Shown here one piece after another: positions 1 to 64,000 of a stretch of 64,000 bases of DNA. The stretch covers positions 32,001 to 96,000 of the forward strand of contig JAVLKG010000008.1 in the NCBI GenBank assembly GCA_032128875.1, in the 5' to 3' direction. Below the pieces are notes generated by a model that was not told where the DNA came from, searched no databases, and worked only from the letters and a program-made list of their open reading frames with translations. The translations under genes were made by a program, and so were the position numbers. Source of the stretch: Candidatus Melainabacteria bacterium 17Bon1m (GTDB lineage: Bacteria; Cyanobacteriota; Vampirovibrionia; Obscuribacterales; Obscuribacteraceae). Numbering within the stretch: the stretch's first letter is position 1; the number at the start of each line of letters is the position of its first letter.

Positions 1-14
1 ACTCCGTATGAAAA

Positions 15-1100
15 ATGTCCCAAAAGCGAGTCACGCTTTTAATACGTGCTGACTTGGCGCACGATCTAGAGCGCCTAGGTAATGATGCTGTTGCATCAGA
101 AAAGCTGATCGAAGCGATTGAAATCAAAATGCGCAAATGGCTTAAAGCAAATAAGCCAAAGTTTTCGCACACCCAGTCCGCAAGTCTCAAAATGGACGTT
201 TCAAATTCGCCTTCGCACACACGAGTCATAAGTACAAAACGTCAAAAATTTCGGGAGTTCGGCAAGCTGATTTCACAGACGCGGCAAAGCGTAGGCCTAA
301 TATCTGCTGAAGCCGCAAAAAAACTTGGATGGACACACGAGTTCATGGTCTCTGTTGAGGGCGGACATCGCCTGCTGTCTTTCCACAAACTGATTAAATT
401 CACTCAAACGCTAAACATATCGGCAGAGCAGACCGCATTCTTGAGGGAAAAACTGAAAGAACTAGCGCCGTTTGTTACCCGAGTCAACGTTCCTGCGGCA
501 AAAAAGACTTCCGCAAATAGCATCAAAGACCTCGGCGCAAATGTCAGCGAACAGTGCAGCGAACCAGAGAATAACGGCGCGTGTAGCGATGCAATTAAGA
601 AGAGCAACAATCGGATCAACACTCTTGCCAAGCCTTGGTGTTCAAAAGGTGAAACGGCACCAAATCTAAGTGCGCTTTCATTCGCGATATTGAATTCAGC
701 AGGCGCAAACAACGAACACAACTCTGACTCGTTTCAGACTTTGACAGAGCAACACCCGCAGATACTGGAAGAGCGCGATTCTGTAGGTGCATACTATGAA
801 TCAACTGCAGCGGCACGAGACCGGCAAAAAGTCGTTGAGGCGCAAAAGGAAGAAGCAGTGAATAACTTTTTTGGAGCTCTAGGGATTGTCATTAAAAGTC
901 TTCGCATGGGTCTCAAACTCACTCGCAATGAGCTTGCTGCGCGAGCCAATCTTGATTCCAAGAAAATCAGAAACTTGGAAATAGGAAAGGGAATGTCTGT
1001 CGAAGAGATGTTCAAGGTTGCCGAGGCACTTGACTTAAAGCCGGGCCAATTAGCTCAGCAAGCGCAAAAACATTTGCCAGCAGACTATCAAGTGCATTAG
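15..1100 (+). CDS. Transcriptional regulator with two XRE/Cro-type HTH domains
   Basis: 361 aa with two HTH-like segments (FGKLISQTRQSVGLISAEAAKKLG...VEGG and LGIVIKSLRMGLKLTRNELAARANL...LEIGK) joined by a low-complexity linker. Confidence 0.75.
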   Translation: MSQKRVTLLIRADLAHDLERLGNDAVASEKLIEAIEIKMRKWLKANKPKFSHTQSASLKMDVSNSPSHTRVISTKRQKFREFGKLISQTRQSVGLISAEAAKKLGWTHEFMVSVEGGHRLLSFHKLIKFTQTLNISAEQTAFLREKLKELAPFVTRVNVPAAKKTSANSIKDLGANVSEQCSEPENNGACSDAIKKSNNRINTLAKPWCSKGETAPNLSALSFAILNSAGANNEHNSDSFQTLTEQHPQILEERDSVGAYYESTAAARDRQKVVEAQKEEAVNNFFGALGIVIKSLRMGLKLTRNELAARANLDSKKIRNLEIGKGMSVEEMFKVAEALDLKPGQLAQQAQKHLPADYQVH

Positions 1101-1795
1101 AAATAAAAACAAGCAAGAAGAACCAAATCAAGGTCAGCAGGGCATGCCTCTCGTAGAGACATTATCACTTGCTGACTTCTTCTCACTTTTTGACACTGCA
1201 ATGCCAGGCTGGCCACTTCATTAGTGCAATAGTCGCCGAAAACAGGTGGCATTGCTGCTTTCTGCAATGTTTAGAAATGACAACCAGCATTACAAAACTC
1301 AAAGTAGCTATAGGTTTTCCTTAGAAAGTCTCTAACCCATTGCGGCCCAAAGGTCTTTCAGCTTAATACTTGCGTTACAGAAACTATTAGCGAGAGTAGA
1401 TGCGAAGGCGAATTTAAATTTGTGTTGCACGTCACTCATTCATGACAATGCGCGTGCAGGCTGAAACAGAACCACTTTCGAATACTTGATTTCGATTGTA
1501 CGAACTGCAGCGACCAAAACCGAGGTTCCATTGTGATTGTTACGCCCAAGTTCCTATGGTCGGGTTCGCTACTCAGTTGAAACCCGGATTCCTTTAGGTC
1601 ACCAAATCGCGCCGCATCTCGGCAAAATCAAAAGAAAAAACAGCCCACCCCATAGACGCGTATGCGTGCCGTGACCTGCTACACGCCTTGGTTTCAGCAA
1701 GTAAGCATTATTCGATGTTCAGATTGAAAGAGTCTGAATATCGTCTCGACACATATTCACAACTGCAACACAATCATCCGTAAAAGGACCATTCC

Positions 1796-2371
1796 ATGCC
1801 TGAATTCATTCGGCGGATGAGACAACGACCGCCTTTGCGAACTACGGAAGAAGAATCGTATTTCGAAAAACTGCTCAAGAACATCCCCGCAGACATCGTG
1901 GCCGGTTGGACCGCACTGCAGGGCATCATCGTTGATCAGGCTAGCAATTCGCCAACCATTCAATGGATTGTTTTCGGCGTTCTGCTCGTTCTGACGCCGC
2001 TCTACGTTTGCTATATAAAGACAGAGCCAAAGGGCTTTACGCTCAACAAGATCTTCTTTTGTTTCTCCAGCCTGCTGAGCTTCACTGTCTGGGTCTTTGC
2101 CCTGGGCGGACCTTTCCTTGCGCAGTGGCCGAAGTGGTACCAACCTTACTTTGGTTCTATCGCGCTCATTCTGACTACGCTCATTCTGCCTGTGCTTGAA
2201 AGAGCCTTCTACGAGTCGAACCCGCCTGCACAGCCTCCGGTCCTCCCCCCGCCGACGCAGCAGCCACCGGTACAGACACCGACGCTGCCAGCTCCAACTG
2301 AAACGCCTCCGACGCAGACAACGGTTGAAGCGCCTCGGCAGCCTCCGGCTCAGACGCCTCCGCAGAACTAA
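1796..2371 (+). CDS. Hypothetical membrane protein (about 4 TM) with Pro/Gln/Thr-rich C-terminal tail
   Basis: AAGGA RBS; four hydrophobic segments; PPAQPP/TPTLP tail. Confidence 0.75.
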   Translation: MPEFIRRMRQRPPLRTTEEESYFEKLLKNIPADIVAGWTALQGIIVDQASNSPTIQWIVFGVLLVLTPLYVCYIKTEPKGFTLNKIFFCFSSLLSFTVWVFALGGPFLAQWPKWYQPYFGSIALILTTLILPVLERAFYESNPPAQPPVLPPPTQQPPVQTPTLPAPTETPPTQTTVEAPRQPPAQTPPQN

Positions 2372-2514
2372 ATCGGCAGACCACTTTTTGCGCTTCGGCA
2401 AAAACGATGCTAGCTGCGTCATCTTGCCATCCCCTGGGAGCGCGGGCGGCTCGCCCGCTTTTTCCCTGTAGGGTCGACGCCATGCGTCGACCGCAACAAT
2501 ACAAAGGAACAAAC

Positions 2515-2742
2515 ATGAGCGACAAACTCAAGATCATGCAAACCAGCATCGCCAGCCTCATCACTAACGATGAGGGTGATCTCTTCTGCGCATCAATCGG
2601 ATATCCGGAACTTCAGCTGTCTGCGAACTGCGTTTGCAATGCTCCGCGTTGCACTGATGAGCAGCCGATTCTCGATGATTCAGCATTTACTGACTATGTA
2701 TCGAAGGCCGAATTCGAGGAGTTTGTCGCCAGCGGGATTTAA
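2515..2742 (+). CDS. Small acidic hypothetical protein (75 aa, 4 Cys)
   Basis: AAAGGA RBS before ATG 2515, in frame with the 2407..2742 ORF. Confidence 0.55.
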   Translation: MSDKLKIMQTSIASLITNDEGDLFCASIGYPELQLSANCVCNAPRCTDEQPILDDSAFTDYVSKAEFEEFVASGI

Positions 2743-2815
2743 TCAGCCACTCATTTATTGCAGCTCGGAAAAAAACTACTACTAGCCGGCTATTGACGGC
2801 TTAGGACAATTATTT

Positions 2816-3385
2816 ATGAAACGTTCTCTCATTGCGCTCGCTTCCACAGCAGCGCTTCTTATTACCTCGGGCTGCGCTAGCTTCCAGCCTTCCACTTCCG
2901 TTCACACCGCCGCCAACAACCAGCCGACCTTCATTGATATGGATGCGTCGCGCCGAGGCGTGGTTATCATTCCACGCCCTAACAATCAGGGCTATTACGT
3001 CTGCTCCGAGCCCTCGCCCGACGTTGCGGTCGAGACCGTGAGCAAAATCCTGCTTCAGGTGAAGATGGACAACCCGAACATCGACGCCAAAACGGAAATG
3101 GAATTCCGCACCGCTGTTGTGGAACTCACCAAACGCACCCAGACGATTCTATTTTTGCGCGAATCGATGTTCCGCATCTGCGAACAGTCCATCAACCAAA
3201 ATCTCTCGCCAGAGCAGGTCACAAGGCTCTATGAGATGGCAATCACCACTGCGCTGAAGCTGGCGGAGGCCGACCTGGCGAAAAACCAGACGGAACTCGC
3301 CCGCGAACTTTCGGATTCGAAGGTTCGCGATGTTTGGCAGCGCGTGTTCGGCGACCAGCCGATGAGCGGGGCGGTTCGCAAATAA
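2816..3385 (+). CDS. Putative lipoprotein
   Basis: MKR plus hydrophobic signal ending in lipobox-like ITSGC; AGGA RBS. Confidence 0.75.
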   Translation: MKRSLIALASTAALLITSGCASFQPSTSVHTAANNQPTFIDMDASRRGVVIIPRPNNQGYYVCSEPSPDVAVETVSKILLQVKMDNPNIDAKTEMEFRTAVVELTKRTQTILFLRESMFRICEQSINQNLSPEQVTRLYEMAITTALKLAEADLAKNQTELARELSDSKVRDVWQRVFGDQPMSGAVRK

Positions 3386-3512
3386 AGCGCTAACTTCCAA
3401 GAACACGTGGCGACGCCCTTTGCGTCGCGTCAATTTTTAGAACCAAAACTTATTGCGGCTCAAACGCTCCTGCAAACGCAGAAGTGAACAAAGCACACAA
3501 AGGAAAAGACTA

Positions 3513-4541
3513 ATGTCTAAACAAGCAATTTACCAGTACGACGTCCTCGGTCGTCTCAAAGAAGTTCAGTTTTCCACCGGCGGAAAAATCACATATAACT
3601 ACGATGAAATGGGCAATCGCACCAGCGTCGTTGAGGTTGCGGCAGCTGAAGATTGCTGCTTCAACTGGCTAGGTGATTGGGACAACGCGACCAATTACGT
3701 CATCGGCGACGCTGTCGCGTCGGGCGGTTCTTCTTATATCGCCGTGGCGGACAACGTGAACAAGCTTCCGTCTTCCAACCCAACTGAGTGGGACGTTCTT
3801 GCTCAGAAGGGCGACACGGGTGCGACCGGTGCCGCAGGTGCAACGGGCGCGACTGGTGCAGCAGGTGCAACCGGCGCCACAGGTGCAACTGGTCCTAAAG
3901 GACTTAATTGGCGCGGCACTTGGAGCAGCGCAACTGCTTACGTCGTCGATGACGCAGTCACGCTCAACGGCACATCCTACGTCGCCGTTGCAAACAACAC
4001 CAACAGCTCGCCACCCTCGGCGAACTGGAATACGCTCGCAGCCAAGGGTGATACCGGTGCAACTGGTGCAACCGGCGCAACTGGAGCCACTGGTGCAACC
4101 GGTCCGGCCGGCGCTGATGGAACAACTTCCGTACGCTACGCATTCGCTACTTCCGACTTGACGATCTCCAATGACAATGTATACAGCGAGGATACGGCTC
4201 TGACTCTCACCAATACACCGGTGGGGACATACCTTTTGGAGTGCGTTTTGCTTGTGAATCAAGCTAATGCAGGTAGAGATTTCAAATACACATTCTTTGG
4301 AAGTAATTTGACCATGCAGGGTGTTGCACTACTCAACGGTGCTCTGGCAATCGATATTTTCAACCACGGTGGAGACTGCCAACTGAACACCAACTCCGGT
4401 GACTCTGTCATAACTCTTATTGCACAAGCCACGTTTGTCAGTTCCGTCAATACCACCAAACTGAGCTGGGCACAGGTTAGCGCAGGTGCAAACAATACGA
4501 CCCGTCGTCAAGGTTCATACATTCGCCTGACCAAACTCTAA
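3513..4541 (+). CDS. YD-repeat / Trp-rich carbohydrate-binding-like / collagen-repeat protein
   Basis: Start ATG 3513 after AAGGA. N-terminal YQYDVLGRL...YNYDEMGNR; two (WxGxW...Y..GD/DAV...GxSYxA...PxxxxW) modules each followed by GAT/GDT collagen triplets; beta-rich C-terminal domain. Confidence 0.85.
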
Positions 4542-4746
4542 GATTTGTGCCCCTAACAAATCACGAAGCGTCACCAGAGCTGAGGTTGTTCATCTACAAC
4601 TGAAGATTCTGCTTTCTGAAGCAGTTACCTTTGGCACACGAAGCCACGTCTTTAGAATGCGTCACTCAAGCGAATTTTTCATCCCTTATTGCAGTGAACT
4701 TTGCTGGCGACACGCGAAGTGATCGCCAAACGCACGGAAACAAACA

Positions 4747-7700
4747 ATGTCACAACAGAAAATCATTTCTCTTCTCAGCTGCGGCGCTGCGACTGTGCTT
4801 CAGCGTCCCATGCACGCCCCTCAAACACCCTGGCGCGCTTTTACCCCAGGGAAATTAAGACCAATAGCACCCCCCAAATCAAGGCGAGCACTTAAAACTC
4901 TCAAAGCTCCTTCCACTCTTTGGAAAAAAAATAAGAGTAAATCGAATTTACCTTCTAACTCTCTCGTCGAACCAACTCATGTAAGCGAACTAGCCCGTTC
5001 TCTGAAACACGATGTCGACCTAATTTACGAATGGGTTCACAACAATATTGAGTTTCATCCGATCTTCGGTATCCAAAAGGGTGCATTTGGAGCCATTCTC
5101 GACGGCTACGGTACTGCAATGGATCAATGTATCCTCATGGTCGAGTTGCTGCGCGAGTCCGAATATACAGCCGACTACGTCGTTGGCTCAATTACACTCA
5201 ACAGCGCCCAGGTAGCAAATCTTTTGGGTACGGACAATTCCAGTGCAACTGTTCCCGTAACTTTGATGCAACAGGGCGGAATTCCTCTCACATTCTCGCA
5301 AAATGTGGATGGTTCACTGGAGTCGATTACCTTTACTCATTGCTGGGTGCGCGTAGTCATCGAGGGTACTGATTATTTCTTTGACCCAAGTATCAAGCAA
5401 TACACGTATAAGAATGGTATCGACCTAGCGGTTGCGACAGATTATTCGCAGACGAGCTTCCTGACAAATATTCAGTCAGGGGCAACTGTCACGGCCGATT
5501 ACGTCGAGGACCTTAACCGGTCCAACATGAACGCAGATCTCACCGAAGCTTCGATGAATCTCGTTCAGTACATTCAAAATAATATGCCCGCCGCAACCGT
5601 CCAAGATGTAGTAGGCGGCCGCTTCATCAATTTGGTTGAAAACCCGGTGCGCGAAACGTCGCACCCAAATCAGACGCCGAGCACTACTCCAGATGTATAC
5701 AACGTTGATTTGCCAACTAGCTTTAGTTGCTTGTTGGAAATTTCAATGCCTGGTCTTCTGAGCACTGTGACGCTGGACTCGCGTGACATTTCAGGAAGAA
5801 GGCTGACCCTATTCTGGGACGAGCTTGATCAGCCTATTTTGTCGCTTGACTCAGAAGTTATCGCTACGGGAACGCCTGCCACACCCGACACATGGAATCC
5901 CATAAACGTAAACGTCACCCACAATGCGTACTTCCCAAATACTGCAAATGACGTAATTACGACTAGCTCCGTCTACACCAGGCTACAGTACGTTCTTCAT
6001 TCTGCATGGGGACCGACTGGACGTCACTCAATTGAGTTTCATCGGAATCGAATCAATGAAAGCAAACTTGACGGTCTCCTTGATACAGATGAGCCCGTGC
6101 TTGGCGGCTCCATGGCAGTCCTCGCTTACACTTGGTCTGGCGAACACACGGCGAAAGTAAAACTCTTTGATGCAATAGCCAAATCACAGACGCTAATGCA
6201 TCACGAAGTGTTTTTGGGTCAGTACAACGAGACGATTGTTACCGGACTCCTTACTGTAGTTCAACCTACGTATTCATTGAATTCAACGGCGACTGTTGCG
6301 AGCAAAGCAAGCCTTGTCTCCAGCCTTTTGCTCGGAGCTACTGAATCACTCGCCGTCAAATCGGTAGCAGGCATCACCGCTCCAACCGGAACTACACTCA
6401 TTGACTTCGCGAACTCCAATGGCTTGAAAGTATTTGATACAACGGCGGCAAATTGGACTTCTGATGTGAGGCCGAACCTTACAAACTACGATACCGCAGC
6501 CCTGGACTTCATCGAAAATAGCTATATCAACAATGGCTACAGAGTACTGCTGCCGGAAGATGGCGCTATCTCAATCAACGCATTTGAAGGGTATGGCTTC
6601 CTTGCGGCGACTTCAAGCTCAGGCTTTTTGTCTTACATTATCGACGTAAAAGGTTCCTATGGTTCCGAGCAAGTTTGCCCGGATGTATTCCGGCTTCATG
6701 CGACAAAGTACGGCATTGAACCTCTCAGTGTGTACTACCCAGGAGATGTGAATTACAGAAGTTCCGATCCTGTTGATCTTGTAACCGGTAATTTCACAGC
6801 GCAATCTTCGGACCTTTTGGTTGGAAGCACCGAATTCCCATATTCTCTTGGATTCAGCAGACTTTATTGCTCAGGAAGACGTTATACCGACCCCGTTGGT
6901 CTCGGACGTGGTTGGACTCACAACTTTGATCTAACGGTTTCAGAGAACAGCGATGCTTTTCTCGCACTGGGAGATGACCAAGCAATTCCGGCTGCATCTG
7001 CTATTTCAGCACTTTATATTTCGCTCGATCTCATGGTCGATCAGCTCACAACTTCAAATGTGAGATTGGTTGCAATTTCCATGATTAGTGAATGGCTCAT
7101 CGCACAACTCGCTGATAACACAGTTGTCGTCGGTCTCGGAGATAACACTCAGACTTTCGTAAAACTCCCCGATGGTTCGTATAAGGCTCCTGCTTCCGTG
7201 GACCTTAGGCTTGAAAAAAACATAGACGATACATTTACTGCCACAACCCCACAGGGAGTCACTTTCAATTACAGCCAAAGCGGAAAAATCGTCAGCCAGG
7301 TGTTTCCATTCGGAATCACCGTGAATTTCGAATATGACTTTTCAGATCGACTGATCAAAGTTGGGAACGACTTCAATCGCTTTATTGAGCTAGCGTATGA
7401 CGGCGATCGGATGGTTTCAGTATCAGACCATGCGGAGCGGATTGTGTCCTTTGGCTATGACGTCGATGGGAACCTAATTTCCTCCTCTAACACTTTGGCG
7501 AAGATTACGACTTACTCGTACGACATTCCCGGACGTCTTACACAGATGTTCCTTCCTGCCAACCCTACCGTTCCTGTCGTGACAAACACATACGATTCAA
7601 TGGACAGGGTCTACCTGCAGACTGACGCACTTAACCATGAAACAGAGTTTTTCATCGCAGGTTCTAGGACGGAACAAGTCGATGCCGCTGGTCATTCTAG

Positions 7701-10700
7701 CATTAAGTATTTCGGCAACAACGGACTTGTATACCGCGATATCAATGCATTAGGACAAGAGATTCGTCATGAATACGACGGCTTAAAGCGACTCGTTAAG
7801 ACCACCATGCCCGAAGGTAATTACAACACTCTCGAGTATGACTTGAATGGGAATACGATCGCCAATAAGTCTCATCCTAAGCCAGGTTCAAGCCTCTTAC
7901 CACAGGAGACAACGTTCACGTTTGATGGACCGTTTAACAAGATCAAAACGGCAACAGATCCAAGTGGCGGAGTAACAACCTACTCCTATGACCCAGTTAC
8001 CGGAAACCTACTCCTTCTTGAAAGACCAGAGATAGGTGGACTTACGCCAACTCAGTCGTTTTCATACAGCAACAGAGGTCTTATTCTCACAAAAACCGAT
8101 GAGATGGGAGCAGTTATTCAATATGAGCACGACGAAGATACCGGCGATCTGCTAAGCACGACTATTGACGCCGGTGTAGGTCGACTCAATCTGACCACGT
8201 CGTATGCGTATGATGCGGTCGGAAATCGCGTTTCAACCACAGACGCAAGAGGACACACAAACCTGTTTGAGTATGACTCAGAGAGGAGCGTTACAAAGAA
8301 AACTGAAACTTCGCCGTTCAGCTACGTTTCAACATTCGAATACGATGACAATGGCCGTCAGATCTCCAGAAGCGCCGAAACCGGCGACGTTGCCAACCCT
8401 CTTCAGACGATCACGACAGAATATACACTCACTGACAAAGTTCTCTCGATTACCAATGCCAGTGGTGATACCACGTATCACGAATACAATACTTTGGATC
8501 AACTCTCCAAAATTACCGATCCAGAAGGACGTGTTCTTCAGTTTGTCTACGACGATTTGGGAAGACTAGTCGAGTCAATTGATGCATCCACAAATACTTC
8601 AGCGACAAACACTTTCACTGCTAATGGCAAGCATCTTACTTTTAAGGATGCAAACGACAACGTTACTACCAACGTTTATGACGGATTGGATAGGCTTGAG
8701 AAAGTAGTCTTTCCAGATTCCTCGTACGAACAAAGGTACTTTGACGATGGTGGTAACCTCTCTTCACTCCGGAATCGTGCTGGACAGACAACCAGCTTTT
8801 CATATGACGAACTTAACAGACTTAAAACAAAGGAGCCTGAAGGCCTTCCAATTCAGACGTCTGTTTATGATCTCACAGGACGCCTGCTCAAGATCCAAAC
8901 TCCGGTGGTGTCAGGTGATCCCACAAATGGTGAGTTTGAATATATTTACGACACAGCGGGTCGCGTAAAGAAACAAATTTCGCCGGATGGAAAGATCATC
9001 GAATACGAACTCGATGATATCGGTAACCTCACCAAGATAGTCTATCCAGACGGCTACTACGTTGAACGAGAATTCGACGAGTTAAACAGACTTACAGTCA
9101 TTAAATTGAACGGCGCGACGACGGCCGCTGTTGAGTTTGTCTATGACGCTCTTTCCCGCAGAACATTGCTAAGCTACGAAAACGGTTGTACTGTCACGTC
9201 ACAATACAATGTTGACGACGATCTCGTAGAGCAAACGCATGCGTTCGCTTCAGAATCGCTATCGATCGAAAACGATTACAGCAAGCTTCACCAGCGCATC
9301 AATACTCACGTTTCAGACTCGCGCTACATGTGGCAGCCTTCGGTAGATAAAACCACTGCATATGGTGCTGCCAATGAACTAAACCAATACCCGACCGTCG
9401 ATGCAAACATCCTCTCCTACAATTCTGCAGGCTGCCTGGAAAGCGACGGCACTTGGGAATTTACATACGACAGTTTGAATAGGCTGACGTCCGCTGATAA
9501 AACTGGCGTTTCTGTTTCGTACCGCTATGATCCAATGAATCGGCTGGTCATTCGAGACAACGGTTCCAATAGCACCCATCTGATATACGACTCTTCCAGA
9601 TGTCTTGCAATTTACGATAGCACCACCAACACACTTCAGCGGCGCTTCGTATATGGCACCGATGCCAACGAAGCACTAGTTGAAATCGATTCAACAGGAA
9701 GCAAGACGTTCAACCATTTCGACCCCACAGGGTCTCTCATTGCTTCAGTTGACGAGTCTGGCACAGTTCTTGAACGAAATGCATTCGGCCCATTTGGAGA
9801 AGCAGAAGACATTGCAACAACATTCGGATTCACGGGCCATATCTTTGAACCGGAAACAGGGCTCTACTATGCACGCTCGCGCCATTATTCTTCCCAACTT
9901 GGTCGGTTCTTGCAGCCTGATCCTGTAGGAGAGAAGGGTGGTCTGAACCAGTATTGCTACGTGAACAACGACCCCATCAATGCTGCTGACTCTACCGGTC
10001 TTGGTCCAGATGGAGGTGGCTGGCCAGGCATGACCATGGGATTCGCTCAAAGGATCGGCGGTCGCTGGATCATCACCACCAATGGTGGCATTCTTTCCTG
10101 GGACCAAGGCACTCTCAGTTATAGCTTCCATCCCTATGACATAAACATCTTGGGCGTAAATATGTCGAGCTGGCTAATCGGCAACATTCTCGAACAGACA
10201 TTTGGTCCGGGCATTAGAAATTTACAGGATCCCATGTTTGATCTTGCCATTCTCATGGCCGCAGTCGGGAATCTTCCCGCTGCAGCTGCAATTGCTGCGG
10301 AAGGTGGAGCGGTAACTGGCTTCGCTGCTACAGTTGCAGCGCCAACCATACGGTACATGGGTTCCAATTACACAGTCGCCCGCACATTGGGTACAGGTAC
10401 TGCGACTCTTGCCAGACCGGCGGGAATTCGAACGCTGGCAGCAAATAAGGCGTTTGGTAACGGTGCAGAATACATTGAAAAATTGCGCCATGCTAGAGGC
10501 GTTGGTACGGTAAGTCAGGTCTCTTTCTTGGATCCTGTGAGCGGAATGATTGCTCGAGTAGATCACATCCTAAGAGATCTATCTGGTGGTTTTGAAGTAA
10601 AAGCGGGACTCGCGAGACTCTCGACGAACCAGAAACATGTCTATCCGGCGATGGAAGCTGGGACAGCGATTCCTGTCGGAGCAAGGGCCGCGGAGTTGGG

Positions 10701-10773
10701 TCTCACACCGGGTCTTCCATTGAATCAGCAGGAGTTGATAAAACAATTGATTATCAAAGTCAGGAGGTACTAG
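4747..10773 (+). CDS. Rhs/YD-repeat polymorphic toxin with N-terminal transglutaminase-like domain and C-terminal PD-(D/E)xK-like nuclease
   Basis: 2008 aa. DPVDLVTGNF and GRGWTHNF Rhs start motifs; many YD repeats; core end GLYYARSRHYSSQLGRFLQPDP...NDPINAADSTGL; C-terminal RVD...FEVKAG..LSTNQ. Confidence 0.92.
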   Translation: MSQQKIISLLSCGAATVLQRPMHAPQTPWRAFTPGKLRPIAPPKSRRALKTLKAPSTLWKKNKSKSNLPSNSLVEPTHVSELARSLKHDVDLIYEWVHNNIEFHPIFGIQKGAFGAILDGYGTAMDQCILMVELLRESEYTADYVVGSITLNSAQVANLLGTDNSSATVPVTLMQQGGIPLTFSQNVDGSLESITFTHCWVRVVIEGTDYFFDPSIKQYTYKNGIDLAVATDYSQTSFLTNIQSGATVTADYVEDLNRSNMNADLTEASMNLVQYIQNNMPAATVQDVVGGRFINLVENPVRETSHPNQTPSTTPDVYNVDLPTSFSCLLEISMPGLLSTVTLDSRDISGRRLTLFWDELDQPILSLDSEVIATGTPATPDTWNPINVNVTHNAYFPNTANDVITTSSVYTRLQYVLHSAWGPTGRHSIEFHRNRINESKLDGLLDTDEPVLGGSMAVLAYTWSGEHTAKVKLFDAIAKSQTLMHHEVFLGQYNETIVTGLLTVVQPTYSLNSTATVASKASLVSSLLLGATESLAVKSVAGITAPTGTTLIDFANSNGLKVFDTTAANWTSDVRPNLTNYDTAALDFIENSYINNGYRVLLPEDGAISINAFEGYGFLAATSSSGFLSYIIDVKGSYGSEQVCPDVFRLHATKYGIEPLSVYYPGDVNYRSSDPVDLVTGNFTAQSSDLLVGSTEFPYSLGFSRLYCSGRRYTDPVGLGRGWTHNFDLTVSENSDAFLALGDDQAIPAASAISALYISLDLMVDQLTTSNVRLVAISMISEWLIAQLADNTVVVGLGDNTQTFVKLPDGSYKAPASVDLRLEKNIDDTFTATTPQGVTFNYSQSGKIVSQVFPFGITVNFEYDFSDRLIKVGNDFNRFIELAYDGDRMVSVSDHAERIVSFGYDVDGNLISSSNTLAKITTYSYDIPGRLTQMFLPANPTVPVVTNTYDSMDRVYLQTDALNHETEFFIAGSRTEQVDAAGHSSIKYFGNNGLVYRDINALGQEIRHEYDGLKRLVKTTMPEGNYNTLEYDLNGNTIANKSHPKPGSSLLPQETTFTFDGPFNKIKTATDPSGGVTTYSYDPVTGNLLLLERPEIGGLTPTQSFSYSNRGLILTKTDEMGAVIQYEHDEDTGDLLSTTIDAGVGRLNLTTSYAYDAVGNRVSTTDARGHTNLFEYDSERSVTKKTETSPFSYVSTFEYDDNGRQISRSAETGDVANPLQTITTEYTLTDKVLSITNASGDTTYHEYNTLDQLSKITDPEGRVLQFVYDDLGRLVESIDASTNTSATNTFTANGKHLTFKDANDNVTTNVYDGLDRLEKVVFPDSSYEQRYFDDGGNLSSLRNRAGQTTSFSYDELNRLKTKEPEGLPIQTSVYDLTGRLLKIQTPVVSGDPTNGEFEYIYDTAGRVKKQISPDGKIIEYELDDIGNLTKIVYPDGYYVEREFDELNRLTVIKLNGATTAAVEFVYDALSRRTLLSYENGCTVTSQYNVDDDLVEQTHAFASESLSIENDYSKLHQRINTHVSDSRYMWQPSVDKTTAYGAANELNQYPTVDANILSYNSAGCLESDGTWEFTYDSLNRLTSADKTGVSVSYRYDPMNRLVIRDNGSNSTHLIYDSSRCLAIYDSTTNTLQRRFVYGTDANEALVEIDSTGSKTFNHFDPTGSLIASVDESGTVLERNAFGPFGEAEDIATTFGFTGHIFEPETGLYYARSRHYSSQLGRFLQPDPVGEKGGLNQYCYVNNDPINAADSTGLGPDGGGWPGMTMGFAQRIGGRWIITTNGGILSWDQGTLSYSFHPYDINILGVNMSSWLIGNILEQTFGPGIRNLQDPMFDLAILMAAVGNLPAAAAIAAEGGAVTGFAATVAAPTIRYMGSNYTVARTLGTGTATLARPAGIRTLAANKAFGNGAEYIEKLRHARGVGTVSQVSFLDPVSGMIARVDHILRDLSGGFEVKAGLARLSTNQKHVYPAMEAGTAIPVGARAAELGLTPGLPLNQQELIKQLIIKVRRY

Positions 10774-10800
10774 AAAACATCTCGCGAATTGCGTAAACTC

Positions 10801-10830
10801 GGAGGGAGTCCAAGACTCCCTCCATTTTCT
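10801..10830 (+). terminator. Perfect 10-bp hairpin followed by a short T-tract
   Basis: GGAGGGAGTC-CAA-GACTCCCTCC-ATTTTCT between the rhs gene and the next gene. Confidence 0.55.
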
Positions 10831-10864
10831 CGAAACTAGAAACTAAAGAAGAGTATTAACAGCA

Positions 10865-12196
10865 ATGCGAGCAGAGACAAACTTAATAGATAAAGTGACA
10901 AGGCAACTTGAAGAGCAAGGCTTTACATTTTTGAAATCCGCGAACAGATTTCGACGGAAAAACGGAAAGAACACAGACTCGATTCGCATAATTGTTGACG
11001 GTGGAAAGCGTTTTTTTGCGCAGTATTGGAGCTGGAATCAACGCGTTGAGGAATTGTTCGCGGAAATTCGAGGAATTTCACTAAATGAAGCAACTGCATG
11101 GACTATCAGAAGTCTGCCAGAAAATGACAAAAAGAGTTGGACGTTGCCAGGTAGTGAGCTCCCTTCTGACTTTGTTCTGCACTTGAACAACACCATTATG
11201 CCTTGGTTTGAAAGACAAACTGAGTTAGCCAGTCTGAGGCAGTTATTGGAGGAAAGAGAATTTAAGCGTGACGAATGGTTACGGGTTCTTGTAATCGATA
11301 AAATGTTGAATGATATCGAACATGCAAAAAACTTTCGAATAAGAATTATCAGTTGGCTATCAACAGCCAATCTAACTTCTCAATCATTGGGACAAGAAGC
11401 ATACAAGAAGTTCAGCGACAAATTTCCAGAGTTTTTTGTATCTTTACCTATACTCGATCAAAATGATGATGCAGATAAAAGAAAAGAAGATGCTGACTTT
11501 CAGCTGGCATGTGAAAAATCTTTCGCGACCCAATTTCCTCTTAATGCAGAGCGCTTGTACGTTTTTTTATTTCTTGGATTATCAACATCCCCATTTTGGA
11601 ATTGGAAGAATTGGGAAAACATTTTTCCTATCTTTGACCCTTTGTTAGCAACTTGTCGAGGCAAAGCGCAAATACAGACAATTCAGACAAGAAATGGGAA
11701 GGCAATTTCGCTGGGAGCATTGAACTGGAGCCCAACTTCTCATCAAAAATGGACACATAATTCTCCCGGAAGTCTACCTAACGTCAATGACGCACAGTTT
11801 CTCTCGCTAACGGTCTTTGCTCCTTCCCTTAAACAATGCGAGTCAGAAAAATTCCCACCGGATTTGATCCTCTATTTTCAAAATGAGTCTCTATCCGATG
11901 AGAAGCAAGAATTTGATTCGACAGTAATAGTTGCATTTCGAGAGTCATACTGGAGAAACCACTCACTTTCCATTGCTCCGGCATTGCAAGAAATTTCCAA
12001 GAAATTCAATTCCAAGTTAGTAGCAAAAATAGAGAGACCGTTTCTGTTCAGTGGTAATCAATTCCATAGCCTCATTGATTTGCCCTTAGGAATTTTTCGC
12101 CCTGGAAGAGCAAAACAGGTACTAGGTGCAAAGCTTCAAGCCCTATTAGGACCGTGGGCCGAAGTTCAAAGTTTTGAGCCGAATTCTATTATTTAA
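10865..12196 (+). CDS. Putative immunity protein, probably two domains (N-terminal DUF4304-like)
   Basis: Directly downstream of rhs; visibly AT-rich; N-terminus LEEQGFTFLKSANRFRRKNG resembles DUF4304-type proteins. Confidence 0.55.
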   Translation: MRAETNLIDKVTRQLEEQGFTFLKSANRFRRKNGKNTDSIRIIVDGGKRFFAQYWSWNQRVEELFAEIRGISLNEATAWTIRSLPENDKKSWTLPGSELPSDFVLHLNNTIMPWFERQTELASLRQLLEEREFKRDEWLRVLVIDKMLNDIEHAKNFRIRIISWLSTANLTSQSLGQEAYKKFSDKFPEFFVSLPILDQNDDADKRKEDADFQLACEKSFATQFPLNAERLYVFLFLGLSTSPFWNWKNWENIFPIFDPLLATCRGKAQIQTIQTRNGKAISLGALNWSPTSHQKWTHNSPGSLPNVNDAQFLSLTVFAPSLKQCESEKFPPDLILYFQNESLSDEKQEFDSTVIVAFRESYWRNHSLSIAPALQEISKKFNSKLVAKIERPFLFSGNQFHSLIDLPLGIFRPGRAKQVLGAKLQALLGPWAEVQSFEPNSII

Positions 12197-12272
12197 AAGC
12201 ATATCTGTCTCGATACAGCCTCAGGAAATTTAACTTCGCTCAATTACTACCATCATCGATAGTAATACGTAT

Positions 12273-12318
12273 AAAAAAGCGAGAGCTGAAGGCAGTTTTC
12301 ACCACCTTCAGCTCCGCT
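12273..12318 (-). terminator. Rho-independent terminator of the CDF transporter gene
   Basis: GAGCTGAAGG/CCTTCAGCTC stem preceded by AAAAAA on the plus strand, between convergent genes. Confidence 0.75.
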
Positions 12319-12344
12319 TCCTTTGAATGTTCAGGCGCTAGCGA

Positions 12345-13322
12345 CTAGGTCTCGCCGGCGGCTGTATTGATGCAGATTCCATCGAGAGATTTGCACTCAG
12401 CTTGCTCGATCTGGAGCGTGCTGTGATGCAGCTCGAAATCGTGCTGAACGATGTGCGTTATCTCCGTCAGGACTCTGTCGGAGTTCGCATTCTGGTCGAC
12501 GACGACGTGCGCGGAAAGCGCATCACGACCGGATGTGATTGTCCAGACGTGCAGGTCATGCACATCCATCACGCCACGAACTTTAAGGATCGAGGCGCGA
12601 AGCTTTTCCAGATTGACGCGACTGGGACTGCCTTCCATGAGGATGTGCACGCAGTCGCCAATCAGTTTCCACGTGCGCGGAATAATCATCAAGCCAATCA
12701 AACCGGAGACAATCGGGTCGACGATTGTCCAGCCGGTGAACATGATGATTAAGCTGGCGACGATGACGGCGGCAGACCCGAGAAGGTCGCTCATCACTTC
12801 GAGATATGCGGCTTTCGCGTTGAGCGAATCGCCGGAGTGAGAGTGCAGCAAACGCGCCGCAATCAGGTTGACGACGAGTCCACCGATTGCAACGAGCAGC
12901 ATTGGTCCACTCAAAATCTCAGACGGATTGGTAAACCGCTGAAACGCCTCGAAGAGGATGTACAGCGACAACCCAATGAGCACAACGCCGTTGAATAGAG
13001 CCGCCAGGATTTCCGTGCGGTAGTAGCCGTAGGTCTTATCTTTGCTCGGCTTCCTGCCGGCAAACCAGACCGCGAGCAGGGCAAGCAGAATTGCGGCGCT
13101 GTCACCAAGCATGTGTCCGGCGTCGGCAAGCAGCGCAAGACTGCCGGTGAGAAGTCCGCCAACGACCTCGACAGCCATGAAGGTGAAGGTCAAGCAGAGC
13201 ACAGCAATCATCGCCCCTTTGCTCTTCTTGCGAAGCGCGGCGAAATCGTTGTGGCTGTGACCGTGTCCTCCATGACCGTGATTATGTTCGTGGTCGTGAT
13301 TATGCTGATGTTCGTGAGACAT
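12345..13322 (-). CDS. czcD: Cation diffusion facilitator (Zn/Co/Cd efflux, CzcD/ZitB family)
   Basis: His-rich N-terminus; SLALLADAGHMLGD, TYGYYRTEIL and HDLHVW motifs; GGAGGAG RBS before ATG 13322. Confidence 0.92.
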   Translation of the reverse strand: MSHEHQHNHDHEHNHGHGGHGHSHNDFAALRKKSKGAMIAVLCLTFTFMAVEVVGGLLTGSLALLADAGHMLGDSAAILLALLAVWFAGRKPSKDKTYGYYRTEILAALFNGVVLIGLSLYILFEAFQRFTNPSEILSGPMLLVAIGGLVVNLIAARLLHSHSGDSLNAKAAYLEVMSDLLGSAAVIVASLIIMFTGWTIVDPIVSGLIGLMIIPRTWKLIGDCVHILMEGSPSRVNLEKLRASILKVRGVMDVHDLHVWTITSGRDALSAHVVVDQNANSDRVLTEITHIVQHDFELHHSTLQIEQAECKSLDGICINTAAGET

Positions 13323-13403
13323 TAGCTCCTCCACATTTCAGAAAGACACGCGAGGGCCGGAGGTAGTTGTCACCACCTCCAGCTTGTCTCGCGTGTCTTT
13401 GCG

Positions 13404-14435
13404 TTAAACGGCGTTATCCGCCGTGGTGGCACTGGTAGTGCCAGCCACTGAGTCAGTCGCAGGGTTCCCCGCAGAGTCCTCCGTCGAGTCGGCAGGTGTC
13501 GCCACCGGCTCCGGCTCAGGCAATTTCTCCAGCGGCCACCTGTCGAGATGGGCACCATCCGGCTCGTCGACGTCCACCTGTTCGATGAAGTCGATTGCCA
13601 GTTGCATCGCTACGGCGAATTGCAATTCCGCCACGAGGTCGATGATCGAGTCCTTGATAGCGTGCAGGCTCGAGCGACCGCTCGTGTAGACATGCGGCGC
13701 ATGCTGGTCAGAGCGACCACCATGAACACGGCGCGTCTGGTTGTACCAACGCACGCAGTCAGCCTGACCATCGGTGAAGAACTGAATGACGTACGCACCC
13801 AGCTCGTGATTCTTGCGGCTGCGGTTGTCGTAGGCGAAGAGCGTTTCGGTGTAGACGGAGATGACTCCGTCTTCCACGCTGACGTCCTTCACTTTCGGCA
13901 CATCGAATATGGCGTCGAACTCGCGCGCATAGGTCTCGCGGTCGATAAGGGGAGCGCCGTGAGCCCTTCCCTCCTCGATGCGAATGGCGCGCAGTTCGCG
14001 GACCAACTCATGCTGCAAGCGCTCGATTTGCGAACGTTCGGTCGACAGCACCTGACGGTTCTGCACAACCAGTTCGCTCACGCGCGTAGAGCAGGCGGCG
14101 ATGTAGAGTTCGCGATATTTCTGGTGCTCGGCGTCGAGCTCCGGACGTTTCGCTTTTACCACATCGGTCTTCTTGCTCGGACCTGCGGTCGACTTGTCGC
14201 CTTCGGTCGCGGTGGTTTCGGCAGCGCCATAGACAACCTGAATGATGCCATCGTAGACGGTGGCAGCTTGCTTCTTCTCGACGAAGTTGAGAACCTGCAG
14301 AGCGAAGTTCTTGTTCGTCTCGTCGAACAGCAAACCGTTCTGGTCGCCGATGACCATGTCGCTGAAGACGACCAGACTATCAGCGAGTTGGACCTTCTGC
14401 TTGTCGTTCAAGCCGGTCAAAAAGTAGTGTTTCAT
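13404..14435 (-). CDS. E2-like (UBC-fold) protein lacking the catalytic Cys; paralog of the upstream gene
   Basis: C-terminal HAPHVYTSGRSSLH aligns with HAPHVWPDGNACLG of the neighbour; shared N-terminal FLTGL domain. Confidence 0.6.
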   Translation of the reverse strand: MKHYFLTGLNDKQKVQLADSLVVFSDMVIGDQNGLLFDETNKNFALQVLNFVEKKQAATVYDGIIQVVYGAAETTATEGDKSTAGPSKKTDVVKAKRPELDAEHQKYRELYIAACSTRVSELVVQNRQVLSTERSQIERLQHELVRELRAIRIEEGRAHGAPLIDRETYAREFDAIFDVPKVKDVSVEDGVISVYTETLFAYDNRSRKNHELGAYVIQFFTDGQADCVRWYNQTRRVHGGRSDQHAPHVYTSGRSSLHAIKDSIIDLVAELQFAVAMQLAIDFIEQVDVDEPDGAHLDRWPLEKLPEPEPVATPADSTEDSAGNPATDSVAGTTSATTADNAV

Positions 14436-14451
14436 CTTTTATCTCCTGGCT

Positions 14452-15882
14452 CTATCGAGCGGCGCGAGGCCAGCTGCTGATGTACTTTCCGGCAGCGTCG
14501 GAGGTGTTGGCTGCCTGCACGAACTCGATGGCGAGCTGTGCGGCAATCGACCACTGGCGCTGAGCGAAAAGCTTGGGGAAGATGTCGGCAGTGTTGCCCA
14601 AGCACGCGTTGCCGTCCGGCCACACGTGAGGCGCATGCTGACCGGCTTTCATGCCGTTGACGGTGCGCGTCAGATTCTTCCAGTTGGGCATGCTGCCGGT
14701 GAAGGGCAGCATGATCTTGAAGGCGCCGATTTCGTGCAAGATGCCCGAGCGCTCGTCGCGGCAATTGAGGATGTCCGTGTAGATGACGATGGCGTTGCCT
14801 TCGACCTTCACGTCCTTGACGTACTTGACCTTCATCAGGTTTTCGTACTCGATGCCGAATTCGTCGAGGTTGACGTTTTCGTCGGTGAGCAGCTTGCGCT
14901 CTTTGGCGCGCGCTTCGGAAATCGCATGCGTAAGACGCTTGCGCAGTGATTGCACATTCGTCTTGCGCTCCTGCAACTTCTTCGGGTCGACATAGCCATT
15001 GGCGGTGCCGATTGCCGAAACACCCTTCTCGCCCGGCTGCAGCCCGTTAGCTCCATCAAAGCGGGAATTGGAATGCAGGCTGGAGGCGTGGCTTCGCAAC
15101 CCCGCCGGAAGTTCATGCTCAGTGCCACTATCGGCGGTATCGCGAACAACACGCACAGTGGACTTGGCACATTCCTCTACGAAGCGCCGACGCATCATGG
15201 TGCGACGGTCTTCCGCCGGCATCTCGACAACACTAGCCATCTTCTGCATCAGCACGCGGAACATGCGGACGCGGTCGTTGTCGTACTTGTCGAAGAAGTT
15301 CATGTGCACGTAGAGGTTATTCGGCGCGACATATTCAGCGACCGGATAACCGCTCGCCTCATCCGCAATCGTCACACCGCGCCCGGAAGCGTGGAAGCTG
15401 AGATTGCGGCTGGCATTGGGAATGCCCCAAATGACCGCAGGCGGCGTGGCGCCCGGTGCGACGTACTTCACGGGCGAGCTTTGCAAGTGGATGTGGAACT
15501 GCGCGTCGATGATCGGTTCGCAGTTGTAGCCCTGGCGGTGGTGCAACGTCACCGGGCGATCGATGACCGGGACGAGAAGAAGACGTACCGCTTCGTGGAG
15601 ATCGTCATTCTCTTTACCCTTCCAGTCGTTCGTCACCTTGTGCGCGCGAGCGGGCTGTCCCGGAGCCTTGACCTTGAGCACCGCTTTAGCGATGCCCTCG
15701 AAGGCTGACGGCTCCTGCGATTCGACGTATGCGTTGAGCGCGACGAGTGCCGCGTCCAGATGCTGCTGTTCGATCATGACACCGAACTCTTCGCCCAGTG
15801 TCAGGTCGTAGCAGGGTACATTCGCGCTGGCCAAACGAGCTCTATGATCGTTGGTCAACCCAGTTAAGAACACATTGCTCAT
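14452..15882 (-). CDS. Prokaryotic E2-like protein with putative catalytic Cys
   Basis: HAPHVWPDGNACLGN resembles the E2 signature HPN(I/V)xxxGxICL. Start MSNVFLTGL at 15882 is supported by a GGAG RBS and paralog alignment; alternative start at 16062. Confidence 0.65.
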   Translation of the reverse strand: MSNVFLTGLTNDHRARLASANVPCYDLTLGEEFGVMIEQQHLDAALVALNAYVESQEPSAFEGIAKAVLKVKAPGQPARAHKVTNDWKGKENDDLHEAVRLLLVPVIDRPVTLHHRQGYNCEPIIDAQFHIHLQSSPVKYVAPGATPPAVIWGIPNASRNLSFHASGRGVTIADEASGYPVAEYVAPNNLYVHMNFFDKYDNDRVRMFRVLMQKMASVVEMPAEDRRTMMRRRFVEECAKSTVRVVRDTADSGTEHELPAGLRSHASSLHSNSRFDGANGLQPGEKGVSAIGTANGYVDPKKLQERKTNVQSLRKRLTHAISEARAKERKLLTDENVNLDEFGIEYENLMKVKYVKDVKVEGNAIVIYTDILNCRDERSGILHEIGAFKIMLPFTGSMPNWKNLTRTVNGMKAGQHAPHVWPDGNACLGNTADIFPKLFAQRQWSIAAQLAIEFVQAANTSDAAGKYISSWPRAAR

Positions 15883-16051
15883 TGGAGTGGCTCCATTTTT
15901 AGCCTGTGGCAGCGCCGGCTGTGCCGCCCGAGTGCGGGTCGCCGACGCCTTTGGCTTACTGACGGTTGTCCTCTTCGGCGGTGGCGGAGGAGGGGGTGGA
16001 ACGCGTCGAGTAGTAGTGGTGCGAGATGTGGTGCGTGCGGGCGTGCGTGAC

Positions 16052-18442
16052 CTAGTTGGCATGACGCAGCTCGTAGTCGGCGACGGTCGGGCTGTCGCCC
16101 GGCACTGCCAACGCAACTTCGCTTGCCATCCGCGCCGCGGCTGCATTCGCATCCAGAGCGAGAGGCACGTTGTACCGCTGCGAGGCGGTAGCAACAGGAA
16201 GGGTTGAGCCAATGGGCGCGGCGGTCTCGGCGCTGCGCAGGCTCTTCCAGGTATCCATTCCGTAGTCGGCGTAGCCCTGCTGCTGCGCGAACAGGCGCGC
16301 GGCGGCGTCATTGCTCATCGACATCATTTGCAGGCAGAGCCACCAGGTGTCCAGGTGCGCGTCAAAGAGCACGTTTTGCGCCCTGTCAGCGTCGCTCTGA
16401 GCGTCTTTGTAGTGCCGCTGCTGGTAGGCAGCATAGGCGCTCTCCAGAAGCTGCATAGCGGGCGTCGTGTGGCAATAGAGCCCATAGCCGTAAGCGACGC
16501 CGTTGACGACGCGGCGATATGGCAGGTTTTGGCAGGCGGCGATGTCGGATTCCAGCTGCGTGAGCAGCGAGAAAGCCTTAGCGTCCGCAGCCAGCTCTTG
16601 CGAGATGAGGTCTGCTGCCGGCTTCAACTGCAGGTCGACGCCCACAGTGGCAAACTGCAGTTTTACCCAATCTTGCTTCGGCACTTCCGCCTGATCTTCG
16701 ATTTCCTTCACCGCAGGCTGCGTGTTGGCGAGCATCTCTGCCGCTTCCGCGCCGCCCCAGTTGTCGCCGGATTTGGCGAGCAGGTCGTCGAGCTTGTTGA
16801 CGAGCGAGCGCACGAGCTGCTGAGCGCGCTCGTACTGTTCTTGCTGGCGCTTGATCAGCTCGGCAAGCGAAGTCTCTTGCGGTCCGCAAACGGACTCAAG
16901 GATGATCGCCACCTGACTCATGAGCGCTGCCCAGTCGGTGCGACCCAACTGCGAAGTTTCCTTCAAGCGCGCCGACTCAGAGTCGATCGTTGCGGAAAAC
17001 TCGTCCGCGCCGGGCGAGAAGATATGCGGCAGGCGCGTGAGCATAAGAACATTGGACGCCTGCTTCTGCAGCAAGTTGTCCACCGCCTTACGCGCTTCCA
17101 GACGCTGCTGGTGCAGCCCGTAGAGGGTCGCAACAGACGCCTGCGCCGCCCGCCACTTCTGAGCGGTGTAGAGCACGCTGATAGCGTCGCTGTCTGCGCG
17201 GTCGGCGTCCAGGTCAGCCTTCGTCGAATTGTCGAGGATGGCGTTCATCTGCTCGTCGACGGCTTGCTTGGCAGCGAGCACCTCATCGACGATGCGCTTC
17301 GCTTCACGCAAGGCGCGCTCGGCGGCAGGCAACGTGCGCTCGAAAGCACCAGATTCACCCGCGTACAGCTGAGTTTTGAGCTTCTCCAGATTGGTCGAAG
17401 CGCTGTCGAGCTGCTTGTTCAGCTCATCATCATCCTCGGCAAAACGGAAAAACTGCGGCTCCGCATCGAAATCGACAGCATCGGGATAGCCCGAATTGAG
17501 CGGCTTCGCTCGCAGACCTGCAACGCGCTGCGTCTGAACACGCACACTCTCGCGATAAGCAAGCAGCGACTTGAACAGCTCCAGAGCCTTGAGCAGGGTG
17601 TTGCGGAAAGCCGTGATCTTCGCAGTGATAGTCACTTCCGCGCGAGAGAAGTCGGTGAGCGGGTCACCATTCACCTGCGCAGCAAACGCATCCACTCCCG
17701 CGCTCACGTTGCCGAACTCGGCTTCGTAAGGACCGAACGGCAGCTCTTGCGTCGCGCCGACGCGATTCTTCAGCGCGGTGATATTGTCCGGGGCAAGTCC
17801 GAAGACCGTGTCACGAACTCGCTTGTCGGCGGCTTGAGCGCTCCGCATAGCGCCTTGAATGCGCTCAAGAGTGCTGCGCCCTTGCGCGCCCTTCGATTCC
17901 AATTCACCGCTCAATTGGGTTCCCGTCTGAGTTGCAACGGGTGCCAGTCCAGCAAGCTCTTTCAGCGCACCGCCTGCAAGGCAGTTGCTGTCGATAGTCA
18001 GCGGAGTATCGGTGAGCTTGTGAATGGCGGTCTTGAGCGGCTTGTGCGAAAGCTGCCACCACTTGCGCTCGGCAAATCGCTTGCGCAGGTCTTCAGCTTC
18101 CTTGATGGTGTTCTCGGCAACGACTCGCTGTGCGGACCAGAATGACCAGTCCTTGCGCGCCGCGTCGAGAGTTTCCTTGCTTGCGCCTGTGAACACCGTT
18201 CGGCCGTTTACCAGCCCGTTGCGGTCACTTCGCAATGATTGATCGGCGTTGGATGTTGCTCGAATCATATTCGTCCAGGCGCTGTGCGAGGTCGAATACT
18301 GTCGTTCGAGCTGGAACCGGATGCGCCGCCGCACATAGCCGGTCACAGAGATAGCGATCACAATCAACCCGAGCAGAATCGCCCCAGCCACGAATGGGCT
18401 GAGAGTCAGTCCGGCGATTGTTATGGGTGTCGTGAGACTCAT
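16052..18442 (-). CDS. Single-TM, long helical/coiled-coil protein (EzrA-like architecture)
   Basis: AGAGGA RBS before ATG 18442; one N-terminal TM followed by RRRIR; about 750 aa of Ala/Leu/Gln/Glu-rich helical sequence. Confidence 0.75.
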   Translation of the reverse strand: MSLTTPITIAGLTLSPFVAGAILLGLIVIAISVTGYVRRRIRFQLERQYSTSHSAWTNMIRATSNADQSLRSDRNGLVNGRTVFTGASKETLDAARKDWSFWSAQRVVAENTIKEAEDLRKRFAERKWWQLSHKPLKTAIHKLTDTPLTIDSNCLAGGALKELAGLAPVATQTGTQLSGELESKGAQGRSTLERIQGAMRSAQAADKRVRDTVFGLAPDNITALKNRVGATQELPFGPYEAEFGNVSAGVDAFAAQVNGDPLTDFSRAEVTITAKITAFRNTLLKALELFKSLLAYRESVRVQTQRVAGLRAKPLNSGYPDAVDFDAEPQFFRFAEDDDELNKQLDSASTNLEKLKTQLYAGESGAFERTLPAAERALREAKRIVDEVLAAKQAVDEQMNAILDNSTKADLDADRADSDAISVLYTAQKWRAAQASVATLYGLHQQRLEARKAVDNLLQKQASNVLMLTRLPHIFSPGADEFSATIDSESARLKETSQLGRTDWAALMSQVAIILESVCGPQETSLAELIKRQQEQYERAQQLVRSLVNKLDDLLAKSGDNWGGAEAAEMLANTQPAVKEIEDQAEVPKQDWVKLQFATVGVDLQLKPAADLISQELAADAKAFSLLTQLESDIAACQNLPYRRVVNGVAYGYGLYCHTTPAMQLLESAYAAYQQRHYKDAQSDADRAQNVLFDAHLDTWWLCLQMMSMSNDAAARLFAQQQGYADYGMDTWKSLRSAETAAPIGSTLPVATASQRYNVPLALDANAAAARMASEVALAVPGDSPTVADYELRHAN

Positions 18443-18865
18443 TTCAGTTTTCCTCTTTTTCAGAGAGATAGATCGACGAGAGAGAGAGAGGAGGCTCCTG
18501 GCCTCCGATATGCGACAGCTCTTTTCAACCTGGCGAGAGAAGTTCTGCTCGTTTTGGTTGGAGATGCCCAAAGTTCTTGTAGAGAATCCTCAACGCTATG
18601 GCTGAAGATTCACAACAAGTATTATTGACATCCGCTCATCTGCTATTTGACATCTGCTCGCGCGTCGTCGGACACACATAGAAAACGTGCGCAGGCGTAA
18701 GTAAATGTCTTGAACGAGAAGAGTTTTCGCGCTGTTACAGGGGTTGTAGAGAAGAAAGAAAAATGCCTGATTAAGTTGCCACGTGCGCAGGTGCAAGATC
18801 TACTCCGCGCGATAAATCATTTCTTTTCAACCAGTAAAAGTAATATAAAAGCTCGCGCGAGCGCC

Positions 18866-18989
18866 TGACAATCACCTCGCGCGACCACATGACAATGAGC
18901 AACACAGCCACATGACAATAGAGGGAGCAACCACATGACAAATACAAACTTCAGCCCCCGTGACAATCCTTAGCGCCAACGCTTGACAT
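18866..18989. promoter_or_regulatory. Periodic array of six TGACA(A/T) sites
   Basis: TGACAA at 18866, 18890, 18913, 18936 and 18961, TGACAT at 18984; the copies at 18890, 18913 and 18936 extend to CCACATGACAA. Confidence 0.65.
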
Positions 18990-19264
18990 TGCCGTTTCTT
19001 ACGATTTAGCCTCTCGCGCAGCACGCGAAAACAGCCCTGCCTGGCGCACCACATTCGGTATCAAAGCGGTTGAAAGGGTTCTTGAATCTTCAAAACATGC
19101 CGGAATCCAACAAGGATTTGCCGTCTCATAAATCAAAACGCCGCGTGAAATCGCCTATTGACAGGCGATTTCAGATATCCCTTACTCATACATTGGGCTA
19201 TCATATCGAAAGCCAGGCACGGTGCACGGCGCCGATTGTGTTCAAAGGGGAGTATACAGTCGTT

Positions 19265-21448
19265 ATGTCAGAGTCTTCGACACAGTCGGCCGGCAACGCA
19301 CAAGCCGATAGCAGCGGATTTTTCGGCAAGGTTCAGCGCGACATGGTGCTGGTAAGTTTTCTCAGCCTTTTCTGCGAACTGATGATTATTCGCTGGATGT
19401 CGACTGAGATTCGCATTTTCGCCTACTTCAAAAACCTTCCTCTAATGGCAGCTTTCCTTGGTCTGGGTCTAGGTTTTCTCTGGACCCACAAAAAGAAAGA
19501 GTGGATGAAAACATCGAGCCTCTGCTTGCTGTTTCTCTCAGGCATTCTGATCTTCGCACTGGCACTGCACTTCACACACCTGACCTTCGTCGACCCATTC
19601 AAATTCATGCTCTTCGGCGTAGGCAAAACGGGCGTTGGGCAATCGGGATCGGAGTTTCTTGATTCGGCAAAAACGCTCGCAATCATGCTCGGCAACTTCA
19701 TTCTTGCCACTTTAGTCTTCGTAGGTTTCGGTCAAAAAACCGGACAACTATTTGAAAAACTCAGACCGCTGCAAGCGTATTCGTGGAACGTGTTTGGCGC
19801 GCTTCTCGGAACAGTCATATTTTCTGTGCTCTGCTGGTTCAACTGCTCACCAGGCATTTGGCTCATAGTGATGGGCGTCGGGCTGATCGCAATGTTTCCC
19901 AAACGCCCTACAAGCTACGCACTGATCGCGCTTGGCGTCGGCTACATCGTCTGGCTGGCACCATTCATCTCGAAAGCGTATTACGGCGAAAATTACGTCG
20001 AAACCATATGGTCGCCCTATTACCGCATAGACCTGACTCGCGAACCCGTAGACGAAAAACAAGCAGGCAAGAAGGGGCTCTTCTTCGGCTACACCGTTTA
20101 CATCAATTACGACAACTTCCAGCAAATCCTCGACTGCACGCCGGAAAACCTCGCGCAAATGCCGCCAAAGGTTTCAGAAGCGATGCGTCTGACATTCGAG
20201 CGTCCATATCACTTGTTTGATAAACCGCCAGAGAGCGTTCTTATTCTCGGCGCCGCCAACGGAACCGACCCCGCCGCCGCATTGCGATGCGGTGTCAAAC
20301 AAATTGACGGCGTGGAGATCGATCCGGGCATCGTCAACATAGGAAGGACGCTGCATCCCGAAAAGCCTTATGACAAGCCGAATGTGCATTTGGACGTCAT
20401 GGATGCAAGAACATTCTTGCGCACAACGAACAAAAAATACGACTTGATTCTCTTTGCGTATGTCGACAGCCACGCGGCATTTTCGTCCCTTTCCTCGCTG
20501 CGAATGGACAACTATTTGTTCACCAAAGAATCGCTTACAGATGCAGCAAAGTGCCTGAATAAAGATGGCGTTATCGTTATCACGTTCTTGTCGATGGCAG
20601 ATTGGCTCTGGGAAAAACATGCAAAAGCGCTTGGTGAGGCGACCGGCATGAAGCCACTGGGCTTCTGCATGAACAATGGAATGGTTGATGTTGCGACTCT
20701 TATTTCCGGCCCCGGTATTGCCAACCGCACACCAAATGTACAGGGCTTGCCGCCTCGCGCCGTTGACTTGGGCGTCTCCACTCCGATTTCGACTGACGAT
20801 TGGCCTTTCCTTTTCTTACCGAAGCACGAAATTCCGACTGTCTACATGTATCCGATTTTCCTCGTGCTCGCCTTTGGATTTGCGCTTGTTGCGCCGCAAA
20901 TGAAAGAAGGCAGACGAGAAGTCCTCAACTGGCAGATGTTCCTCATGGGCATGGGCTTTATGTTGCTAGAAGTACGGGCGATGTCGGCATTGTCACTGCT
21001 GTACGGTTCTACATGGATAGTCAACAGCACAGTCATTTCCGGCGTCATGATTGTTATTTTGATCGCCAACTACGTGGCGGCGAGGCTCCAGGCAAAACAT
21101 ATCTATCCGATCGCCGGACTGCTGATTGCCGCACTTTTAGGAACGACGTTCTGCTCGCTTTCGAGCCTTGCACAGTTGGGCTCGCTCACCGGACAAACGC
21201 TAGGCACCGTCATCTTCTTGTCGCCGATGGTGTTCGCTTCAGTGATGTTTGCGCTCTTGTTCAAAGACACGAAAGCAGCAAGTACGGCTCTGGCGTTCAA
21301 CATCACCGGCGGATTGATCGGTGTGTGCCTGGAGTATTTCTCGATGCTCACGGGTCTGCAAGCGCTGGGGTTCGTCGCAATTGCCATCTACGGATCGGTA
21401 GCAGCACTGAATTTGAAACGCGGGAAAGAACCCATCGCGACGACGTAG
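19265..21448 (+). CDS. Membrane-embedded spermidine-synthase-like SAM-dependent transferase
   Basis: TM blocks flank a Rossmann domain (VLILGAANGTD, VEIDP, MDARTFL, YDLILF, TDDWPFLF); GGGGAG RBS before ATG 19265. Confidence 0.85.
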   Translation: MSESSTQSAGNAQADSSGFFGKVQRDMVLVSFLSLFCELMIIRWMSTEIRIFAYFKNLPLMAAFLGLGLGFLWTHKKKEWMKTSSLCLLFLSGILIFALALHFTHLTFVDPFKFMLFGVGKTGVGQSGSEFLDSAKTLAIMLGNFILATLVFVGFGQKTGQLFEKLRPLQAYSWNVFGALLGTVIFSVLCWFNCSPGIWLIVMGVGLIAMFPKRPTSYALIALGVGYIVWLAPFISKAYYGENYVETIWSPYYRIDLTREPVDEKQAGKKGLFFGYTVYINYDNFQQILDCTPENLAQMPPKVSEAMRLTFERPYHLFDKPPESVLILGAANGTDPAAALRCGVKQIDGVEIDPGIVNIGRTLHPEKPYDKPNVHLDVMDARTFLRTTNKKYDLILFAYVDSHAAFSSLSSLRMDNYLFTKESLTDAAKCLNKDGVIVITFLSMADWLWEKHAKALGEATGMKPLGFCMNNGMVDVATLISGPGIANRTPNVQGLPPRAVDLGVSTPISTDDWPFLFLPKHEIPTVYMYPIFLVLAFGFALVAPQMKEGRREVLNWQMFLMGMGFMLLEVRAMSALSLLYGSTWIVNSTVISGVMIVILIANYVAARLQAKHIYPIAGLLIAALLGTTFCSLSSLAQLGSLTGQTLGTVIFLSPMVFASVMFALLFKDTKAASTALAFNITGGLIGVCLEYFSMLTGLQALGFVAIAIYGSVAALNLKRGKEPIATT

Positions 21449-21497
21449 GGGCGCCGCATGCGGCTCCCTGCCAGGGTGGCACAGCTGCCACCCCTAT
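21445..21497. repeat. REP-like palindrome doublet (GTAGGG family)
   Basis: GTAGGGGCGCCGCATGCGGCTCCCTG followed by AGGGTGGCACAGCTGCCACCCCTA. Confidence 0.7.
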
Positions 21498-21760
21498 GAC
21501 ATACCAAGACACACGGCATGTAATAGTAGAAGCACTTAAAAACAAAAGCACCGTATATGGTGCCGCGACGGGTAAAAAAAAGAAGGCGACAGGCTGAAGG
21601 ACAAATCCAACTTTCGTTGAACTCATTCATCTGCCTGCCGCCTTCTTCACAGACCAGTGCGTGGTCAGGGTTTATGGGAGCAGTCATCGCTCCAAGTTTT
21701 CAAACTTACAATTAGGCGCCTGTGATGCGCCGTTTCACAACATCCGCGCTTTGTTCTGTC

Positions 21761-22030
21761 TTAGCGCGGCAGGAAAGGCTTGTGCGTGAGCCTTTCGGTG
21801 GGGTTCGCCTCGATGAGCGGTTGACCGCAGCCGTTGTCCTTGAGATTCGGGCTGTGGGCGTGGTCGGGCATGCTGGAGCAGCCCGGGAAGCGCTTGTTCG
21901 AGAGCAGGGAATCCGACGGAACAGCCTGGCTGTTGGTCGCCGGAGTGATGGCAGTCTGGGGCTTGAAGCAGACGAACAGCGTCGCCAGCACCATGAGCGC
22001 GCAGATTGCCACGCCAATTTTCTTTGTCAT
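21761..22030 (-). CDS. Small exported or membrane-anchored hypothetical protein
   Basis: AGAGGA RBS; MTKKIGVAICALMVLATLFV signal/anchor. Confidence 0.6.
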   Translation of the reverse strand: MTKKIGVAICALMVLATLFVCFKPQTAITPATNSQAVPSDSLLSNKRFPGCSSMPDHAHSPNLKDNGCGQPLIEANPTERLTHKPFLPR

Positions 22031-22405
22031 AAATCCTCTTAGACCGCTGAAAGAGACAGGGACGTCTCGTGCGGTTTCTTGGATGGGCTGCGGGAGTTGT
22101 TTCTCGCAGTTCCCTGGATGAACCCCTTTGTGCAAGCACCGCTGGCGGCGTTTACATAAAAGGGCGGGTTTGCGATGCCGGGTAATGCAAACCGGCATGC
22201 GGGCTGAGTTTTAGCCAACCGCGGGGGAGCCGCATGAGGCTCTCCTGCAAGATCGGGCAGGGAAACGCACCACGTGCGCTACCAGGAGGAACGCACAGAA
22301 GCGTTCCCAAAAGAAGAACAGGCGAGCACGATTTCTCATGCCCGCCTGTCCAGGTTTGTTCATCCGTTGAGCGGTTTACCGTTGTCGGATATACCGCTTG
22401 GCGGG

Positions 22406-23854
22406 TTAGTGAATCGACGCGATGCGAGTGCCGCTCAGACGGAGGTGCTTGCCTTCCGCCATCAGAGCCTCGATCTCGTGGATTTCCTTCGGCACGCCCG
22501 CGGTGAGCACTTCGTGACCATCAGCGGTGATAGCCACGTCGTCCTCGATGCGGACGCCGATACCGCGGAACTGCTCGGGGACGCGCGTGTCGTCCTTGTC
22601 GAAGTACAGCCCCGGCTCGACGGTGAAGACCATGCCCGGCTCAAGCTTGCGCTTCTTGCCGAAGGGGTCGCGGGTACCGCCGGTGCCGACGTCATGCACA
22701 TCCAGACCGAGCCAGTGGCTCGTGCCGTGCATGAAGAAGGACCGCAGCGTCACCGGCTCGGCAGGCGCCGCAGCACCGCTCGCGTTGGCAGCGGAGACAG
22801 CCTTGGCGTAAGCCTGGAGAGCCTTGCGCTCACCGGCGACCGTCGATACCGCCTTGGAGATGATGCCGAGCTTGTAGAGACCGGCACGCAGCACCTTGGA
22901 GGCAGCCTGGTGCACCTTCGTCAGCGAGCTGCCCGCAACGCCGGCCTTGATGGCGGCGAGCTGCGCGTCGAGCACGAGCTGATAGATGGTGCGCTGGGCG
23001 TCCGAGAACTTGCCGTTGACCGGGAAGCCGCGAGTGATGTCCGAGGCGTAGCCCTGGTACTCGCAGCCTGCGTCCACCAGCATCAAGTCGCCGTCCTTGA
23101 GCGGGTCGTTGTTGGTGGTGTAGTGCAGGATGACGGCGTTGTTGCCACCAGCGACGATGCTGTTATAGGCGGTGAAGTCGGCGCCGTTGAAACGGAAGAC
23201 CGACTCGATGATCGCTTCCAGCTGATACTCCGTGGAGGTCGGCTGGCACAGACGCATCGCCTCGCTGTGCGCGGCCGCCGAGATCTTCGCGGCGTGGCGC
23301 ATGATGTCCAGTTCGCGCTCGGACTTGAAGAGGCGCATCTCGTGAACGATCATTTCCGGGTTTTCGAGAGTGCGCTGCTCCGACTTCCAGATCTTGTCGA
23401 ACTGGCTGTCGAAGTGCTCGCTGTTGCCGAACTTGTAGTAGACAACCTTGGCGGCGGCGACGGCGGCGGCGGCTTCCTTGGCGAACTGGTCGACAGTGAA
23501 AGCCTTGTCGCAGGCGAATTTCGCCTTGGCGCCTTCGACACCGTGACGGATGCCGGTCCAGACTTCGCGAGCGCGATCCTTGGGGCGAACGAAGAGAGTG
23601 GTCGTCACTTTCCTGCCGACCTTGGTCACCATGAGCACCGCTTCGGGCTCCGGGAAACCAGCCAGGTAGAGCAAGTCGGACGACTGACGGAATTCGAATT
23701 CCGTATCGTTGGAGCGAGTGCGCTCAGGATTGGCGACGATGAACGCCACGCTGTTCGCTTTCATGCGAGCAGCGAAATCCTGAATCCGAGCCGCGTACAG
23801 GTCGGTAGACATGCGCGGACCGGTGAGCGAGCTCACCATATGTTTCTTGTCCAT
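22406..23854 (-). CDS. pepP: Xaa-Pro aminopeptidase (M24B)
   Basis: FRQSSDLLYL, LVDAGCEYQGYASDITR, HGTSHWLGLDVHD, TVEPGLY and GVRIEDD motifs. Confidence 0.96.
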   Translation of the reverse strand: MDKKHMVSSLTGPRMSTDLYAARIQDFAARMKANSVAFIVANPERTRSNDTEFEFRQSSDLLYLAGFPEPEAVLMVTKVGRKVTTTLFVRPKDRAREVWTGIRHGVEGAKAKFACDKAFTVDQFAKEAAAAVAAAKVVYYKFGNSEHFDSQFDKIWKSEQRTLENPEMIVHEMRLFKSERELDIMRHAAKISAAAHSEAMRLCQPTSTEYQLEAIIESVFRFNGADFTAYNSIVAGGNNAVILHYTTNNDPLKDGDLMLVDAGCEYQGYASDITRGFPVNGKFSDAQRTIYQLVLDAQLAAIKAGVAGSSLTKVHQAASKVLRAGLYKLGIISKAVSTVAGERKALQAYAKAVSAANASGAAAPAEPVTLRSFFMHGTSHWLGLDVHDVGTGGTRDPFGKKRKLEPGMVFTVEPGLYFDKDDTRVPEQFRGIGVRIEDDVAITADGHEVLTAGVPKEIHEIEALMAEGKHLRLSGTRIASIH

Positions 23855-23984
23855 TGGTAACTCCTTATTGCACGGCGCGAGTCGCGTCGTACAGGACGGT
23901 TGTTATTAGCGTTGAAAAACGCATTTGAAAAACGCGCCCAGCAGCATGCCGAGCGCGTTTCACATCAAATGGAGAGATTCCCCG

Positions 23985-24064
23985 TACGGGCTGCGCAGGC
24001 GCTGCCCTGACAGGGAGCCGCATGCGGCTCCCCTACGGACTAGGCCGCATGTGGCTCCCTTACG
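23985..24064. repeat. Cluster of REP-like palindromes
   Basis: AGGGAGCCGCATGCGGCTCCCCTAC (24012-24036) with flanking degenerate copies. Confidence 0.7.
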
Positions 24065-24076
24065 AAGAATCAAGCG

Positions 24077-24349
24077 TCACTTCGTCTTGCGCAGGGCAAG
24101 GAAGTGCGCGCCAAGCGAAGCCAGCAGGGTGCAGACGATCACAACCGGCACCATGGATGGTGCCATGTTCTCGTCGGCATATACACCTGCGAAGACGACA
24201 GGATAGATGAGACCTGACACGCAGAGCATTGCTGCCCAGAGCATGTTCTCAGCCTTCTTGACCGTCAGGCAGATGTAGCTGGTCGCGAAGGTTACGATGA
24301 ACGAACCGGCAACTATCGCCAGTGCAATCATCAGGGTTAGCGTGTTCAT
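24077..24349 (-). CDS. Small 3-TM membrane protein
   Basis: 90 aa with three hydrophobic segments; GAAGG RBS. Confidence 0.65.
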   Translation of the reverse strand: MNTLTLMIALAIVAGSFIVTFATSYICLTVKKAENMLWAAMLCVSGLIYPVVFAGVYADENMAPSMVPVVIVCTLLASLGAHFLALRKTK

Positions 24350-24476
24350 TGGTTTGGGACCTTCTTTTGGCTGAGAAGGGAGAGCGCGGGATTGCGCCCT
24401 CCCTCCCAGCTACTTAGCGATGGCCCCAGGCAGGGGTCACCGAAGAGACCAGTCCCGGAAGGGCAGGCGAGGCTGC

Positions 24477-27119
24477 TTACTTCAGGGTACCGGCGACGAC
24501 AGTGACGAACTTGTCGGGGTCGATGTACTTGCGGATCGCGGCGTCGACCTTCTCCTTGGTGAGAGAAGCGAGGTCGTCGGCATACGAGTCCATCGCGGCC
24601 ACACCCAACCCGAGAGACTCGAAGTCGGTGATGACGCGCGCGACGGCGTCGGGGTTGCGCAGCTGCACCTCGAAGGTGCCGGCCGCGTAGCCGACTTCAT
24701 CCGCCAGCTCCTGCTCGGTGATGCCCTTCTCGACGAATTCGCGGACCAGCTGGTTGACCAGCTCGACAGCCTTCTCGACGTTCTTCGGGTTGACCTGCAG
24801 GTCGATGCCGAAGAGGGCTCCGGCGAAGGTGGGATCAGCGAACGCCGAACGCGCACCGTAGGTCAGTCCGTGCTTGATGCGCACAACCTTGAACAGACGG
24901 CTGGTGAAGCCGCCGCCGAAGGCCGCGTTGGCAATCCGCGCAGCCAGGAAATCCTCGGCCGTGCGGACCAGCGTGGACGGATAACCGTACGAGATGGCGA
25001 CGCTGCGCTTGTCGGCGACGTGCACATCGATGCGCTTGCCGGCGCTGAGAGCCTCAGGCATCGGCACGACGCACTCGCGCGGCTCGGCGCCTTCCCAGGC
25101 ACCCAGCGCCGACTCGATGAGAGCCACGGCGTCCGCGACAGAGATATCACCGACCACAGTGAGCACCGCGCCCTTCGGCGTGTAGGTGTCCTTGTGGAAG
25201 GCGACCAGGTCGTCACGGGTGATGGCGGCGAGCTCTTCCATGCAATCCTTGGGCGACTTGTCGTGATAGACGCTGTCGGCACCATAGATGGCGTGGTTGA
25301 GGGTGCTCTCCGCGATCGAATCGGGATCCGAGCCGGCTTCCTTGAAGTGCGCGTTGTAGCGCACCTTGAGGGTGGCCAGCTCGCGCTCCGGGAAGGACGG
25401 GTTGATGAGCATGTCGGCGGCGATCGTCACCAGCTGCTTGAAGTCGACAGCGGCAACCTTCGCACCGGCATTGGTGGAGAAGTTTCCGGAACGGAAACCG
25501 ATGCCCGAGCCCATCTCCTCGAACGCAGCCGAGATCTGGCGAGCGTCGAGCGACTTGGTGCCCGCGGTGAGCAGAGTCGACGCCAGAGCCGCCACCAGAG
25601 GCTTGTCGGCGGGGGCTGCGTAGCCACCCGTCTGCAGCTTCAGGGACAGACCGACGACGCCAGTGCCGGGAGTCGGCACGACCAGCACCTTCAGACCGTT
25701 GGGCAGCACCGTCGAGTGCGTGCGCTTGGCGAACGAAGTTTCCTTCACAGGAGCCTCGACAGCCGGAGCGACAGCCGCGGTCTCTTCGGCAGTTTCAGCC
25801 GCAGGCTCATCGGCAGTCTTCGGAATGAAGTGACCGACGGTGCGGTTGTCCTTCGTGAAGTAGAGCGCCGAGACGCGCTGGATGTCTTCGGAGGTGACGG
25901 CATCGAGCTTGTCGCCGTAGGTCGTGTAGAACGTCCAGTCGGCAACGGACTCGGCCTCGCCGATGGCGTCGGCAAGACGCATCGGGTCGGAAGCGGCAAG
26001 CACGGTCTGCTTGCGATTGCTCAGCTTGGCGCGCTTGAGCTCGTCGGCCTCGACGCCGGACTTGGCCAGCTTGTCGAGTTCGGCGTAGATGGCCTTCTCC
26101 ACGGTCTCGTGGCTGACGCCCTCGGCCGGGGTCGCGAAGACCATGATCATGCCCGGGTCGCGCTGTTCGAAGTGCCAGGTGAAGCAGCTGGAAGCCAGCT
26201 TGGTGTCGACCAGAGCCTGGTACAGCCGGCTGGTCTTGCGACCGCCGCCCAGGATGGCAGCGACAGCCGCCACCGCGTAGGTGTCGGCATGCGTGGCCTG
26301 CGGAACATGGTAGCCGACCGCGACGCGGGGCGCATCGCCCGTTCGCACGATCTCAAACCGACGCTCGCCTTCCTGCTTCGGCTCGACAGTGACCACATCC
26401 GGAATCGGATGGGGCGAAGCCGGATGCACACCGTAGTACTTCGCCACCAGCGCAAGAGCCTTCGCAGACTCGAAGTCGCCGATGAGAAGCAGCGTGGTGT
26501 TGTTCGGCCAGTAATAGACGTCATAGAACGCCTTCAGGCGCTCGACCGAGATGGCCTCGACGTCGGACGTCCACCCGATGGTCGGGTGGTGATAGGGGTG
26601 CTCGACGAAAGCGTGAGCATAGAGCTTCTGCAGAAGCACGCGGTCGGGGTTGTTCTCCCCGATCTCGAGCTCGCTGCGGACGACGGTCATCTCCGTCACG
26701 CGCTCTTCTTCCTTGATTTCCAGATTGCGCATCCGGTCGGCCTCGGTGGCGAGGCAGAGCTCGAGATGACGCGCCGGGACGGTCTCGAAGTAGTTCGTGC
26801 GGTCGAACCAGGTGGTGGCGTTCCACTCACCGCCGTACTTGCGGAAACGATCCGGGAAGTTGTACACCTCGCCGGTGCGACCATCCTTCACGCCCTTGAA
26901 CATCATGTGCTCGAGGATGTGCGTGGCGCCAGTGTGACCGACAGCCTCGTTGCGCGAGCCGACGCGGTAGAGCGGCATCACGGTGACGACGGGGCTGTTG
27001 TGATTCTCGGCAAGCAGAATCTTGAGACCGTTGGAAACCAACAGGTACTCGCTGATGCCGCCGCTTTCGCGAACGAACTTGATTCCGAGAGAATTGAGAA
27101 CTGCAGCGTCTACTGACAT
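24477..27119 (-). CDS. M16 (pitrilysin/insulinase) family zinc peptidase, fused two-half form
   Basis: HILEH (HxxEH) motif, NATTWFDRTNY, RLFKVVR.KHGLTY; GGAG RBS before ATG 27119. Confidence 0.95.
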   Translation of the reverse strand: MSVDAAVLNSLGIKFVRESGGISEYLLVSNGLKILLAENHNSPVVTVMPLYRVGSRNEAVGHTGATHILEHMMFKGVKDGRTGEVYNFPDRFRKYGGEWNATTWFDRTNYFETVPARHLELCLATEADRMRNLEIKEEERVTEMTVVRSELEIGENNPDRVLLQKLYAHAFVEHPYHHPTIGWTSDVEAISVERLKAFYDVYYWPNNTTLLLIGDFESAKALALVAKYYGVHPASPHPIPDVVTVEPKQEGERRFEIVRTGDAPRVAVGYHVPQATHADTYAVAAVAAILGGGRKTSRLYQALVDTKLASSCFTWHFEQRDPGMIMVFATPAEGVSHETVEKAIYAELDKLAKSGVEADELKRAKLSNRKQTVLAASDPMRLADAIGEAESVADWTFYTTYGDKLDAVTSEDIQRVSALYFTKDNRTVGHFIPKTADEPAAETAEETAAVAPAVEAPVKETSFAKRTHSTVLPNGLKVLVVPTPGTGVVGLSLKLQTGGYAAPADKPLVAALASTLLTAGTKSLDARQISAAFEEMGSGIGFRSGNFSTNAGAKVAAVDFKQLVTIAADMLINPSFPERELATLKVRYNAHFKEAGSDPDSIAESTLNHAIYGADSVYHDKSPKDCMEELAAITRDDLVAFHKDTYTPKGAVLTVVGDISVADAVALIESALGAWEGAEPRECVVPMPEALSAGKRIDVHVADKRSVAISYGYPSTLVRTAEDFLAARIANAAFGGGFTSRLFKVVRIKHGLTYGARSAFADPTFAGALFGIDLQVNPKNVEKAVELVNQLVREFVEKGITEQELADEVGYAAGTFEVQLRNPDAVARVITDFESLGLGVAAMDSYADDLASLTKEKVDAAIRKYIDPDKFVTVVAGTLK

Positions 27120-27807
27120 AGCTTTAATCTCCAGTTTGTGGCTCACAAAAGAGCCGAACTTGCACCTGAACTGCTGTCCGGGTGCGTTGATTACGTTGTG
27201 AACGCGCCAACGGGCGTCCGGCCGTGACACTTCCCGCGAATCGAAACATGAACTCACGCACATGCGAAAGTTCAAGGGAACCCAAACCATGACACTACCT
27301 GCGGTGCTCATTTTTAAGAAGCACTGCTAAGTACGTGTGAACTAGGTACGTGTTTGTTGGGTTACCGGGTTTTCGAATCGACTGAAAGAAAGAGATACAA
27401 GAAGTGACCCTGAAAGACTACGCAGGCGCGCCCGACAAAACAAAGAAAACGCGCCAAAGAAGCGGCTAAATGGCACTAATAAACAAGAGGCAAAGGTAGT
27501 TTTGGCTGAGATGTAAGCTAAGACAAGTATTAAGCGCCTTCCTCATGACAACAAATCAAAACCCTCGGACCCGGACCCCAAGCCTAAGATGTAAAGAGAA
27601 ATACAAGGCGCGCGCCACGACCCCTGATGTCAAGCGAGTTTCGTCTCTAGCGAAGCTCGTAAGTCCAATCGAAAAGGGTTCGATTTTGTCCGGGAAAAAC
27701 AGGTTGAGCCGCCTGCGCGGTTTGTAAAGCCGAGAAACTCCTGAATGCCTTATGCAGTTTTCGAGCTTCGCAGACGCCTAAATCAGAGCTCACAATGCGA
27801 CTCTTTC

Positions 27808-28962
27808 CTACTCTCCCGACATAGCTTGCGCCATAGCCGCCATGAGCGGTGTTTTGTTGGTGAATGTTTCTACGTCCTTGATGATCGCTTGCGGGATCAA
27901 CTGACCGGAAAGCGGAGGAATATTGGGGAAACGCTTGATAGCTGTTCCAATTGCCAGCAGTTCAATCACACCGCCGCCAAAATCATAGACGTATGTTTTC
28001 ACGCCAACGACATCATCGGCGCCACAAGACTGGGCGTCTTCCTGGATCATAGCGAGAGCGCGAATGCGCGCCTGGTAGATGAGGTAAGTGAGTTCCTTAA
28101 TTTCCCCTCTGACAAAGCTCTTCATCATCGCCTTAAACCCGCCTGCAAAGCCGACGGAGAAGACCGACACCCCGAGTACAAGCTTGATTGGATAGTAGCC
28201 GGCATGCACGACATTCCACATCTCTTCATTCGTCAAGTCACTCGTGATGGGGGTTTCTTTATACTGCGGAGGAAGCACAGGATTGTAGGATGCGGTTCCG
28301 GTCATCAACATTTCTTGAACTCCGATGAGCGGAGAGATAACAGTCTGAATACCTAACACCGCATTGGCACCAGCTTCGCGCGCCTCTGCGGAAATACGCT
28401 CAAGTGCAAGGTGACGCGTCTTATTGAGCATGTTGGAATACTCAATTACTTCTCCGGATTTCAAACTTCGCAAAGAGCCCATGATTCCACCGCCCACACC
28501 AATCGAATAAGCGACGTTTCCAAAGACGAATTGAACAGGCTCAAACCCACAATCAAGTTGGCAGTAAAGTTCTTGACCGTTTGCAGATGTGGAAAATACG
28601 TGATCGCTCTCGACATGGTCGCCGGGAGTTCCGCCTCCTGCGCGATGAATTGTTGATCCAATCGACAAATATTCAATATTCGAATCATGGAAAATCAATT
28701 GACTCGTGACACCTGTCACACCGTCGCCGCCGTGTCTGCGCGCTTCTTCAACCATACGCATATACGAGAGCGCACGTCCCTCTCGTATGATATCGGTGAG
28801 TTGATGCACCTCACCACCGCCCAGAGTCTTGAGCCCGGAGGCAACGCCACCGACAAAACCAAGCGCAAAAACGCTGTTTCCTATGACCAAATTGCCAGGC
28901 TCATAGCCCTTCTGCTTAAGACAGTACAACTCGTTTCCGGAAAGTCCTGTGATGATAGTCAT
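27808..28962 (-). CDS. Protein with three YbjQ-like (UPF0145, putative heavy-metal-binding) domains
   Basis: Three repeats of the pattern G.v.s.G..GG....L.....GE...............AL.RI..EA...GA..V.G. Confidence 0.8.
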   Translation of the reverse strand: MTIITGLSGNELYCLKQKGYEPGNLVIGNSVFALGFVGGVASGLKTLGGGEVHQLTDIIREGRALSYMRMVEEARRHGGDGVTGVTSQLIFHDSNIEYLSIGSTIHRAGGGTPGDHVESDHVFSTSANGQELYCQLDCGFEPVQFVFGNVAYSIGVGGGIMGSLRSLKSGEVIEYSNMLNKTRHLALERISAEAREAGANAVLGIQTVISPLIGVQEMLMTGTASYNPVLPPQYKETPITSDLTNEEMWNVVHAGYYPIKLVLGVSVFSVGFAGGFKAMMKSFVRGEIKELTYLIYQARIRALAMIQEDAQSCGADDVVGVKTYVYDFGGGVIELLAIGTAIKRFPNIPPLSGQLIPQAIIKDVETFTNKTPLMAAMAQAMSGE

Positions 28963-29022
28963 GGTGCAATCTCCGTGCCTGCAAGCAAGAGATCGTACAC
29001 GCTTGACTGCCAGTTTGTTTCC

Positions 29023-31257
29023 TTAGTCCTTCTCTATCAACTCCAGGTCAGGCCGAGCTTTCTTCAGTGCCGCCAGACACCCGGGAGTCACCTTGGTCTC
29101 ACGCAGATCCAATTTTTTCACACCCTTTGCCGAATAGAGACTGGGGATACCGGCGTCCGTAATTGCCCAACAACCGCGCATTCTTACGTCTTCTATCTTC
29201 GGCTTTGAAGCTGCAAAAGCTGCAAGACCGGCGTCATCAAAAGCATTCCAGCTGATATCGAGGAAGGTAAGATTCTGAAACTTACCAAAAATAGGCATGC
29301 AGTCGTTCCCCAAATGACAAGAATGAAGATTGAGGTGGTCCAATTTCGGCAGACGGGAAAGCGATTTGATACCAGCAGCGGTGAATTTATTACCACCAAA
29401 TTCCAATTGCTTCAGCAATGGCATGTTCGCTGCCGCAGCACACCATGCATCCGAAACTTCCTGCTTATCCAGTCCCAAAAATTCCATTCTCTTCAAATTA
29501 GCAATATACTTCGCCCCACCATCAGTAAGCTTGGCGTTGCATCGATTAAAAGTGAGGTTCTGCATGTTGACCATCTCACTGATAATCGGAAGGCACTTTT
29601 CAGTGACTCCAGTTTTATCGAGAATCAATGAATACAGATTGCGCCCGCGTAAGTACGCTATCCCTTTATCGGTAACCTTCTCACAATCTCTCAAGGTTAG
29701 GTAATTTAACGCTCGAATTTGTCCGACGAATTTCAAACCGGCATCGCCTATTTTGGTATTGTCGAGATTCAAACCGCACAAGAAAGGCATGAGCGGCAGA
29801 TATGCCATACCCGCGTCCGTAACCAAAGTGTCTTCCAAATTCAAATCGCCCAGGTGCTTTTGATTGGACAAATACGCGAGCGAAGGGTCGTCAATTTTCG
29901 AATCGGAGCAGTCCAGCCTCGTAACACCAATGTCTTCGCGGAAAAACCGTTCGGCAAAAGCCCGATCAAACTTCCTGTGATCGACATATCCAATCATTGC
30001 CAGGCGTTCTTTATTGCGCTCTTCTTGAACACGATCGAGAAACTGAATTGGACGATTTGCCATCTTCTTTTCAGGCGGCACTGCTGCTTTGTCCGCTCGC
30101 TCTGCGGCTTGCACATTGACCACCTTAACAAAATAGAGAACGCTGGAGACAATCCCTAAAAGTGAAAAAGCGGCGGCCGCGGAAAGCAAGAAGAGCTGCT
30201 TTTGCTCACGGTTTAGCCTCAGTAGCCGCCACTTCGAGTATTGAGTACTTTCCGCTTGCGCGACGAGCTTCTGCACGCGAATGGTTTCTTCCAGCAAAGC
30301 ATTCATCGATTGAAATCTATCGGCGGGCTCTTTAGCAAGCGCCTTGGCCAGCAGCTCTTCAACCTCCACGGCAAAAGTCATATCCGGCCGAACTTCAGCC
30401 AGCGTTCGCGCTGGTTTTGAAATCTGGTCGACAATGACGGAAACCATAGACTCGCCGGAGAATGGCGGCTTGCCTGTGATTGCTTCAAACATCACACAAC
30501 CAAGCGAATAAACGTCGGAGCGCGCATCTAATTCTCCACCACGACATTGCTCAGGGCTCATGTACTGCGGTGTACCAATCAGCTCGCCGGTCTGAGTCAT
30601 TCTCGTTGACTCGTTCTCCATGATCTTGGCGATACCAAAGTCGACAAGTTTTGCTTCGGGAAACGCACAATCATAGTCAGTGACCATGATGTTGCTTGGT
30701 TTCAAATCTCTATGCAAAACGCCGCGCTCATGGGCATGTTGCAGCGCCTCGGCGATTTGAATCGCAATGTTCAGAACGGCTTCCAATCTGAGCGGACCTT
30801 GTTTCAAAACAACCGAAAGGGGCTTACCTTCGAGGAAATCCATTACCATGTACGGCTGCCCGTGCTCGGACAAACCAAAGTCATGGACTTTGATGACGTT
30901 GGGATGTGAAAGACCGCTCACAGCCTGTGCTTCATGCTGAAAACGTTTAATTACAGCCTCATTCATCAAGTGGCTGTGCAGCATTTTTACAGCCACGAGC
31001 CGCTTCAAAACCGGATGGCGAGCCTTATAAATAACGCCCATACCGCCCGATCCGACAAACTCGAGGAATTCATAATTACCGACAAGCTTGCGCCCTTCGC
31101 CGAGCGTATCCGTCAGATCCGTTCCATCTTTCGGACACTTAGTGACAGAAAGCGGCACCTCAAAACCACATTCCGGACACTTGTGCTTCGCGGAAAAGTC
31201 AACTGCTGTCACTTGCCCGGGCGTCGTGACTACTGTTTTTGGATCTTCGGGATTCAC
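29023..31257 (-). CDS. Ser/Thr kinase with N-terminal zinc ribbon, TM and C-terminal LRR
   Basis: CPECG..CPKDG; GSGGMG, VAVK, HRDLKPSN, DFG and YMSPE motifs; one TM; LxLxxTxVTDxG repeats. Confidence 0.93.
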   Translation of the reverse strand: MNPEDPKTVVTTPGQVTAVDFSAKHKCPECGFEVPLSVTKCPKDGTDLTDTLGEGRKLVGNYEFLEFVGSGGMGVIYKARHPVLKRLVAVKMLHSHLMNEAVIKRFQHEAQAVSGLSHPNVIKVHDFGLSEHGQPYMVMDFLEGKPLSVVLKQGPLRLEAVLNIAIQIAEALQHAHERGVLHRDLKPSNIMVTDYDCAFPEAKLVDFGIAKIMENESTRMTQTGELIGTPQYMSPEQCRGGELDARSDVYSLGCVMFEAITGKPPFSGESMVSVIVDQISKPARTLAEVRPDMTFAVEVEELLAKALAKEPADRFQSMNALLEETIRVQKLVAQAESTQYSKWRLLRLNREQKQLFLLSAAAAFSLLGIVSSVLYFVKVVNVQAAERADKAAVPPEKKMANRPIQFLDRVQEERNKERLAMIGYVDHRKFDRAFAERFFREDIGVTRLDCSDSKIDDPSLAYLSNQKHLGDLNLEDTLVTDAGMAYLPLMPFLCGLNLDNTKIGDAGLKFVGQIRALNYLTLRDCEKVTDKGIAYLRGRNLYSLILDKTGVTEKCLPIISEMVNMQNLTFNRCNAKLTDGGAKYIANLKRMEFLGLDKQEVSDAWCAAAANMPLLKQLEFGGNKFTAAGIKSLSRLPKLDHLNLHSCHLGNDCMPIFGKFQNLTFLDISWNAFDDAGLAAFAASKPKIEDVRMRGCWAITDAGIPSLYSAKGVKKLDLRETKVTPGCLAALKKARPDLELIEKD

Positions 31258-31325
31258 CTGATGAACCGTCCGAGATAGGGGCTGACATAGTTTTACCCAG
31301 AAAGCCCCTAGTGGACACTTTTAAG

Positions 31326-31649
31326 CTACCGTCCTGCCATTGAACGAAAGAATGCAAGGACAAACCAAACGATCAGGCAGATAATCGCGATTTGGACTAT
31401 TGGACGGGCGAAAGGTTTGAGATGCGCATACTTCGGCGGCAGCTTATCTGCCACTACAGACGCCACCACGTCCGCAATTTCGAACAGCATCTGAGCGAAA
31501 TTGATGAAGACTTTCATCAGCGGCTTTACCAGAGACGCAAAGCGCACCTTCTGACCTGTCATCGTTTGAAAACCCGCAATGATCAGAGCAGGTCCAAAAA
31601 ATATAGCGATAAAGAAAAAAACTAATCCTGAAATTTCTGTTTGAAACAT
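31326..31649 (-). CDS. Small membrane protein
   Basis: GAGGT RBS before ATG 31649; two strongly hydrophobic segments. Confidence 0.65.
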   Translation of the reverse strand: MFQTEISGLVFFFIAIFFGPALIIAGFQTMTGQKVRFASLVKPLMKVFINFAQMLFEIADVVASVVADKLPPKYAHLKPFARPIVQIAIICLIVWFVLAFFRSMAGR

Positions 31650-32081
31650 GATGTTGACCTCGTTTTTAATGGGAGAAACGGCCGCGGCGCCGGCATCTTG
31701 CCGGCTTTTCAACGGACGGAGCGCAGCCATCCTGGCGGCTTTTCAAGTTTCACAAACAGCAAACCGCCCCGACAATGCGACAATGCGACTATGCGGCAAC
31801 CATCAACGAACCCGTAGTCCGAGAAGAATTGCACGACTTGCCGATAGGCGTTTTTGGGAGACGATTTGCCTTGCTGATTTACTACTAGTGAAACTTTGAT
31901 TTCACCCTATCGGCAGCATGTGGTTCGCCACTAGAGAGCAGCCTTAAATGCTGGTGTGGTCCTACGCCGCGCGAATAGCGAACCTCGCGCAAACCGGACG
32001 GCATCTGTGCAACAAGTGCCGGCTGGAAGCCAGCGCTCCGGCCGCCCCCCTCCGGGCGAACGACGTTCGGAATCACCCCTA

Positions 32082-32155
32082 TAAAAACAGGTCGCATGCA
32101 ATGCGACCCCACGCTGAGAATTAAAAACAGGTCGCGTGCAACGCGACCCCACGCT
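32082..32155. repeat. Direct repeat of a 34-bp REP-like hairpin unit
   Basis: TAAAAACAGGTCGC(A/G)TGCAA(T/C)GCGACCCCACGCT at 32082-32115 and 32122-32155. Confidence 0.85.
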
Positions 32156-34359
32156 TAATATCGGATTTGCACGTGATGCTCTGGTCGGGTGAGCTGGTCT
32201 TTCAATTGTTCGGCAGCGGCTTTAGTAACGCCGGATTCCTGCATGTCGATAAACTGCAAGTCTCTCATCTGTGACAACGGCACAGTCACGGAATTGTCGA
32301 GCTTGGTGAATCGCAGCTGCAGTTGTGACAAGTTGGGCAAATACTTCGGAAAGAGCGCAAGAGTTTTCGCATCTATCGAACAGCTGTTCAAACTCAAGCT
32401 CTTCAGACGTTGAATCTTACCCAAAAGCGGTATCCACGAGGCATCAACCTGAGAACCATTCAAATTCAAATACTCGAGAGAGGGCATACCGCACAAAGAC
32501 TTGATACCGTCAGTAGTGACACTATTAAATCCAAACTCAAGCGCTATCACATGCTGTAGTCGTCCAATTGCAGCAATTCCAGTTGGACTCAGGCTGCAAT
32601 TAGAAGCATCTACAAACTGCAAAGATGGCAATGATTCAAGATTCTTTATTCCATCACCTCGAAGGCTTTTGCAAGCTCTAAAGCCGAGGCGCTGCAACTG
32701 TTTCATCGACGCAATATCTTTGAAGACATCATCAGTCACCGGCGCGCCGGAGAAAAAGAGCGATCGAAGCTGCAGCCCGGATATGGATTTTAAGCCATCG
32801 TTAGTAATTTCATTGCCCTGAACGGATAGGTTCTTCAAAGAGGTAATTTCCGCAAGATATTTCATGCCTCGATCTGTAAGCCCGGTGCGGTCCAGGTGCA
32901 GCTCTAGCAGTTCGTGCAATGTACGTAAGTTAGATATCCCGGCGTCGGTTATATTTGTAGAGTCCAAGGATAAAAAGTGCAGACTTTTTTGAGTGGGCAA
33001 AATCGCCAGACTCTTGTCCGTAATCTGTGAATTGGATACATCAAGGGCGCTGATACCTAAATCGGTGTTGAAATACTCACTGAAAAACTTATCGTCCATA
33101 CGCTTAGGATCGAGATAGCGCACCATCTTAGTACGCTCCAGCGTCAAGAGTTTATCGAGTCTTGCAGACTCCTCCAACTGCGCAGACGACACGCGACCCA
33201 GCATCGCTTTTCCAATCATATTTGTCAGCATGATCGAACTTCCTGCTACTCCCAGAAGGCTAAAACCGGCAGCAAGTGAAATCAGCACCAGCTGCCGCTG
33301 TTCGCGATTCCACCTCATTTGCCGGGCACCTGTCGCATCCAATTTTTCGGGGCGACCGACCAGCGCTTGCACCTTTGTGAGATCATCGAGCATCAATTTC
33401 ATCGATTGATATCGATCAGCAGGATCTTTCGCGAGAGCTTTAGCCATGAGGTCTTCCAACGGCTGTGGAAACTTCATGTCCGGTCTGACTTCAGAAAGTG
33501 TGCGCGCTGGTTTTGAAATTTGGTCGACAATAACGGAGACCATAGATGAGCCTGAGAAGGGCGGTTTGCCAGTGATCGCTTCAAATAGAACACAGCCCAG
33601 GGCGTAAATGTCGGAGCGTGCATCAAGCTCGCCGCCCTGACATTGCTCTGGGCTCATGTACTGCGGAGTGCCCAACAACTCGCCAGTTTGCGTAACCTTT
33701 GTCGAATCGCTTTCCAATATTTTGGCGATGCCGAAATCAACAATCTTCACTTCCGGAAATGCACAATCGTAATCTGAAACCATGATGTTACTCGGCTTAA
33801 GATCGCGGTGTAGGACATTTCGATCATGAGCATGTTGCAATGCATGGGCAAGTTGAATGGCGATGTTAATCGCAGCCTCCACAGACAGCGGGCCATTTCG
33901 CAATATCTCTGAAAGCGGCTTTCCATCAATGAAATCCATGACCATGTAAGGCTGGCCGTGCTCTGACACACCATAGTCATGCACAGCGATGATACATCGG
34001 TGTGACAGTCCGCTGACCGCCTCCGCTTCTTGCTGAAACCGCCGTGTTATCACGTCCGACATCAAATGGCTGTGCAGCATTTTTATAGCGACCAAGCGTT
34101 TTAATACCGGATTTTTAGCCTTGTAAATCACACCCATGCCGCCGGAGCCAATGAATTCCAGGAATTCATAATTGCCGACCAGCTTGCGTCCCTCACCGAG
34201 CGTGTCGTCGATTATTGTGCCGTCCTTCGGACAGGCAGCAACAGTGAGAGGTACATTCAATCCGCACTTTGGACAGACACGACTGGCAGGTGTTTGTACA
34301 GGAGTCTTCGGCTCATTGCCAGACTGCGTTGAGATGGTGACCGCATCTTCGTCCTGCAC
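32155..34359 (-). CDS. Ser/Thr kinase with zinc ribbon, TM and LRR (paralog 2)
   Basis: Same architecture with intact kinase motifs (HRDLKPSN, DFG, YMSPE). Confidence 0.93.
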   Translation of the reverse strand: MQDEDAVTISTQSGNEPKTPVQTPASRVCPKCGLNVPLTVAACPKDGTIIDDTLGEGRKLVGNYEFLEFIGSGGMGVIYKAKNPVLKRLVAIKMLHSHLMSDVITRRFQQEAEAVSGLSHRCIIAVHDYGVSEHGQPYMVMDFIDGKPLSEILRNGPLSVEAAINIAIQLAHALQHAHDRNVLHRDLKPSNIMVSDYDCAFPEVKIVDFGIAKILESDSTKVTQTGELLGTPQYMSPEQCQGGELDARSDIYALGCVLFEAITGKPPFSGSSMVSVIVDQISKPARTLSEVRPDMKFPQPLEDLMAKALAKDPADRYQSMKLMLDDLTKVQALVGRPEKLDATGARQMRWNREQRQLVLISLAAGFSLLGVAGSSIMLTNMIGKAMLGRVSSAQLEESARLDKLLTLERTKMVRYLDPKRMDDKFFSEYFNTDLGISALDVSNSQITDKSLAILPTQKSLHFLSLDSTNITDAGISNLRTLHELLELHLDRTGLTDRGMKYLAEITSLKNLSVQGNEITNDGLKSISGLQLRSLFFSGAPVTDDVFKDIASMKQLQRLGFRACKSLRGDGIKNLESLPSLQFVDASNCSLSPTGIAAIGRLQHVIALEFGFNSVTTDGIKSLCGMPSLEYLNLNGSQVDASWIPLLGKIQRLKSLSLNSCSIDAKTLALFPKYLPNLSQLQLRFTKLDNSVTVPLSQMRDLQFIDMQESGVTKAAAEQLKDQLTRPEHHVQIRY

Positions 34360-34368
34360 AACCAGCCC

Positions 34369-36660
34369 TCAGAATTTTACTTCAGCGCCATGCAATGCCT
34401 TTTTTAGAGATTCCTGAGAGGGTCTGCCGACCGCGGCGCCCTGGACATCGACGGATTCCAGAGTCTTTAACTTGCGTAATTCCAGAACACCCTTTTCTGT
34501 CACCCGGGTATTGCTCAAATCGAGGTGCTTGAGAGCGGGAAGTTTTGCGGCGATGAGAGCTAATGTTGCATCGTCGATGTCGGAATTTGCCAGCACCAAT
34601 GTGTCCAAAGCCGGCAATTTGACTACTTCTTCCAACCTAGCCGGAGAAAAATTGGTAAAACTCAAGTCGAGTGTTTTCAAATTTGGCAAAGTCTCCAGTG
34701 CTGTAATCGCACCATCCTCGATTTTGCAACCGGACAAGACGAGTTTGCGCAGACTGGCTATTTGTGCGACTTCATCGAGATCTTCTACAGCGATTTCGCT
34801 GTCTTTCAGATCCAGCCATTCCAATTGTTTCGCTGCTGCCAAAGCAAGGAAATTCTTTTCCCCTTTAGGAGAATACTCTCCTATTTCTAAGTGTTGTAGC
34901 TTGGGAAACTTGCTTATTGTTGTTAGTCCCTCAGCGCTAACGCGGGTTCCGGTCAAAAACAAGTCATGCAGGTTTGCGCTCGGAATCGCAGCGATGCCTT
35001 TATCTCCGACGCTTGTGTGCTCTACGGAAAGTTTTTCGAGCGTGGTCATATTGGTGAGGTGCTTGATGCCGGCATCAGTAACAGCGGTTTTGTCGAGGTA
35101 CAAACGCTCAACTTTTGGCATTGTGGCTATGTATGTGAGATCGTTGTCTTTGATTTTCGTATTGTCCAAATGAATCGAGACTACGTTCTTTTGAAGCGAA
35201 ATGAATGGGATGCCAAAGCTGGACACGTCATTGTCGGCAAGTTCCATTTTCGTTATGCCTGTATCCACATCAAAGAATGTGCGAAGCAGCTCATCATCAG
35301 CCTTGCTCATGTTCAAATACTGAACGAGCTTTCTGCGCTCGTTCATTTTGGCAATGGGCAAATTGTTGACCGCTGCCAGCGGATTACTCAAAATCGCCCT
35401 GGTTATGTGGGTTGTCTGAGAATCATGCACAACCTTGATGAATGAAATTGAAGTGACAGCAACTGTGCCAAGGGTGGCAAGTGAGCCAAGCATCAGCAAA
35501 AAGAGATTGCGCTGCTCTTTATTCAAGCGCATGACACGCATTTTGGACCAGGCAGTCGAACTCTGTTGTGCAAGAACTTTGTGCACGTCGATTAGATCAG
35601 TTGTCAGCTCAGACATGGACTGATAGCGGTCGGCCGGGTCTTTGGCGAGCATTTTGGCAATAATGTCTTCCAGGTGCCCAGGGAATAGCATGTCAGGGCG
35701 GGTTTCTTTCAATGTGCGCGGGGCGGTATTCATCTGGTCGACAATAACCGAAACCATCGAATGCCCAGCAAACAACGCTTTTCCTGTCATGGCTTCGAAC
35801 ATCACGCAACCAAGTGAATAGATATCCGAGCGGGCATCCAGGTTGCCCCCGCGGCACTGCTCAGGGCTCATGTACTGTGGCGTTCCGATCAGTTCGCCGG
35901 TTTGAGTCATGCGAGTTTTTTCGGATTCGAGAACTTTGGCAATACCGAAGTCGACTATTTTTACTTCCGGTTCAGCTTTTTCAAGGTTGGTGACCATGAT
36001 ATTGCTGGGCTTCAAATCTCGGTGCAAAACGCCCCTGTCATGCGCGTGCTGAAGCCCTTCAGTGAGCTGAATAATAATCTTGAGCACTGCTTCTATGTTA
36101 AGCGGAGTCGCTTGCAAAACATCCGAAAGCGGCTTGCCTTCTACGAAATCCATGACCATATAGGGCTGACCATGCTCGGACACACCGTAGTCGTGAACAT
36201 GAATAATGTTGCGGTGATCGAGCGAGCTGACGGCCTCCGCTTCTTGCTGAAAGCGCTTGTTGATCGCATCCGAAACAAGATGCCCATGCAACATTTTTAT
36301 CGCTACAAGACGGTTTAAAACCGGGTGACGCGCTTTGTAAATGACGCCCATGCCGCCGGCGCCGATAAACTGGATAAACTCATATTTGCCAACCAGCTGA
36401 ATTCCAGGCTGTCCATGAACGGTAATTGGCGTGCCGTCTTTCGGACAAATGCCCACGGACATCGGCAACTCCAAACCGCAAGAATGGCAAGCGTGAGTAC
36501 CGGGTGGCGGAGTTTGTTGCCCGGCGATTGTGAAGTTTAGGGTCTTAGGATCGTCGATTTCCACTGTACTAATCCAGTACGAAGCTGGAGACTCCTGTGC
36601 CTGTTTTGTACCCAGGCATGCGGCTAATGAGACTGCCTGTGCAGGCGTAATATCAGCCAC
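34369..36660 (-). CDS. Ser/Thr kinase with zinc ribbon, TM and LRR (paralog 3)
   Basis: Same architecture. By comparison with the paralogs the true start may be the GTG at 36564. Confidence 0.92.
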   Translation of the reverse strand: MADITPAQAVSLAACLGTKQAQESPASYWISTVEIDDPKTLNFTIAGQQTPPPGTHACHSCGLELPMSVGICPKDGTPITVHGQPGIQLVGKYEFIQFIGAGGMGVIYKARHPVLNRLVAIKMLHGHLVSDAINKRFQQEAEAVSSLDHRNIIHVHDYGVSEHGQPYMVMDFVEGKPLSDVLQATPLNIEAVLKIIIQLTEGLQHAHDRGVLHRDLKPSNIMVTNLEKAEPEVKIVDFGIAKVLESEKTRMTQTGELIGTPQYMSPEQCRGGNLDARSDIYSLGCVMFEAMTGKALFAGHSMVSVIVDQMNTAPRTLKETRPDMLFPGHLEDIIAKMLAKDPADRYQSMSELTTDLIDVHKVLAQQSSTAWSKMRVMRLNKEQRNLFLLMLGSLATLGTVAVTSISFIKVVHDSQTTHITRAILSNPLAAVNNLPIAKMNERRKLVQYLNMSKADDELLRTFFDVDTGITKMELADNDVSSFGIPFISLQKNVVSIHLDNTKIKDNDLTYIATMPKVERLYLDKTAVTDAGIKHLTNMTTLEKLSVEHTSVGDKGIAAIPSANLHDLFLTGTRVSAEGLTTISKFPKLQHLEIGEYSPKGEKNFLALAAAKQLEWLDLKDSEIAVEDLDEVAQIASLRKLVLSGCKIEDGAITALETLPNLKTLDLSFTNFSPARLEEVVKLPALDTLVLANSDIDDATLALIAAKLPALKHLDLSNTRVTEKGVLELRKLKTLESVDVQGAAVGRPSQESLKKALHGAEVKF

Positions 36661-36725
36661 TGGCGAAGTTCAGCGGTTTTGAAAAACACTGATCAATCGA
36701 AAGGTTAAACGCCAGACGCCTTAAT

Positions 36726-38102
36726 TTACGCCTTGTTGACGCCTTGCTTGGAAAGATACTCGCGCGCTTCTGCCACCACATACAGTGAGCCCATAATGCA
36801 AATCACATCAGTTTCGGATGCGATAGAAAGAGCCTTGTCGACAGCCGTAGGCACGGATTCGGTGATGCACACATCCGGATGTTCGGGCTCGAACATACCA
36901 ATAACATCCTGAATCGCTACCGGATCAAGAGCCCTGGCATTCTGCGACTTGGTGGCTACTGCAAATTTGTTGAGCGGCTCCAGCTCGCGCCAAATGGCTG
37001 TAATGTTTTTGTCGCTATTGACGCCAACGACGAAAATACATTTTTCCACGTGAAAAAGCTGTTTTAAGGCACTTGCCAGCGCAGCGGCGGATTCGTGATT
37101 GTGAGCGCCGTCCAAGACAATAAGGGGTCCTTTGACTTTGCCTTCCTCGGTAACTTCACCTTGCATGATCTCCAGGCGACCAGGCAGTGTGGCATTCTTC
37201 AGTCCATCGATGATCTGTTTGCTGGCGACCGGCACACCTCGCTTCGCGAGCGCATCGGCAGCCGCAACCGCCGTGACGGCATTGAGCATCTGGTGCTGAC
37301 CGAGCAAGGGGAAGAAAACTTGAATCGATTCACCGGCGCGGTCGATTTGCATCGTCTGGCCGTCTTTGGTGTGGCTCACAGGCTTAAACTTGTAAGTGCG
37401 TCCGACATCTATCAACTCAGAGCGATTTTCGGCGCAGTTTCTCGCCACCGCCGATCTTGCCCCCATATCCTTTTGCGGAGCGAGAATAGTTGTTGAGCCT
37501 GGCTTGATAATTCCGGCTTTGTTGTTGGCAATTTCGGTGGGAGTGCTGCCGAGCGCTTCAGTGTGCTCTAGCGAAATTGGCGTAATGACAACGAGGTCGG
37601 TACTGTCAAAAACGTTGGTTATGTCAAAACGTCCACCCATTCCAACTTCCACGACCTGCCAGTGGGTTTTGGGCTGACGAGTGGCAGCCAGATGGAAAAA
37701 CAGCGCGGTTATCAGGCCGAAGGTGGAGAGGGGAGCAGTGTCTGCTTTCATCTCTTCTTCGATTGCCGGCAAAATCTCAGTAAGTCCCCTGGCGAATTCT
37801 TCCTCGGCAACAGGCTCGAGATTAAACTCGATGCGCTCGCAATAAGAGTGCAGGTGCGGGCTGGTGAAAAGAGCGGTATTGAAACCGGTTTCGCGAAGGA
37901 TCGAGGCGATCATAATCGACGTGCTGCCCTTGCCTTTGGACCCGGTCACGTGGATGGTATTGCGCCCTTGATGCGGGTTGCCCAAACGGTTCAACAGCGA
38001 ACGCATCGAGTTGAGGCTCATTGTTGAGCCACGCGAACCGTGCGTCCCCCTCTCCATGTCAGGAAAGGAAAGTAAGAACTCGATTGCCTCCGAATAATTC
38101 AT
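36726..38102 (-). CDS. folC: Bifunctional folylpolyglutamate/dihydrofolate synthase
   Basis: IHVTGSKGKGST, FTSPHL, EVGMGGRFD.TN, LPGRLE, LDGAHN and GSLYVV motifs. Confidence 0.96.
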   Translation of the reverse strand: MNYSEAIEFLLSFPDMERGTHGSRGSTMSLNSMRSLLNRLGNPHQGRNTIHVTGSKGKGSTSIMIASILRETGFNTALFTSPHLHSYCERIEFNLEPVAEEEFARGLTEILPAIEEEMKADTAPLSTFGLITALFFHLAATRQPKTHWQVVEVGMGGRFDITNVFDSTDLVVITPISLEHTEALGSTPTEIANNKAGIIKPGSTTILAPQKDMGARSAVARNCAENRSELIDVGRTYKFKPVSHTKDGQTMQIDRAGESIQVFFPLLGQHQMLNAVTAVAAADALAKRGVPVASKQIIDGLKNATLPGRLEIMQGEVTEEGKVKGPLIVLDGAHNHESAAALASALKQLFHVEKCIFVVGVNSDKNITAIWRELEPLNKFAVATKSQNARALDPVAIQDVIGMFEPEHPDVCITESVPTAVDKALSIASETDVICIMGSLYVVAEAREYLSKQGVNKA

Positions 38103-38890
38103 GATGCCCTGGGGATGCCTTTTCTGGTGTTGTGAAGTGAAGGAGCAAACGGCAATTGTCCGTTTTCAACGCGGCGGTTTTCAGGCGAAACTGGGGCCGC
38201 CGGGCCAATCTGCATACTCAACACTATCTGAGTCTTCATTGCAAGAGACTATTAGCTCTTGGTTTTTATTACAGGTGGTCTGTTTGAGTCTTCAGCACAG
38301 CTACACATAGCCGGACCTCCTTAAGCAGAGCGGATCTCGCGCGAGTCTGACAGAGGCGAAGCAAACACTCGCGAAACATACAGCCTTGGTTGTTGGGAGA
38401 TAAGAACTTGAGCTTCGGGCCTGGAAAAGAACTCAAGATTAGCGAAGCTTGTCAAGCATTAATGATCTAGTCAAGATAGGCTAGCGTAGCTAGTGACTAC
38501 CTGCGCGAATCAAGAGCTTTCACTTCAAAGCTAGATTCTGTTTGGCTTTTAGCATCTTCAATCAAACAACAGATTAGTCAAGAATTCCTTGTCTTTCGTT
38601 CTTGATAACTAATAGAGTCGATTTATCTTACAAACCCCATTTTTTCAGAAAGGACATCTCTCTGACTTCGTAAAAGCTTCTTGCTCGCCACTCTCTAGCC
38701 AACTCACACGGGCTTTTGACTGACGAACAAGCACACCTGCCCGCTTTTCAAAGCAATCGAAATCCTGACCAACGGCAAACCACCTGGTCGGGCTGCCGCT
38801 CTTCATGCATAGGGTCTCGACCTCAACCAGACCCTTTGCCTGACGAGCGCACAACTGACTACTCGGCAGCAGCCGAGAGATTAGGAGGCA

Positions 38891-39778
38891 ATGATGCCTA
38901 ACTCTAACCGCAGACGTTCGGGCTCGCAGAAAGCGACAATCGAAGCTGTGCTTGGTGCCGGCGGCATCAAGCTCTTCTGCCTGATCGGCTTTCTGAGAGC
39001 GCTCGAGAAAAAGCGTGTCAACGTCAGCATGTACACCGGTGCATCGGCTGGTTCGCTGGCGGGTCTCTTCTACACCAACGGCTACGCGCCCAAGGAAATG
39101 CTGGATATCTTCCTCGAGGAAGACGTCCGCAACTTCGCTGTCCGCAACCCGTTAACGTTCCTCAACCCGCTCAACTACCTGTCCGGCGGCATCATCGACA
39201 TTCGGGAGTTTGTGCGTCGCCTGGTCGAAAAGTACGAGCTGAAGCCGCAGAAAAACCTGCGCATCCTCACCTACAACGTGCTGCGTCGCGAGCCGGTTCC
39301 CTTCGAAGGCACCAATTACGACGTCATCGATGTTGCGGCTGCGTCTTGCGCTGTTCCTCTCGTCATGAAGCCGGTTCTGCACTGGGGCGGTCAAGGCGAA
39401 GGGGAGAAGAGCAAGTTCGGGATCCTCATGGACGGCGGCATCCACGACATCAACCCGCACAAGTGGGCGAAGGGCAGGGCTGTCGTAGCCAATCTCGGCT
39501 TCGCAGATTCGCTGCCCGATGAGTGGCTGTCACCGCTCGACTGGTATTTCCACCTCATGGAGATGACCTGGTCGAGGGCTCTTAGCTGGTATTTCAAGAT
39601 TCCCGAAGGCGAGCACATCGTCATCGATGTCGCGCCGAAGAACGTGGCCGGCCTGACATTCGGGCTGTCCGCACGCACGTGCCGCGAGATGGAGGAGTAC
39701 TCCTACCAAGTCACGTGCCGTGCTCTGGACGATGAGATCGCCAAAGGTCTCATCCCAGTCAATCAGGGCGTTTCGTAA
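38891..39778 (+). CDS. Patatin-like phospholipase
   Basis: LGAGGIK, GASAG, ASCAVP and DGG motifs; AGGAGG RBS. Confidence 0.92.
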   Translation: MMPNSNRRRSGSQKATIEAVLGAGGIKLFCLIGFLRALEKKRVNVSMYTGASAGSLAGLFYTNGYAPKEMLDIFLEEDVRNFAVRNPLTFLNPLNYLSGGIIDIREFVRRLVEKYELKPQKNLRILTYNVLRREPVPFEGTNYDVIDVAAASCAVPLVMKPVLHWGGQGEGEKSKFGILMDGGIHDINPHKWAKGRAVVANLGFADSLPDEWLSPLDWYFHLMEMTWSRALSWYFKIPEGEHIVIDVAPKNVAGLTFGLSARTCREMEEYSYQVTCRALDDEIAKGLIPVNQGVS

Positions 39779-39822
39779 GAAGCGCTTTCGTCTAACATCT
39801 CACTCAAAACGGAGAAATCCGC

Positions 39823-40377
39823 ATGAAAAAACTGATCGAATACCGAGCCTTCCCCTGGGTGGTGGCTCTGGTGGTCGGCGCTGTGATGGGTTTTCTGGTG
39901 GGTCCGCTGGTGACAGCCTTGACTCATCACGCAGCCCTTCCTTTCGCCTGGCAGTGCGTCCTCGGCATCATCGCCGCGGGCGTCACCGGCGGGGTGATCG
40001 AAAATGCGCTCTCTCGCCGTCCGGTCGCGGTCGACCCTGATCGCAAGCCGGGACTGGTCGACAAAGTCTTCGGAGCCGGCCGCGTTTACTACGTGGTCGA
40101 GCCCGACAAGGACGGTCGCATCCAGATCATCGTCAGCGCCAATGGCATCGGCGCCAGGGCTTTCGAAGACAAGCTCGTGCCGATGCTGAAGAAGATCGAG
40201 GGCATGGAATGGGGCAACCCAATCAAGCCCAGCCAGAGCGCGCCGGCAAAGGGGCTGGTCGCTCAACCCGCGCCGAAAGGCGACGGGATCATCGTCGGGA
40301 CCATCCTGGCCGAGGCGAGCCTGGCCAAGACAATCCCGCAAATCGAAGAGTGCCTCGGCTCGGCCGAGCCTCTTTGA
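39823..40377 (+). CDS. Hypothetical 2-TM membrane protein with soluble C-terminal domain
   Basis: GGAG RBS; two N-terminal TM segments. Confidence 0.75.
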   Translation: MKKLIEYRAFPWVVALVVGAVMGFLVGPLVTALTHHAALPFAWQCVLGIIAAGVTGGVIENALSRRPVAVDPDRKPGLVDKVFGAGRVYYVVEPDKDGRIQIIVSANGIGARAFEDKLVPMLKKIEGMEWGNPIKPSQSAPAKGLVAQPAPKGDGIIVGTILAEASLAKTIPQIEECLGSAEPL

Positions 40378-40544
40378 TGCACAACGACTATGCCTGAGCC
40401 GACGCCCGGGCCTCGTGAAGAAGCTTGCCACAAGCCAGCTTCCATCGAGGTTCGGGTCGAGGCGAAGGCGCCAGAGAGAGCGAGAAAAATCTCGTAGGGG
40501 CGCATCGTATGCGCCCTGCCTCTCTCAAACTGGAAAGGCAGCTT

Positions 40545-41096
40545 ATGAAAACACATCTAGCAAACGTTCTGGACCTTGAATTGAGCTGCTATCCCGACGG
40601 AAAGTTTCCCGACGACGAGCGGCAAGAAATCATCGAGGTCGGCTTGACCACGGTCGATCTCCACAAGATGGAGATTGTCGCCGTGCGCAGCATCCCGGTG
40701 ATACCGACGATGTCCTCCATCAGCCCGTTTTGTGCTGAGCTGACCGGATGGACGCAAGCGGCGCTCAACAAGCAAGGTGTGCCCTTCGAAGAAGCGGTTC
40801 GCCGCCTCGTCGAAAAGCACGGTTCCAAAAACCGGCTGTTGGTCACGGATTCCGCTGGTGATCGCAAGTTCTTCGATTGGCAGTGTGCAATGTTCGGCAA
40901 GGCGTCGCCTTTCGGCGACTACGAGCAGAACGTCTCGGTGCTCTTCTCCATCTACACGGAAATCTTCCAGAACGTGTCTTTGGACGACAAGCTGGAAAAA
41001 CTCGGACTCAAGTTCGAGGGACGCCGGCACCGCGCCGACAGCGACTCAATGAACATCGCCCGGCTGCTCATCGAACTGAAGCGCCGCATGCGTTGA
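40545..41096 (+). CDS. DEDDh 3'-5' exonuclease (ERI1/KapD-like)
   Basis: LDLELS, EIIEVG, FCAELTG and FEGRRHRADSD motifs; start ATG 40545 after GAAAGG. Confidence 0.9.
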   Translation: MKTHLANVLDLELSCYPDGKFPDDERQEIIEVGLTTVDLHKMEIVAVRSIPVIPTMSSISPFCAELTGWTQAALNKQGVPFEEAVRRLVEKHGSKNRLLVTDSAGDRKFFDWQCAMFGKASPFGDYEQNVSVLFSIYTEIFQNVSLDDKLEKLGLKFEGRRHRADSDSMNIARLLIELKRRMR

Positions 41097-41149
41097 AAAA
41101 CGCTCTGCGACGCAGCAGCAAACGAGGTCTCTTAATGACCAGTGAAAGA

Positions 41150-41197
41150 ACAGACTGTGCGGCATAAACAACCGCACAGTCTGTCATCTTTCTTTCT
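41150..41197 (+). terminator. Terminator-like hairpin after the exonuclease gene
   Basis: 13-bp perfect stem ACAGACTGTGCGG/CCGCACAGTCTGT followed by a pyrimidine tract. Confidence 0.7.
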
Positions 41198-41913
41198 CGT
41201 CCAGCCCAACTACTGCATATCATAAGGCACCAGATACGCCACCACACAAACAGCTATTTTTTGAAGTCAAAGGTGCGGCTGTACTTCGGATTGCTTTTCG
41301 ACCCAGCCACTGTGACGAACCTTGCGTTTCTACTGCGCATCGAAAGCGGTTGTAGGCGTTTTATTAGAGCTGCCGCCAGCTCGCGAAGGGATTAACAGCC
41401 TCTCACAAACGCGCTAGCCGTTGCGGTGCTGTTTAATGCACAGACCGATTTGGTCGCCGACCCGAGAACCTCACCCAGGCTGCGCTAGTGCTTCACAGCT
41501 TCAAATTTCGACGTACTTTCCCCCCTGCGCTCATTAGCGCAATTTCATTAAAAGCTACCCCAAAAGGAGGGTGGTCAAGAACTGAGAAGTACTACCACCA
41601 CTCATGATCGAGGTGTAGATCTGCTTATTTGGTTTTACTCTGACACTGACTTTTAGTCATACGGCTATTAGAGCTACCTAAGGTTGCTAAATGTCTTACG
41701 TAAGAGTTAGGGTCAAAGCACGTTTTATAAACACTCTTTCATTCCGGAAAAACCCAACCACTCTTCGTTTCAACTTTCATCCAACACCAATTCAGCCCTG
41801 CCAGTTCAGCTCTTTTGCTGTGGCGGGGTTTTCCGTCTCTTGTTGCAGCCCTCACTTAGAGCATTTTGACGCTCAGTTTGGGACCGCAACTACCAGACCT
41901 GAATGAGAACAAC

Positions 41914-42663
41914 ATGGCGAATCTACCCCTGACAGTTCGCTGGTACATGTTCGTGAATGACATCATTCGCGTCTATGCCAGATTGATCCTCAGGCGCCTC
42001 GACAAAATAGACTTCGGAGCTCTGCTCGGTGGACCCGGTTCAGGAAAAGGCACCCTTGGCGTTCGCCTCGGACCTCTCCTGCGACTGATTCTGCTCGGCA
42101 TGGGCGACGTTCTCAGGCGCGAGGATATCCAGAAAGAGTACGGGGACAGACTAGCTGCGATGAGCAAAGGCGGCTTGTTGCCCGACTCCCTGGTTCACGA
42201 AATTCTCGAGCGAGAGCTCACCAAGCCTGCATATGCTCGTGGCGCCATCTTCGATGGAATTCCGCGAACGCTGAGGCAAGCGCTTCTTCTGGAGCGTTCG
42301 CTCGCATGGCGGGGTCTTCGTTTGAACTGGGTGGTGCTGCTCGATATCGATGAAGAAGAGCTCGTGGAGCGACTGACGCATCGACGCACCTGTCCCAACC
42401 CCAATTGCCGCCGCACCTATCACCTCATCAGCAATCGTCCGAAAGTCGAGGGAATCTGCGATGAGTGCAAAACTCCGCTGATTCAGCGCAAGGATGACGT
42501 GCGTGAGGTGATTGTGGAGCGGCTTCGCAAATACCGGGAGGAAATCACTCCTCTCTGTAGCTTCTACAAGGCGCGCGGCGTTTTGTATGAAGTAAAGCCG
42601 GCCAAAGGGAGCACTCCGGAAGAAGTGTTCAACTTGGCCAAATCTGTCCTAACGAGCAACTAG
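41914..42663 (+). CDS. adk: Adenylate kinase family protein with zinc-binding LID and N-terminal extension
   Basis: GGPGSGKGT P-loop, GDVLR, GGLLPD, DGIPRT, CPNPNC...CDEC and QRKDD motifs. Confidence 0.88.
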   Translation: MANLPLTVRWYMFVNDIIRVYARLILRRLDKIDFGALLGGPGSGKGTLGVRLGPLLRLILLGMGDVLRREDIQKEYGDRLAAMSKGGLLPDSLVHEILERELTKPAYARGAIFDGIPRTLRQALLLERSLAWRGLRLNWVVLLDIDEEELVERLTHRRTCPNPNCRRTYHLISNRPKVEGICDECKTPLIQRKDDVREVIVERLRKYREEITPLCSFYKARGVLYEVKPAKGSTPEEVFNLAKSVLTSN

Positions 42664-42673
42664 GAGAAAGACC

Positions 42674-42895
42674 ATGGCTCGCACTTTCCATGTCCTCGCC
42701 GATGACGGCAGCATCGACAAGCGTGCAACCCGCGCTCGCCGCCTGCACGGACCCGGTGCCAAGCGCGTTTCCACGCGTCGCAGCACCATCTGGTCCAACA
42801 TCTCCGGCCTCGGTCCCGACGGCAAGGTGCGTCGCGCCAACGGCAGCATCGACCACGCGGCAACGCGTGAAGTCGAGCGCGGCTGGCACGACTAA
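42674..42895 (+). CDS. DGSIDK-repeat protein A (73 aa, 2 repeats)
   Basis: AGGAGA RBS overlapping the adk stop; FHVLADDGSIDKRATRARRLHG and NGSIDHAATRE. Confidence 0.85.
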   Translation: MARTFHVLADDGSIDKRATRARRLHGPGAKRVSTRRSTIWSNISGLGPDGKVRRANGSIDHAATREVERGWHD

Positions 42896-43190
42896 GCAGT
42901 GACTGGCGTCGAAGCGAAGGAGAAGGTTGCCCACCCGATCCCCGCTTCGGCGCGCAGCCTGCGGTTTGCTCAAAAATTTCGACGGTGAGTGCAGATACCT
43001 GGTTTGCACTTGCCCGGAAGACGCTGACTCTTGCGATGCCGGCAACGGCTCCACGCAGGTGGTCGGCGTATGTGGAGTACCGGTTCGCATGTTGCGTTCC
43101 GGGTTGGTTACAAAACCGACTAAGGGAGCCGCTTACAGGAAGCAGCTTACCTGGTCATGACAGCCCACTTGGGCGAAATGGAGAACTGTT
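42896..43190 (+). ncRNA. Candidate structured leader RNA, copy 1
   Basis: Collinear homology with 43596-43985; conserved loops on stems of different sequence. Confidence 0.6.
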
Positions 43191-43595
43191 ATGACGAACA
43201 TCAACACCACCAATGGCAGCAACGACCTCATCCCCGGCACCAACCTGACCTGGGCTGACGCCGCCGCGATGCACAAGGACTACCTGCGCGACCAGCGTTG
43301 CAAGGGTACCCGCCGCAGCCGCCGCACCCGCACGAACCGTTCGAGCAAGAACGACGGGTTCTACGTGCTGGCGGAGGACGGCAGCATCGACAAGCAGGCC
43401 ACCCGCGAGCGCCGCCTCTTCGGACGCGACGACCGTCAGGTGACCGTGCACCGTGCGCCGCAGGTCGACACGCTGACTTCCGATTGGGACGGGTCGTACT
43501 CGTTCCGCCCGGACGGCAGCATCGACAAGGTCGCCACCCGCGAGCGTCGCCTCTTCGGTGAGCCGGAGAGCTACCTCGCGAGCCTGCTGAACTAA
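43191..43595 (+). CDS. DGSIDK-repeat protein B (134 aa, 2 repeats)
   Basis: GGAG RBS; FYVLAEDGSIDKQATRERRLFG and DWDGSYSFRPDGSIDKVATRERRLFGEP. Confidence 0.88.
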   Translation: MTNINTTNGSNDLIPGTNLTWADAAAMHKDYLRDQRCKGTRRSRRTRTNRSSKNDGFYVLAEDGSIDKQATRERRLFGRDDRQVTVHRAPQVDTLTSDWDGSYSFRPDGSIDKVATRERRLFGEPESYLASLLN

Positions 43596-43985
43596 GCAAG
43601 TGAAGTTAGCACCGGAGCGTTGGAAGGGCTGCCCGCCTGACCGCGCTCCGGTGCGCTTCTTGCTGTTCGCCCCAGAATTCACGGCAGAGCATTGACGCGC
43701 ATCAGCGCTCGGCTTTGCCCAAAGAGTTTCGAAGCACAAGCAGCTACCTGAGCTGTGCGTGCCCGGAAACGCTGATAGCGGAGATGCCTGCAGCTCTTCG
43801 CTCCAGCGTTTGCAGCGTCACCGGGTGGTGGCGTTGCAAAACCATGACGTGGATGTTTCTGCGTTGTGGAAAGCCGGTTCACTTGTTGTGAGCCGGTTTA
43901 TTTGGTGAACCCGACTAAGGGAGACGCACTCAGGATGCGCCTTACCTGGTCATGACAGCCCACTTGGGCACATGGAGAAACTGTT
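43596..43985 (+). ncRNA. Candidate structured leader RNA, copy 2
   Basis: Same ordered motifs as copy 1 with two insertions; 29-nt identical block at 43941-43969. Confidence 0.6.
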
Positions 43986-44495
43986 ATGACGAACATCGAA
44001 AACACCACTGGCAACAGCAGCATCAGCGGCGCCGAGCACAAGCACTGGCTCCGTGAACTGCGCATCGATCGCAGCCTCGGTCTCGACCGCGGTGTGCGCA
44101 ACGGCAGCAAGAAGCGTCGGAACAACGAGGCGACTCGTCCGTTCCACGTCCTGGCCGCCGACGGCAGCATCGACAAGCGCGCCACCCGCGAACGCCGCCT
44201 CTTCGGACCGGACGCCACCCCCGTGGTCACCTCCGGCTCGGACGAGAACATCGGCGCCGACTGGGATGGCCGCTACGTCCTGAAGGACGACGGCTCCATC
44301 GACAAGCAGGCCACGCGCGAGCGTCGGCTGTTCGGTGAGCCCGAAGACCTGTACGGCCGTAACGCTGCCGACTACTTCTTCGGCGACGAAGAGGGCGATG
44401 CCGACAGCAGCTTCCACGTCATCGACGAGGACGGCTGCATCGACAAGCAGGCCACGCGCGAGCGCCGGCTGTTCGGTTCCAGCCTCTGGAACTGA
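43986..44495 (+). CDS. DGSIDK-repeat protein C (169 aa, 3 repeats)
   Basis: GGAG RBS; three DG(S/C)IDKxATRERRLFG units. Confidence 0.88.
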   Translation: MTNIENTTGNSSISGAEHKHWLRELRIDRSLGLDRGVRNGSKKRRNNEATRPFHVLAADGSIDKRATRERRLFGPDATPVVTSGSDENIGADWDGRYVLKDDGSIDKQATRERRLFGEPEDLYGRNAADYFFGDEEGDADSSFHVIDEDGCIDKQATRERRLFGSSLWN

Positions 44496-44571
44496 TACCT
44501 GAAGGGCGTCGGCACTCGCGGACTTGATGCGCAAACGCATTAAGCTCTGCGAGCACCGGCGCTGGTAGCCT

Positions 44572-44608
44572 TGAAAGGCGAGGGTCCTTCCCCTCGTCTT
44601 TCATTTTT
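44572..44608 (+). terminator. Rho-independent terminator ending the repeat-protein cluster
   Basis: TGAAAGGCGAGGG/CCCTCGTCTTTCA stem followed by TTTTT. Confidence 0.8.
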
Positions 44609-44752
44609 AGGGCATTACCTACTGTATGCCATCGTAATTTGAGCAAGAAAAAGAAGCAGGCGACCTGTCCGAGCATTTTCAGCTCGGGACAAATCGCCCA
44701 CTTCAAGACCATTCTCGCTAGTCGTTGTTACGACTAACGGGAATGCAAGGGA

Positions 44753-45334
44753 TTACTTGCGCTTCTGCGTGCGAGGCTTGTCGTCGAAACACGCAGTGCA
44801 CACCTTGGTGCTCGGCTTCAGCCCGCCCAGGATCTTCGCCTCATCTTGCACTCGGCAGAGAATCTGAATCTCTTCGAGCTTGAGGCTGTCACCCTCCAGC
44901 TGCGCGAAGACGTGGGCGCGACAGGCAAGCGCGCGAACGAGTTCGCCGATGTCACCGCTGAACTGCTCGCCCGTGAGCATCCGTGCGATCTTGCGGCATT
45001 CCTGTTTTGCGGCTTGCTTGAGCGCAAGAGAAAAAATACCGCAGGCCACCCGAATATCTCGCCAGGAAGATTTCGGGAAGCCGGCGAAGATCAGCTCGGC
45101 ACGCGCGGCGACGGTATTCTCCGGAGGCGACACACGTTCGTCTGCGCCCGCCGGGAGCATGTTGATCGCGTCATACAACGGGCCCAGACCGGCACGCGCA
45201 TTGAGCACGACGAAAAGATCGATCTTGTCGGGGTCGAACTCGTGTTCGTGAAAAACGCTCAGACAGGGAATCACCTTGATTTCGACGGACGAGCGAAGAG
45301 CAGCGATTGAAGCGGGTTTCTGATTGTCAGTCAT
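44753..45334 (-). CDS. Hypothetical protein
   Basis: 193 aa ORF with AGGAGA RBS. Confidence 0.7.
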   Translation of the reverse strand: MTDNQKPASIAALRSSVEIKVIPCLSVFHEHEFDPDKIDLFVVLNARAGLGPLYDAINMLPAGADERVSPPENTVAARAELIFAGFPKSSWRDIRVACGIFSLALKQAAKQECRKIARMLTGEQFSGDIGELVRALACRAHVFAQLEGDSLKLEEIQILCRVQDEAKILGGLKPSTKVCTACFDDKPRTQKRK

Positions 45335-45792
45335 GACTTTCTCCTATTCTCGTGACTCGTTTCACAGCCGGAACTGCGGTTGGGAAGCTAGAAAAAGCGT
45401 TGCAAATGGAGCTTGCGGGTGCTGCGAAAAAATTCCGGTCGGTGAAAACGAGATGTGGCAAAACCCTATGAAATCGGGCTGGGAAAGCGCAATCGAACCA
45501 AAGTATGATTGCCGATCTCGCGCTAAGTCGACCGCGATAAATGACTGGTTGCTCATGCACTGGCGAACGAACTTCAATGCTCAAAGACCGCACTGCGCCA
45601 GCCCCGGTTCTCGACAAGAGCTAACTGCAACCCTTGAAGACCAATACTTTGGGACTATGATGCAAGCTGCGCCATAATACCCAGGTATGATTTCGCCGCG
45701 CGAAGCTTTTCGCAAGTTAGCGCCAGCTCTTGACGGGCATGCAAAACCCGTCTTGCCTCGATTTTCTATTAGAATGGCTTTGTGTGGAAGGA

Positions 45793-47385
45793 ATGGACGC
45801 CGTGCGCGAACATCAGATCGTCATCAGCCTCAAACCTGAGCAGTTTCAGGAAGTGCAAAAACAAGCTCGGGCAGCTGGAGCTCAGTCTGTTGGCGCCTTC
45901 GTGCGGCAAAATCTGCTCAACTTCCTGGGATTGGAAGAATCGATCAACGCCGGTAAAGCCTCTCAAATGTCTCCCTCTGTCCAAGCTGACCCGGACTGGC
46001 GGTTTATCGCCGGAGAATTGCGCCGCCTGCACCGCGAATTGAAAGTCTTGTCCAGTGAGGCAACTGTATCGAACACCCTGGTGACCGACATAGCCGGTTC
46101 GAACAGTTCGATCAGTGGTCCTACCACTGCGACCGGAGGTCCTCTTCTGGCTTCCACAGTGGCTTTGAGCGAACCTTACAGAGAGCCGGTGCCGGAATAC
46201 AGCCAGCCGGCACAGCATGAAAACTTCCTTACAGATGGCGCGCCGATAGCTGTCGATGACTATTCGGACAATCTCGACGATTCGCTCATTCTTCCCCCAG
46301 CGCATGGTATCACCGGCGGCGGAACGACTCCTTTCTTCCAGACTCCCACGATGCCCAGTCGATCGCCTTTCGGCATGCCGATGTCTTCAGGACTTCCACT
46401 TTCATCGCCTTTCTCGCAGCATACGTTCATGCCGAATATCTCTCCTCTGCCGAGCGATTTGGGCATAGCGGCTCAAGCCCCGGCAAAGCAAGAGTTCACC
46501 GTCGACGAAGGAGATCCGGTCGAAACGACGAAGATTGAGGCAAAACCACAGCAGCCGGCGGAAACGCAACCAATAGCGCAACCCACAGCAACTGAGACCG
46601 CTGCAGCCACGCCCCAAACATCAGCCCAGAGCGCCTCTCAGCTAATAACTCAACCGACATCGCAAGCTGCGTTTCAAACCGCATCTCAAGACCCTCAAGT
46701 TACACAAGCTGCGCAACCCGTTTCACAACCAGACCAACGACCTGCAGCAGCAGCCCAGCTTCCTCCTGCAAATGCTCCCCAGCAACCTCCGGCAGTTCAG
46801 CAACCTGTTGCCCCACCGCAAGCAGCAGCACCTGTACAACCGGAAGCGCCGACTATCACACCTGTGCAAACTCGTTCACAGATTGCTTCTCAAACTCCAG
46901 CTGAGCAGCCAGGAGCATTCGCGCCACAGAAAGACGACATGGAAGTTCTTGCAGACAGAGCGTTTGCAATTTCACCAAGACTTGGCGCAATTGAGCCGGA
47001 AGTTACACTGCAACCGGCACAAAGCCGAAGCTTCGCCGACACTCTTGAAGAATTGCTCGACGCCGGCCTAATCAACCAGGTTTTGTCTCAGACCGAAGTT
47101 GAAGAGGACAATCCTTACGCCGGAGAAGTTGAAGCACCTCCGGAGGATGACCTGGTTCAGGTAATCGTTCAGGAAGTCGACGTACCCTCGCCCGACGCCA
47201 CAGATAGCAAAAACGCCGAAGAGTCCGATAACACGAGCAATAGCGAGCCTGAGGACAGTCAGAATGATCCGCCTGCCGCGATTCAACATGACCCTCCGCC
47301 ACCGCCTCGCCCAATTGGCGGCGCCGATCAATCTGGCGAAGACGAGCCACCCAAGCCACCTCCGCGCCGCAGAAAGTTGATGTAA
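45793..47385 (+). CDS. Pro/Gln/Ala-rich, largely disordered protein with N-terminal ribbon-helix-helix-like segment
   Basis: QIVISLKPEQFQEVQKQARAAGAQSVGAFVR followed by a long low-complexity region. Confidence 0.75.
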   Translation: MDAVREHQIVISLKPEQFQEVQKQARAAGAQSVGAFVRQNLLNFLGLEESINAGKASQMSPSVQADPDWRFIAGELRRLHRELKVLSSEATVSNTLVTDIAGSNSSISGPTTATGGPLLASTVALSEPYREPVPEYSQPAQHENFLTDGAPIAVDDYSDNLDDSLILPPAHGITGGGTTPFFQTPTMPSRSPFGMPMSSGLPLSSPFSQHTFMPNISPLPSDLGIAAQAPAKQEFTVDEGDPVETTKIEAKPQQPAETQPIAQPTATETAAATPQTSAQSASQLITQPTSQAAFQTASQDPQVTQAAQPVSQPDQRPAAAAQLPPANAPQQPPAVQQPVAPPQAAAPVQPEAPTITPVQTRSQIASQTPAEQPGAFAPQKDDMEVLADRAFAISPRLGAIEPEVTLQPAQSRSFADTLEELLDAGLINQVLSQTEVEEDNPYAGEVEAPPEDDLVQVIVQEVDVPSPDATDSKNAEESDNTSNSEPEDSQNDPPAAIQHDPPPPPRPIGGADQSGEDEPPKPPPRRRKLM

Positions 47386-47757
47386 AAGGGTCCATTTTGC
47401 AACCAAACGTTCCGAACCTGCTCCACAGTTCTTTTCAAAATTGAGCATTTGAAGGGGGAATTCTCCCACCGAGAACAGGCGGAAATTAGTTCTGGTGAAT
47501 TGACGGTCTTAATTTTGTCGCTTAATATCGTCGCTGTTCCGATGGCGGGAACGCTGATCAGCCAGCTTCTGACAGATTTAGTCTATATATGCAATTTAGA
47601 CGGCAAAGACGGGGGTAGAAAAACCCAACTGTCGGCTCCGCTTTAAGCTTGCATGCGCAACAAAATTGGCAATTTGGCGTGGTAAAACCGTGGTATATAG
47701 GATAGACCGATCTCTCTCATGTAGCTGTTTTCTGTCTGACCAAATGGTGGTAATGGC

Positions 47758-48198
47758 ATGTCCAACGACAACATAAATACTGGTAAGGGCGACTTGCAGC
47801 CCAAGCCACCTGATAAAGATTTTGATCCGCTGGAACTACTAAAAGAGCAAGAGTTAAGTAAACAAGCGGAACTGATAGACCTAGCAGTTAACGACGATAT
47901 CGTAGAAGAGACTGGTGACCTTTTAACAGAAGCGGAGCGTGAGACCTTGAGAATGACGGCAGAGCAAGTAGAAACGGCCAGAACAAGCTGGGCCGCCGTT
48001 ATTAAAGACCCGCAAAAATCCTTGCAGGCCTTGGATGAACAACAAAGACGCATCGAAGAATTGATCAAAGCAAAAGACATGGACGGGCTGCGTGAGATGC
48101 AACGCAAAGTTGACGAGCAGCTCAAAATGATTGTTGTGGCAGTGTCAGACGTAAAAAAAGCTCGCGCGTGGGATTCGGTGCTGATAGCAGCTTCCTAA
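47758..48198 (+). CDS. Hypothetical helical protein
   Basis: 146 aa, charged and coiled-coil-like. Confidence 0.7.
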   Translation: MSNDNINTGKGDLQPKPPDKDFDPLELLKEQELSKQAELIDLAVNDDIVEETGDLLTEAERETLRMTAEQVETARTSWAAVIKDPQKSLQALDEQQRRIEELIKAKDMDGLREMQRKVDEQLKMIVVAVSDVKKARAWDSVLIAAS

Positions 48199-48303
48199 CG
48201 GACGCGGCGGATCTCACGCGCAAAGACAACGAAAAGAAAAACTCCTGAGCAGCGCTCAGGAAAGTTTGACGCGTTTCGTTGCAACTGAATCAGAATTGAA
48301 AGC

Positions 48304-48442
48304 GTGGGGGCGCGTTGCACGCGCCCTTTTTTCGTTTGTTTATTCCCAAGAAACTTCCAGCTACGCAGGGGAGCAACATGCGGCTCCCTGCCAGGAAAGC
48401 GCATGCGGCTCCCTGTCAGGGAAGCGCATGCGCTTCCCCTAC
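48304..48442. repeat. Cluster of four REP-like palindromes
   Basis: GTGGGGGCGCGTTGCACGCGCCCT plus three tandem (G)CATGCGGCTCCCT-type units ending in CCCCTAC. Confidence 0.75.
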
Positions 48443-48519
48443 GACTACCTAGCAAAAAGGACGACGCTTACGCATCGCCCTTTGTTTGATTCAGATCGAA
48501 AACAGCTTGGCGGAACGGT

Positions 48520-50118
48520 TTAGATATAACCGATCTTCTGATTTTGCGAGCTTGCCGGCGGCAAGATGCGCAAGCGTCTCATCGGCTCGTCACCGACAGA
48601 ACGACTGCTGAGGTTGAAGCGCTCGACCAGTTGGTGCTGCAAGCGGCGGATGTATGAACGTCGAGGAGCAAGCTCGATTGGTTCCATACGATCGACCACA
48701 CGCGTGATGGCCTGGCGTGCTTCTTCCAGAGCAATTTCGGTTTCGTCCACATCTTCTTCGATGTCGACTGCACCGATGGCCGATTCGTCGAGATGCAACG
48801 CCTCGCGCAGAACTTTCTGAATTTGCGGAAGGTTGTTGCTCTTCACTACATAAACCGGCACCTGCTGCGCTTCTGCAAGCGAGTAGATTTTTGCTCCGGC
48901 ACGAGCGTAACTCTTGAGGGCTAAAATCGCATCAGCTTCGTCGATTGATTTGACGACTTCGATCGGCAGTTGGAGCGTCTTTACGACGCGTTCGAGCAAC
49001 CCCTTACTTACTGCATAAGGATAAACTTTGAGGTGTGTATCCTGGGGGTTGCCCCAATCCTGTGAGAAGGCGGCAAGTCCGTCTGCTGAAGGTGCTGCGG
49101 TAACGATTGGCTCTTGCTTTTGAACGACTGCAAAATCGCCGGTAGATTCGTCTCTTTTTCTTATTTCCGGGTGGATTTTCCAACCGCGCAAGAGTTGATC
49201 GACAGAACCGGCTACATCGCGATGAACAGCCAGAGTCTGGCGATCGAGAATTTCGATGCAAACATCAAATGTCGGTTGAGCAGCACGTTCCAAAACAGTC
49301 TTCTGGGTACCACGGCGGCGCGCTTCGTCATCACCCAGAGTTACCGACTGGATGCCGCCGACCAGGTCGACCAAGGTCGGGTTCTTGAGCAAATTGTCGA
49401 GCGCATTACCGTGCGCGGTGCCAATTAGCATCACGCCGCGTTCTGCAATGGTGCGTGCTGCAGCGGCTTCTTGCTCGGTGCCGATTTCGTCGATGATGAT
49501 CACTTCAGGAGTGTGGTTTTCAACCGCCTCGATCATTACCGCGTGTTGTTCACTCGGGTGAGCGACTTGCATACGGCGAGAGCGTCCGATTGCAGGGTGC
49601 GGAACATCGCCGTCGCCGGCAATTTCGTTGGAAGTGTCAATCACGATAACGCGCTTGCCAAGCTCGTCGGCGAGCACGCGACCCATCTCTCTGAGCTTTG
49701 TCGTTTTGCCGACGCCCGGAGGTCCAAGAAAGAGAATCGACTTATTGCTTTCGACAAGGTCGCGGATGACGTTAATCGTTCCACTAATAGCGCGACCGAC
49801 GCGGCAGGTCAAACCAATGATTTTTCCTGAACGATTGCGCAAGGCCGAAATTCTGTGCAGAGTTCGCTCGATACCCGCGCGGTTGTCGCCGGAGAACTGG
49901 CCGATTCTTTCAATCGCCTTCTCCAAATCCATTTCGCTTACTGGCTCGTCCGACAAAACAAGTGTGTGTCTGTCGAGATATCGTGCCTCCGGCAGCCGTC
50001 CAAGGTCAAGCACGACCTCGTAAAGTCCTGTCGAATCCTTTTCCAAAATGCTTCGTATTGCCGGCGGCAATATAGCCAGGAAAGAGGATAGGTCGTCAGC
50101 AGCGGGGATTACTTCCAT
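48520..50118 (-). CDS. ycf45: Ycf45/SpoIIIAA-family AAA ATPase with C-terminal R3H domain
   Basis: DNRAGIERTLHRIS, GPPGVGKTT, DTSNEIAGDGD, IIDEIG and RRLQH motifs; GGAG RBS before ATG 50118. Confidence 0.92.
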   Translation of the reverse strand: MEVIPAADDLSSFLAILPPAIRSILEKDSTGLYEVVLDLGRLPEARYLDRHTLVLSDEPVSEMDLEKAIERIGQFSGDNRAGIERTLHRISALRNRSGKIIGLTCRVGRAISGTINVIRDLVESNKSILFLGPPGVGKTTKLREMGRVLADELGKRVIVIDTSNEIAGDGDVPHPAIGRSRRMQVAHPSEQHAVMIEAVENHTPEVIIIDEIGTEQEAAAARTIAERGVMLIGTAHGNALDNLLKNPTLVDLVGGIQSVTLGDDEARRRGTQKTVLERAAQPTFDVCIEILDRQTLAVHRDVAGSVDQLLRGWKIHPEIRKRDESTGDFAVVQKQEPIVTAAPSADGLAAFSQDWGNPQDTHLKVYPYAVSKGLLERVVKTLQLPIEVVKSIDEADAILALKSYARAGAKIYSLAEAQQVPVYVVKSNNLPQIQKVLREALHLDESAIGAVDIEEDVDETEIALEEARQAITRVVDRMEPIELAPRRSYIRRLQHQLVERFNLSSRSVGDEPMRRLRILPPASSQNQKIGYI

Positions 50119-50189
50119 GTGGTTTCTCCGTAGTCGGTCTGTTGCTGCGGGTTTTGGGTTCCCGCTCAATCGAACACCATTCAAAGGCT

Positions 50190-51668
50190 TCATTTGTTTT
50201 TTACGACCCGTAAGCTCCTTATACCAGTAAACTGCATTAAATACGCAAGGCTCTCTTTTTCAATTAGCTGCCCAGGAACCACCACCGGTGTGCCGGGCGG
50301 ACAGGGTGCAATGCATTCGGCTGCGACACAATCGAGCGCTTCACCCACTGCCACCAAATGCGATGGCAAGCGAAAGGCTTCGCCAGGCTCCATAGAATGC
50401 ACGAAAAGCGGCGGAGCATCAAAAGCTTCAAAGTTTTGCTCGGGCGCATCCGAAAGCTCAGGATCTTTAGCGATTTCCTTGAGTGTTTCCACAAGCAAAT
50501 CGATATCCTTTTGCTCGCTGCCCATGCCCAAAAGGAAAAGAACAGACTGATTGAAAACAGCCTCGACACCAATCCCACGCTGATTCAACTGACCGGCCAG
50601 GTCGACAGAAAATAGAGGTCTGACAAGCACGTGCAGAGGCTCATGAATCGGCGCCTTGGCATACACTTCGTAAGAACCGATAGCGTCGATTTCCCGACGC
50701 AATTTTCCAGCTAATTCAACGACACTCTGCAGACGCTTTGTTCCATCTGCAGAATTCAAAAACTCCACGCAGCGCTCAATCGAAGCCATAAGCTGATAGT
50801 TGGGGCTGGAAGACTGCAGAGCAGTGAGGAAACTTCTGGCCTGGTCAAGAGAAAATCTCGAGTCGTGGGCGATGTGCAAGGCTCCGGTCTGAGTCAAGGC
50901 AGGCAGAGTTTTGTGCAACGAGTGCACGACAATGTCGGCACCACTAGCCAGTGCCGAAACCGGCAGAACATGCGGCGCAAGCAAATGAGCTCCATGAGCT
51001 TCGTCCACGATCAGCAAGACGCCTTTCTTCTTGCAAATCGACGCAATGGTTTTGATGTCGCTGATTGCACCGCCATAAGTGGGCGAGACAATTAATAGAG
51101 TCTGAGCGTTGGTTTCATTGAGCGTGCGCTCAATCGAGTCCGCAGACACATGTTCATAAAAACCGAAAGTGCTGTTCCATTCTGGTTTGTACCAGACAGG
51201 CTCGAGATTGGCCAACGCCAGTCCATTGACACCGGAGCGATGCAAATTAGCAGGAACCAAAATTCTGCGCCCCACTGATGCCGCCGCCATGAGTGCGGCC
51301 ATCAGACATGCAGAAGCTCCATTAACAGAAAGGAAAGTGCGGCGAGAGTTAAACAAGGATGCCAAACTATTTTCAAGACTGAGCAAAACCCCGTCGGGCC
51401 GGCTTAAATCATCAAGTCCCGGCAACTCGGTCACATCAGTGGCAAGTTGCAGAGAAAACGTTTTGTCCGCCCCAAACGCCTGTGGACGCCCTTTATGACC
51501 GGGAGTATGGAAAGAGGCGCGCTCGCCGGCAACCACCTCGGAAATTTTTTCAGCAAGCAAAAACGCTCCCTCCGGCTGGGAAGGAGCTTGCAAATCAGAC
51601 ACAGATACAGTGCCCGAGGAATTCTCGCTGGCAGTGTTTTTTCTCTTCAGTGTGGCGTCGTGAATCAA
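50190..51668 (-). CDS. PLP-dependent Orn/Lys/Arg decarboxylase
   Basis: FHTPGHK, VDEAHGAH, HSLHKTL, SSSPNY and PCPPGTP motifs; start uncertain. Confidence 0.92.
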   Translation of the reverse strand: MIHDATLKRKNTASENSSGTVSVSDLQAPSQPEGAFLLAEKISEVVAGERASFHTPGHKGRPQAFGADKTFSLQLATDVTELPGLDDLSRPDGVLLSLENSLASLFNSRRTFLSVNGASACLMAALMAAASVGRRILVPANLHRSGVNGLALANLEPVWYKPEWNSTFGFYEHVSADSIERTLNETNAQTLLIVSPTYGGAISDIKTIASICKKKGVLLIVDEAHGAHLLAPHVLPVSALASGADIVVHSLHKTLPALTQTGALHIAHDSRFSLDQARSFLTALQSSSPNYQLMASIERCVEFLNSADGTKRLQSVVELAGKLRREIDAIGSYEVYAKAPIHEPLHVLVRPLFSVDLAGQLNQRGIGVEAVFNQSVLFLLGMGSEQKDIDLLVETLKEIAKDPELSDAPEQNFEAFDAPPLFVHSMEPGEAFRLPSHLVAVGEALDCVAAECIAPCPPGTPVVVPGQLIEKESLAYLMQFTGIRSLRVVKNK

Positions 51669-52465
51669 CGAGTGGGTTCAGCTCTTAACTGACTGTATAA
51701 GACCCTTTCGGACAACGAACATGCACAACGAACTGTGCTCTGACACGTTCAGTATAACATAGTTAATTTTGTTGCAAATTCTCAAAACCGGCACCCAATG
51801 AGGCATTGCAGCGATACGAGATATATCGCCCATGCATAACACAAAGCACACAGTCGACATTCAGTCGACTCTTACAACAATTAGTAAACTAAATGTCGAG
51901 AGGGTTGCATGTTTGAAAGGCGGAACTTCCACTCATCAACTAGGTCAATTAGTTGACAGCACAAGCCAATTTCCAAGAGGCACCCTTTTCGGATGCAGGT
52001 TTTTCCATGCCACCAAATACGCAACCAACAAAAAATCGACAACACAAAATCGCGCAAAAACACACGCGTAAAATCGAAAAGTACGAGCGAAAAATCGAAA
52101 TGATTTTTCGAAAAAACATCTCTCGACTGTCGGGGTGCACCACCATTCGAGGTATCACCCAAACGCGCTAATTCTGGCTCACAAACGGGTTTTCAATAAG
52201 GAAAAAAAGTTTGATGAGGCCAGGACTTTTCGGATGCAGATCAGTTCCCCGCGCGTCAAAGATTTTAAAAATTGTAATCGTGCGGCGCGATTTCCAATTG
52301 TTCTAACCAACGAAAACCCTGTTGCTGCAAAGCTTTCCATACGAGGAAAAACAGATCCCCTCTGGAAACTTTCCGATCGGGGTGGGAACTTTGCCCCCAC
52401 CCTCGGGTCATTCCCGATGCGCAAAAGCGTTGAAGAACCAAAAATTATAAGGATAGGTGATCGCG

Positions 52466-53530
52466 ATGAACCAGAGAAAGAATGGAAAAATCGCGTTGTT
52501 GTTAGCCGCTGTTGGAGTGTTGTGTGCCGCTACGGTTTCGTTAGCCGAACAAACTCAACTTGTTAGCACTACGCGTGTAGTAACTGCATGTGGCGAGCTG
52601 TTCGCCCTCGACTCTAATGCTGATGGCATGACCGCTGCAGAAAGAGTATCTATAGTACAAAAACGCCTCGATGACGCTCTTATTAAGAGTTTGCACCGCG
52701 TTCCGGAAGCAGTTAGCGTTGCCGTCGTCAACCGCAACCCTAGCGTGCTTATCGATGGCAAGTTGATCGTCACTGCCGACGGAAACAGCGCAGCTAGAGC
52801 CGGCATGACCCAAATGCAATTGGCACAAAAATGGGCAGACAGCATCAGAGCTTGCATGGCACATTCCGAAGAGCTGGAAAAATATGTCGCCATGCTGACC
52901 GGCAAATTTGCAACCCCTGTAGCTTCAACCAAAGCACTTGGTAATGACGAAGTAGCAGTAGCACCGTCGGAAATGCTCATGCCTATCGAGCTGGCCACCC
53001 CAATCTCCACCGAAGCATCGATTTTGGGCGACAGAGTAGAAGCAGTCATTACACATGACGTTCCTCTTAAACCAACTTTTGATACCTATATTCCAGCCGG
53101 ATCGCTGGTATACGGTGAAATTGTTGACGCCGACCAATTCTTGCCCAACCACTACGCTGGCAAAGACGGCTTCACGGTGGAGTTCTATGAAATCCGCATG
53201 CCGGACGGCAAGAAGATCCCAATTACGGCTCACATTCTCGGCGGCTTGAATGCATGGAAACTTATCCATACAAAACCCACCACAGCTGAGCACGTACAAC
53301 CAGTCTCTGTAGCAGTACAAGACAATCGCATCGTAACTGTCGATTTGAACGCCAAGAGAGGCGTCATCACCGGCGGTTGGAAAGGCACACCGGTTGATGA
53401 AGCTACTCAATCCAGCTTCCGCCGCGCTTGCTTCAAACGTTTCCCTGGCGTAGTGATTCCTTCTGGTGAGCCCATGATGATGCAGCTTTCCGGAACCACC
53501 ACTGTTGCCGTATCACAACAAACAATGTAA
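52466..53530 (+). CDS. Exported hypothetical protein (paralog of the next gene)
   Basis: Signal peptide; shares TADGNSA and LAxKWADSIR and a C-terminal IPxGS beta domain with 53545..54513. Confidence 0.8.
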   Translation: MNQRKNGKIALLLAAVGVLCAATVSLAEQTQLVSTTRVVTACGELFALDSNADGMTAAERVSIVQKRLDDALIKSLHRVPEAVSVAVVNRNPSVLIDGKLIVTADGNSAARAGMTQMQLAQKWADSIRACMAHSEELEKYVAMLTGKFATPVASTKALGNDEVAVAPSEMLMPIELATPISTEASILGDRVEAVITHDVPLKPTFDTYIPAGSLVYGEIVDADQFLPNHYAGKDGFTVEFYEIRMPDGKKIPITAHILGGLNAWKLIHTKPTTAEHVQPVSVAVQDNRIVTVDLNAKRGVITGGWKGTPVDEATQSSFRRACFKRFPGVVIPSGEPMMMQLSGTTTVAVSQQTM

Positions 53531-53544
53531 TAAGGAGATAACCT

Positions 53545-54513
53545 ATGTCTACGTCAATGAAGAGCAAAATTTTTGCTTTGGCATTGTTAGCCTCCTTCGC
53601 TGTACCTGCTTCATTTGCTGGATTCAACAACGGCAATAAGGTGACCCTCGGTGGCGAGGACGCTTTCAGAATTCTGGGTTCCGCCGAAGGATTTTCACCG
53701 GAAAAGCGTGCCTGGCAAACTCAAGATGCGCTCGATAACGCGCTTGTACGCGCCAGCTCGATCGCTCCGGAAGCTGTAACAGTGCAAAAGTTGAACGGCG
53801 CTTTCGTAGTCTGCCTGGACGGACAGAAAGTAGCTACAGCAGATGGAAACAGCGCACAATTGGAAGGCTGCTCGCCGGAAGCGTTGGCCAATAAATGGGC
53901 TGACTCTATCCGCAACTTCCTTTCCGATTCGTCACGCGCTAGCAACTACGTTGCAACTTTGAAAGATCCCAATCAAGTAGAAGCTAATGTAGCGATGGTC
54001 GAACGCAAGCTCTATGCTCCAGCCGGGCTTAAAATGGCTGTCAGACTGGACCAACCGCTCTCGTTCGCCACTGTAAAAGCTGGTGACGTAATCACCGGTA
54101 CTGTACGTGAAGAGTGCCGCATGGGCAACTATGCCATTCCTTCGGGCAGTATCGTAACGGGTAAAGTAGTTGAGTTGGAGCCGGATTCTTACGCCGTTTC
54201 CTTCACCACTTTGCGCCTCCCCTCTGGCACGGAAATGCCGATCGCCGCAAGTCTTGCCTACGGAACCGTAGTCACGACCAAAGGACCACACCTGGTATCA
54301 ACCTATGCAATTCCTTCCGGAATGGCTAATGGCGTACCGGAAATCGCCGGCAGAATTCCTGCATCGGTAGCCATCGGCGCTGTGGGCGGCAACGATCAAA
54401 CCACGATCGTTATGCATCGCAGCAGTGACGTGCTCACCGTAGACCAACCGCTGGCAGTAGTGCTGCAAGAAACAGCACCAATCACCGTTGTTTCGGTCGG
54501 TCACGAAATGTAA
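53545..54513 (+). CDS. Exported hypothetical protein
   Basis: AAGGAG RBS; signal peptide; paralog of the preceding gene. Confidence 0.8.
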   Translation: MSTSMKSKIFALALLASFAVPASFAGFNNGNKVTLGGEDAFRILGSAEGFSPEKRAWQTQDALDNALVRASSIAPEAVTVQKLNGAFVVCLDGQKVATADGNSAQLEGCSPEALANKWADSIRNFLSDSSRASNYVATLKDPNQVEANVAMVERKLYAPAGLKMAVRLDQPLSFATVKAGDVITGTVREECRMGNYAIPSGSIVTGKVVELEPDSYAVSFTTLRLPSGTEMPIAASLAYGTVVTTKGPHLVSTYAIPSGMANGVPEIAGRIPASVAIGAVGGNDQTTIVMHRSSDVLTVDQPLAVVLQETAPITVVSVGHEM

Positions 54514-54587
54514 TTAGCTTTGGCGGAACTGGAAGGCAGGCTTTATGCCTGTCTTCCGGTGAAACCAAAAGAGAAGGAGGAAACCCA

Positions 54588-55292
54588 ATGTTTCTAAAAC
54601 GAAGTAAGCAAACACTGATTCTGGGCTCGATTCTCTCGCTTCTGAGCATCAATTGCGCACAAGCCAACGATTTGAGTGACTTGCTGCATAGCTGGGTAGG
54701 CAATGGCTATAGCAACTTTAACAACCTGTCTTCAGGTCATCAGATTTCGACCATCAACAATATTCAAAACCGCATCACCCAACTGCGATCGGATGCGAAT
54801 GTAGCAGTGCAAAGCGGTCAAATTACCCACAATGAATTCATCAATATGAATGCCGAATTGGATCGCATCAGCAACATGAGCGCCAGCTATTCAGCTAACG
54901 GCATGACATTCGGTGAGGCTCAAGCACTGATCGGCATGCTCGATACAGCGGCAACTCGCTTGACCAATTACGGCTATGGCAACGTATCGCAATTCCCTAG
55001 CTACAATCCAAGACCAGGCGGCTATGGCTTCGCCAACATCAATGAAAGGCAAGCCTTTATTCAACGCCGAATCGATCAGGGCGTTCGCAACGGCAGACTC
55101 AATCAGTTTGAAGCAAACAACCTGCGCGCACAATTGGATCGAATCGGACGCGATGAAGCCAACATGAGACTCGGCGGACTATCCGGCTGGGAAAGACAAA
55201 GTCTTCTCTCACGCTTGGACAATCTCAACAGTCGTGTGACCAATGAGTTGAACGACGGACAAATTGCCGGACGACGCAATCGCTGGTACTAA
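54588..55292 (+). CDS. Exported Asn/Gly-rich protein with two helical repeats
   Basis: AGGAGG RBS; signal peptide; repeated G(Q/R)(I/L)xxxExxx(M/L)xAxLDRI. Confidence 0.8.
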   Translation: MFLKRSKQTLILGSILSLLSINCAQANDLSDLLHSWVGNGYSNFNNLSSGHQISTINNIQNRITQLRSDANVAVQSGQITHNEFINMNAELDRISNMSASYSANGMTFGEAQALIGMLDTAATRLTNYGYGNVSQFPSYNPRPGGYGFANINERQAFIQRRIDQGVRNGRLNQFEANNLRAQLDRIGRDEANMRLGGLSGWERQSLLSRLDNLNSRVTNELNDGQIAGRRNRWY

Positions 55293-55354
55293 GCGCATTG
55301 CCTAGTACGAAGCATTGCATAGTACGAAGCGTATTGCCTAGTACGAAGCGCATT
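55291..55354. repeat. Short tandem repeat, about 3 copies of 17-19 bp
   Basis: ATTGC(C/A)TAGTACGAAGC three times with no unique spacers. Confidence 0.8.
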
Positions 55355-55382
55355 CCGAAGGCGATAGCATTACGAGATACAA

Positions 55383-55412
55383 GGCGGGTGGCACTTAGCC
55401 GCCCGTTTTTCT
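55383..55412. terminator. Terminator between convergent genes
   Basis: GGCGGGTGGC/GCCGCCCGTT stem followed by a T-tract. Confidence 0.7.
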
Positions 55413-56005
55413 TATTGCGTTTTGAACTTGCAAGAGTTGACGATGCTCATCATGATTGCCTCGGATTTTTTGAAATCGCTTTCTTTGTCTCGCGCAACCA
55501 TGACACAAAAACCTTGCTTCAAGCGGGTTACGACAGCAAATCCACTTGATCTACCGCCTTCCATAGAACCGCCAAAACCAGCCTTTTCGAGCTTCACCCC
55601 ATTCACTGTTAGTGGTTTGGCTGGCGTAGTTTTGAAGTCACTCGAGCCAGTTGAATAGGCACGAAAGACTTGATCGAAAACAGACTTCGAAGAAGACAGT
55701 TTGGCAGTTTCGGGAAGAACATCAACGCTAAGAACTGCGTGCTCGCCATTCTTATCATCCGGTCCCATGAACATATAAGTGAGTCGATCGCCTAAAGGAA
55801 GCATGGCTAGTCTGTAGCCCTTAGGAAGATTTGCTTCGACCTGCGCGCCACCGCGAAGCAGAAGTTGCTGTGGTCCTGGGGTTGTCGCTTTGATTGTCAA
55901 CGAAAAGACTTTGCTTAAGCCCATTTGCGGCGCAAGCAAACCGGCTGCGAGCAGACATGAACAGACTGCAAATTTCAGCGCTCTCGTCATCGAATTCCGT
56001 CGCAT
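55412..56005 (-). CDS. Exported hypothetical protein (possibly PsbP/DcrB-like fold)
   Basis: Signal peptide; LPKG(Y/W), F.GP and IV.SCK shared with the upstream paralog. Confidence 0.7.
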   Translation of the reverse strand: MRRNSMTRALKFAVCSCLLAAGLLAPQMGLSKVFSLTIKATTPGPQQLLLRGGAQVEANLPKGYRLAMLPLGDRLTYMFMGPDDKNGEHAVLSVDVLPETAKLSSSKSVFDQVFRAYSTGSSDFKTTPAKPLTVNGVKLEKAGFGGSMEGGRSSGFAVVTRLKQGFCVMVARDKESDFKKSEAIMMSIVNSCKFKTQ

Positions 56006-56014
56006 GTTTTCACC

Positions 56015-56704
56015 CTAGCCTTGAACTTTGCATGATTTCACGATTCCGCGAAGAGTCTCTTCCGATTGCTTGAAGTATTTGCCTCCGTTGCGACCGGTGA
56101 AGATCAAAAAACCGCTTTTCAGCCTGCCTACATAGAAAAAGCCTTCGAGCGCCGTTCCATCTGGAATGAAGCCGCTGAATGAGGCACTTTCGAAAGAGCG
56201 ACCATCAATGATTTGCGGATCGTAGTTTTGCTGGCGGAAGTCTTTGAGATTGCTCTTGCCAGGCTTCATCATGATATCGAGAACCGCCTTATTGGAAGGC
56301 AGTTCATCGGACAGTTTGAACGGCAACATGAAAAACATCACCCCTGGTTGAGTGTCATCTGCATTTCTGGGACCACTGAAGGCGTACTCGATTTTTCCAC
56401 TGTCCTCGCGCTTTTTGATCGTCCAACCTTTAGGCAAATCGACTTCAACCTTTTCGGTAGGAAAAGAAAGAATCTGAGGATTCTCGGTCGGCTCGACAAT
56501 TTCAGCGCCACGAAAGGGCTCTGAATGCTTGATCGGCTCGTTTGTTTTTGGTGTTGAAACGCTGGTGGGATCAGGAAGAGAAATTGGAGAAGCCATGGAG
56601 CCGGGCGCAGAAACCAGAGGCGGATCAGCGATGGCGACGAGAGGCAAAATGGTGAAACTGGCGCAAGCGAGAAACGTGCGGAAAGCCAGACGGAAACTCC
56701 TCAT
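56015..56704 (-). CDS. Exported hypothetical protein, paralog of the downstream gene
   Basis: GAGGT RBS before ATG 56704; signal peptide. Confidence 0.7.
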   Translation of the reverse strand: MRSFRLAFRTFLACASFTILPLVAIADPPLVSAPGSMASPISLPDPTSVSTPKTNEPIKHSEPFRGAEIVEPTENPQILSFPTEKVEVDLPKGWTIKKREDSGKIEYAFSGPRNADDTQPGVMFFMLPFKLSDELPSNKAVLDIMMKPGKSNLKDFRQQNYDPQIIDGRSFESASFSGFIPDGTALEGFFYVGRLKSGFLIFTGRNGGKYFKQSEETLRGIVKSCKVQG

Positions 56705-56904
56705 TACTACCTCAAAAGTGAAACCCGCACAATTGTCCAACGACATATCAAAAACTGCAATCGGATATGACCTGATTCCACGTTAAACCGCTACTTGACT
56801 GGCTTCCCATTTTTTACTACTTCTTTTAGTATAGACAGTCTCAAAACGTAAGGGCAAAAGGTTTGCCGATGCAAACCCAGAGCCACTTACGAATTTGGTT
56901 GGCA

Positions 56905-57390
56905 TCAGTCGACAAGCCGCAGACGTTCGTGAGACGGAAACGAATTCCAGTCGTAGCGGCTGAAGGCGCATGCGCAGGCGGATTTGACCACTTCGACGGA
57001 GCAGTCGGACAAAAGTCCAACCAAACCGGCAGCGGTCTGCGCCACACACACGTCAGTCATCACCCCGACAACACGGAACAAGTTGGCAGGCAGTTCGTGC
57101 TCGGCGCAATACTCGACGACTTCCCGAGAGCCGTCTTCGTGCGCTTTCTTGACCTTATGCCGTTTGGCATAACCAGCCATGATTTCGAGCAGATCGCTGT
57201 CCGTTTCACCAGCACACTCGAGGTCGAATTCGACGACGATGATGTGCCAGCCACGCTGCATCGCAAGGCGCACCTCTTCTTTCACACCGCGCATGGCGGA
57301 GCGAGCAAGCGGAAAGCCCTGCGATTGCATGTCGACAATGACGAGGGCACCAGTTTCAACCGGCACCGCTAGTGATGGCATTGTCATCAT
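56905..57390 (-). CDS. Isochorismatase-family cysteine hydrolase
   Basis: ALVIVDMQ, KK and GVMTDVCV motifs (Asp-Lys-Cys triad); GAGGAG RBS. Confidence 0.88.
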   Translation of the reverse strand: MMTMPSLAVPVETGALVIVDMQSQGFPLARSAMRGVKEEVRLAMQRGWHIIVVEFDLECAGETDSDLLEIMAGYAKRHKVKKAHEDGSREVVEYCAEHELPANLFRVVGVMTDVCVAQTAAGLVGLLSDCSVEVVKSACACAFSRYDWNSFPSHERLRLVD

Positions 57391-57599
57391 CGTTTTTCTC
57401 CTCGTAAGCCTCGAAAAGTAAACGCCGGGCGGCGAAAATCAAGCGTTGGCGCCTGACTCCCGCCACCCGAGCGCTCTCTCACTACTTCTCAAAGCCATTG
57501 TGTTTGCCGACAGGAAAGACCGCTCCCTAAGCGTCAAATGCGTCTTTTCGACACAGATGTCGCTTCGAACAGTGCGCTAAAGCGCGCTGCTCTACGGTG

Positions 57600-58244
57600 T
57601 TAAGCGCCCTTCCTTTCGACGACTGCGGTGAGCTTGGCAATCACCGCCTGGTGATTGGTGCCTGCCGCGATCTTGCCTTCCATGCGACGAGTGCCATTGC
57701 CGGCGTTGGTCGGGTTCGACCAGACGATGCCGGAGACGGACTCGAGCGCGGAGCGGATGCCGCCGTTGCCCTTGAAATCGCTGCCGCTGGCGCCCGTCAC
57801 GACGACAGTAACAGCAAGGGAGGCGTCATCGTTCTTGGTGACCGTCGCGGTGATCTTGGCGGTCTTGATGACGTGGGGCTTGTCGCCGACGTTGACGAGT
57901 GTCACCGGAACCGGCGTCTTGGCGAGCTGTGGCAGTCGCTTGGGAGCCGGGCGTTCCGCCTGCTTGGAAGTCGGACGCTCTGCCTGCTTTCGAGAAGTCA
58001 CGGCAGGAGCAACAGCGGAGGGGACATCGAGACAGTCGGTAGTGAAATCGACCAGGTTCTTGGTGGCGAACCATCCACCAAGAGCCAGCACGCCGGTACC
58101 AATCCAACGCGCCATGTCCGGCAGGTTGTACTGGAAGTACTGTGCGATGGGTTCGGCGGCGAAGTAGGCGACAGCGCCGACCACGACAGAAGCTAGAAAC
58201 CTCACGAAGTAGGTTTCGATTTTGGCCTGAGTGCAAGACTTCAT
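57600..58244 (-). CDS. Hypothetical 2-TM membrane protein
   Basis: GAGGAG RBS; two TM segments; KQAERP duplicated in the linker. Confidence 0.75.
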   Translation of the reverse strand: MKSCTQAKIETYFVRFLASVVVGAVAYFAAEPIAQYFQYNLPDMARWIGTGVLALGGWFATKNLVDFTTDCLDVPSAVAPAVTSRKQAERPTSKQAERPAPKRLPQLAKTPVPVTLVNVGDKPHVIKTAKITATVTKNDDASLAVTVVVTGASGSDFKGNGGIRSALESVSGIVWSNPTNAGNGTRRMEGKIAAGTNHQAVIAKLTAVVERKGA

Positions 58245-58718
58245 AGTTTCTCCTCTTCAGAGACTTTGTTGAACACGTGACCGGAACACACTCACTCCAC
58301 ACTGTTGTGAAGGAAGATGCGTCCGAGTGATTACGGGGAATGATTTTTCGGGGCTGAGCGAAAGTAGTTGCAGAAGGAGAAAATAGTGAGAGTAAAAGTG
58401 AGCCTAAGAATTCAAGACAGGATTCTCAAGTGATTCACTTTTTTGTAAAGATAGAAAGAAGCTTAAAAGGGGATGCCAAGTAGCTCAAATAGCCATTTTA
58501 GAGCCATCGAGGAGACTGCTCGACAAATTCTTGGCAACTATTTACGGGGTATTTTTCTGGCAAGACCGAAAGGCTCAAGCTGGTTGCAGATGCCGTATTC
58601 AAGTGGACATTAAGGCGCTGCCATGATTAAGTCCCGAAAAAGCGCCACATTGCGGCTTAGCGCAGATAGCGCAAATAGCTCTTTCTGTTACCAAAACGAC
58701 GTGCTAGGCTCTTCGATT

Positions 58719-59903
58719 ATGAGTAATCCGCAAGAAATGCTCGAAAAAGCAGCCAAGCTTTCCGAGCAAATAATCCAAGTACGCAGACACTTACACTCCG
58801 CTCCCGAACTGAGCTTTCAGGAAGTCAAAACGGCCCAGTTGGTGAAAAACCGGCTTGAGCAGCTCGGCTTCACAGTGCAAGAGGGCGTGGCAAAGACAGG
58901 ACTGATCGCTGATATCGGTTCTGAAAACGGCAAAACCGTAGCAATTCGCTCAGACATGGACGCGTTGCCAGGCTTCGAGTCTACGCGCGCTGGTTATGTT
59001 TCCCAAACGCCAGGCATTATGCACGCATGCGGTCACGATGCACACGTCGCTATTGTCCTTGCTGCAGCAGAACTGGTGGCTAAAGAGTTTGCGGCAAACT
59101 CGCAGGGTGAGCCACAGGGGCGGTTGCGCATTATCATGCAGCCGGGAACAGAAGAGGCGGAACGCGACGGCAATCAGAGCGCACGAATGCTCATGGATGC
59201 CGGCGCGCTGAATGATGTTAGTGCATTACTGGGACTGCACGTTGATGCAACGATCGAAACTGGTCGAGCTGGAATTATCTCAACGCAGCTCAACAACGAG
59301 GTTTCGATTTTCACACTAAACATTCAAGCAGAAGAGCAAAACGGAAAGTCACAAGACGCTTTGCCCAAAGCGAATAGTTTGATGACTGCGTTCTACAAAT
59401 TGGCGAATGATTTGAACAATCGAGGCACAGCATCCTTGGCGCTTGGCTCCTGCATTTCATCTAGCCAGAGAGGAAATATTCTTTCGCCGCAAGTAGTTCT
59501 TTCCGGCACCATATCAAGTACCAATGCCCAGGCAAAAGCTGAGGCGGTTCAACAAATAGAAAAACTCGCCGCAAAAGAAAACAGTGATGGTCTGACAGTT
59601 TCGCTTCAAGTTGCTGATACCGATTCAAATTCAATGCAGAGCTCAGCCGTCATTGAGACTTTGAAAACAGCAGCGATTGACTTACTTGGCGAAGGCAAAG
59701 TATCTGACTTAAGCCGCAAAACATGGGCATCTGACTTCGCTCTTCTTGCCAGTGCAGCACCGGCTGCCTTTGTCTATCTAGGCGCGCAAATCTCCGGCAG
59801 TCGCCGCATCCACCATCAACCAACTTTTGATCTGGACGAAACTGGCTTACACCTGGGTGCCGCCATCCTTGCGCTTTCCGCCTTACGGCTAATGCGAAAT
59901 TGA
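58719..59903 (+). CDS. M20D family amidohydrolase
   Basis: RRHLH..PELSFQE, RSDMDALP, MHACGHDAH and HH.P.F motifs. Confidence 0.92.
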   Translation: MSNPQEMLEKAAKLSEQIIQVRRHLHSAPELSFQEVKTAQLVKNRLEQLGFTVQEGVAKTGLIADIGSENGKTVAIRSDMDALPGFESTRAGYVSQTPGIMHACGHDAHVAIVLAAAELVAKEFAANSQGEPQGRLRIIMQPGTEEAERDGNQSARMLMDAGALNDVSALLGLHVDATIETGRAGIISTQLNNEVSIFTLNIQAEEQNGKSQDALPKANSLMTAFYKLANDLNNRGTASLALGSCISSSQRGNILSPQVVLSGTISSTNAQAKAEAVQQIEKLAAKENSDGLTVSLQVADTDSNSMQSSAVIETLKTAAIDLLGEGKVSDLSRKTWASDFALLASAAPAAFVYLGAQISGSRRIHHQPTFDLDETGLHLGAAILALSALRLMRN

Positions 59904-60299
59904 GATTCTAAGTGTGTAATAAATTTCTAGATTTTTGTTACACCACTCAAACTTGAAAGCCTGCGCAGAGAAGGCTTGCGCTGCGTCAACTCGATTTGCA
60001 TTTTAAACCGGTGCTTGAGAAACAAACAGGCACCGATCTTCGTGCCCAGAAGATGTAATAAAAATCTGGAAATTATTACATTTTCAAATCGCCGAAATGT
60101 CGATAGCCAGCCAATCTTGAATTTCCTACTACGCGCAATCGTACACAAAGCACTAAAAAAGCGAGCCAAGGAAAACATCTAGAATTTGCAATCGATTTTG
60201 ATATCGAGTGCAGTTCGAGGTGAGTTTCCAGGGCTCGCTCCAGATGCCGGTTTAGCGGTCATCAAAACATCCCGGCTGGATGTTCTGACTTAGGCACCA

Positions 60300-60833
60300 T
60301 CAGCGCGAGAACGCCTGATAGAGCTTGACGGGGAGAATGAAGGGGGCGGTGAAGAGATAGCCGAGGAAGCGGTCGGTGAAATTGTCACCGAGGCTCCGGG
60401 GCCGGCTGCACATCTTCTGCGTTTCCGCATCAGTCGCATGAGTCGCATCAGCAGAGCCGGCGGGCTCGACTGTCGGAATGCGGCGCGGCGAGCCGAAATA
60501 ATCGACACGCACGAAGCCCCACTGGTCGAGGTAAACGCCCGACTGCGTGCGGGGAGTGCACGCGTAGGCGCGCACTTCAGAAGCACCGCCTTCGACGACC
60601 TGGCTCTTGTAGAAGTCCAGACCAGCCACCAGGATGAACGCGAGAGGCCAGTAGAAATTCACAAACTCACTGCCGACATTGAAGATGCGCGCGATGGCGA
60701 GAACGCCAAGCGCGGAGAGGACGTACGCAAAGTACGTCAGGTACGTGGCAAATCGGTTTTTCACAAAATTCTCCATGCACAATATCCGTTTTCCGTACGG
60801 ATTTTTGTTGTTATGAACCGTGCCACCGCTCAT
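60300..60833 (-). CDS. Hypothetical membrane protein
   Basis: TM segments; ATGA overlap with the upstream gene; start may instead be ATG 60776. Confidence 0.65.
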   Translation of the reverse strand: MSGGTVHNNKNPYGKRILCMENFVKNRFATYLTYFAYVLSALGVLAIARIFNVGSEFVNFYWPLAFILVAGLDFYKSQVVEGGASEVRAYACTPRTQSGVYLDQWGFVRVDYFGSPRRIPTVEPAGSADATHATDAETQKMCSRPRSLGDNFTDRFLGYLFTAPFILPVKLYQAFSR

Positions 60834-61171
60834 GCAGTGCGATGGTCGGTCTGGTAGTAGAGGTTCTCAGAGAGCATGCCTCTCAGACTGTCAGCCAGTC
60901 TGCGGCTAACCTGGTCCTCGTAATTGCCCTTGTACTCGCCGCCCAGAAGTTGCGTGCGCTCTTCATCCATGACGATGAAATTGAGGCGCCCTGCATTGAG
61001 AGCCTCGACGAGCGACATGCCGATTTCCGGATCGCTGAGATGGTCAGGCAATTGACCACGCTGATGAATGCGCTCTTTCAGCGCTTCGACAGCTTGGAAT
61101 GGCGTTGCGGCGTACACCGGGAAAAGGCAGATGCCGGTAGCCACGAGGTACTTGTTTGTTCCTTGGTTCAT
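60830..61171 (-). CDS. Hypothetical protein
   Basis: GGAG RBS before ATG 61171; 113 aa. Confidence 0.65.
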   Translation of the reverse strand: MNQGTNKYLVATGICLFPVYAATPFQAVEALKERIHQRGQLPDHLSDPEIGMSLVEALNAGRLNFIVMDEERTQLLGGEYKGNYEDQVSRRLADSLRGMLSENLYYQTDHRTA

Positions 61172-61385
61172 TATTACTCCAGCCCATGGGAGGGCGGGTG
61201 CCGGCCAGGTCAGCCGACACCAGGTCTTTGAGACAAGCGCTAATCGCCGAACCGACAATTCGGCTCGACGATGCACTTGTGACTGGCTCAGGCAGTCTGT
61301 ATTGGCAGACTACGCGATTGAGCCGTGCAGGACGAAAAGAGTTCCGCTTCTAAATTCGCTTGGCTTCTAAATTCGCTTGGCGAAA

Positions 61386-62153
61386 TCAGCAGTTGATGCC
61401 GAAAGAAGCGAGGCGCGTCTTCAGGTCATCGATGCCGATGAAGCGGATGGTGTTCATGCCCAACTTTCTGGCTGCCTCGATGTTGCCGGGCAGGTCATCC
61501 ACGAATAGACACTCTTCAGCTTTCAAGCCGCTGCGCTTGAGCACCTCCAGGTAGATCGCTTCTTCCGGCTTGGCATAGCCGACCAGATAGGAGAGAATCA
61601 ATTCCTCGAAGTGGCGCGAGACATTGTGCGTGCTTTCCAGGTACGAGTAGTGACTGTCGTTGGTGTTGGACAGAAGGTAGATCGGGCGGTCTTTCTTGAG
61701 CGACTGCAGAAGCGCCGCCATCTCCTCGTTCTCACGGAAAGTGGCGTTCCACAACGTGTGAAACTCATCTTCCTGCAAGTTGAGGTCGGCGACTTTGGCG
61801 TTGATTTCGCGCAGGACATCGGCTGTTCCAGCTCGACCTGATTCGTAACCAAGAGAAGCAATGTGCTTCAGAATCGGGACGAATTCCTCACGCGTTATCC
61901 CCGCCCTGTCACAGAAGCCCTGACAAACGGTTTCCCACTCGAAATCGACGAACACATGGCCCATGTCGAAAACGAGTAGTTTCACTTGCTTGCCCTTTGA
62001 CGCGACGTCCTTCTGGGGATCAGACGCCATGATATCAGAGCTGCTGGCAGGCGTCGCCGATGGCGATGCTTGCTCAATTTCAGGCAACGGCTCTTGTGGA
62101 GCGGCTGCGGTGTTGCTAGGAGGCGACATGGTGAGACCTAGAGATTGTGTCAC
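61386..62153 (-). CDS. HAD-family phosphatase (YihX-like)
   Basis: FDMGHV, LLSNT, KP and FVDD...N motifs; start uncertain. Confidence 0.9.
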   Translation of the reverse strand: MTQSLGLTMSPPSNTAAAPQEPLPEIEQASPSATPASSSDIMASDPQKDVASKGKQVKLLVFDMGHVFVDFEWETVCQGFCDRAGITREEFVPILKHIASLGYESGRAGTADVLREINAKVADLNLQEDEFHTLWNATFRENEEMAALLQSLKKDRPIYLLSNTNDSHYSYLESTHNVSRHFEELILSYLVGYAKPEEAIYLEVLKRSGLKAEECLFVDDLPGNIEAARKLGMNTIRFIGIDDLKTRLASFGINC

Positions 62154-62243
62154 GTCGGCCGTGGTTGAATCAGCATCAGGCGTTCAGTGACGGGGTTCAG
62201 TGACAGCGATAAGTGACGATGACTTTGTTGCATCGCCTTTTCG

Positions 62244-62939
62244 TCACGGCAGGGTCGCGAAAAACGTGCGGCGGAAAGCCGGGTTATGAAAAATCAGGTG
62301 AATGTAGCTGCCCCAGATCTTGCGGTCCGAAGTTACCAATCCATCAAGGTTTTCATCACCGGGCTTCCAGTCGACCTCAAGGTCGTCACTGACGCGAATT
62401 GCTTCGCCGTGCGGCTTTGGTTGCATGAAATCGCGCTTGCTGACAGCGTTCAGATGCAGATGTCGACCGGCGGCAAACGAAGCAGTCACCTCGCTATAAC
62501 CAGATCGAATCTCCAGACCTGATACTGTTTCGCCTTCGCACTTGCCGAGTTTGAGTTGGGCAGTCGTGCGCGACTGCATCATCGAAGGACCGAAGGTGGT
62601 TCGGATGGGAAGCAAACCGAATCCGGCAAGCTCTTTGTGCACACCTTGCTTAAGCAGCGGGTCGTAGAGCCTTTCTCCAAGCATCTGATAGCCCCCGCAG
62701 ATACCGATGACGGTACCTCCTTTGGACAGATGCTCGCGAATCAGCCTGTCGCCGCCGTTTTCGCGCAGGTAGACGAGGTCGGACATTGTCCTGCCGGAGC
62801 CGGGCAGAATGATGACGTCAGCATCACCGCTATAGTTCTGCGGTTTTACCCAGCGGACGTCGAGACTGGGGTCGCCGGCAAGCGGCAAGAACTCGTCCCT
62901 TCCATGGAATGGGAGTTCAAAGATAACAAGTTTTCGCAT
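62244..62939 (-). CDS. Stand-alone CobQ-type glutamine amidotransferase domain
   Basis: ILPGS..TMSDL, GICGGYQMLG and WGSYIH motifs; no synthetase domain. Confidence 0.85.
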   Translation of the reverse strand: MRKLVIFELPFHGRDEFLPLAGDPSLDVRWVKPQNYSGDADVIILPGSGRTMSDLVYLRENGGDRLIREHLSKGGTVIGICGGYQMLGERLYDPLLKQGVHKELAGFGLLPIRTTFGPSMMQSRTTAQLKLGKCEGETVSGLEIRSGYSEVTASFAAGRHLHLNAVSKRDFMQPKPHGEAIRVSDDLEVDWKPGDENLDGLVTSDRKIWGSYIHLIFHNPAFRRTFFATLP

Positions 62940-63136
62940 AGCCCCTCTTTTTTAGGTCTGCTGCAAACGCAGACCACTTCTTGTTTTTGGTGGCAGATTG
63001 TTAACCTGCTACAGGGACTCGTAGATTATGAAAAAGAACTAAAGGACAGAGGCTCGACGTCGGATTAAGGCACTGCTTTCGCAATGCCTTGCACCGACGG
63101 TCGAGCATGTCACTTCAGCCCCGTCTCAGACCGATG

Positions 63137-64000
63137 TTAGGCGGTCTTGCGACGACGACGACGAGTCACGATCACGACGGTGTTGCCACCGGCGGAACCG
63201 CCACCGCTCGCCAGCTTGATGCCGTGAGCAGCGTGCGCGTCTTCGATCAGCTTGCGATTCACGCCCTTGTTCAGGTTCGTATCCGCGGTGATCATGCAGC
63301 GAAGCATGTCGCGGAACGTGACCTTGTGGGCGGGAACGAGGCTCAGAGCCATCATGTAGATGGCGAGGAAGCTGTTGATGGCGTCCTCTTCCTTGCCTTC
63401 GCCGGCTGCGACGCAGAGCGCCTCGAGCATGTCGGCGTGAGCGCCGCCCGAGATGAGCCCGTCATCGTGCACTTCACCGGTCTTGTCTCCCGGCGTCACC
63501 TTGTCGTTGCGCTGGATGCGGATGCCATCCGGCGGCAGAGCGTACTCGCCCACGACGCGGCGATCGGCCTTGATCTCCTTGAGCCCGAACTTCTCACCCA
63601 GTTCCTTGGAGAACCAGAGGCGGAAGAGGTAGCCCATGGCGATGGCCATCAGGTCACCGGACGACTCGTGCATCGCGCCACCCTCGGCACCAGGCAGGTC
63701 GTTGCCCGGCGTCTGGATGAACACGAAGTAGTGCCCGGCTTCGTGCCAGAACACCGACAGATCGAACGCGATCACGACGTTCAGACCACCGCGCTTCAGC
63801 CCCGAGCCGACGCCACCGCGAAGCTGCGGGTCGGACGGATCGAAGTACGCGTTGTCACGGACGCCGGGATCCTGCACGTAGACCGGGATGGGCGAAGACG
63901 GAGCCTTCAGACCCATCTTGATCAGGTGCCTGATCTGCAGGTTGAGCGTGAAGAACGCGACGACCGCAGGGAACTCGGGATCCTTCGCACCGTAGTTGAA
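63137..64000 (-). CDS. Thermolysin/fungalysin-like (M4/M36) metalloprotease, 5' end outside the window
   Basis: DNAYF, HEAGH, HESSGD and EVHDDG motifs; the frame is open to the window edge. Confidence 0.88.
   Translation of the reverse strand, partial: FNYGAKDPEFPAVVAFFTLNLQIRHLIKMGLKAPSSPIPVYVQDPGVRDNAYFDPSDPQLRGGVGSGLKRGGLNVVIAFDLSVFWHEAGHYFVFIQTPGNDLPGAEGGAMHESSGDLMAIAMGYLFRLWFSKELGEKFGLKEIKADRRVVGEYALPPDGIRIQRNDKVTPGDKTGEVHDDGLISGGAHADMLEALCVAAGEGKEEDAINSFLAIYMMALSLVPAHKVTFRDMLRCMITADTNLNKGVNRKLIEDAHAAHGIKLASGGGSAGGNTVVIVTRRRRRKTA

Follow-up and report, generated by a model that had tools for sequence, protein, structure and literature searches.

What could be the role of three small tandem genes that share a short repeated peptide, two of them preceded by a structured leader, in a member of the Obscuribacterales? 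This group consists of uncultured, non-photosynthetic cyanobacteria, and most of its lineage-specific genes have no assigned role; according to Soo et al. (2014), it was first noticed for its polyphosphate metabolism. In the following, "the window" is the whole stretch of 64,000 nucleotides that was analysed, and all features that we describe lie on its forward strand.

A tandem array of small repeat proteins

The open reading frames are found at 42674-42895 (g1, 73 aa), 43191-43595 (g2, 134 aa) and 43986-44495 (g3, 169 aa), in agreement with a preliminary description of the locus that had reported three tandem small genes with two, two and three copies of the motif DGSIDKxATRERRLFG. The start of g1 (pI 11.5) lies 10 nt past the stop of the upstream gene adk2, and its SD sequence overlaps that stop; unit 1 (FHVLADDGSIDKRATRARRLHG) occupies 42686-42751, and the second, degenerate unit (NGSIDHAATREVERGWH) is located at 42824-42889 (KVRRANGSIDHAATREVERGWH). 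g2 (pI 9.5) is made up of a helix unit at the N-terminus, a linker rich in Arg and two hairpin-helix units at 43359-43424 and 43494-43559. g3 (pI 5.45) has an N-terminal helix, three hairpin-helix units at 44142-44207, 44271-44336 and 44412-44477, and the C-terminus ...SSLWN. The tetrapeptide DWDG, said to precede some of the units, stands just ahead of unit 2 in both g2 and g3. The total of seven copies holds, but it is a slight undercount: in both g2 and g3 the N-terminal helix is a degenerate copy of another type of unit, W..A..MAKEV.RENRLFG, that is known from distant relatives.

We take g1, g2 and g3 to be real coding genes for three reasons. The dN/dS relative to the L005 orthologues is 0.22 for g1, 0.70 for g2 and 0.45 for g3; the conserved Ser is encoded by TCC in one unit (g3 unit 2) and by AGC in all others; and the public annotation calls all three as genes, with "hypothetical protein" as the only name. 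The value for g2 (0.70) is fairly high and has to be weighed against the explanation that we favour below. As had been noticed before, each gene has a good ribosome-binding site (AGGAG or GGAG, 6-9 nt upstream of each of the three ATGs) and prefers codons ending in C, with a third-position C of 0.59-0.64 in g1-g3, whereas 13 genes nearby range from 0.24 to 0.45 and the tuf, groEL and rplB genes of this genome from 0.38 to 0.42. Part of this bias may stem from the amino-acid composition and from gene conversion among the repeats. By visual inspection, without a signal-peptide or transmembrane predictor, we saw no hydrophobic stretch in g1-g3.

Each gene is followed by a hairpin. Downstream of g1 we read from the sequence a conserved hairpin at 42905-42954 (11-bp stem, no U-run), the stem sequences of which vary in the alignment with complementarity kept in L004, L005 and L006; possibly it is a 3' end or a processing structure. 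The conserved hairpin 3' of g2 (43610-43653) has a weak terminator-like match (listed at 43642-43655). A strong intrinsic-terminator-like hairpin (13 bp and a T-run) at 44572-44613 is the probable end of an adk2-g1-g2-g3 transcription unit. Contigs of relatives in the metatranscriptomes of two studies extend over the locus, and one contig of 2,039 nt corresponds to 41743 to 44507, spanning adk2 and g1 as well as a leader and a gene similar to g3; such contigs prove neither a single transcript nor even RNA. Two RNA-labelled runs from the source sample (X2, X3) were discarded as support for transcription, since they contain the locus in contigs of 7-180 kb that resemble DNA and are thus silent on this point. 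In X17 and X18 parts of the locus are without cover, and we draw no reading from them.

Does the repeat belong to a characterised family? None of the Pfam-A families reaches its curated cut-off, the best being DUF6009 (16.4 bits, cut-off 28.6) and MVL (12.6 bits, cut-off 25), and the three proteins match zero families in NCBIfam, PHROGs and PADLOC. The same holds for the distant family members and for the small proteins that we call type B and type C; we found no named relative of the g1-g3 proteins, and the ESM Atlas gave no usable match. The repeat, rightly called unrecognised before, thus falls outside the families of these collections and outside the solved structures. On the other hand, the loose likeness to hydantoinase B/oxoprolinase proteins that had been proposed does not stand, as the corresponding Pfam families are absent from the matches even at E<=10. 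Within the literature on Obscuribacterales, on adenylate kinase in Obscuribacter and on RRLFG we came across no description of the protein family or of the leader.

A six-frame search of the whole 7.55-Mb genome yields family matches at g1, g2 and g3 only, and this restriction to three places means that the occurrence exceeds chance. Among 5.8 billion proteins we found 23 relatives. Searching 1.84 billion representatives returned 44 proteins at E<=1e-3, one of which is a low-complexity false positive and one a planctomycete dockerin protein; the latter has only half of the motif and is the sole relative outside the clade (1.8 billion representative proteins). Four loci were found among 185,579 species genomes, every one with Melainabacteria or Obscuribacterales in its title. 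The family is present in 28 of the 107 Obscuribacterales genomes, frequently as tandem arrays, with arrays of five in G042 and G078. Judged by these searches, it is confined to Obscuribacterales, and there to the Obscuribacteraceae. Over the 23 sequences, little or no variation is seen at the residues D, G, I, D, K, A, T, R, E, R, R, F and G; the core common to the genera is RExR(L/I)FG, and in other genera the motif drifts to RIFG, RLYG and RLHG.

Predicted modules and their resemblances

AlphaFold2 predicts beads on a string, that is, units with a pLDDT of about 80 that are joined by disordered linkers below 50, with a pTM of 0.23. In each unit, a short beta-hairpin precedes an Arg-rich helix of 10 residues (bridges 56/62, 99/105 and 146/152; helices 64-73, 107-116 and 154-163), much as the preliminary description had supposed. 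More generally, the module is composed of an aromatic beta-hairpin, or a Trp-containing helix in other genera, and then a helix of about 10 residues that ends in R-E-x-R-(L/I)-F-G. The helix contains just 3-4 Arg, an invariant Glu and a Leu-Phe pair suggestive of a contact with another protein or of a mini-core. Such a unit, a hairpin with an R-E-x-R-L-F-G helix, is short, highly conserved and, by prediction, autonomous, and it would provide a compact recognition element of a new kind. A Foldseek comparison of the model with the PDB gave nothing at E<=0.001 (best E 5.1), which says little because the model has no global fold.

The only match of a profile search against the PDB is dephospho-CoA kinase (CoaE; E = 0.24), where the profile DGsiDKrAtRERRlFGePe aligns with ADGTLQRRALRERIFANPEE at approximately residues 55-84 of the E. 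coli protein. Membership in this family was rejected: an hhalign comparison with 30 Obscuribacterales CoaE sequences is not significant (P = 0.0097, probability 4%, 13 columns). Unlike CoaE, the proteins are only 73-169 aa long, contain no P-loop/Walker A or other part of CoaE, and have no globular core in AlphaFold2. The alignments place the likeness at the level of the motif only.

Beads on a string with long disordered and highly charged linkers can also be read as stress protectants akin to hydrophilins or dehydrins. With their repeated amphipathic segments they would be abundant, shield macromolecules or membranes with no single specific partner and be produced in bursts when the leader melts upon temperature or water stress. 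Dehydrin, LEA and hydrophilin proteins carry short helix-forming segments repeated between disordered hydrophilic linkers and come in multigene arrays; g1-g3 share with them the repeated short segments, the linkers and the gene arrays (with up to 5 tandem paralogues), and the very strong codon bias would fit, as would a structured 5' leader in which the start codon is concealed. However, we see no sequence relation, the segment is stricter and Arg-rich, and the genes are linked both to a kinase gene and to a leader with structure. The motif is conserved nearly residue by residue in the 23 sequences, which points to specific recognition or a defined mini-fold, and helix P4 of the leader, with about 9 bp and a GC hairpin inside, would seem stronger than the stems usual in thermosensors. 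We consider this reading rather unlikely, and if the proteins are generic protectants, the interest of the locus is modest.

The string RRLFG(E/P) has a counterpart in eukaryotes. In a preprint (10.1101/2024.09.16.613291) the cyclin A2 recruiting motif of p107 is given as GSAKRRLFGE. RRLFGE, identical to the hexapeptide in the p107 string, occurs in g2 and g3, and RRLFGP also in g3; among the matches listed in the literature search for RRLFG, several titles concern cyclin-CDK biology and none is bacterial. The proteins could then be exported mimics of a eukaryotic linear motif that act on prey or host by cyclin docking, with NLS-like Arg runs and a polar N-terminus rich in Ser, Thr and Asn. 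Near-identical DNA is present in runs labelled with named organisms (3 studies), from which we make no claim about habitat. An identity of six residues is weak evidence, though, and the motif drifts within the clade itself, as described above. Unlike the cyclin-docking RxL motif, the peptide stands in a bacterial cytoplasmic context: no signal peptide was seen by eye, and the genome has 0 matches to FHIPEP (FlhA-type gate), VipB (T6SS sheath) and CagE/TrbE/VirB4, although the absence of an export system is not proven because the genome is 93% complete. The tight coupling to a housekeeping-type kinase paralog suits an intracellular role as well, and we regard mimicry as very unlikely.

Being small, arranged in tandem and conserved both in their repeated segments and at the N-terminus, the genes are moreover reminiscent of RiPP- or bacteriocin-like precursors with several core copies per gene. 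Here, however, the conservation sits in the repeats and not in flanking recognition sequences, and a Pfam scan of 14 neighbouring ORFs (patatin, RNase T, adenylate kinase, Mur ligase, Ser/Thr kinases, decarboxylase, AAA/R3H protein) revealed no modifying enzyme, protease, transporter or exporter. To our knowledge, no Cys/Ser/Thr pattern typical of the known RiPP or bacteriocin classes is visible in g1-g3. The chance that they encode such precursors seems minimal.

The leaders of g2 and g3

The spacers ahead of g2 and g3 had been proposed to form structured leaders, and the analysis strengthens this claim by covariation in the hairpins P2 and P3; Rfam 15 gives 0 matches at E<=1 for positions 40000-47000 of the window. 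Leader 2 comprises a P0 hairpin with the loop ACCUG (42984-43014) and a core of P2, P3 and P4 (43075-43205), which scores 135.9 bits against R1, a covariance model that we built from the leaders. In its P4 (43155-43194), UCAUGACAG pairs with CUGUUAUGA, so that the start codon (43191-43193) is part of the stem and the SD sequence GGAG lies in an internal loop. Leader 3 has the same arrangement, with P0 at 43740-43756 (loop ACCUG), the core at 43869-44000 (134.6 bits) and P4 at 43950-43989 pairing the start codon at 43986-43988. In both leaders the MFE structure and the centroid alike pair the start codon. Leader 2 has a fold z-score of -2.28 and leader 3 one of -4.69, a stability that 0 of 200 shuffles of leader 3 attained, and the genome contains only these two leader matches.

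Compensatory changes are seen in 13 of the 40 predicted pairs. Across 21 distinct leaders, 93.3% of the cells pair as compared with 85.1% in shuffles, none of 500 shuffles equalling the observed value; double changes occur in 14 of 33 pairs, and slid partners pair in just 31-39%. Covariation was found for 6 of 9 pairs in P2 and 8 of 12 in P3, and a P0 hairpin with a CCUG loop is present in 18 of 19 leaders (1.2 expected from shuffles). P4 and its inner hairpin never vary in sequence among the leaders, and for this reason P4 is beyond the reach of covariation. Its invariance could reflect a DNA-level site or a protein-binding site instead of a helix; the former is conceivable because GTCATGAC is palindromic.

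We considered several ways in which the leaders could work. A conserved upstream ORF was dismissed, since its frame relative to the AUG is shifted by 1-nt indels between leaders, and the g3 leader has no ORF of at least 40 aa that ends in P4. A pseudoknot between the CAGG of the P3 loop and the CCUG immediately 3' of P3 is less likely than a plain extension of P3, because in genus g33 the 3' strand changes and the pairing at the base of P3 is kept. The loops of P0 and P3 are complementary over four invariant bases, and by eye the fifth pairs in the 11 leaders with a U ahead of CAGG and in 0 of the 7 with an A, which is compatible with a P0-P3 kissing loop. The complex conserved architecture with its invariant unpaired stretches is likewise compatible with a candidate riboswitch; the genes behind the leader are all small orphan genes. 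CsrA-controlled leaders carry GGA in a hairpin loop and at the SD sequence, and here, too, we find the loop CAGGA in P3 and GGAG at the SD sequence about 50 nt further downstream; unlike in those systems, no CsrA was detected, with 0 matches to PF02599 in the 93%-complete genome and detection in 3 control genomes.

Do the proteins bind their own leaders? As RNA-binding autoregulators, they would bind the leader loops (CAGGA of P3, CCUG of P0) with their Arg-rich helices and stabilise or open P4, which would produce feedback, and the tandem units would read several hairpins, akin to a zinc-free beta-beta-alpha finger array. Arg-rich-motif peptides do bind RNA hairpin loops (phage N-boxB, lentiviral Tat/Rev type), and g1-g3 resemble them by a short, predicted Arg-rich helix beside conserved hairpins with invariant loops. 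That AlphaFold2 predicts a hairpin with such a helix, that g1 and g2 are basic, that the leaders have several such hairpins and co-occur with the family, being restricted to these genes in the genome, and that CsrA is missing as another account of the GGA loops would all agree with this reading. On the other hand, g3 is net acidic, and the helices differ from Arg-rich-motif peptides by having only 3-4 Arg, an invariant Glu, an invariant Leu-Phe-Gly, a preceding beta-hairpin and repeated units; the Leu-Phe pair brings to mind a protein contact or a mini-core.

The distribution of the leader speaks mildly against such autoregulation as well. An identical invariant leader serves three small-protein types that are unrelated or barely related; one of them, the acidic type C, was rejected as a homologue of the g1-g3 family (P 0.26, not significant). 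In G081 the leader is present and a motif protein is absent at E<=1e-3, and in other genera the family members stand behind leaders of a different build with an unpaired start codon. The evidence is mildly against simple autoregulation, so that an interaction of the proteins with the RNA of their leaders appears somewhat disfavoured, and we judge it to be unlikely.

The adk2 gene and the origin of the array

Upstream of g1 lies adk2 (41914-42663), a paralog of adenylate kinase with an N-terminal extension of about 35 aa (Pfam ADK, 1.3e-29, and ADK_lid). We placed its start at the ATG common to the orthologues; the ORF listing opens at a TTG at 41866. A further, housekeeping adk is encoded in the same genome. 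Neither the presence of adk2 nor the match of the leaders to its 3' end was part of the preliminary description. adk2 is a conserved neighbour in 7 of 11 loci and lies within 2.5 kb of a family gene in 10 of the 28 family-positive genomes (5 genera); in G067 the adk2 stop and the start of the small gene overlap. In genera g15, g19 and g32 (4 genomes) the family genes are 89-272 kb away from adk2, so that the proteins need not be physical partners of Adk2. In the remaining 14 genomes, the two are on separate contigs or adk2 was not found. adk2 is present in 24 of the 28 family-positive genomes versus about 26 of the 79 others, at a soft 230-bit cut and with related genomes that are not independent. 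In genera g18 and g33 the coupled position behind adk2 is held by type-C small genes. Synteny inside one bacterial family may be mere inheritance. The predicted complex of Adk2 with g3 scored 0.00, which counts neither for nor against binding.

R1 also matches, at 34.8 bits, the adk2 3' end and the g1 junction (42561-42688; the last approximately 100 nt of adk2), the putative parent of the leaders, where P2- and P3-like hairpins are seen, P4 is absent and the g1 AUG is unpaired in the fold. Further matches of 30-38 bits were obtained at adk2 3' ends in 4 other loci. As BLASTN and TBLASTN comparisons of adk2 with the two leader spacers gave nothing significant, the case for homology depends on the covariance model and a visual alignment. 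In genus g33, the reading frame of adk2 contains the element including P4, and 14 nt separate its stop from the AUG of the small gene that follows; this arrangement suggests translational coupling. As to G081, the 5' arm of P4 is inside the adk2 reading frame and the paired AUG is located 14 nt beyond the stop; a terminating ribosome must therefore open the helix. Because the leaders match the adk2 3' end and g1 junction, and because of the in-frame structure in g33, the array probably grew by duplication of a segment consisting of the adk2 3' end and a small gene.

Our best guess from these comparisons is a system of Adk2-linked multivalent motif proteins under translational gating, and we put it forward as a tentative explanation that may be correct: an array of the small-protein family behind adk2, closed by one strong terminator, in which coupling-derived gated leaders control multivalent proteins linked to Adk2. 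The ancestral element would have been a device for translational coupling, in which the ribosome that completes adk2 would melt P4 and thereby expose the next start codon. Tandem duplication would then have built the array, and the copied kinase sequence would have been retained as a non-coding leader. Since nothing is translated upstream of g2 and g3, P4 would be a default-off gate there, with temperature, a trans-acting factor or a ligand as conceivable triggers. The extreme C-ending codon bias suggests that the proteins are made in quantity once the gate opens. Inside the cell, they would display a short recognition peptide in multivalent form to one common partner that is functionally tied to Adk2, i.e. 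to nucleotide or energy status.

A bolder version, which we think is still less probable than either RNA-binding autoregulators or protectants, makes the locus a self-contained RNA-protein module derived from the adk2 tail. The duplicated stretch of about 100 nt would have become a switch, the hairpin-helix would be a zinc-free "finger" that reads either the loops or a shared partner such as Adk2, and the copy number of units and genes would set a feedback on the extent to which the array is translated upon changes in adenylate status; this version includes a possible P0-P3 loop-loop contact in a multi-hairpin switch. If it is true, the peptide module and the RNA are both new classes.

Returning to the gated, Adk2-linked array, a divergent adenylate kinase that is translationally tied to small disordered proteins hints at a further layer of nucleotide or energy control. 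A regulatory RNA would apparently have been born from coding sequence here, by copying the adk2 3' end with its coupling helix and keeping it as a non-coding leader; this origin can be tested directly, thanks to the compensatory changes and to the in-frame counterpart in a different genus.

How does such an array compare with known systems? Translational coupling via an RNA structure that hides the downstream start is a classical mechanism of operons and RNA phages. It is similar to what we see in G081, where P4 would be opened by the ribosome that terminates adk2, and P4 in the window likewise pairs with the start codons of g2 and g3. Unlike in classical coupling, the elements in the window lie in untranslated spacers of approximately 300-390 nt, out of reach of the upstream ribosome, and they consist of duplicated coding sequence with additional conserved hairpins (P0, P2 and P3) that show covariation. 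In summary, the protein family is new, and the RNA mechanism is of a known kind.

The repeat-protein genes and their module

Three small genes lie in tandem on the plus strand: g1 (42674-42895, 73 aa), g2 (43191-43595, 134 aa) and g3 (43986-44495, 169 aa). The preliminary description had placed two, two and three copies of a motif of about 22 aa (a unit; consensus (F/Y)xVLxxDGSIDK(R/Q)ATRERRLFG) in proteins of these lengths, and we found both the reading frames and the copies as claimed, the second copy in g1 being degenerate. Other details of that description held as well: DWDG stands ahead of unit 2 in g2 and in g3, GGAG or AGGAG precedes each ATG, and the codons are strongly C-ending. Third-position C amounts to 0.59-0.64; for 13 genes of the neighbourhood it is 0.24-0.45, and for tuf, groEL and rplB 0.38-0.42. 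The G+C content is 66-67% against 53% for the window. This codon bias is extreme for genes without an assigned role. That the genes are protein-coding follows from their dN/dS values against the orthologues of locus L005 (g1 0.22, g2 0.70, g3 0.45), from a conserved Ser that is encoded by TCC in one unit and by AGC in the others, and from the retention of the motif in genera with diverged DNA. Public sources list all three as 'hypothetical protein' or without a name, and a six-frame search of the genome (7.55 Mb) finds the family only at these genes.

The repeat had been called unrecognised, and we were not able to find a match for it in Pfam, NCBIfam, PHROGs or PADLOC. A word-indexed search gave 23 relatives. 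When 1.84 billion representatives were searched exhaustively with a profile, 44 proteins reached E<=1e-3, among which P0061 was rejected as a low-complexity false positive. Another of the 44, P0048, is a 402-aa planctomycete-type extracellular protein (Planc_extracel signal, dockerin) with three copies of FVVLAEDGTIDREATRE, that is, the hairpin half without the RRLFG end; this half of the unit thus occurs alone elsewhere. Searching one genome per species returned four loci, every one titled Melainabacteria or Obscuribacterales. Of the 107 genomes of the order, 28 have a family match (27 of 103 in bacterial family f1, the other being genome G000's own), and G042 and G078 carry five-gene tandem arrays.

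In distant members a Trp-containing helix (TGWTxxDAxEMAxxxRExRIFG) takes the place of the hairpin, so that the common element is the Arg-rich helix ending in RExR(L/I)FG; this Trp-helix type of unit also occurs, in degenerate form, as the N-terminal helix of g2 and of g3. An AlphaFold2 model built on a 23-row alignment has no global fold (mean pLDDT 64.5, pTM 0.23). Residues 15-30 form an N-terminal helix; three units follow, each a beta-bridge pair plus a 10-residue helix (64-73, 107-116, 154-163; pLDDT ~80), with linkers below pLDDT 50, in agreement with the beta-hairpin and Arg-rich helix suggested earlier. The PDB yielded no structural or sequence neighbour, the sole likeness being a non-significant one to a CoaE segment, and the ESM Atlas no usable match. 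The 13 near-invariant positions of the unit make a specific partner, or a defined mini-fold, more likely than a generic protective polymer. The p107 cyclin-docking motif, as quoted in 10.1101/2024.09.16.613291, has the identical string RRLFGE, as would suit an injected effector with a eukaryotic motif; we regard this as very improbable, given that no marker of export machinery (T3SS, T4SS or T6SS) was found in the 93%-complete genome.

Structured leaders and the kinase tail

The spacers ahead of g2 and g3 (leaders 2 and 3) can be aligned over ~250 nt and have a near-invariant core in common with leaders of other genomes. RNAalifold predicts 40 pairs from nine leaders, 13 of them with compensatory changes. 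The earlier claim that the neighbouring leaders are structured stands: in 21 distinct leaders 93.3% of the cells are paired, compared with 85.1% after shuffling (0 of 500 shuffles reach the observed value) and 31-39% with slid partners, and 14 of 33 pairs have double changes. Covariation is seen in 6 of 9 pairs of helix P2 and 8 of 12 pairs of P3, and P4 shows no two-sided changes, either in its outer helix (8 bp) or in its inner GCCC/GGGC hairpin. P4, predicted as UCAUGACAG paired with CUGUUAUGA, would place the start codon inside the stem and the SD inside an internal loop; both leaders form it in their MFE fold and in their centroid fold (fold z-scores -2.28 and -4.69). In 18 of 19 leaders (1.2 expected from shuffles) the P0 hairpin, with covarying stems and a CCUG-containing loop, is found at a distance of 51-143 nt upstream. 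Its loop is complementary to an invariant CAGG in the P3 loop, and a loop-loop contact is allowed by the sequence but not proven.

The leader has no match in Rfam. Our covariance model R1 has exactly two matches in this genome, both of them the leaders of g2 and g3, and occurs in 12 of 104 genomes of the bacterial family, eight of them from the same genus. A P4-pattern scan of metagenome contigs gave 15 loci with eight true leaders, all ahead of small genes of the same locus type. In other genera, family-gene leaders at L054, L056 and L059 are also multi-hairpin and share a CCGAC-plus-hairpin element, to which G017 adds the GCCC/GGGC hairpin. Their AUG is unpaired, and R1 thus captures only part of a broader and more diverse leader family. 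In a 99%-identical relative (L004 5968-6510, = G088), with a 1-nt spacer difference, the AUG of the P4 5' arm is in frame with g3, giving a possible 180-aa form that starts MTAHTGKWRTV; the frame is unconserved in other leaders.

Directly upstream of g1 lies adk2 (41914-42663, plus strand), an adenylate kinase paralog with Pfam ADK and ADK_lid matches and an N-terminal extension, whose P-loop, conserved Arg residues and Cys4 lid are kept in the orthologue alignment A5; a separate housekeeping adk is present. A further match of R1 covers the last ~100 nt of adk2 together with the start of g1 (42561-42688, 34.8 bits), and equivalent sites of four other loci score 30-38 bits. In these matches P2 and P3 can be recognised and P4 is missing, which leaves the g1 AUG free. 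The adk2 frame of G081 (genus g33) ends in the whole element, including P4, over its final ~96 nt, and the stop falls just past the inner hairpin, 14 nt ahead of the next small gene's paired AUG. A ribosome terminating on this adk2 would have to open P4, which is the textbook layout for translational coupling. BLAST did not make the relation between adk2 and the leader visible. From the R1 matches and the in-frame element of G081 we infer that the array arose via tandem duplication of the adk2 3' end with a small gene; the copied kinase tail would then have been retained as a non-coding leader, selected for structure.

Neighbourhood and transcription

The family neighbours adk2 in 7 of 11 loci compared. 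Of the 28 family-positive genomes, 10 (five genera) have it no more than 2.5 kb from adk2 and 4 have it on the same contig at a distance of 89-272 kb; in the other 14 it is on a different contig or no adk2 was found. With a self-chosen cut of 230 bits or more, a soft boundary, adk2 is present in 24 of the 28 and in ~26 of 79 other genomes, related genomes not being independent.

Two further types of orphan small protein are found behind the same leader or in the same adk2-coupled position (L010, L033, L100 and L111 in the same genus; L038, L039, L099 and L105 in g33; L054, L056, L057, L059). Type B (103-107 aa, same genus) ends ...AGRLHGEDVV.TR.RR. Type C is acidic, ~120-160 aa long, with GLD..LFGKA (genera g10, g18, g19, g33, g36), and has no significant relation to the g1-g3 family. 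Basic motif proteins and type C are co-located in g10, g18, g19 and g36 and could work as a pair. In genera g32 and g15, arrays (L055 10972-11856, minus; L058 3882-4773, plus) lie just 3' of a stand-alone RapZ C-terminal-domain gene (PF22740, 3.7e-24), itself preceded by a conserved 148-156-aa orphan.

The flanking genes are ordinary chromosomal ones (Ser/Thr kinase-LRR, Mur ligase, patatin, RNase T, decarboxylase, AAA/R3H protein), with synteny partly common to other genera. In two tandem proteins of ~735-765 aa at 32155-36660 (minus strand), a Ser/Thr protein kinase domain occurs together with leucine-rich repeats. A 551-aa protein without a Pfam match (45730-47385), a conserved neighbour in four loci, has by eye a ribbon-helix-helix DNA-binding look at its N-terminus (HQIVISLK..EQF.E.QK.AR.AG..S..AFVRQ), then a long Pro/Gln/Glu-rich tail and a basic C-terminus. 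The palindrome GTCATGAC in the leader is a candidate DNA-level operator.

Downstream of g3 lies a strong terminator (44572-44603), and a search within the cluster revealed no sigma-70-like promoter. In two studies, metatranscriptome contigs of relatives span parts of the locus; one of them (2,039 nt), which is short of one repeat unit, reaches from 41743 to 44507. These contigs give a weak hint of an operon transcript. Such contigs start at 41697 and 41743, upstream of adk2, where ~770 nt (41097-41865) hold no convincing ORF and, in the part scanned, no Rfam match; this stretch may represent a long 5' UTR or an additional regulatory region. Runs X2-X4, recorded as RNA-Seq and probably from the source sample, have the locus in 7 kb contigs and longest records of 148-182 kb; they behave as DNA libraries.

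A tentative mechanism and known systems

With a start 10 nt past the adk2 stop and an SD overlapping that stop, g1 would be translated by coupling to adk2, and g2 and g3 would be kept off by P4 until some trigger opens it. The proteins would be multivalent carriers of a single short recognition module, with a specific partner or mini-fold, and the repeated coupling to adk2 suggests that partner or timing is linked to adenylate status. We put forward this combination tentatively, at somewhat less than an even chance. The preliminary description had raised autoregulation as one possibility, with the proteins binding their own leader RNA. We consider this unlikely, since unrelated or barely related proteins share one invariant leader, the leader is present in G081, where no motif protein was detected, and g3 is acidic. 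CsrA-type control is excluded, no csrA having been found in the 93%-complete genome.

Judged by sequence comparison, the protein module and the leader are outside every described family tested, and no description of either was found in the literature searched. The interest of g1-g3 is real, conditional on function. The RNA mechanism of our proposal, start-codon hiding with translational coupling, is of a known kind; what is unusual is the leader's apparent origin from a duplicated coding tail, together with its extra conserved hairpins.

Follow-up and report, generated by a model that had tools for sequence, protein, structure and literature searches.

Two spacers, S1 and S2, in the 64,000-nucleotide stretch of DNA analyzed here (the window) are homologous copies of a structured RNA leader that ends at the start codon of a small gene, in an array downstream of an adenylate kinase (adk) paralog. 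With moderate confidence, we propose that they represent a genus-restricted, cis-acting structured leader that precedes each additional gene of the array, descends from a translational-coupling device, and gates translation. By sequence, the leader arose when the 3′ end of the neighboring adk paralog was duplicated and frameshifted. The reading frame of this fragment has been lost, the helices termed P0, H1, and H2 have been kept through compensatory substitutions, and the 3′ module is invariant. The features of the region are as follows.

41866 to 42663, + strand: adk paralog with an N-terminal extension of ~50 aa (PF00406 at 1.3e-29).
42562 to 42676, + strand: coding copy of the H1–H2 module, which spans the final ~100 nt of the adk paralog with the stop codon and the first nucleotides of the 73-aa gene.
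42674 to 42895, + strand: 73-aa gene with DGSIDK/NGSIDH motifs and without a leader of its own (ORF list).
42896 to 43190, + strand: leader copy S1, 295 nt, of the “position-1” clade (alignment, model R1, MFE, tree).
42906 to 42953, + strand: S1 5′ stem, an 11-bp outer helix around a small hairpin (sequence, MFE).
42985 to 43013, + strand: S1 hairpin P0 with its ACCUG loop (RNAalifold).
43079 to 43103, + strand: S1 helix H1, the CCGG hairpin (10 pairs, 6 changed on both sides).
43118 to 43156, + strand: S1 helix H2 with its CAGGA loop (13 pairs, 6 changed on both sides).
43154 to 43195, + strand: S1 module H3/H4 (consensus fold, local MFE −16.6 kcal/mol).
43191 to 43595, + strand: 134-aa array gene, Arg-rich, with two DGSIDK..ATRERRLFG repeats (ORF list).
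43596 to 43985, + strand: leader copy S2, 390 nt, of the “position ≥2” clade, with extra hairpin insertions.
43609 to 43654, + strand: S2 5′ stem, an 11-bp helix without mismatches (sequence).
43734 to 43762, + strand: S2 hairpin P0 with its ACCUG loop (RNAalifold).
43873 to 43897, + strand: S2 helix H1 (10 of 10 pairs in the model-fitted alignment).
43913 to 43951, + strand: S2 helix H2 with its CAGGA loop (consensus fold).
43949 to 43990, + strand: S2 module H3/H4, including the paired start codon at 43986 to 43988 (−16.6 kcal/mol).
43986 to 44495, + strand: 169-aa array gene with three DG[SC]IDK..ATRERRLFG repeats (ORF list).
44572 to 44608, + strand: canonical intrinsic terminator past the last array gene, a 13-bp stem followed by T5.

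The 73-aa gene starts 10 nt past the adk stop codon, and the array repeats a unit in which ~250 to 300 nt from the 3′ coding end of the adk paralog precede a single small gene and a 3′ stem. The original prediction held that both spacers carry the same six elements in the same order on differing stems, and a sequence check located every one of them in each spacer. The 11-bp stems form from nucleotides 42906 to 42916 with 42943 to 42953 in S1 and from 43609 to 43619 with 43644 to 43654 in S2, and ACCTG loops lie at 42997 to 43001 and 43746 to 43750, respectively. Also common to both are TGCCCGGAA(G)ACGCTGA, the CCGG hairpins (43080 to 43102 and 43874 to 43896), CCGACTAAGGGAG followed by a hairpin with a CAGG loop, and an identical 29-nt block (43146 to 43174 and 43941 to 43969). 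On alignment, S1 and S2 are indeed homologous, at a mean column identity of 75%, and S2 has two large insertions whose extra hairpins leave the remaining structure undisturbed.

Four helices are supported in MAFFT alignments, which were not fitted to any structure. Within the 118-nt core (33 pairs), 95.5% of the cells are paired among 17 copies, versus 32 to 40% when the partners were slid, and 12 of the 33 pairs are compensatory, with both sides changed. None of 500 shuffles reached this level, a statistic that overstates independence because the copies share descent. P0, as folded by RNAalifold from 21 copies, includes 11 pairs, 9 of them compensatory, with 92.1% of its cells paired and none of 500 shuffles as high; the slid controls for the core and P0 together are 23 to 45% paired. 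The H2 helix (95.9% paired) has a base formed by GAC/GUC and AGG/CCU beneath a covarying hairpin that carries the CAGGA loop. When the alignment is fitted to the model, the number of compensatory pairs is 24 of 33. The cells also include 55 G·U versus 12 A·C combinations (110 versus 32 in a larger alignment), and this excess points to the gene-strand RNA as the molecule that folds.

Folding energies agree with a structured RNA, as the MFE is −140.2 kcal/mol for the whole of S1 (z = −6.25) and −198.2 kcal/mol for the whole of S2 (z = −8.69). Other copies, when read by eye, carry different stem sequences at the location of the 5′ stem. An 18-nt block is invariant and the CAGGA and CCUG loops are invariant or nearly so, though the leaders are non-coding. 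Invariant columns fall mostly in the H2 base, H3, and H4 and in these two loops, and no obvious ligand pocket is seen. The order and spacing of P0, H1, H2, and H3/H4 are fixed in all copies.

The 3′ module places the start codon of the downstream gene in a helix. H3 is formed by GUCAUGACA pairing with UGUUAUGAC, and the latter strand includes the start codon (43191 to 43193 in S1). This helix has six consensus pairs, or nine in the window copies, and in S1 it encloses the hairpin H4, GCCC-ACUU-GGGC (43163 to 43174; 43958 to 43969 in S2). The Shine–Dalgarno (SD) sequence GGAG (43180 to 43183 in S1 and 43974 to 43977 in S2) is unpaired; in the MFE structures of both spacers and in all six local folds it resides in a 12-nt internal loop, and the AUG is paired instead. 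H3/H4 is recovered in single-sequence folds of six of six leaders, with local folding energies of −12.8 to −17.7 kcal/mol. Both H3 and H4 are invariant in all 17 leader copies and thus gain no covariation support within the genus; support for their pairing comes only from thermodynamics and from more distant adk junctions in the model-fitted alignment.

Two candidates for opening H3 were considered and rejected. A uORF that would end at the UGA of the invariant block is not conserved, since 3 of the 24 non-coding copies checked have no start codon in frame and elsewhere the start position of the same-frame uORF varies, giving lengths of 6 to 106 codons. Trans-acting complements of the invariant 18-mer occur in the genome at chance level, with four sites at three mismatches versus three for the reversed control when the two leaders themselves are left out. 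The searches for a conserved uORF and for a genomic complement therefore yielded no opener of H3.

The leader is a local element. A BLAST search of the whole genome with S1 recovered S2 (E = 5e-20) and no other match, and model R1 scores 121.3 bits on nucleotides 43076 to 43193 (S1) and 120.2 bits on 43870 to 43988 (S2). By BLAST, the covariance model, and an 18-mer search allowing up to three mismatches, there is one locus in the 7.55-Mb genome, rather than the many unrelated loci per genome expected of dispersed REP or MITE repeats. In a test that the original prediction had proposed, a covariance model built from 17 copies revealed additional copies in related genomes and metagenomes. BLAST and model R1 together identified 22 distinct non-coding leader copies, including S1 and S2, in addition to one leader-like coding copy and eight distinct weaker adk 3′ ends (40 hits in total, representing 31 distinct rows). 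Leaders are present in 9 of 13 genomes of one uncultured Obscuribacterales genus and in four further metagenome contigs, and just 3 of 91 genomes of the family outside this genus give R1 hits, all weak. One of the matches, from genome G100 (31.3 bits), was treated as spurious: it has no ATG at the start-codon position of the model, and the adk-paralog match is on a different contig. Three of nine loci from a metagenome pattern scan (L098, L101, and L105) proved to be a single unrelated sequence that matched by chance and were dropped. By these sequence comparisons, the leader is restricted to a single genus of uncultured Obscuribacterales.

The proposal that the spacers belong to no known RNA class was borne out. 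Searching the whole window with the 4227 models of Rfam 15 gave no gathering-level hits, the best subthreshold match from a cmscan of nucleotides 41000 to 46000 has an E value of 1.3, and P36 matches within S2 at 19.7 bits, below its threshold of 36. A full-text literature search returned no paper on Melainabacteria RNA motifs or Obscuribacter riboswitches.

All 25 copies examined end exactly at the ATG of a gene for a small (94 to 169 aa), variable, Arg-rich protein. The expectation that the leaders lie upstream of DGSIDK-repeat genes is thus correct as to position, as every copy adjoins the ATG of a small array gene, but too narrow as to the genes, which form a broad, highly variable small-protein family with some members lacking DGSIDK. 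Orthologues of the 73-aa gene are found in G003, G007, and G008, and the 134-aa gene has orthologues as well. The 169-aa protein has only 22 relatives among 5.8 billion proteins, three of which have a source name, hypothetical protein, and the ESM Atlas gave no usable hit for it. Neither the 73-aa gene product nor the other small proteins match a Pfam or NCBIfam family. No association of the leader with metabolic or transport genes, as would be typical of riboswitches, was observed among these familyless downstream proteins.

The homology between the leader and adk rests on DNA and covariance-model evidence. The paralog scores 167.1 bits with TIGR01351, against a cut-off of 168; a second, canonical adk lies on contig C10 (190.5 versus 104.7 bits). 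The spacers match adk in collinear blastn blocks, and R1 matches adk ends at 27 to 46 bits. The coding copy at 42562 to 42676 is detected by R1 at 43 bits (E = 1e-7 within the window) and, in the model-fitted alignment, retains 10 of 10 H1 pairs and 13 of 13 H2 pairs but only 2 of 6 H3 pairs; its MFE z score is −2.48, versus −0.37 for the canonical adk 3′ end. H1 and H2 thus fold inside real adk-paralog coding ends as well, and the core in G001 actually encodes the adk C-terminus. The conserved loops correspond in adk to ordinary codons (His-Leu and Gln-Glu). For the 5′ half of S1 the match to G001 adk is weak (blastn, E = 0.004), and at the protein level the S1 open frame shows no significant similarity to the G000 and G001 adk paralogs (E = 1.2).

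The adk-to-small-gene junction recurs beyond the leaders. In a second genus, this junction displays the full H1–H4 layout with the same GGAGAACUGUUAUG junction, and the g22 adk ends bear a GGAGAACTGTTATG junction. Among other genera, an ORF of 104 to 152 aa starts −3 to +15 nt from the adk stop at 11 of the 22 adk-paralog loci examined.

The copies are also old. Several species are represented in each of the two leader clades, position-1 and position ≥2 (tree support 97), which places the duplication before speciation. Core identity is about equal within genomes (0.88) and between genomes (0.86), where identity is matches divided by the shorter length, a measure that is inflated for long regions and was used only for this within- versus between-genome comparison. 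The region upstream of the invariant core is only 0.55 to 0.58 identical, and the adk paralogs of these species are only 60 to 85% identical. S1 and S2 are therefore old paralogous copies. The original prediction had set selection on RNA structure against neutral decay of a duplication. Selection is upheld by covariation that exceeds every shuffle and every slid control, but the other half of this opposition requires revision, because the spacers did originate as a decayed duplication of the adk-paralog 3′ coding end. Decay in the spacers is confined to changes that the helices tolerate.

No sigma-70-like promoter was found in nucleotides 41500 to 45000 (0.7 expected by chance), and the only canonical terminator lies past the last array gene. 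A scan for terminator-like sequences gave 10 matches in the region versus 4.2 ± 2.6 in shuffles. A long GC-rich stem lies behind each upstream stop codon, directly so for the S1 5′ stem. The 3′ side of the S2 5′ stem, followed by CUUCUUGCUG, is a weak terminator-like match (43642 to 43655, tail CTTCTTGCTG), and the S1 stem was not flagged. Contigs from RNA libraries X2 and X3 cover the whole stretch, and the same libraries hold contigs of 148 to 182 kb; X18 provides a relative's 2039-nt contig, which covers adk, one leader, and the 169-aa gene, and X17 has short pieces only. Because the RNA libraries that span the region also hold contigs of 26 to 182 kb, DNA carry-over is likely and these contigs do not establish transcription, its strand, or the transcript ends.

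The leader may represent either a 5′ UTR or a segment between cistrons. From the predicted fold, it likely acts in cis to gate translation, a role that would derive from translational coupling. We infer that the structure began as a coupling device at the junction between adk and the small gene, where ribosomes that reach the end of adk would open H3 so that translation of the closely adjoining small gene could begin. The duplicated leader would have been left without ribosome read-through, and H3 would then keep each downstream gene translationally closed until opened. The hairpin chain probably also shapes mRNA processing or stability. Translational coupling through a helix that sequesters the start site is established for rpmI–rplT in the IF3–L35–L20 operon of Escherichia coli and for the MS2 coat and replicase genes. 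The G001 adk-coded copy and the g22 junctions have the same arrangement, as the downstream start codon is paired there with translated sequence at the 3′ end of the cistron before it. In the 22 non-coding leaders, by contrast, the upstream strand is untranslated, no uORF is conserved, and the helix lacks its opener; the device has also been duplicated several times, carrying along ~250 nt that once encoded protein.

Another comparison is with long structured 5′ UTRs and with RNA thermometers in which the initiation region is occluded, such as cspA-type leaders, ROSE, and fourU elements. These share with S1 and S2 a cis-acting leader of several hundred nucleotides with several hairpins, the last of which is at the initiation region. 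The ROSE and fourU elements differ in how they do so: in both spacers and all six folds here, no U-rich or UUGCU anti-SD pairs with the SD, which is free while only the AUG and its flanks are paired, and Rfam gave no thermometer hit. Riboswitches and ribosomal-protein leaders likewise are conserved, covarying multi-helix leaders directly upstream of an ORF with an occluding terminal helix, but the present leader differs from them in lacking an Rfam match, in having its invariant positions mostly in helices, and in being confined to one genus. Intercistronic stabilizer hairpins and REP-like elements are known from polycistronic operons and resemble the leader in placing stable GC-rich stems between cistrons, straight after stop codons. 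The leader differs from such elements in having one locus per genome, a fixed order of specific helices, and invariant loops.

Several other explanations must be weighed against a translational gate. S1 and S2 might be sensor RNAs, either riboswitches or protein-binding platforms, wherein a ligand or factor recognizes the invariant helices and loops and opens or closes H3; candidate factors are the Arg-rich small proteins, acting by autoregulation, or the adk paralog. The multi-helix architecture, the occluded start codon, and the invariance of the 18-nt block and of the CAGGA and CCUG loops in non-coding RNA fit this view, and one common trans factor would account for the same sequence being kept in all copies. 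Arg-rich peptides bind RNA hairpins in other systems, and the downstream proteins have Arg-rich tracts. Nevertheless, we regard a sensor as unlikely, given that the invariant nucleotides lie mostly in helices rather than in the junctions or bulges typical of aptamers, that the RNA derives from coding sequence whose conserved loops were adk codons, and that neither a metabolic or transport gene nor an Rfam family is associated with it. It is slightly more doubtful still that the exapted adk-ORF structure, copied with each array gene, is a platform for a trans factor (with the Arg-rich small proteins or the kinase paralog as the likeliest partners) and so a new regulatory RNA class; if true, the array would be a self-regulating RNA–protein module diversifying by tandem duplication. 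Equally doubtful to us is that the spacers are generic processing or stability hairpins and partial terminators, whose stems set relative cistron amounts with no specific fold required and whose 3′ block is conserved as a translation-initiation region. Such a role matches chains of independent stable hairpins, the gain of whole hairpins by S2, the GC-rich stem past each upstream stop codon with its terminator-like match in S2, and the single canonical terminator after the last gene. It does not call for invariant ACCUG and CAGGA loops and an 18-nt block across species whose adk paralogs have diverged so far, for helices in fixed order and spacing, or for a start codon that is specifically paired.

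The invariant block also includes a perfect 8-bp palindrome, GTCATGAC, ~35 nt upstream of each ATG, which raises the prospect of a DNA-level promoter or operator that binds a dimeric regulator, with the hairpins as incidental inverted repeats. If the 5′ stems terminate transcription, a separate promoter might be required for every array gene, but the sigma-70-like scan was empty, the asymmetry between G·U and A·C is not expected of a DNA inverted repeat, and three helices show compensatory changes. Moreover, the palindrome arises because the 5′ strand of H3 must complement AUGAC at the start codon. We therefore judge such a site very improbable. Least credible is the view that segmental duplication left a relic without function, whose copies resemble one another through gene conversion or recent origin. 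In its favor, the spacers can be shown to be pseudo-copies of the adk 3′ end, tandem repeats readily undergo conversion, and the arrays break assemblies, with several contigs ending inside them. This reading is disfavored by the multi-species clades, by identity that is no higher within genomes than between them, by an invariant core beside a divergent upstream region, and by the 92 to 96% of pairing kept with compensatory changes, versus 23 to 45% in slid controls.

These findings supply a structured RNA motif that is well supported and has no Rfam entry. It comes from the Melainabacteria (Vampirovibrionia), a lineage for which we know of almost no experimental RNA biology. Its origin is unusual, in that an RNA structure in the 3′ end of a protein-coding gene outlived the reading frame and was multiplied as a non-coding leader. 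The occurrence of the same sequence in coding and non-coding form offers a natural experiment that separates RNA-level from protein-level constraint. The analysis also flags a conserved, tightly coupled gene pair, the adk paralog and a small Arg-rich protein, across the Obscuribacteraceae.

The spacers lie within a small gene array in the source genome (G000; assembly of 7.55 Mb in 35 contigs), and the window corresponds to positions 32001 to 96000 of its contig C8.

Features of the array and its surroundings (window positions)
41866-42663, + strand, adenylate kinase gene (adk paralog; PF00406, 1.3e-29)
42674-42895, + strand, 73-aa gene directly after adk
42896-43190, + strand, spacer S1
43191-43595, + strand, 134-aa gene
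43596-43985, + strand, spacer S2
43986-44495, + strand, 169-aa gene
44572-44603, + strand, canonical terminator, then T5
45730-47385, + strand, 551-aa ORF downstream of the array, with much low-complexity sequence of Pro, Gln, Ala, and Thr

The window kinase is a paralog; a second adk gene on contig C10 scores higher (190.5 versus 104.7 bits). The 73-aa gene has no leader and resembles a short DGSIDK-family gene; it is found in G000 and its relatives G003, G007, and G008 but is missing from G001, G004, and G010, where adk is followed directly by the first leader or gene.

The original prediction held that S1 and S2 are homologous copies of a structured RNA belonging to no recognized class. Every structural element listed for the two spacers was found in place; in their alignment, column identity is 75% and S2 contains two large insertions. 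A search of Rfam matched no family to the leader, and a full-text literature search found nothing on a Melainabacteria RNA motif or an Obscuribacter riboswitch. When compared by BLAST with its own genome, S1 matches only S2 (E = 5e-20). The same search with S2 against G000 and 60 relatives yielded several tandem copies, confined to genomes of the same genus. The 17 leader copies located in eight genomes each stop immediately before the ATG of an ORF of 96 to 169 aa.

For these 17 copies, the final ~135 nt were aligned with plain MAFFT and folded with RNAalifold, which predicts a core of four helices. H1 is the CCGG hairpin (10 pairs), and H2 (13 pairs) includes GAC/GUC and AGG/CCU pairings beneath a CAGGA-loop hairpin. 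H3 is formed by AUGACA pairing with UGUUAU and extends into the start codon, and H4 has the form GCCC-N4/5-GGGC. In this alignment 95.5% of cells are paired, versus 32 to 40% with slid partners. The proposal that the stems covary is borne out, wherein 12 of 33 core pairs are altered on both sides compared with 6.7 ± 1.3 in shuffles, and none of 500 shuffles is as high. The observed value for further pair types was attained by 13 of 500 shuffles. H3 and H4 are invariant and therefore provide no covariation evidence within the genus. The ACCUG-loop hairpin P0 (MAFFT, 21 copies) has 11 pairs, 9 of them compensatory, with 92.1% of cells paired, and none of 500 shuffles equaled the observed values on any of the five measures. 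In a 31-row alignment, which is model-fitted and leans toward the covariance model R1, compensatory changes occur in 24 of 33 pairs, with 94% of cells paired. The excess of G·U over A·C cells (55 versus 12; 110 versus 32 in the larger alignment) points to an RNA made from the gene strand rather than a DNA inverted repeat.

H1, H2, and H3/H4 recur in the whole-spacer folds of both S1 (−140.2 kcal/mol, z = −6.25 versus shuffles) and S2 (−198.2 kcal/mol, z = −8.69), which are much more stable than shuffles. H3 is longer in the window copies, with 9 pairs (GUCAUGACA with UGUUAUGAC), and the predicted fold pairs the AUG while placing the SD sequence GGAG within a 12-nt internal loop. Local folding energies for six leaders range from −12.8 to −17.7 kcal/mol. 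These analyses establish the leader as a conserved multi-helix fold of the gene strand, with a start codon that is predicted to be paired.

R1 (118 positions, 33 pairs) matches 9 of 13 genomes of the genus (E ≤ 0.001); those lacking a match (G005, G006, G009, and G011) are 79 to 93% complete. Among 104 genomes of the family, matches outside the genus occur in just three, all weak. Two of these (G116 and G117, 40–41 bits) are the adk 3′ junctions of the respective genomes, and the 31-bit match in G100 was treated as spurious. Scanning metagenomes for the invariant block gave nine loci, of which three are one unrelated sequence matched by chance, two duplicate genomes already included, and four (L097, L099, L102, and L104) contribute additional copies. 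As anticipated, the model recovered further leaders; its 40 matches comprise 31 distinct rows, namely 22 noncoding leaders, one leader-like coding copy, and eight weaker adk 3′ ends. The G007 array (contig C1, L053) runs off the contig with one leader visible, and the near-identical 265-kb metagenome contig L097 carries two leaders and two genes. Since several arrays, including that of G007, lie at contig ends, counts from draft genomes give minimum copy numbers. A divergent leader on G012 contig C185 (L063; 58.6 bits) has wholly lost H4 while retaining H1, H2, and H3, and it also precedes a family gene. The motif is confined to one uncultured genus.

The leader fold derives from coding sequence. 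The first "leader" core of G001 is coding sequence, read in frame as the C-terminus of the adk paralog and ending in KSTKGSTPQEVLNLVMTALSGN and a stop codon. By blastn, the spacers match adk 3′ ends in collinear blocks, with E values of 1e-10 to 1e-22 for leader cores against the G001 adk. An upstream spacer block matches the region of adk encoding CDACKGPLIQ; for the first leader of G010, E is 1e-9 with the adk of G004 and 2e-7 with that of G010 itself, for the first leader of G007 it is 3.6e-5, and for S1 a weak 0.004. R1 matches adk-paralog 3′ ends at 27 to 46 bits, including the coding end in the window (42562-42676; 43 bits, E = 1e-7). In the model-fitted alignment, adk coding ends form 9 to 10 of 10 H1 pairs and 10 to 13 of 13 H2 pairs, and only 2 of 6 H3 pairs where the 73-aa gene follows. 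In g22, another genus, the adk paralog ends with ACAGCCCTCCAGGGCTAA; next come GAAGGAGAACTGTTATG and a 120-aa gene, and by eye its H3/H4 layout and junction are the same as in leaders. The loops correspond to kinase codons (ACCUG, His-Leu; CAGGA, Gln-Glu). The leaders carry frameshifts with respect to adk, and no similarity between leader and adk is detectable at the protein level.

Across Obscuribacteraceae, the adk paralog, which carries an N-terminal extension, is matched in 93 of 104 genomes (E ≤ 1e-30), many with two matches. At 11 of the 22 loci examined from other genera (L116–L137), an ORF of 104 to 152 aa begins −3 to +15 nt from the adk stop, and thus the two genes are tightly juxtaposed. 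The L126 ORF recognizably belongs to the same small-protein family as the array genes. The adk paralog and its adjoining small ORF therefore look like a conserved coupled gene pair. In many genera, the 3′ coding ends of adk paralogs tend to fold more stably than shuffles (z ≤ −2 in 12 of 23 tested, down to −5.95), and the canonical adk 3′ end of G000 shows no structure beyond shuffles (z = −0.37).

A tree built from 24 distinct spacers has two clades (SH-aLRT 97 for both): "position-1", where the G001 coding copy falls, and "position ≥ 2". Each clade contains several species, which makes S1 and S2 old paralogs. Copies from one genome are no more alike in the core (identity 0.88) than copies from different genomes (0.86), which argues against homogenization by gene conversion. 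The 18-nt block ACCTGGTCATGACAGCCC is identical in 17 of 17 aligned copies, despite adk paralogs that share only 60 to 85% protein identity with that of G000.

The expectation that leaders precede DGSIDK-repeat genes holds in part: a small array gene does follow, but DGSIDK is missing from some of the encoded proteins. These proteins are of at least four very different types, with Arg-rich tracts and short RExRLFG-like motifs in common. The 169-aa protein has just 22 relatives among 5.8 billion proteins, and the three with a source name are all called "hypothetical protein". RNA-library contigs span the locus, and the source libraries evidently contain DNA. Runs X2 and X3, labeled transcriptomic, give contigs of 148 to 182 kb identical to the window; with genomic DNA evident, they are unusable as expression evidence.

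H3 may formerly have been a translational-coupling helix, opened by ribosomes completing adk. In the duplicated noncoding leaders, no ribosome would reach H3. No conserved uORF was found in the leaders, nor was any RNA complementary to the invariant 18-nt block found elsewhere in the genome, and so H3 should keep the gene closed until some trigger acts. The hairpin chain and 5′ stems would probably influence processing or stability. In its proposed mode of action, the leader is nearest to a coupling or occlusion helix, but its upstream strand is not translated; an RNA thermometer would have a paired SD, which the predicted fold lacks. As modeled, this cis-regulatory structured leader represents a familiar kind of element, though the RNA motif itself is new and its origin unusual.

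Follow-up and report, generated by a model that had tools for sequence, protein, structure and literature searches.

A conserved intercistronic leader RNA with a sequestered start codon, derived from the 3' end of an adenylate kinase gene, as a probable translational control element in one genus of Obscuribacterales

Introduction

Translational coupling through RNA unfolding has been described for the coat-lysis pair of phage MS2, genes VII-IX of phage f1, and rpmI-rplT of Escherichia coli (reviewed in PMC12548453). Two relatives of the element analyzed here look alike: in genome G088, from the same genus as our sequence, and in the sister genus g33, the downstream start region pairs with the last codons of the upstream open reading frame (ORF), and the ribosome-binding site (RBS) lies right next to the stop codon or overlaps with it. 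The copies in our sequence differ from those systems in that they lack an upstream ORF, the hairpin having been carried into a noncoding leader by duplication.

Protein-bound translational operators, such as the MS2 replicase operator hairpin and ribosomal-protein leaders, offer another comparison. As in these, a hairpin holds the start codon, the invariant positions exceed the needs of pairing, and arginine-rich products are encoded downstream; the present helix, however, is longer, its internal loop is large, and the binding protein is only a candidate. With riboswitch expression platforms that sequester the RBS or AUG, the element shares a conserved structured leader, a locked start region, and possible mutually exclusive pairings, whereas it has no recognizable aptamer or Rfam match, its RBS is exposed, and its platform is more conserved than the part upstream. 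RNA thermometers (ROSE, fourU, and the cyanobacterial hsp17 leader) likewise place an AU-rich helix with G.U pairs and an internal loop over the start region, but the element is predicted not to melt up to 55°C and is invariant in sequence. Leaders of the CsrA/RsmA type resemble the element in their GGA motifs, of which it has one in a hairpin loop (A/UCAGGA(A/U)G) and another, about 44 nt away, in the RBS (UGGAGA), but CsrA (PF02599) was not found in the 93%-complete genome that carries the element.

The sequence analyzed, here called the window, is a stretch of 64,000 nt that forms part of a 7.55-Mb, 93%-complete metagenome-assembled genome (contig C8, 32001-96000). A preliminary description, made from the letters of the window, had flagged 43116-43193 and 43911-43988 as two copies of a candidate translational switch; these are the last 78 nt ahead of the start codons of the second and third of three small genes. 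We judge it somewhat more probable than its negation that these 78 nt form the 3' platform of a leader RNA, conserved, structured, and intercistronic, by which translation of the repeat-protein gene behind it is controlled. The evidence fits a lineage-specific translational control element that is absent from Rfam and would make a new candidate cis-regulatory RNA motif. The reach of this finding is limited, as the element is restricted to one genus; it does draw attention to a protein family of unknown function and to a kinase paralog in the Obscuribacterales, poorly known nonphotosynthetic relatives of the cyanobacteria.

Gene cluster and repeat proteins

The cluster, with its leaders and its terminator-like site, lies on the forward strand. 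It begins with adk2, an adenylate-kinase paralog at 41866-42663 whose start codon is uncertain (Pfam ADK, 1.3e-29; ADK_lid, 1e-13). A second adk on contig C10 (136377-136730) is 39% identical to adk2; the window adk2 is the longer paralog, with an N-terminal extension, and the open frames of its orthologs in the genus run from 256 to 326 aa. Directly after adk2, with no leader between them, comes gene 0 (42674-42895; 73 aa), a short member of the repeat family (DGSIDKRATRARRLHG) that appears in the ORF list and has the same synteny in genome G089. Gene 1 (43191-43595; 134 aa) contains two DGSIDKxATRERRLFG repeats and gene 2 (43986-44495; 169 aa) three. Genes 0, 1, and 2 are tandem paralogs that encode small hydrophilic proteins with these repeats and a C-terminal SSxWN. 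Across the family of genomes, a small gene usually begins within about 10 nt of the end of adk2, with its RBS overlapping the stop codon.

Searches of the repeat family against Pfam gave nothing above cut-off, and a search of the ESM Atlas with a repeat protein gave no usable match. Among 5.8 billion clustered proteins, 22 relatives were recovered at E <= 1e-3, all of them unnamed or hypothetical and all in records of the Obscuribacterales/Melainabacteria type. The AlphaFold model of the repeat protein is poor (pLDDT 61, pTM 0.23); with low confidence, it suggests that each repeat may form a beta-hairpin followed by an arginine-rich helix, with disordered linkers between the repeats. Farther along the window lies a 551-aa ORF (45730-47385) with a very high content of proline, glutamine, and alanine, and a counterpart also sits beside the cluster in genome G090 (locus L037, 2-982, reverse strand).

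No sigma-70-like promoter was found in 41200-44800, and the sole strong intrinsic-terminator-like site of the cluster (44572-44603; a 13-pair stem followed by a T run) stands after the last gene, so the leaders are probably intercistronic within one mRNA. This arrangement suggests that adk2, gene 0, gene 1, and gene 2 may constitute a single operon. GC-rich hairpins also occur straight after the stop codons of gene 0 (42908-42955; CGAAGCG...CGCTTCG) and gene 1 (43607-43655; CACCGGAGCG...CGCTCCGGTG); lacking a good T tract, they may be partial terminators or stabilizers within the operon.

Architecture of the leader

Rather than standing free, the platform is the 3' end of a leader that measures 295 to 390 nt in the window. 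Leader 1 (42896-43190) is a structured intercistronic RNA and, by alignments, consensus folds, and blastn and tblastn comparison with the intact adk2 of G088, a noncoding duplicate of the 3' end of adk2; leader 2 occupies 43596-43985. As extracted from the copies in all genomes, leaders span 224 to 315 nt, and the length of their middle part is hypervariable. Three hairpins precede the platform: Pa (42977-43020 in leader 1, from RNAalifold), with the loop ACCUG at 42997-43001, invariant as CCUG; P0 (43078-43104); and P1 (43123-43152), with the invariant loop CAGGA at 43136-43140. Their counterparts in leader 2 are Pa at 43727-43769 (ACCUG, 43746-43750), P0 at 43872-43898, and P1 at 43918-43947 (CAGGA, 43931-43935). 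By eye, we further recognized a stem ACGCUG...CAGCGU and variable hairpins.

These stems covary. Changes on both sides affect 8 of 11 pairs of the upper stem of Pa (its CCUG being kept in 16/16 copies), 6 of 11 in P0, and 6 of 10 in P1, where 94.7% of the cells are paired. P0 and P1 together have 95% of cells paired, versus 33 to 41% when the partners are slid, and 0 of 500 shuffles equaled the observed score; for Pa, P0, and P1 together, 21 of 52 pairs changed on both sides and 94.3% of cells are paired, versus 35 to 44% with slid partners, again with 0/500 shuffles as high, all of these counts being made on the same alignments that yielded the structure and on copies from related, hence not independent, genomes.

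The preliminary description had assigned the CAGG loop, the downstream CCTG, and the upstream ACCTG to competing contacts. All three elements are located as it said, CAGG in the 7-nt loop of P1 and CCTG next, at 43150-43153. A CAGG/CCUG pseudoknot is unlikely, though: CCU forms the 3' base of P1 and is paired to AGG (43123-43125) in 16 to 17 of the 17 copies, only 2 to 3 nt separate the P1 stem from CCU, and g33, where CAGGA is retained, has GUCUUAG in place of CCUGG and matching changes in the 5' strand of P1. For the other proposed contact, CCUG of Pa and CAGG of P1 are complementary in 16/16 copies and never vary. A kissing loop between Pa and P1 is possible, and its very invariance makes covariation uninformative on it. 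As for the upstream TGCCC (43011-43015), which had been taken for a loop able to pair with the GGGC beside the RBS, the consensus fold places it in the 3' strand of an extended Pa stem (pairs 38-67, 39-66, and 34-69), and homologs vary here (GCCC, GCUC, GUUC, GUCC, and GCCA), which leaves the TGCCC/GGGC pairing weak.

The start-codon platform

In the DNA of copy 1, TCATGACA (43155-43162) stands opposite TGTTATGA (43187-43194), which includes the ATG at 43191-43193. In RNA, the 5' strand UCAUGACA and the 3' strand UGUUAUGA form P2, a helix of eight pairs, one of them G.U, with a ninth G-C pair at 43154/43195; over its 8 to 9 bp, it pairs the AUG and its flanks with sequence 29 nt upstream. Stacked on P2 inside it is a 4-bp hairpin, P3 (43163-43174), of the form GCCC-NNNN-GGGC, whose stem is invariant and whose loop varies (in copy 1, GCCC at 43163-43166, ACTT, and GGGC at 43171-43174). 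The Shine-Dalgarno GGAG (43180-43183) falls in a 12-nt internal loop. The platform of copy 2 (43950-43989) is the same at an offset of +795, with P2 at 43950-43957 and 43982-43989, P3 at 43958-43969, GGAG at 43974-43977, and the AUG at 43986-43988. The helix first proposed from the letters, enclosing the GCCC/GGGC hairpin and the GGAG, is therefore present in both copies, and the elements attributed to 43911-43988 recur there.

With ViennaRNA, the P2/P3 fold was both the minimum free energy (MFE) and the centroid structure of both copies in contexts of 46, 83, and 116 nt. The 46-nt platform alone has a predicted free energy of -16.3 kcal/mol, with z scores of -3.97 and -3.15 in the two copies, and only 1 of 200 shuffles matched its stability in each. 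Partition-function accessibilities between 10 and 55°C predict the AUG to be 0 to 7% unpaired in both copies (2 to 3% in copy 1) and the RBS to be 65 to 85% unpaired (67 to 85% in copy 1). In silico, then, the start region is sequestered even when nothing upstream is translated, the AUG being paired in the MFE folds as well.

One alternative pairing rivals the base of P2. Once the 3' strand of P2 is blocked, GAC (43118-43120) pairs with GUC (43154-43156) over 3 bp, which lengthens P1 at a cost of about 1.8 kcal/mol in the consensus fold; by eye, this pairing is contiguous in g33.

At the DNA level, GUCAUGAC in P2 is a perfect 8-bp palindrome. It also contains an upstream AUG (43157-43159) within the invariant helix, in frame with the gene in 5 of the 17 copies, where it would add 11 residues (MTAHTGKWRTV...); the other 12 copies do not keep the frame.

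Conservation and distribution

When 104 genomes of the family were searched by blastn, 8 of the 12 other genomes in the genus proved to carry the element; the window's own genome has just two copies. The leader was seen only upstream of genes of the RERRLFG-repeat family in this one genus of Obscuribacterales, as 17 copies in 8 of its 13 genomes and another 11 in metagenome contigs. Our alignment comprises the 17 full copies from 8 genomes, including the window's own; one row (G088_c1) is the coding end of a kinase gene. P2, the P3 stem, the RBS, and both loops (ACCUG and CAGGA) are identical in 17/17 copies, and 33 of the 49 platform columns are invariant, whereas the first 21 nt of the coding sequence average 49% pairwise identity. 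To scan metagenomes, we used a pattern that fixed CAGGA, CCUGG, GCCC, GGGC, and GGAG and left both strands of P2 as N. Of the 24 loci that matched, 18 were rejected as GC-rich and unrelated; the 6 remaining loci hold 11 true copies, and in all 11 the P2 strands, the P3 stem, the RBS, and both loops are unchanged.

We built a covariance model, R1, from the 125-nt core. Among the other 36 genera of the family, R1 found nothing comparable except in g33 and one weak match (genome G055, 26.7 bits), which lies away from any kinase gene and was treated as chance; it found none in 120 sampled genomes from 10 other families of the class. An Rfam cmscan of 41000-46000 on both strands gave 0 matches at E <= 1, and no account of the element was seen among the papers listed for Obscuribacter adenylate kinase and for Melainabacteria riboswitches.

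For both window copies, the closest relative is the ortholog from a different genome and not the neighboring paralog, so their identity reflects purifying selection, not gene conversion. Because P2 and P3 do not vary within the genus, covariation has nothing to say about the start-codon helix, and the case for P2, read from sequence, consists of invariance, thermodynamics, and two variant forms only. In one variant, from G090, P3 and the internal loop are gone, the helix is kept, and an RBS, GAGGA, occupies the loop (-11.2 kcal/mol; z, -4.9). In the other, from g33, 9 of 10 pairs of the helix GUCAAAACAG/CUGUUAUGAC persist; there is one A.A mismatch, and A-U stands in place of the G.U. In G090, the variant leader, which has no GCCC/GGGC hairpin and keeps the start-codon helix, precedes a truncated 94-aa family member (L037, 1228-1512, reverse strand).

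Origin from the kinase gene

The leader core has a degenerate paralog in the last ~120 nt of adk2 together with the junction with gene 0 (42564-42685; R1, 39 bits; E, 6.8e-8). Besides this match in the window, R1 finds the 3' ends of intact adk2 genes in G085, G086, G089, G094, and G095 and in the g33 genomes G077 and G078, the scores ranging overall from 30 to 44 bits. In genome G088, the intact adk2 has an open frame of 308 codons (Pfam ADK, 5e-31; ADK_lid, 1.7e-12); the 5' strand of P2 together with P3 encodes the last nine residues of the kinase (LVMTALSGN), the stop codon overlaps the RBS, and the family gene begins 9 nt later. The 3' end of this gene matches all 15 of the noncoding leaders tested at 77 to 86% identity over ~90 to 119 nt (blastn E, 1e-10 to 3e-24), and colinear matches between the lid region of the G088 adk2 and the leaders extend the relationship (blastn E, 9e-5 and 3e-4; tblastn, 6e-5). 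These matches make it unlikely that the leaders and the kinase 3' ends do not share ancestry, and on sequence comparison we regard it as shown that the leader in its entirety arose by duplication of a 3' fragment of adk2 and has lost its coding capacity.

In g33, an intact adk2 (Pfam ADK, 3e-38) ends in GUCAAAACAGCCCUCCAGGGC-UAA, and a 120-aa gene starts within CUGUUAUGAC; the protein that it encodes has no detectable relation to the repeat family (hhalign probability, 0.2%). As the intact adk2 ends inside the helix in both G088 and g33, the helix predates the duplication. Within the genus, adk2 and the leaders occur together in 8/8 genomes, and G084, G087, G092, and G093 have neither; G090 has the variant leader, and adk2 was not found in its 83%-complete assembly. 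At the window's adk2-gene 0 junction, which has no family-type start, the helix has decayed (z, -0.9).

The origin of such a leader from coding sequence is new here, and the case is both unusual and well documented. It is also datable and stepwise: a coupling hairpin at a gene junction, along with ~300 nt of upstream coding sequence, was copied by tandem duplication, and the copied fragment ceased to code and was retained as RNA, as its compensatory stem changes and invariant platform indicate. The stages survive in living relatives as the coupled junction (G088 and g33), the decayed junction (adk2-gene 0 in the window), and the noncoding leaders.

Proposed mechanism and alternatives

In G088, G077, and G078, the upstream ORF takes in the 5' strand of the helix; in the window it does not, as the ORFs preceding the two helices stop 259 and 354 nt upstream of them. 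In the ancestral arrangement, on the RNA-unfolding model, ribosomes finishing adk2 would unwind the helix and couple the downstream gene to adk2; with the 5' strand inside the kinase ORF, as in G088 and g33, terminating ribosomes must unwind it. Tandem duplication would then have moved units of adk2 3' end plus gene downstream. Since no ORF covers the 5' strand of P2 in the window, P2 there would be a standing lock in need of some other input, with the 30S subunit predicted from the fold to dock on the exposed RBS and the start codon out of its reach. The invariant platform and the invariant loops of Pa and P1, beside stems that covary freely, point to sequence-specific recognition in trans. 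We therefore rank a protein first as the likely opener, with the arginine-rich repeat products as candidate partners; given the poor structural model of the repeat protein, RNA binding by these products is purely conjectural. An RNA rearrangement ranks second, for which the GAC/GUC pairing would be a candidate, and opening through transcript processing is possible. A lock of about -16 kcal/mol still wants its opener, so that the mechanism is incomplete. A bolder version, to which we give a rather low probability, would have the ex-coding fragment, from the kinase lid to the C terminus, kept by selection as a multihairpin sensor RNA whose loops and platform bind either its own arginine-rich products, in autoregulation, or a small molecule, thereby opening the inherited coupling hairpin.

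Several other explanations have to be set against the leader as a translational control element. The preliminary description had compared the pairings to an expression platform gated by a ligand or a protein. Of that proposal, the locked start codon, preserved in homologs beside a conserved structured RNA, has held up, and the ligand has gained nothing, there being no Rfam match at E <= 1 and no multihelix junction. In its full form, the ligand reading would have Pa, Pb, P0, and P1 fold into an aptamer, perhaps through contact between the loops of Pa and P1, with the ligand setting whether P2 forms. The long conserved leader, with its covarying stems and invariant loops and linkers, would suit it, as would the complementarity of those two loops in 16/16 copies and the cheap GAC/GUC alternative to the base of P2, and the neighboring kinase makes an adenine nucleotide an example of a ligand. 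Yet the hairpins stand in series with no closed junction, Rfam is silent, the middle part is of hypervariable length (leaders of 224 to 315 nt), the platform is more conserved than any putative aptamer, and the sequence is recent ex-coding DNA; the control of one lineage-specific family of unknown function also offers no apparent metabolite logic. We consider a riboswitch unlikely. Rather less probable again is a DNA operator, in which a dimeric transcription factor, acting as repressor or activator, would bind the palindrome GTCATGAC with its partial repeat TTATGAC, 32 nt farther on. The perfect 8-bp palindrome would suit such a site, as would invariance at positions where an RNA helix alone would allow compensatory change; but hairpins that covary as RNA precede it and so place it within the transcript, no promoter-like site is nearby, and in G088 and g33 it belongs to a coding gene or sits at the end of one. 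The invariant G.U, A-U in g33, suits RNA pairing, and no regulator gene was identified. That the helix is a thermometer, melting on warming to free the AUG, we hold to be very unlikely: its five A-U pairs, one G.U pair, and asymmetric internal loop, and small hydrophilic products that could conceivably be stress proteins, are outweighed by an AUG predicted to stay closed in both copies from 10 to 55°C, by the stability of the platform, and by its invariance, such elements being tolerant of sequence change.

Translation of an ORF within the leader might replace adk2 in its coupling role, its ribosome unwinding P2. The stop-start overlap AUGA is invariant, copy 1 has a 69-codon ORF (42985-43194) ending at that UGA, and every copy keeps at least 15 codons open in a frame that terminates at the UGA inside GGUCAUGA. 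In the frame that ends at AUGA, however, 10 of the 17 copies contain no ATG, GTG, or TTG. Open lengths span 15 to 202 codons and share no conserved start, the frame of the upstream AUG relative to the gene is 0 in 5 copies, 1 in 8, and 2 in 4, and both the P3 loop and the internal loop show 1-nt indels. A search of three frames in all 17 copies found no conserved ORF over the helix, and we give this explanation hardly any weight. Least probable of all is that the leader is a nonfunctional relic, a decaying kinase pseudogene fragment whose pairings are leftovers. Its sequence is demonstrably ex-coding, but 33/49 invariant platform columns and compensatory stem changes have been maintained across species whose adk2 proteins are 63 to 91% identical, the closer kinship of orthologs leaves gene conversion unable to explain the identity, and the window's own adk2-gene 0 junction, with no family-type start, did let its helix decay. 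Control by CsrA was considered and rejected: the motifs fit, with CAGGA in the P1 loop and GGAG as the RBS in 17/17 copies, but the PF02599 search, which recovered CsrA from 3 of the 14 named controls (E. coli, B. subtilis, and T. maritima), gave 0 matches in the window's 93%-complete genome (G000).

Recombinant copies and transcriptome contigs

In the RNA-labeled runs X2 and X3, the locus was found in one 7,151-nt contig each, and the metatranscriptome runs X17 and X18 yielded pieces of relatives as contigs, in both cases as evidence of presence only. Run X18 (43168 to 43979) and locus L005 of genome G085 have a single gene in which a P1 of the leader 1 type is joined to a coding region of the gene 2 type; the joint lies within the invariant platform and looks like the product of unequal recombination between the repeated leaders.
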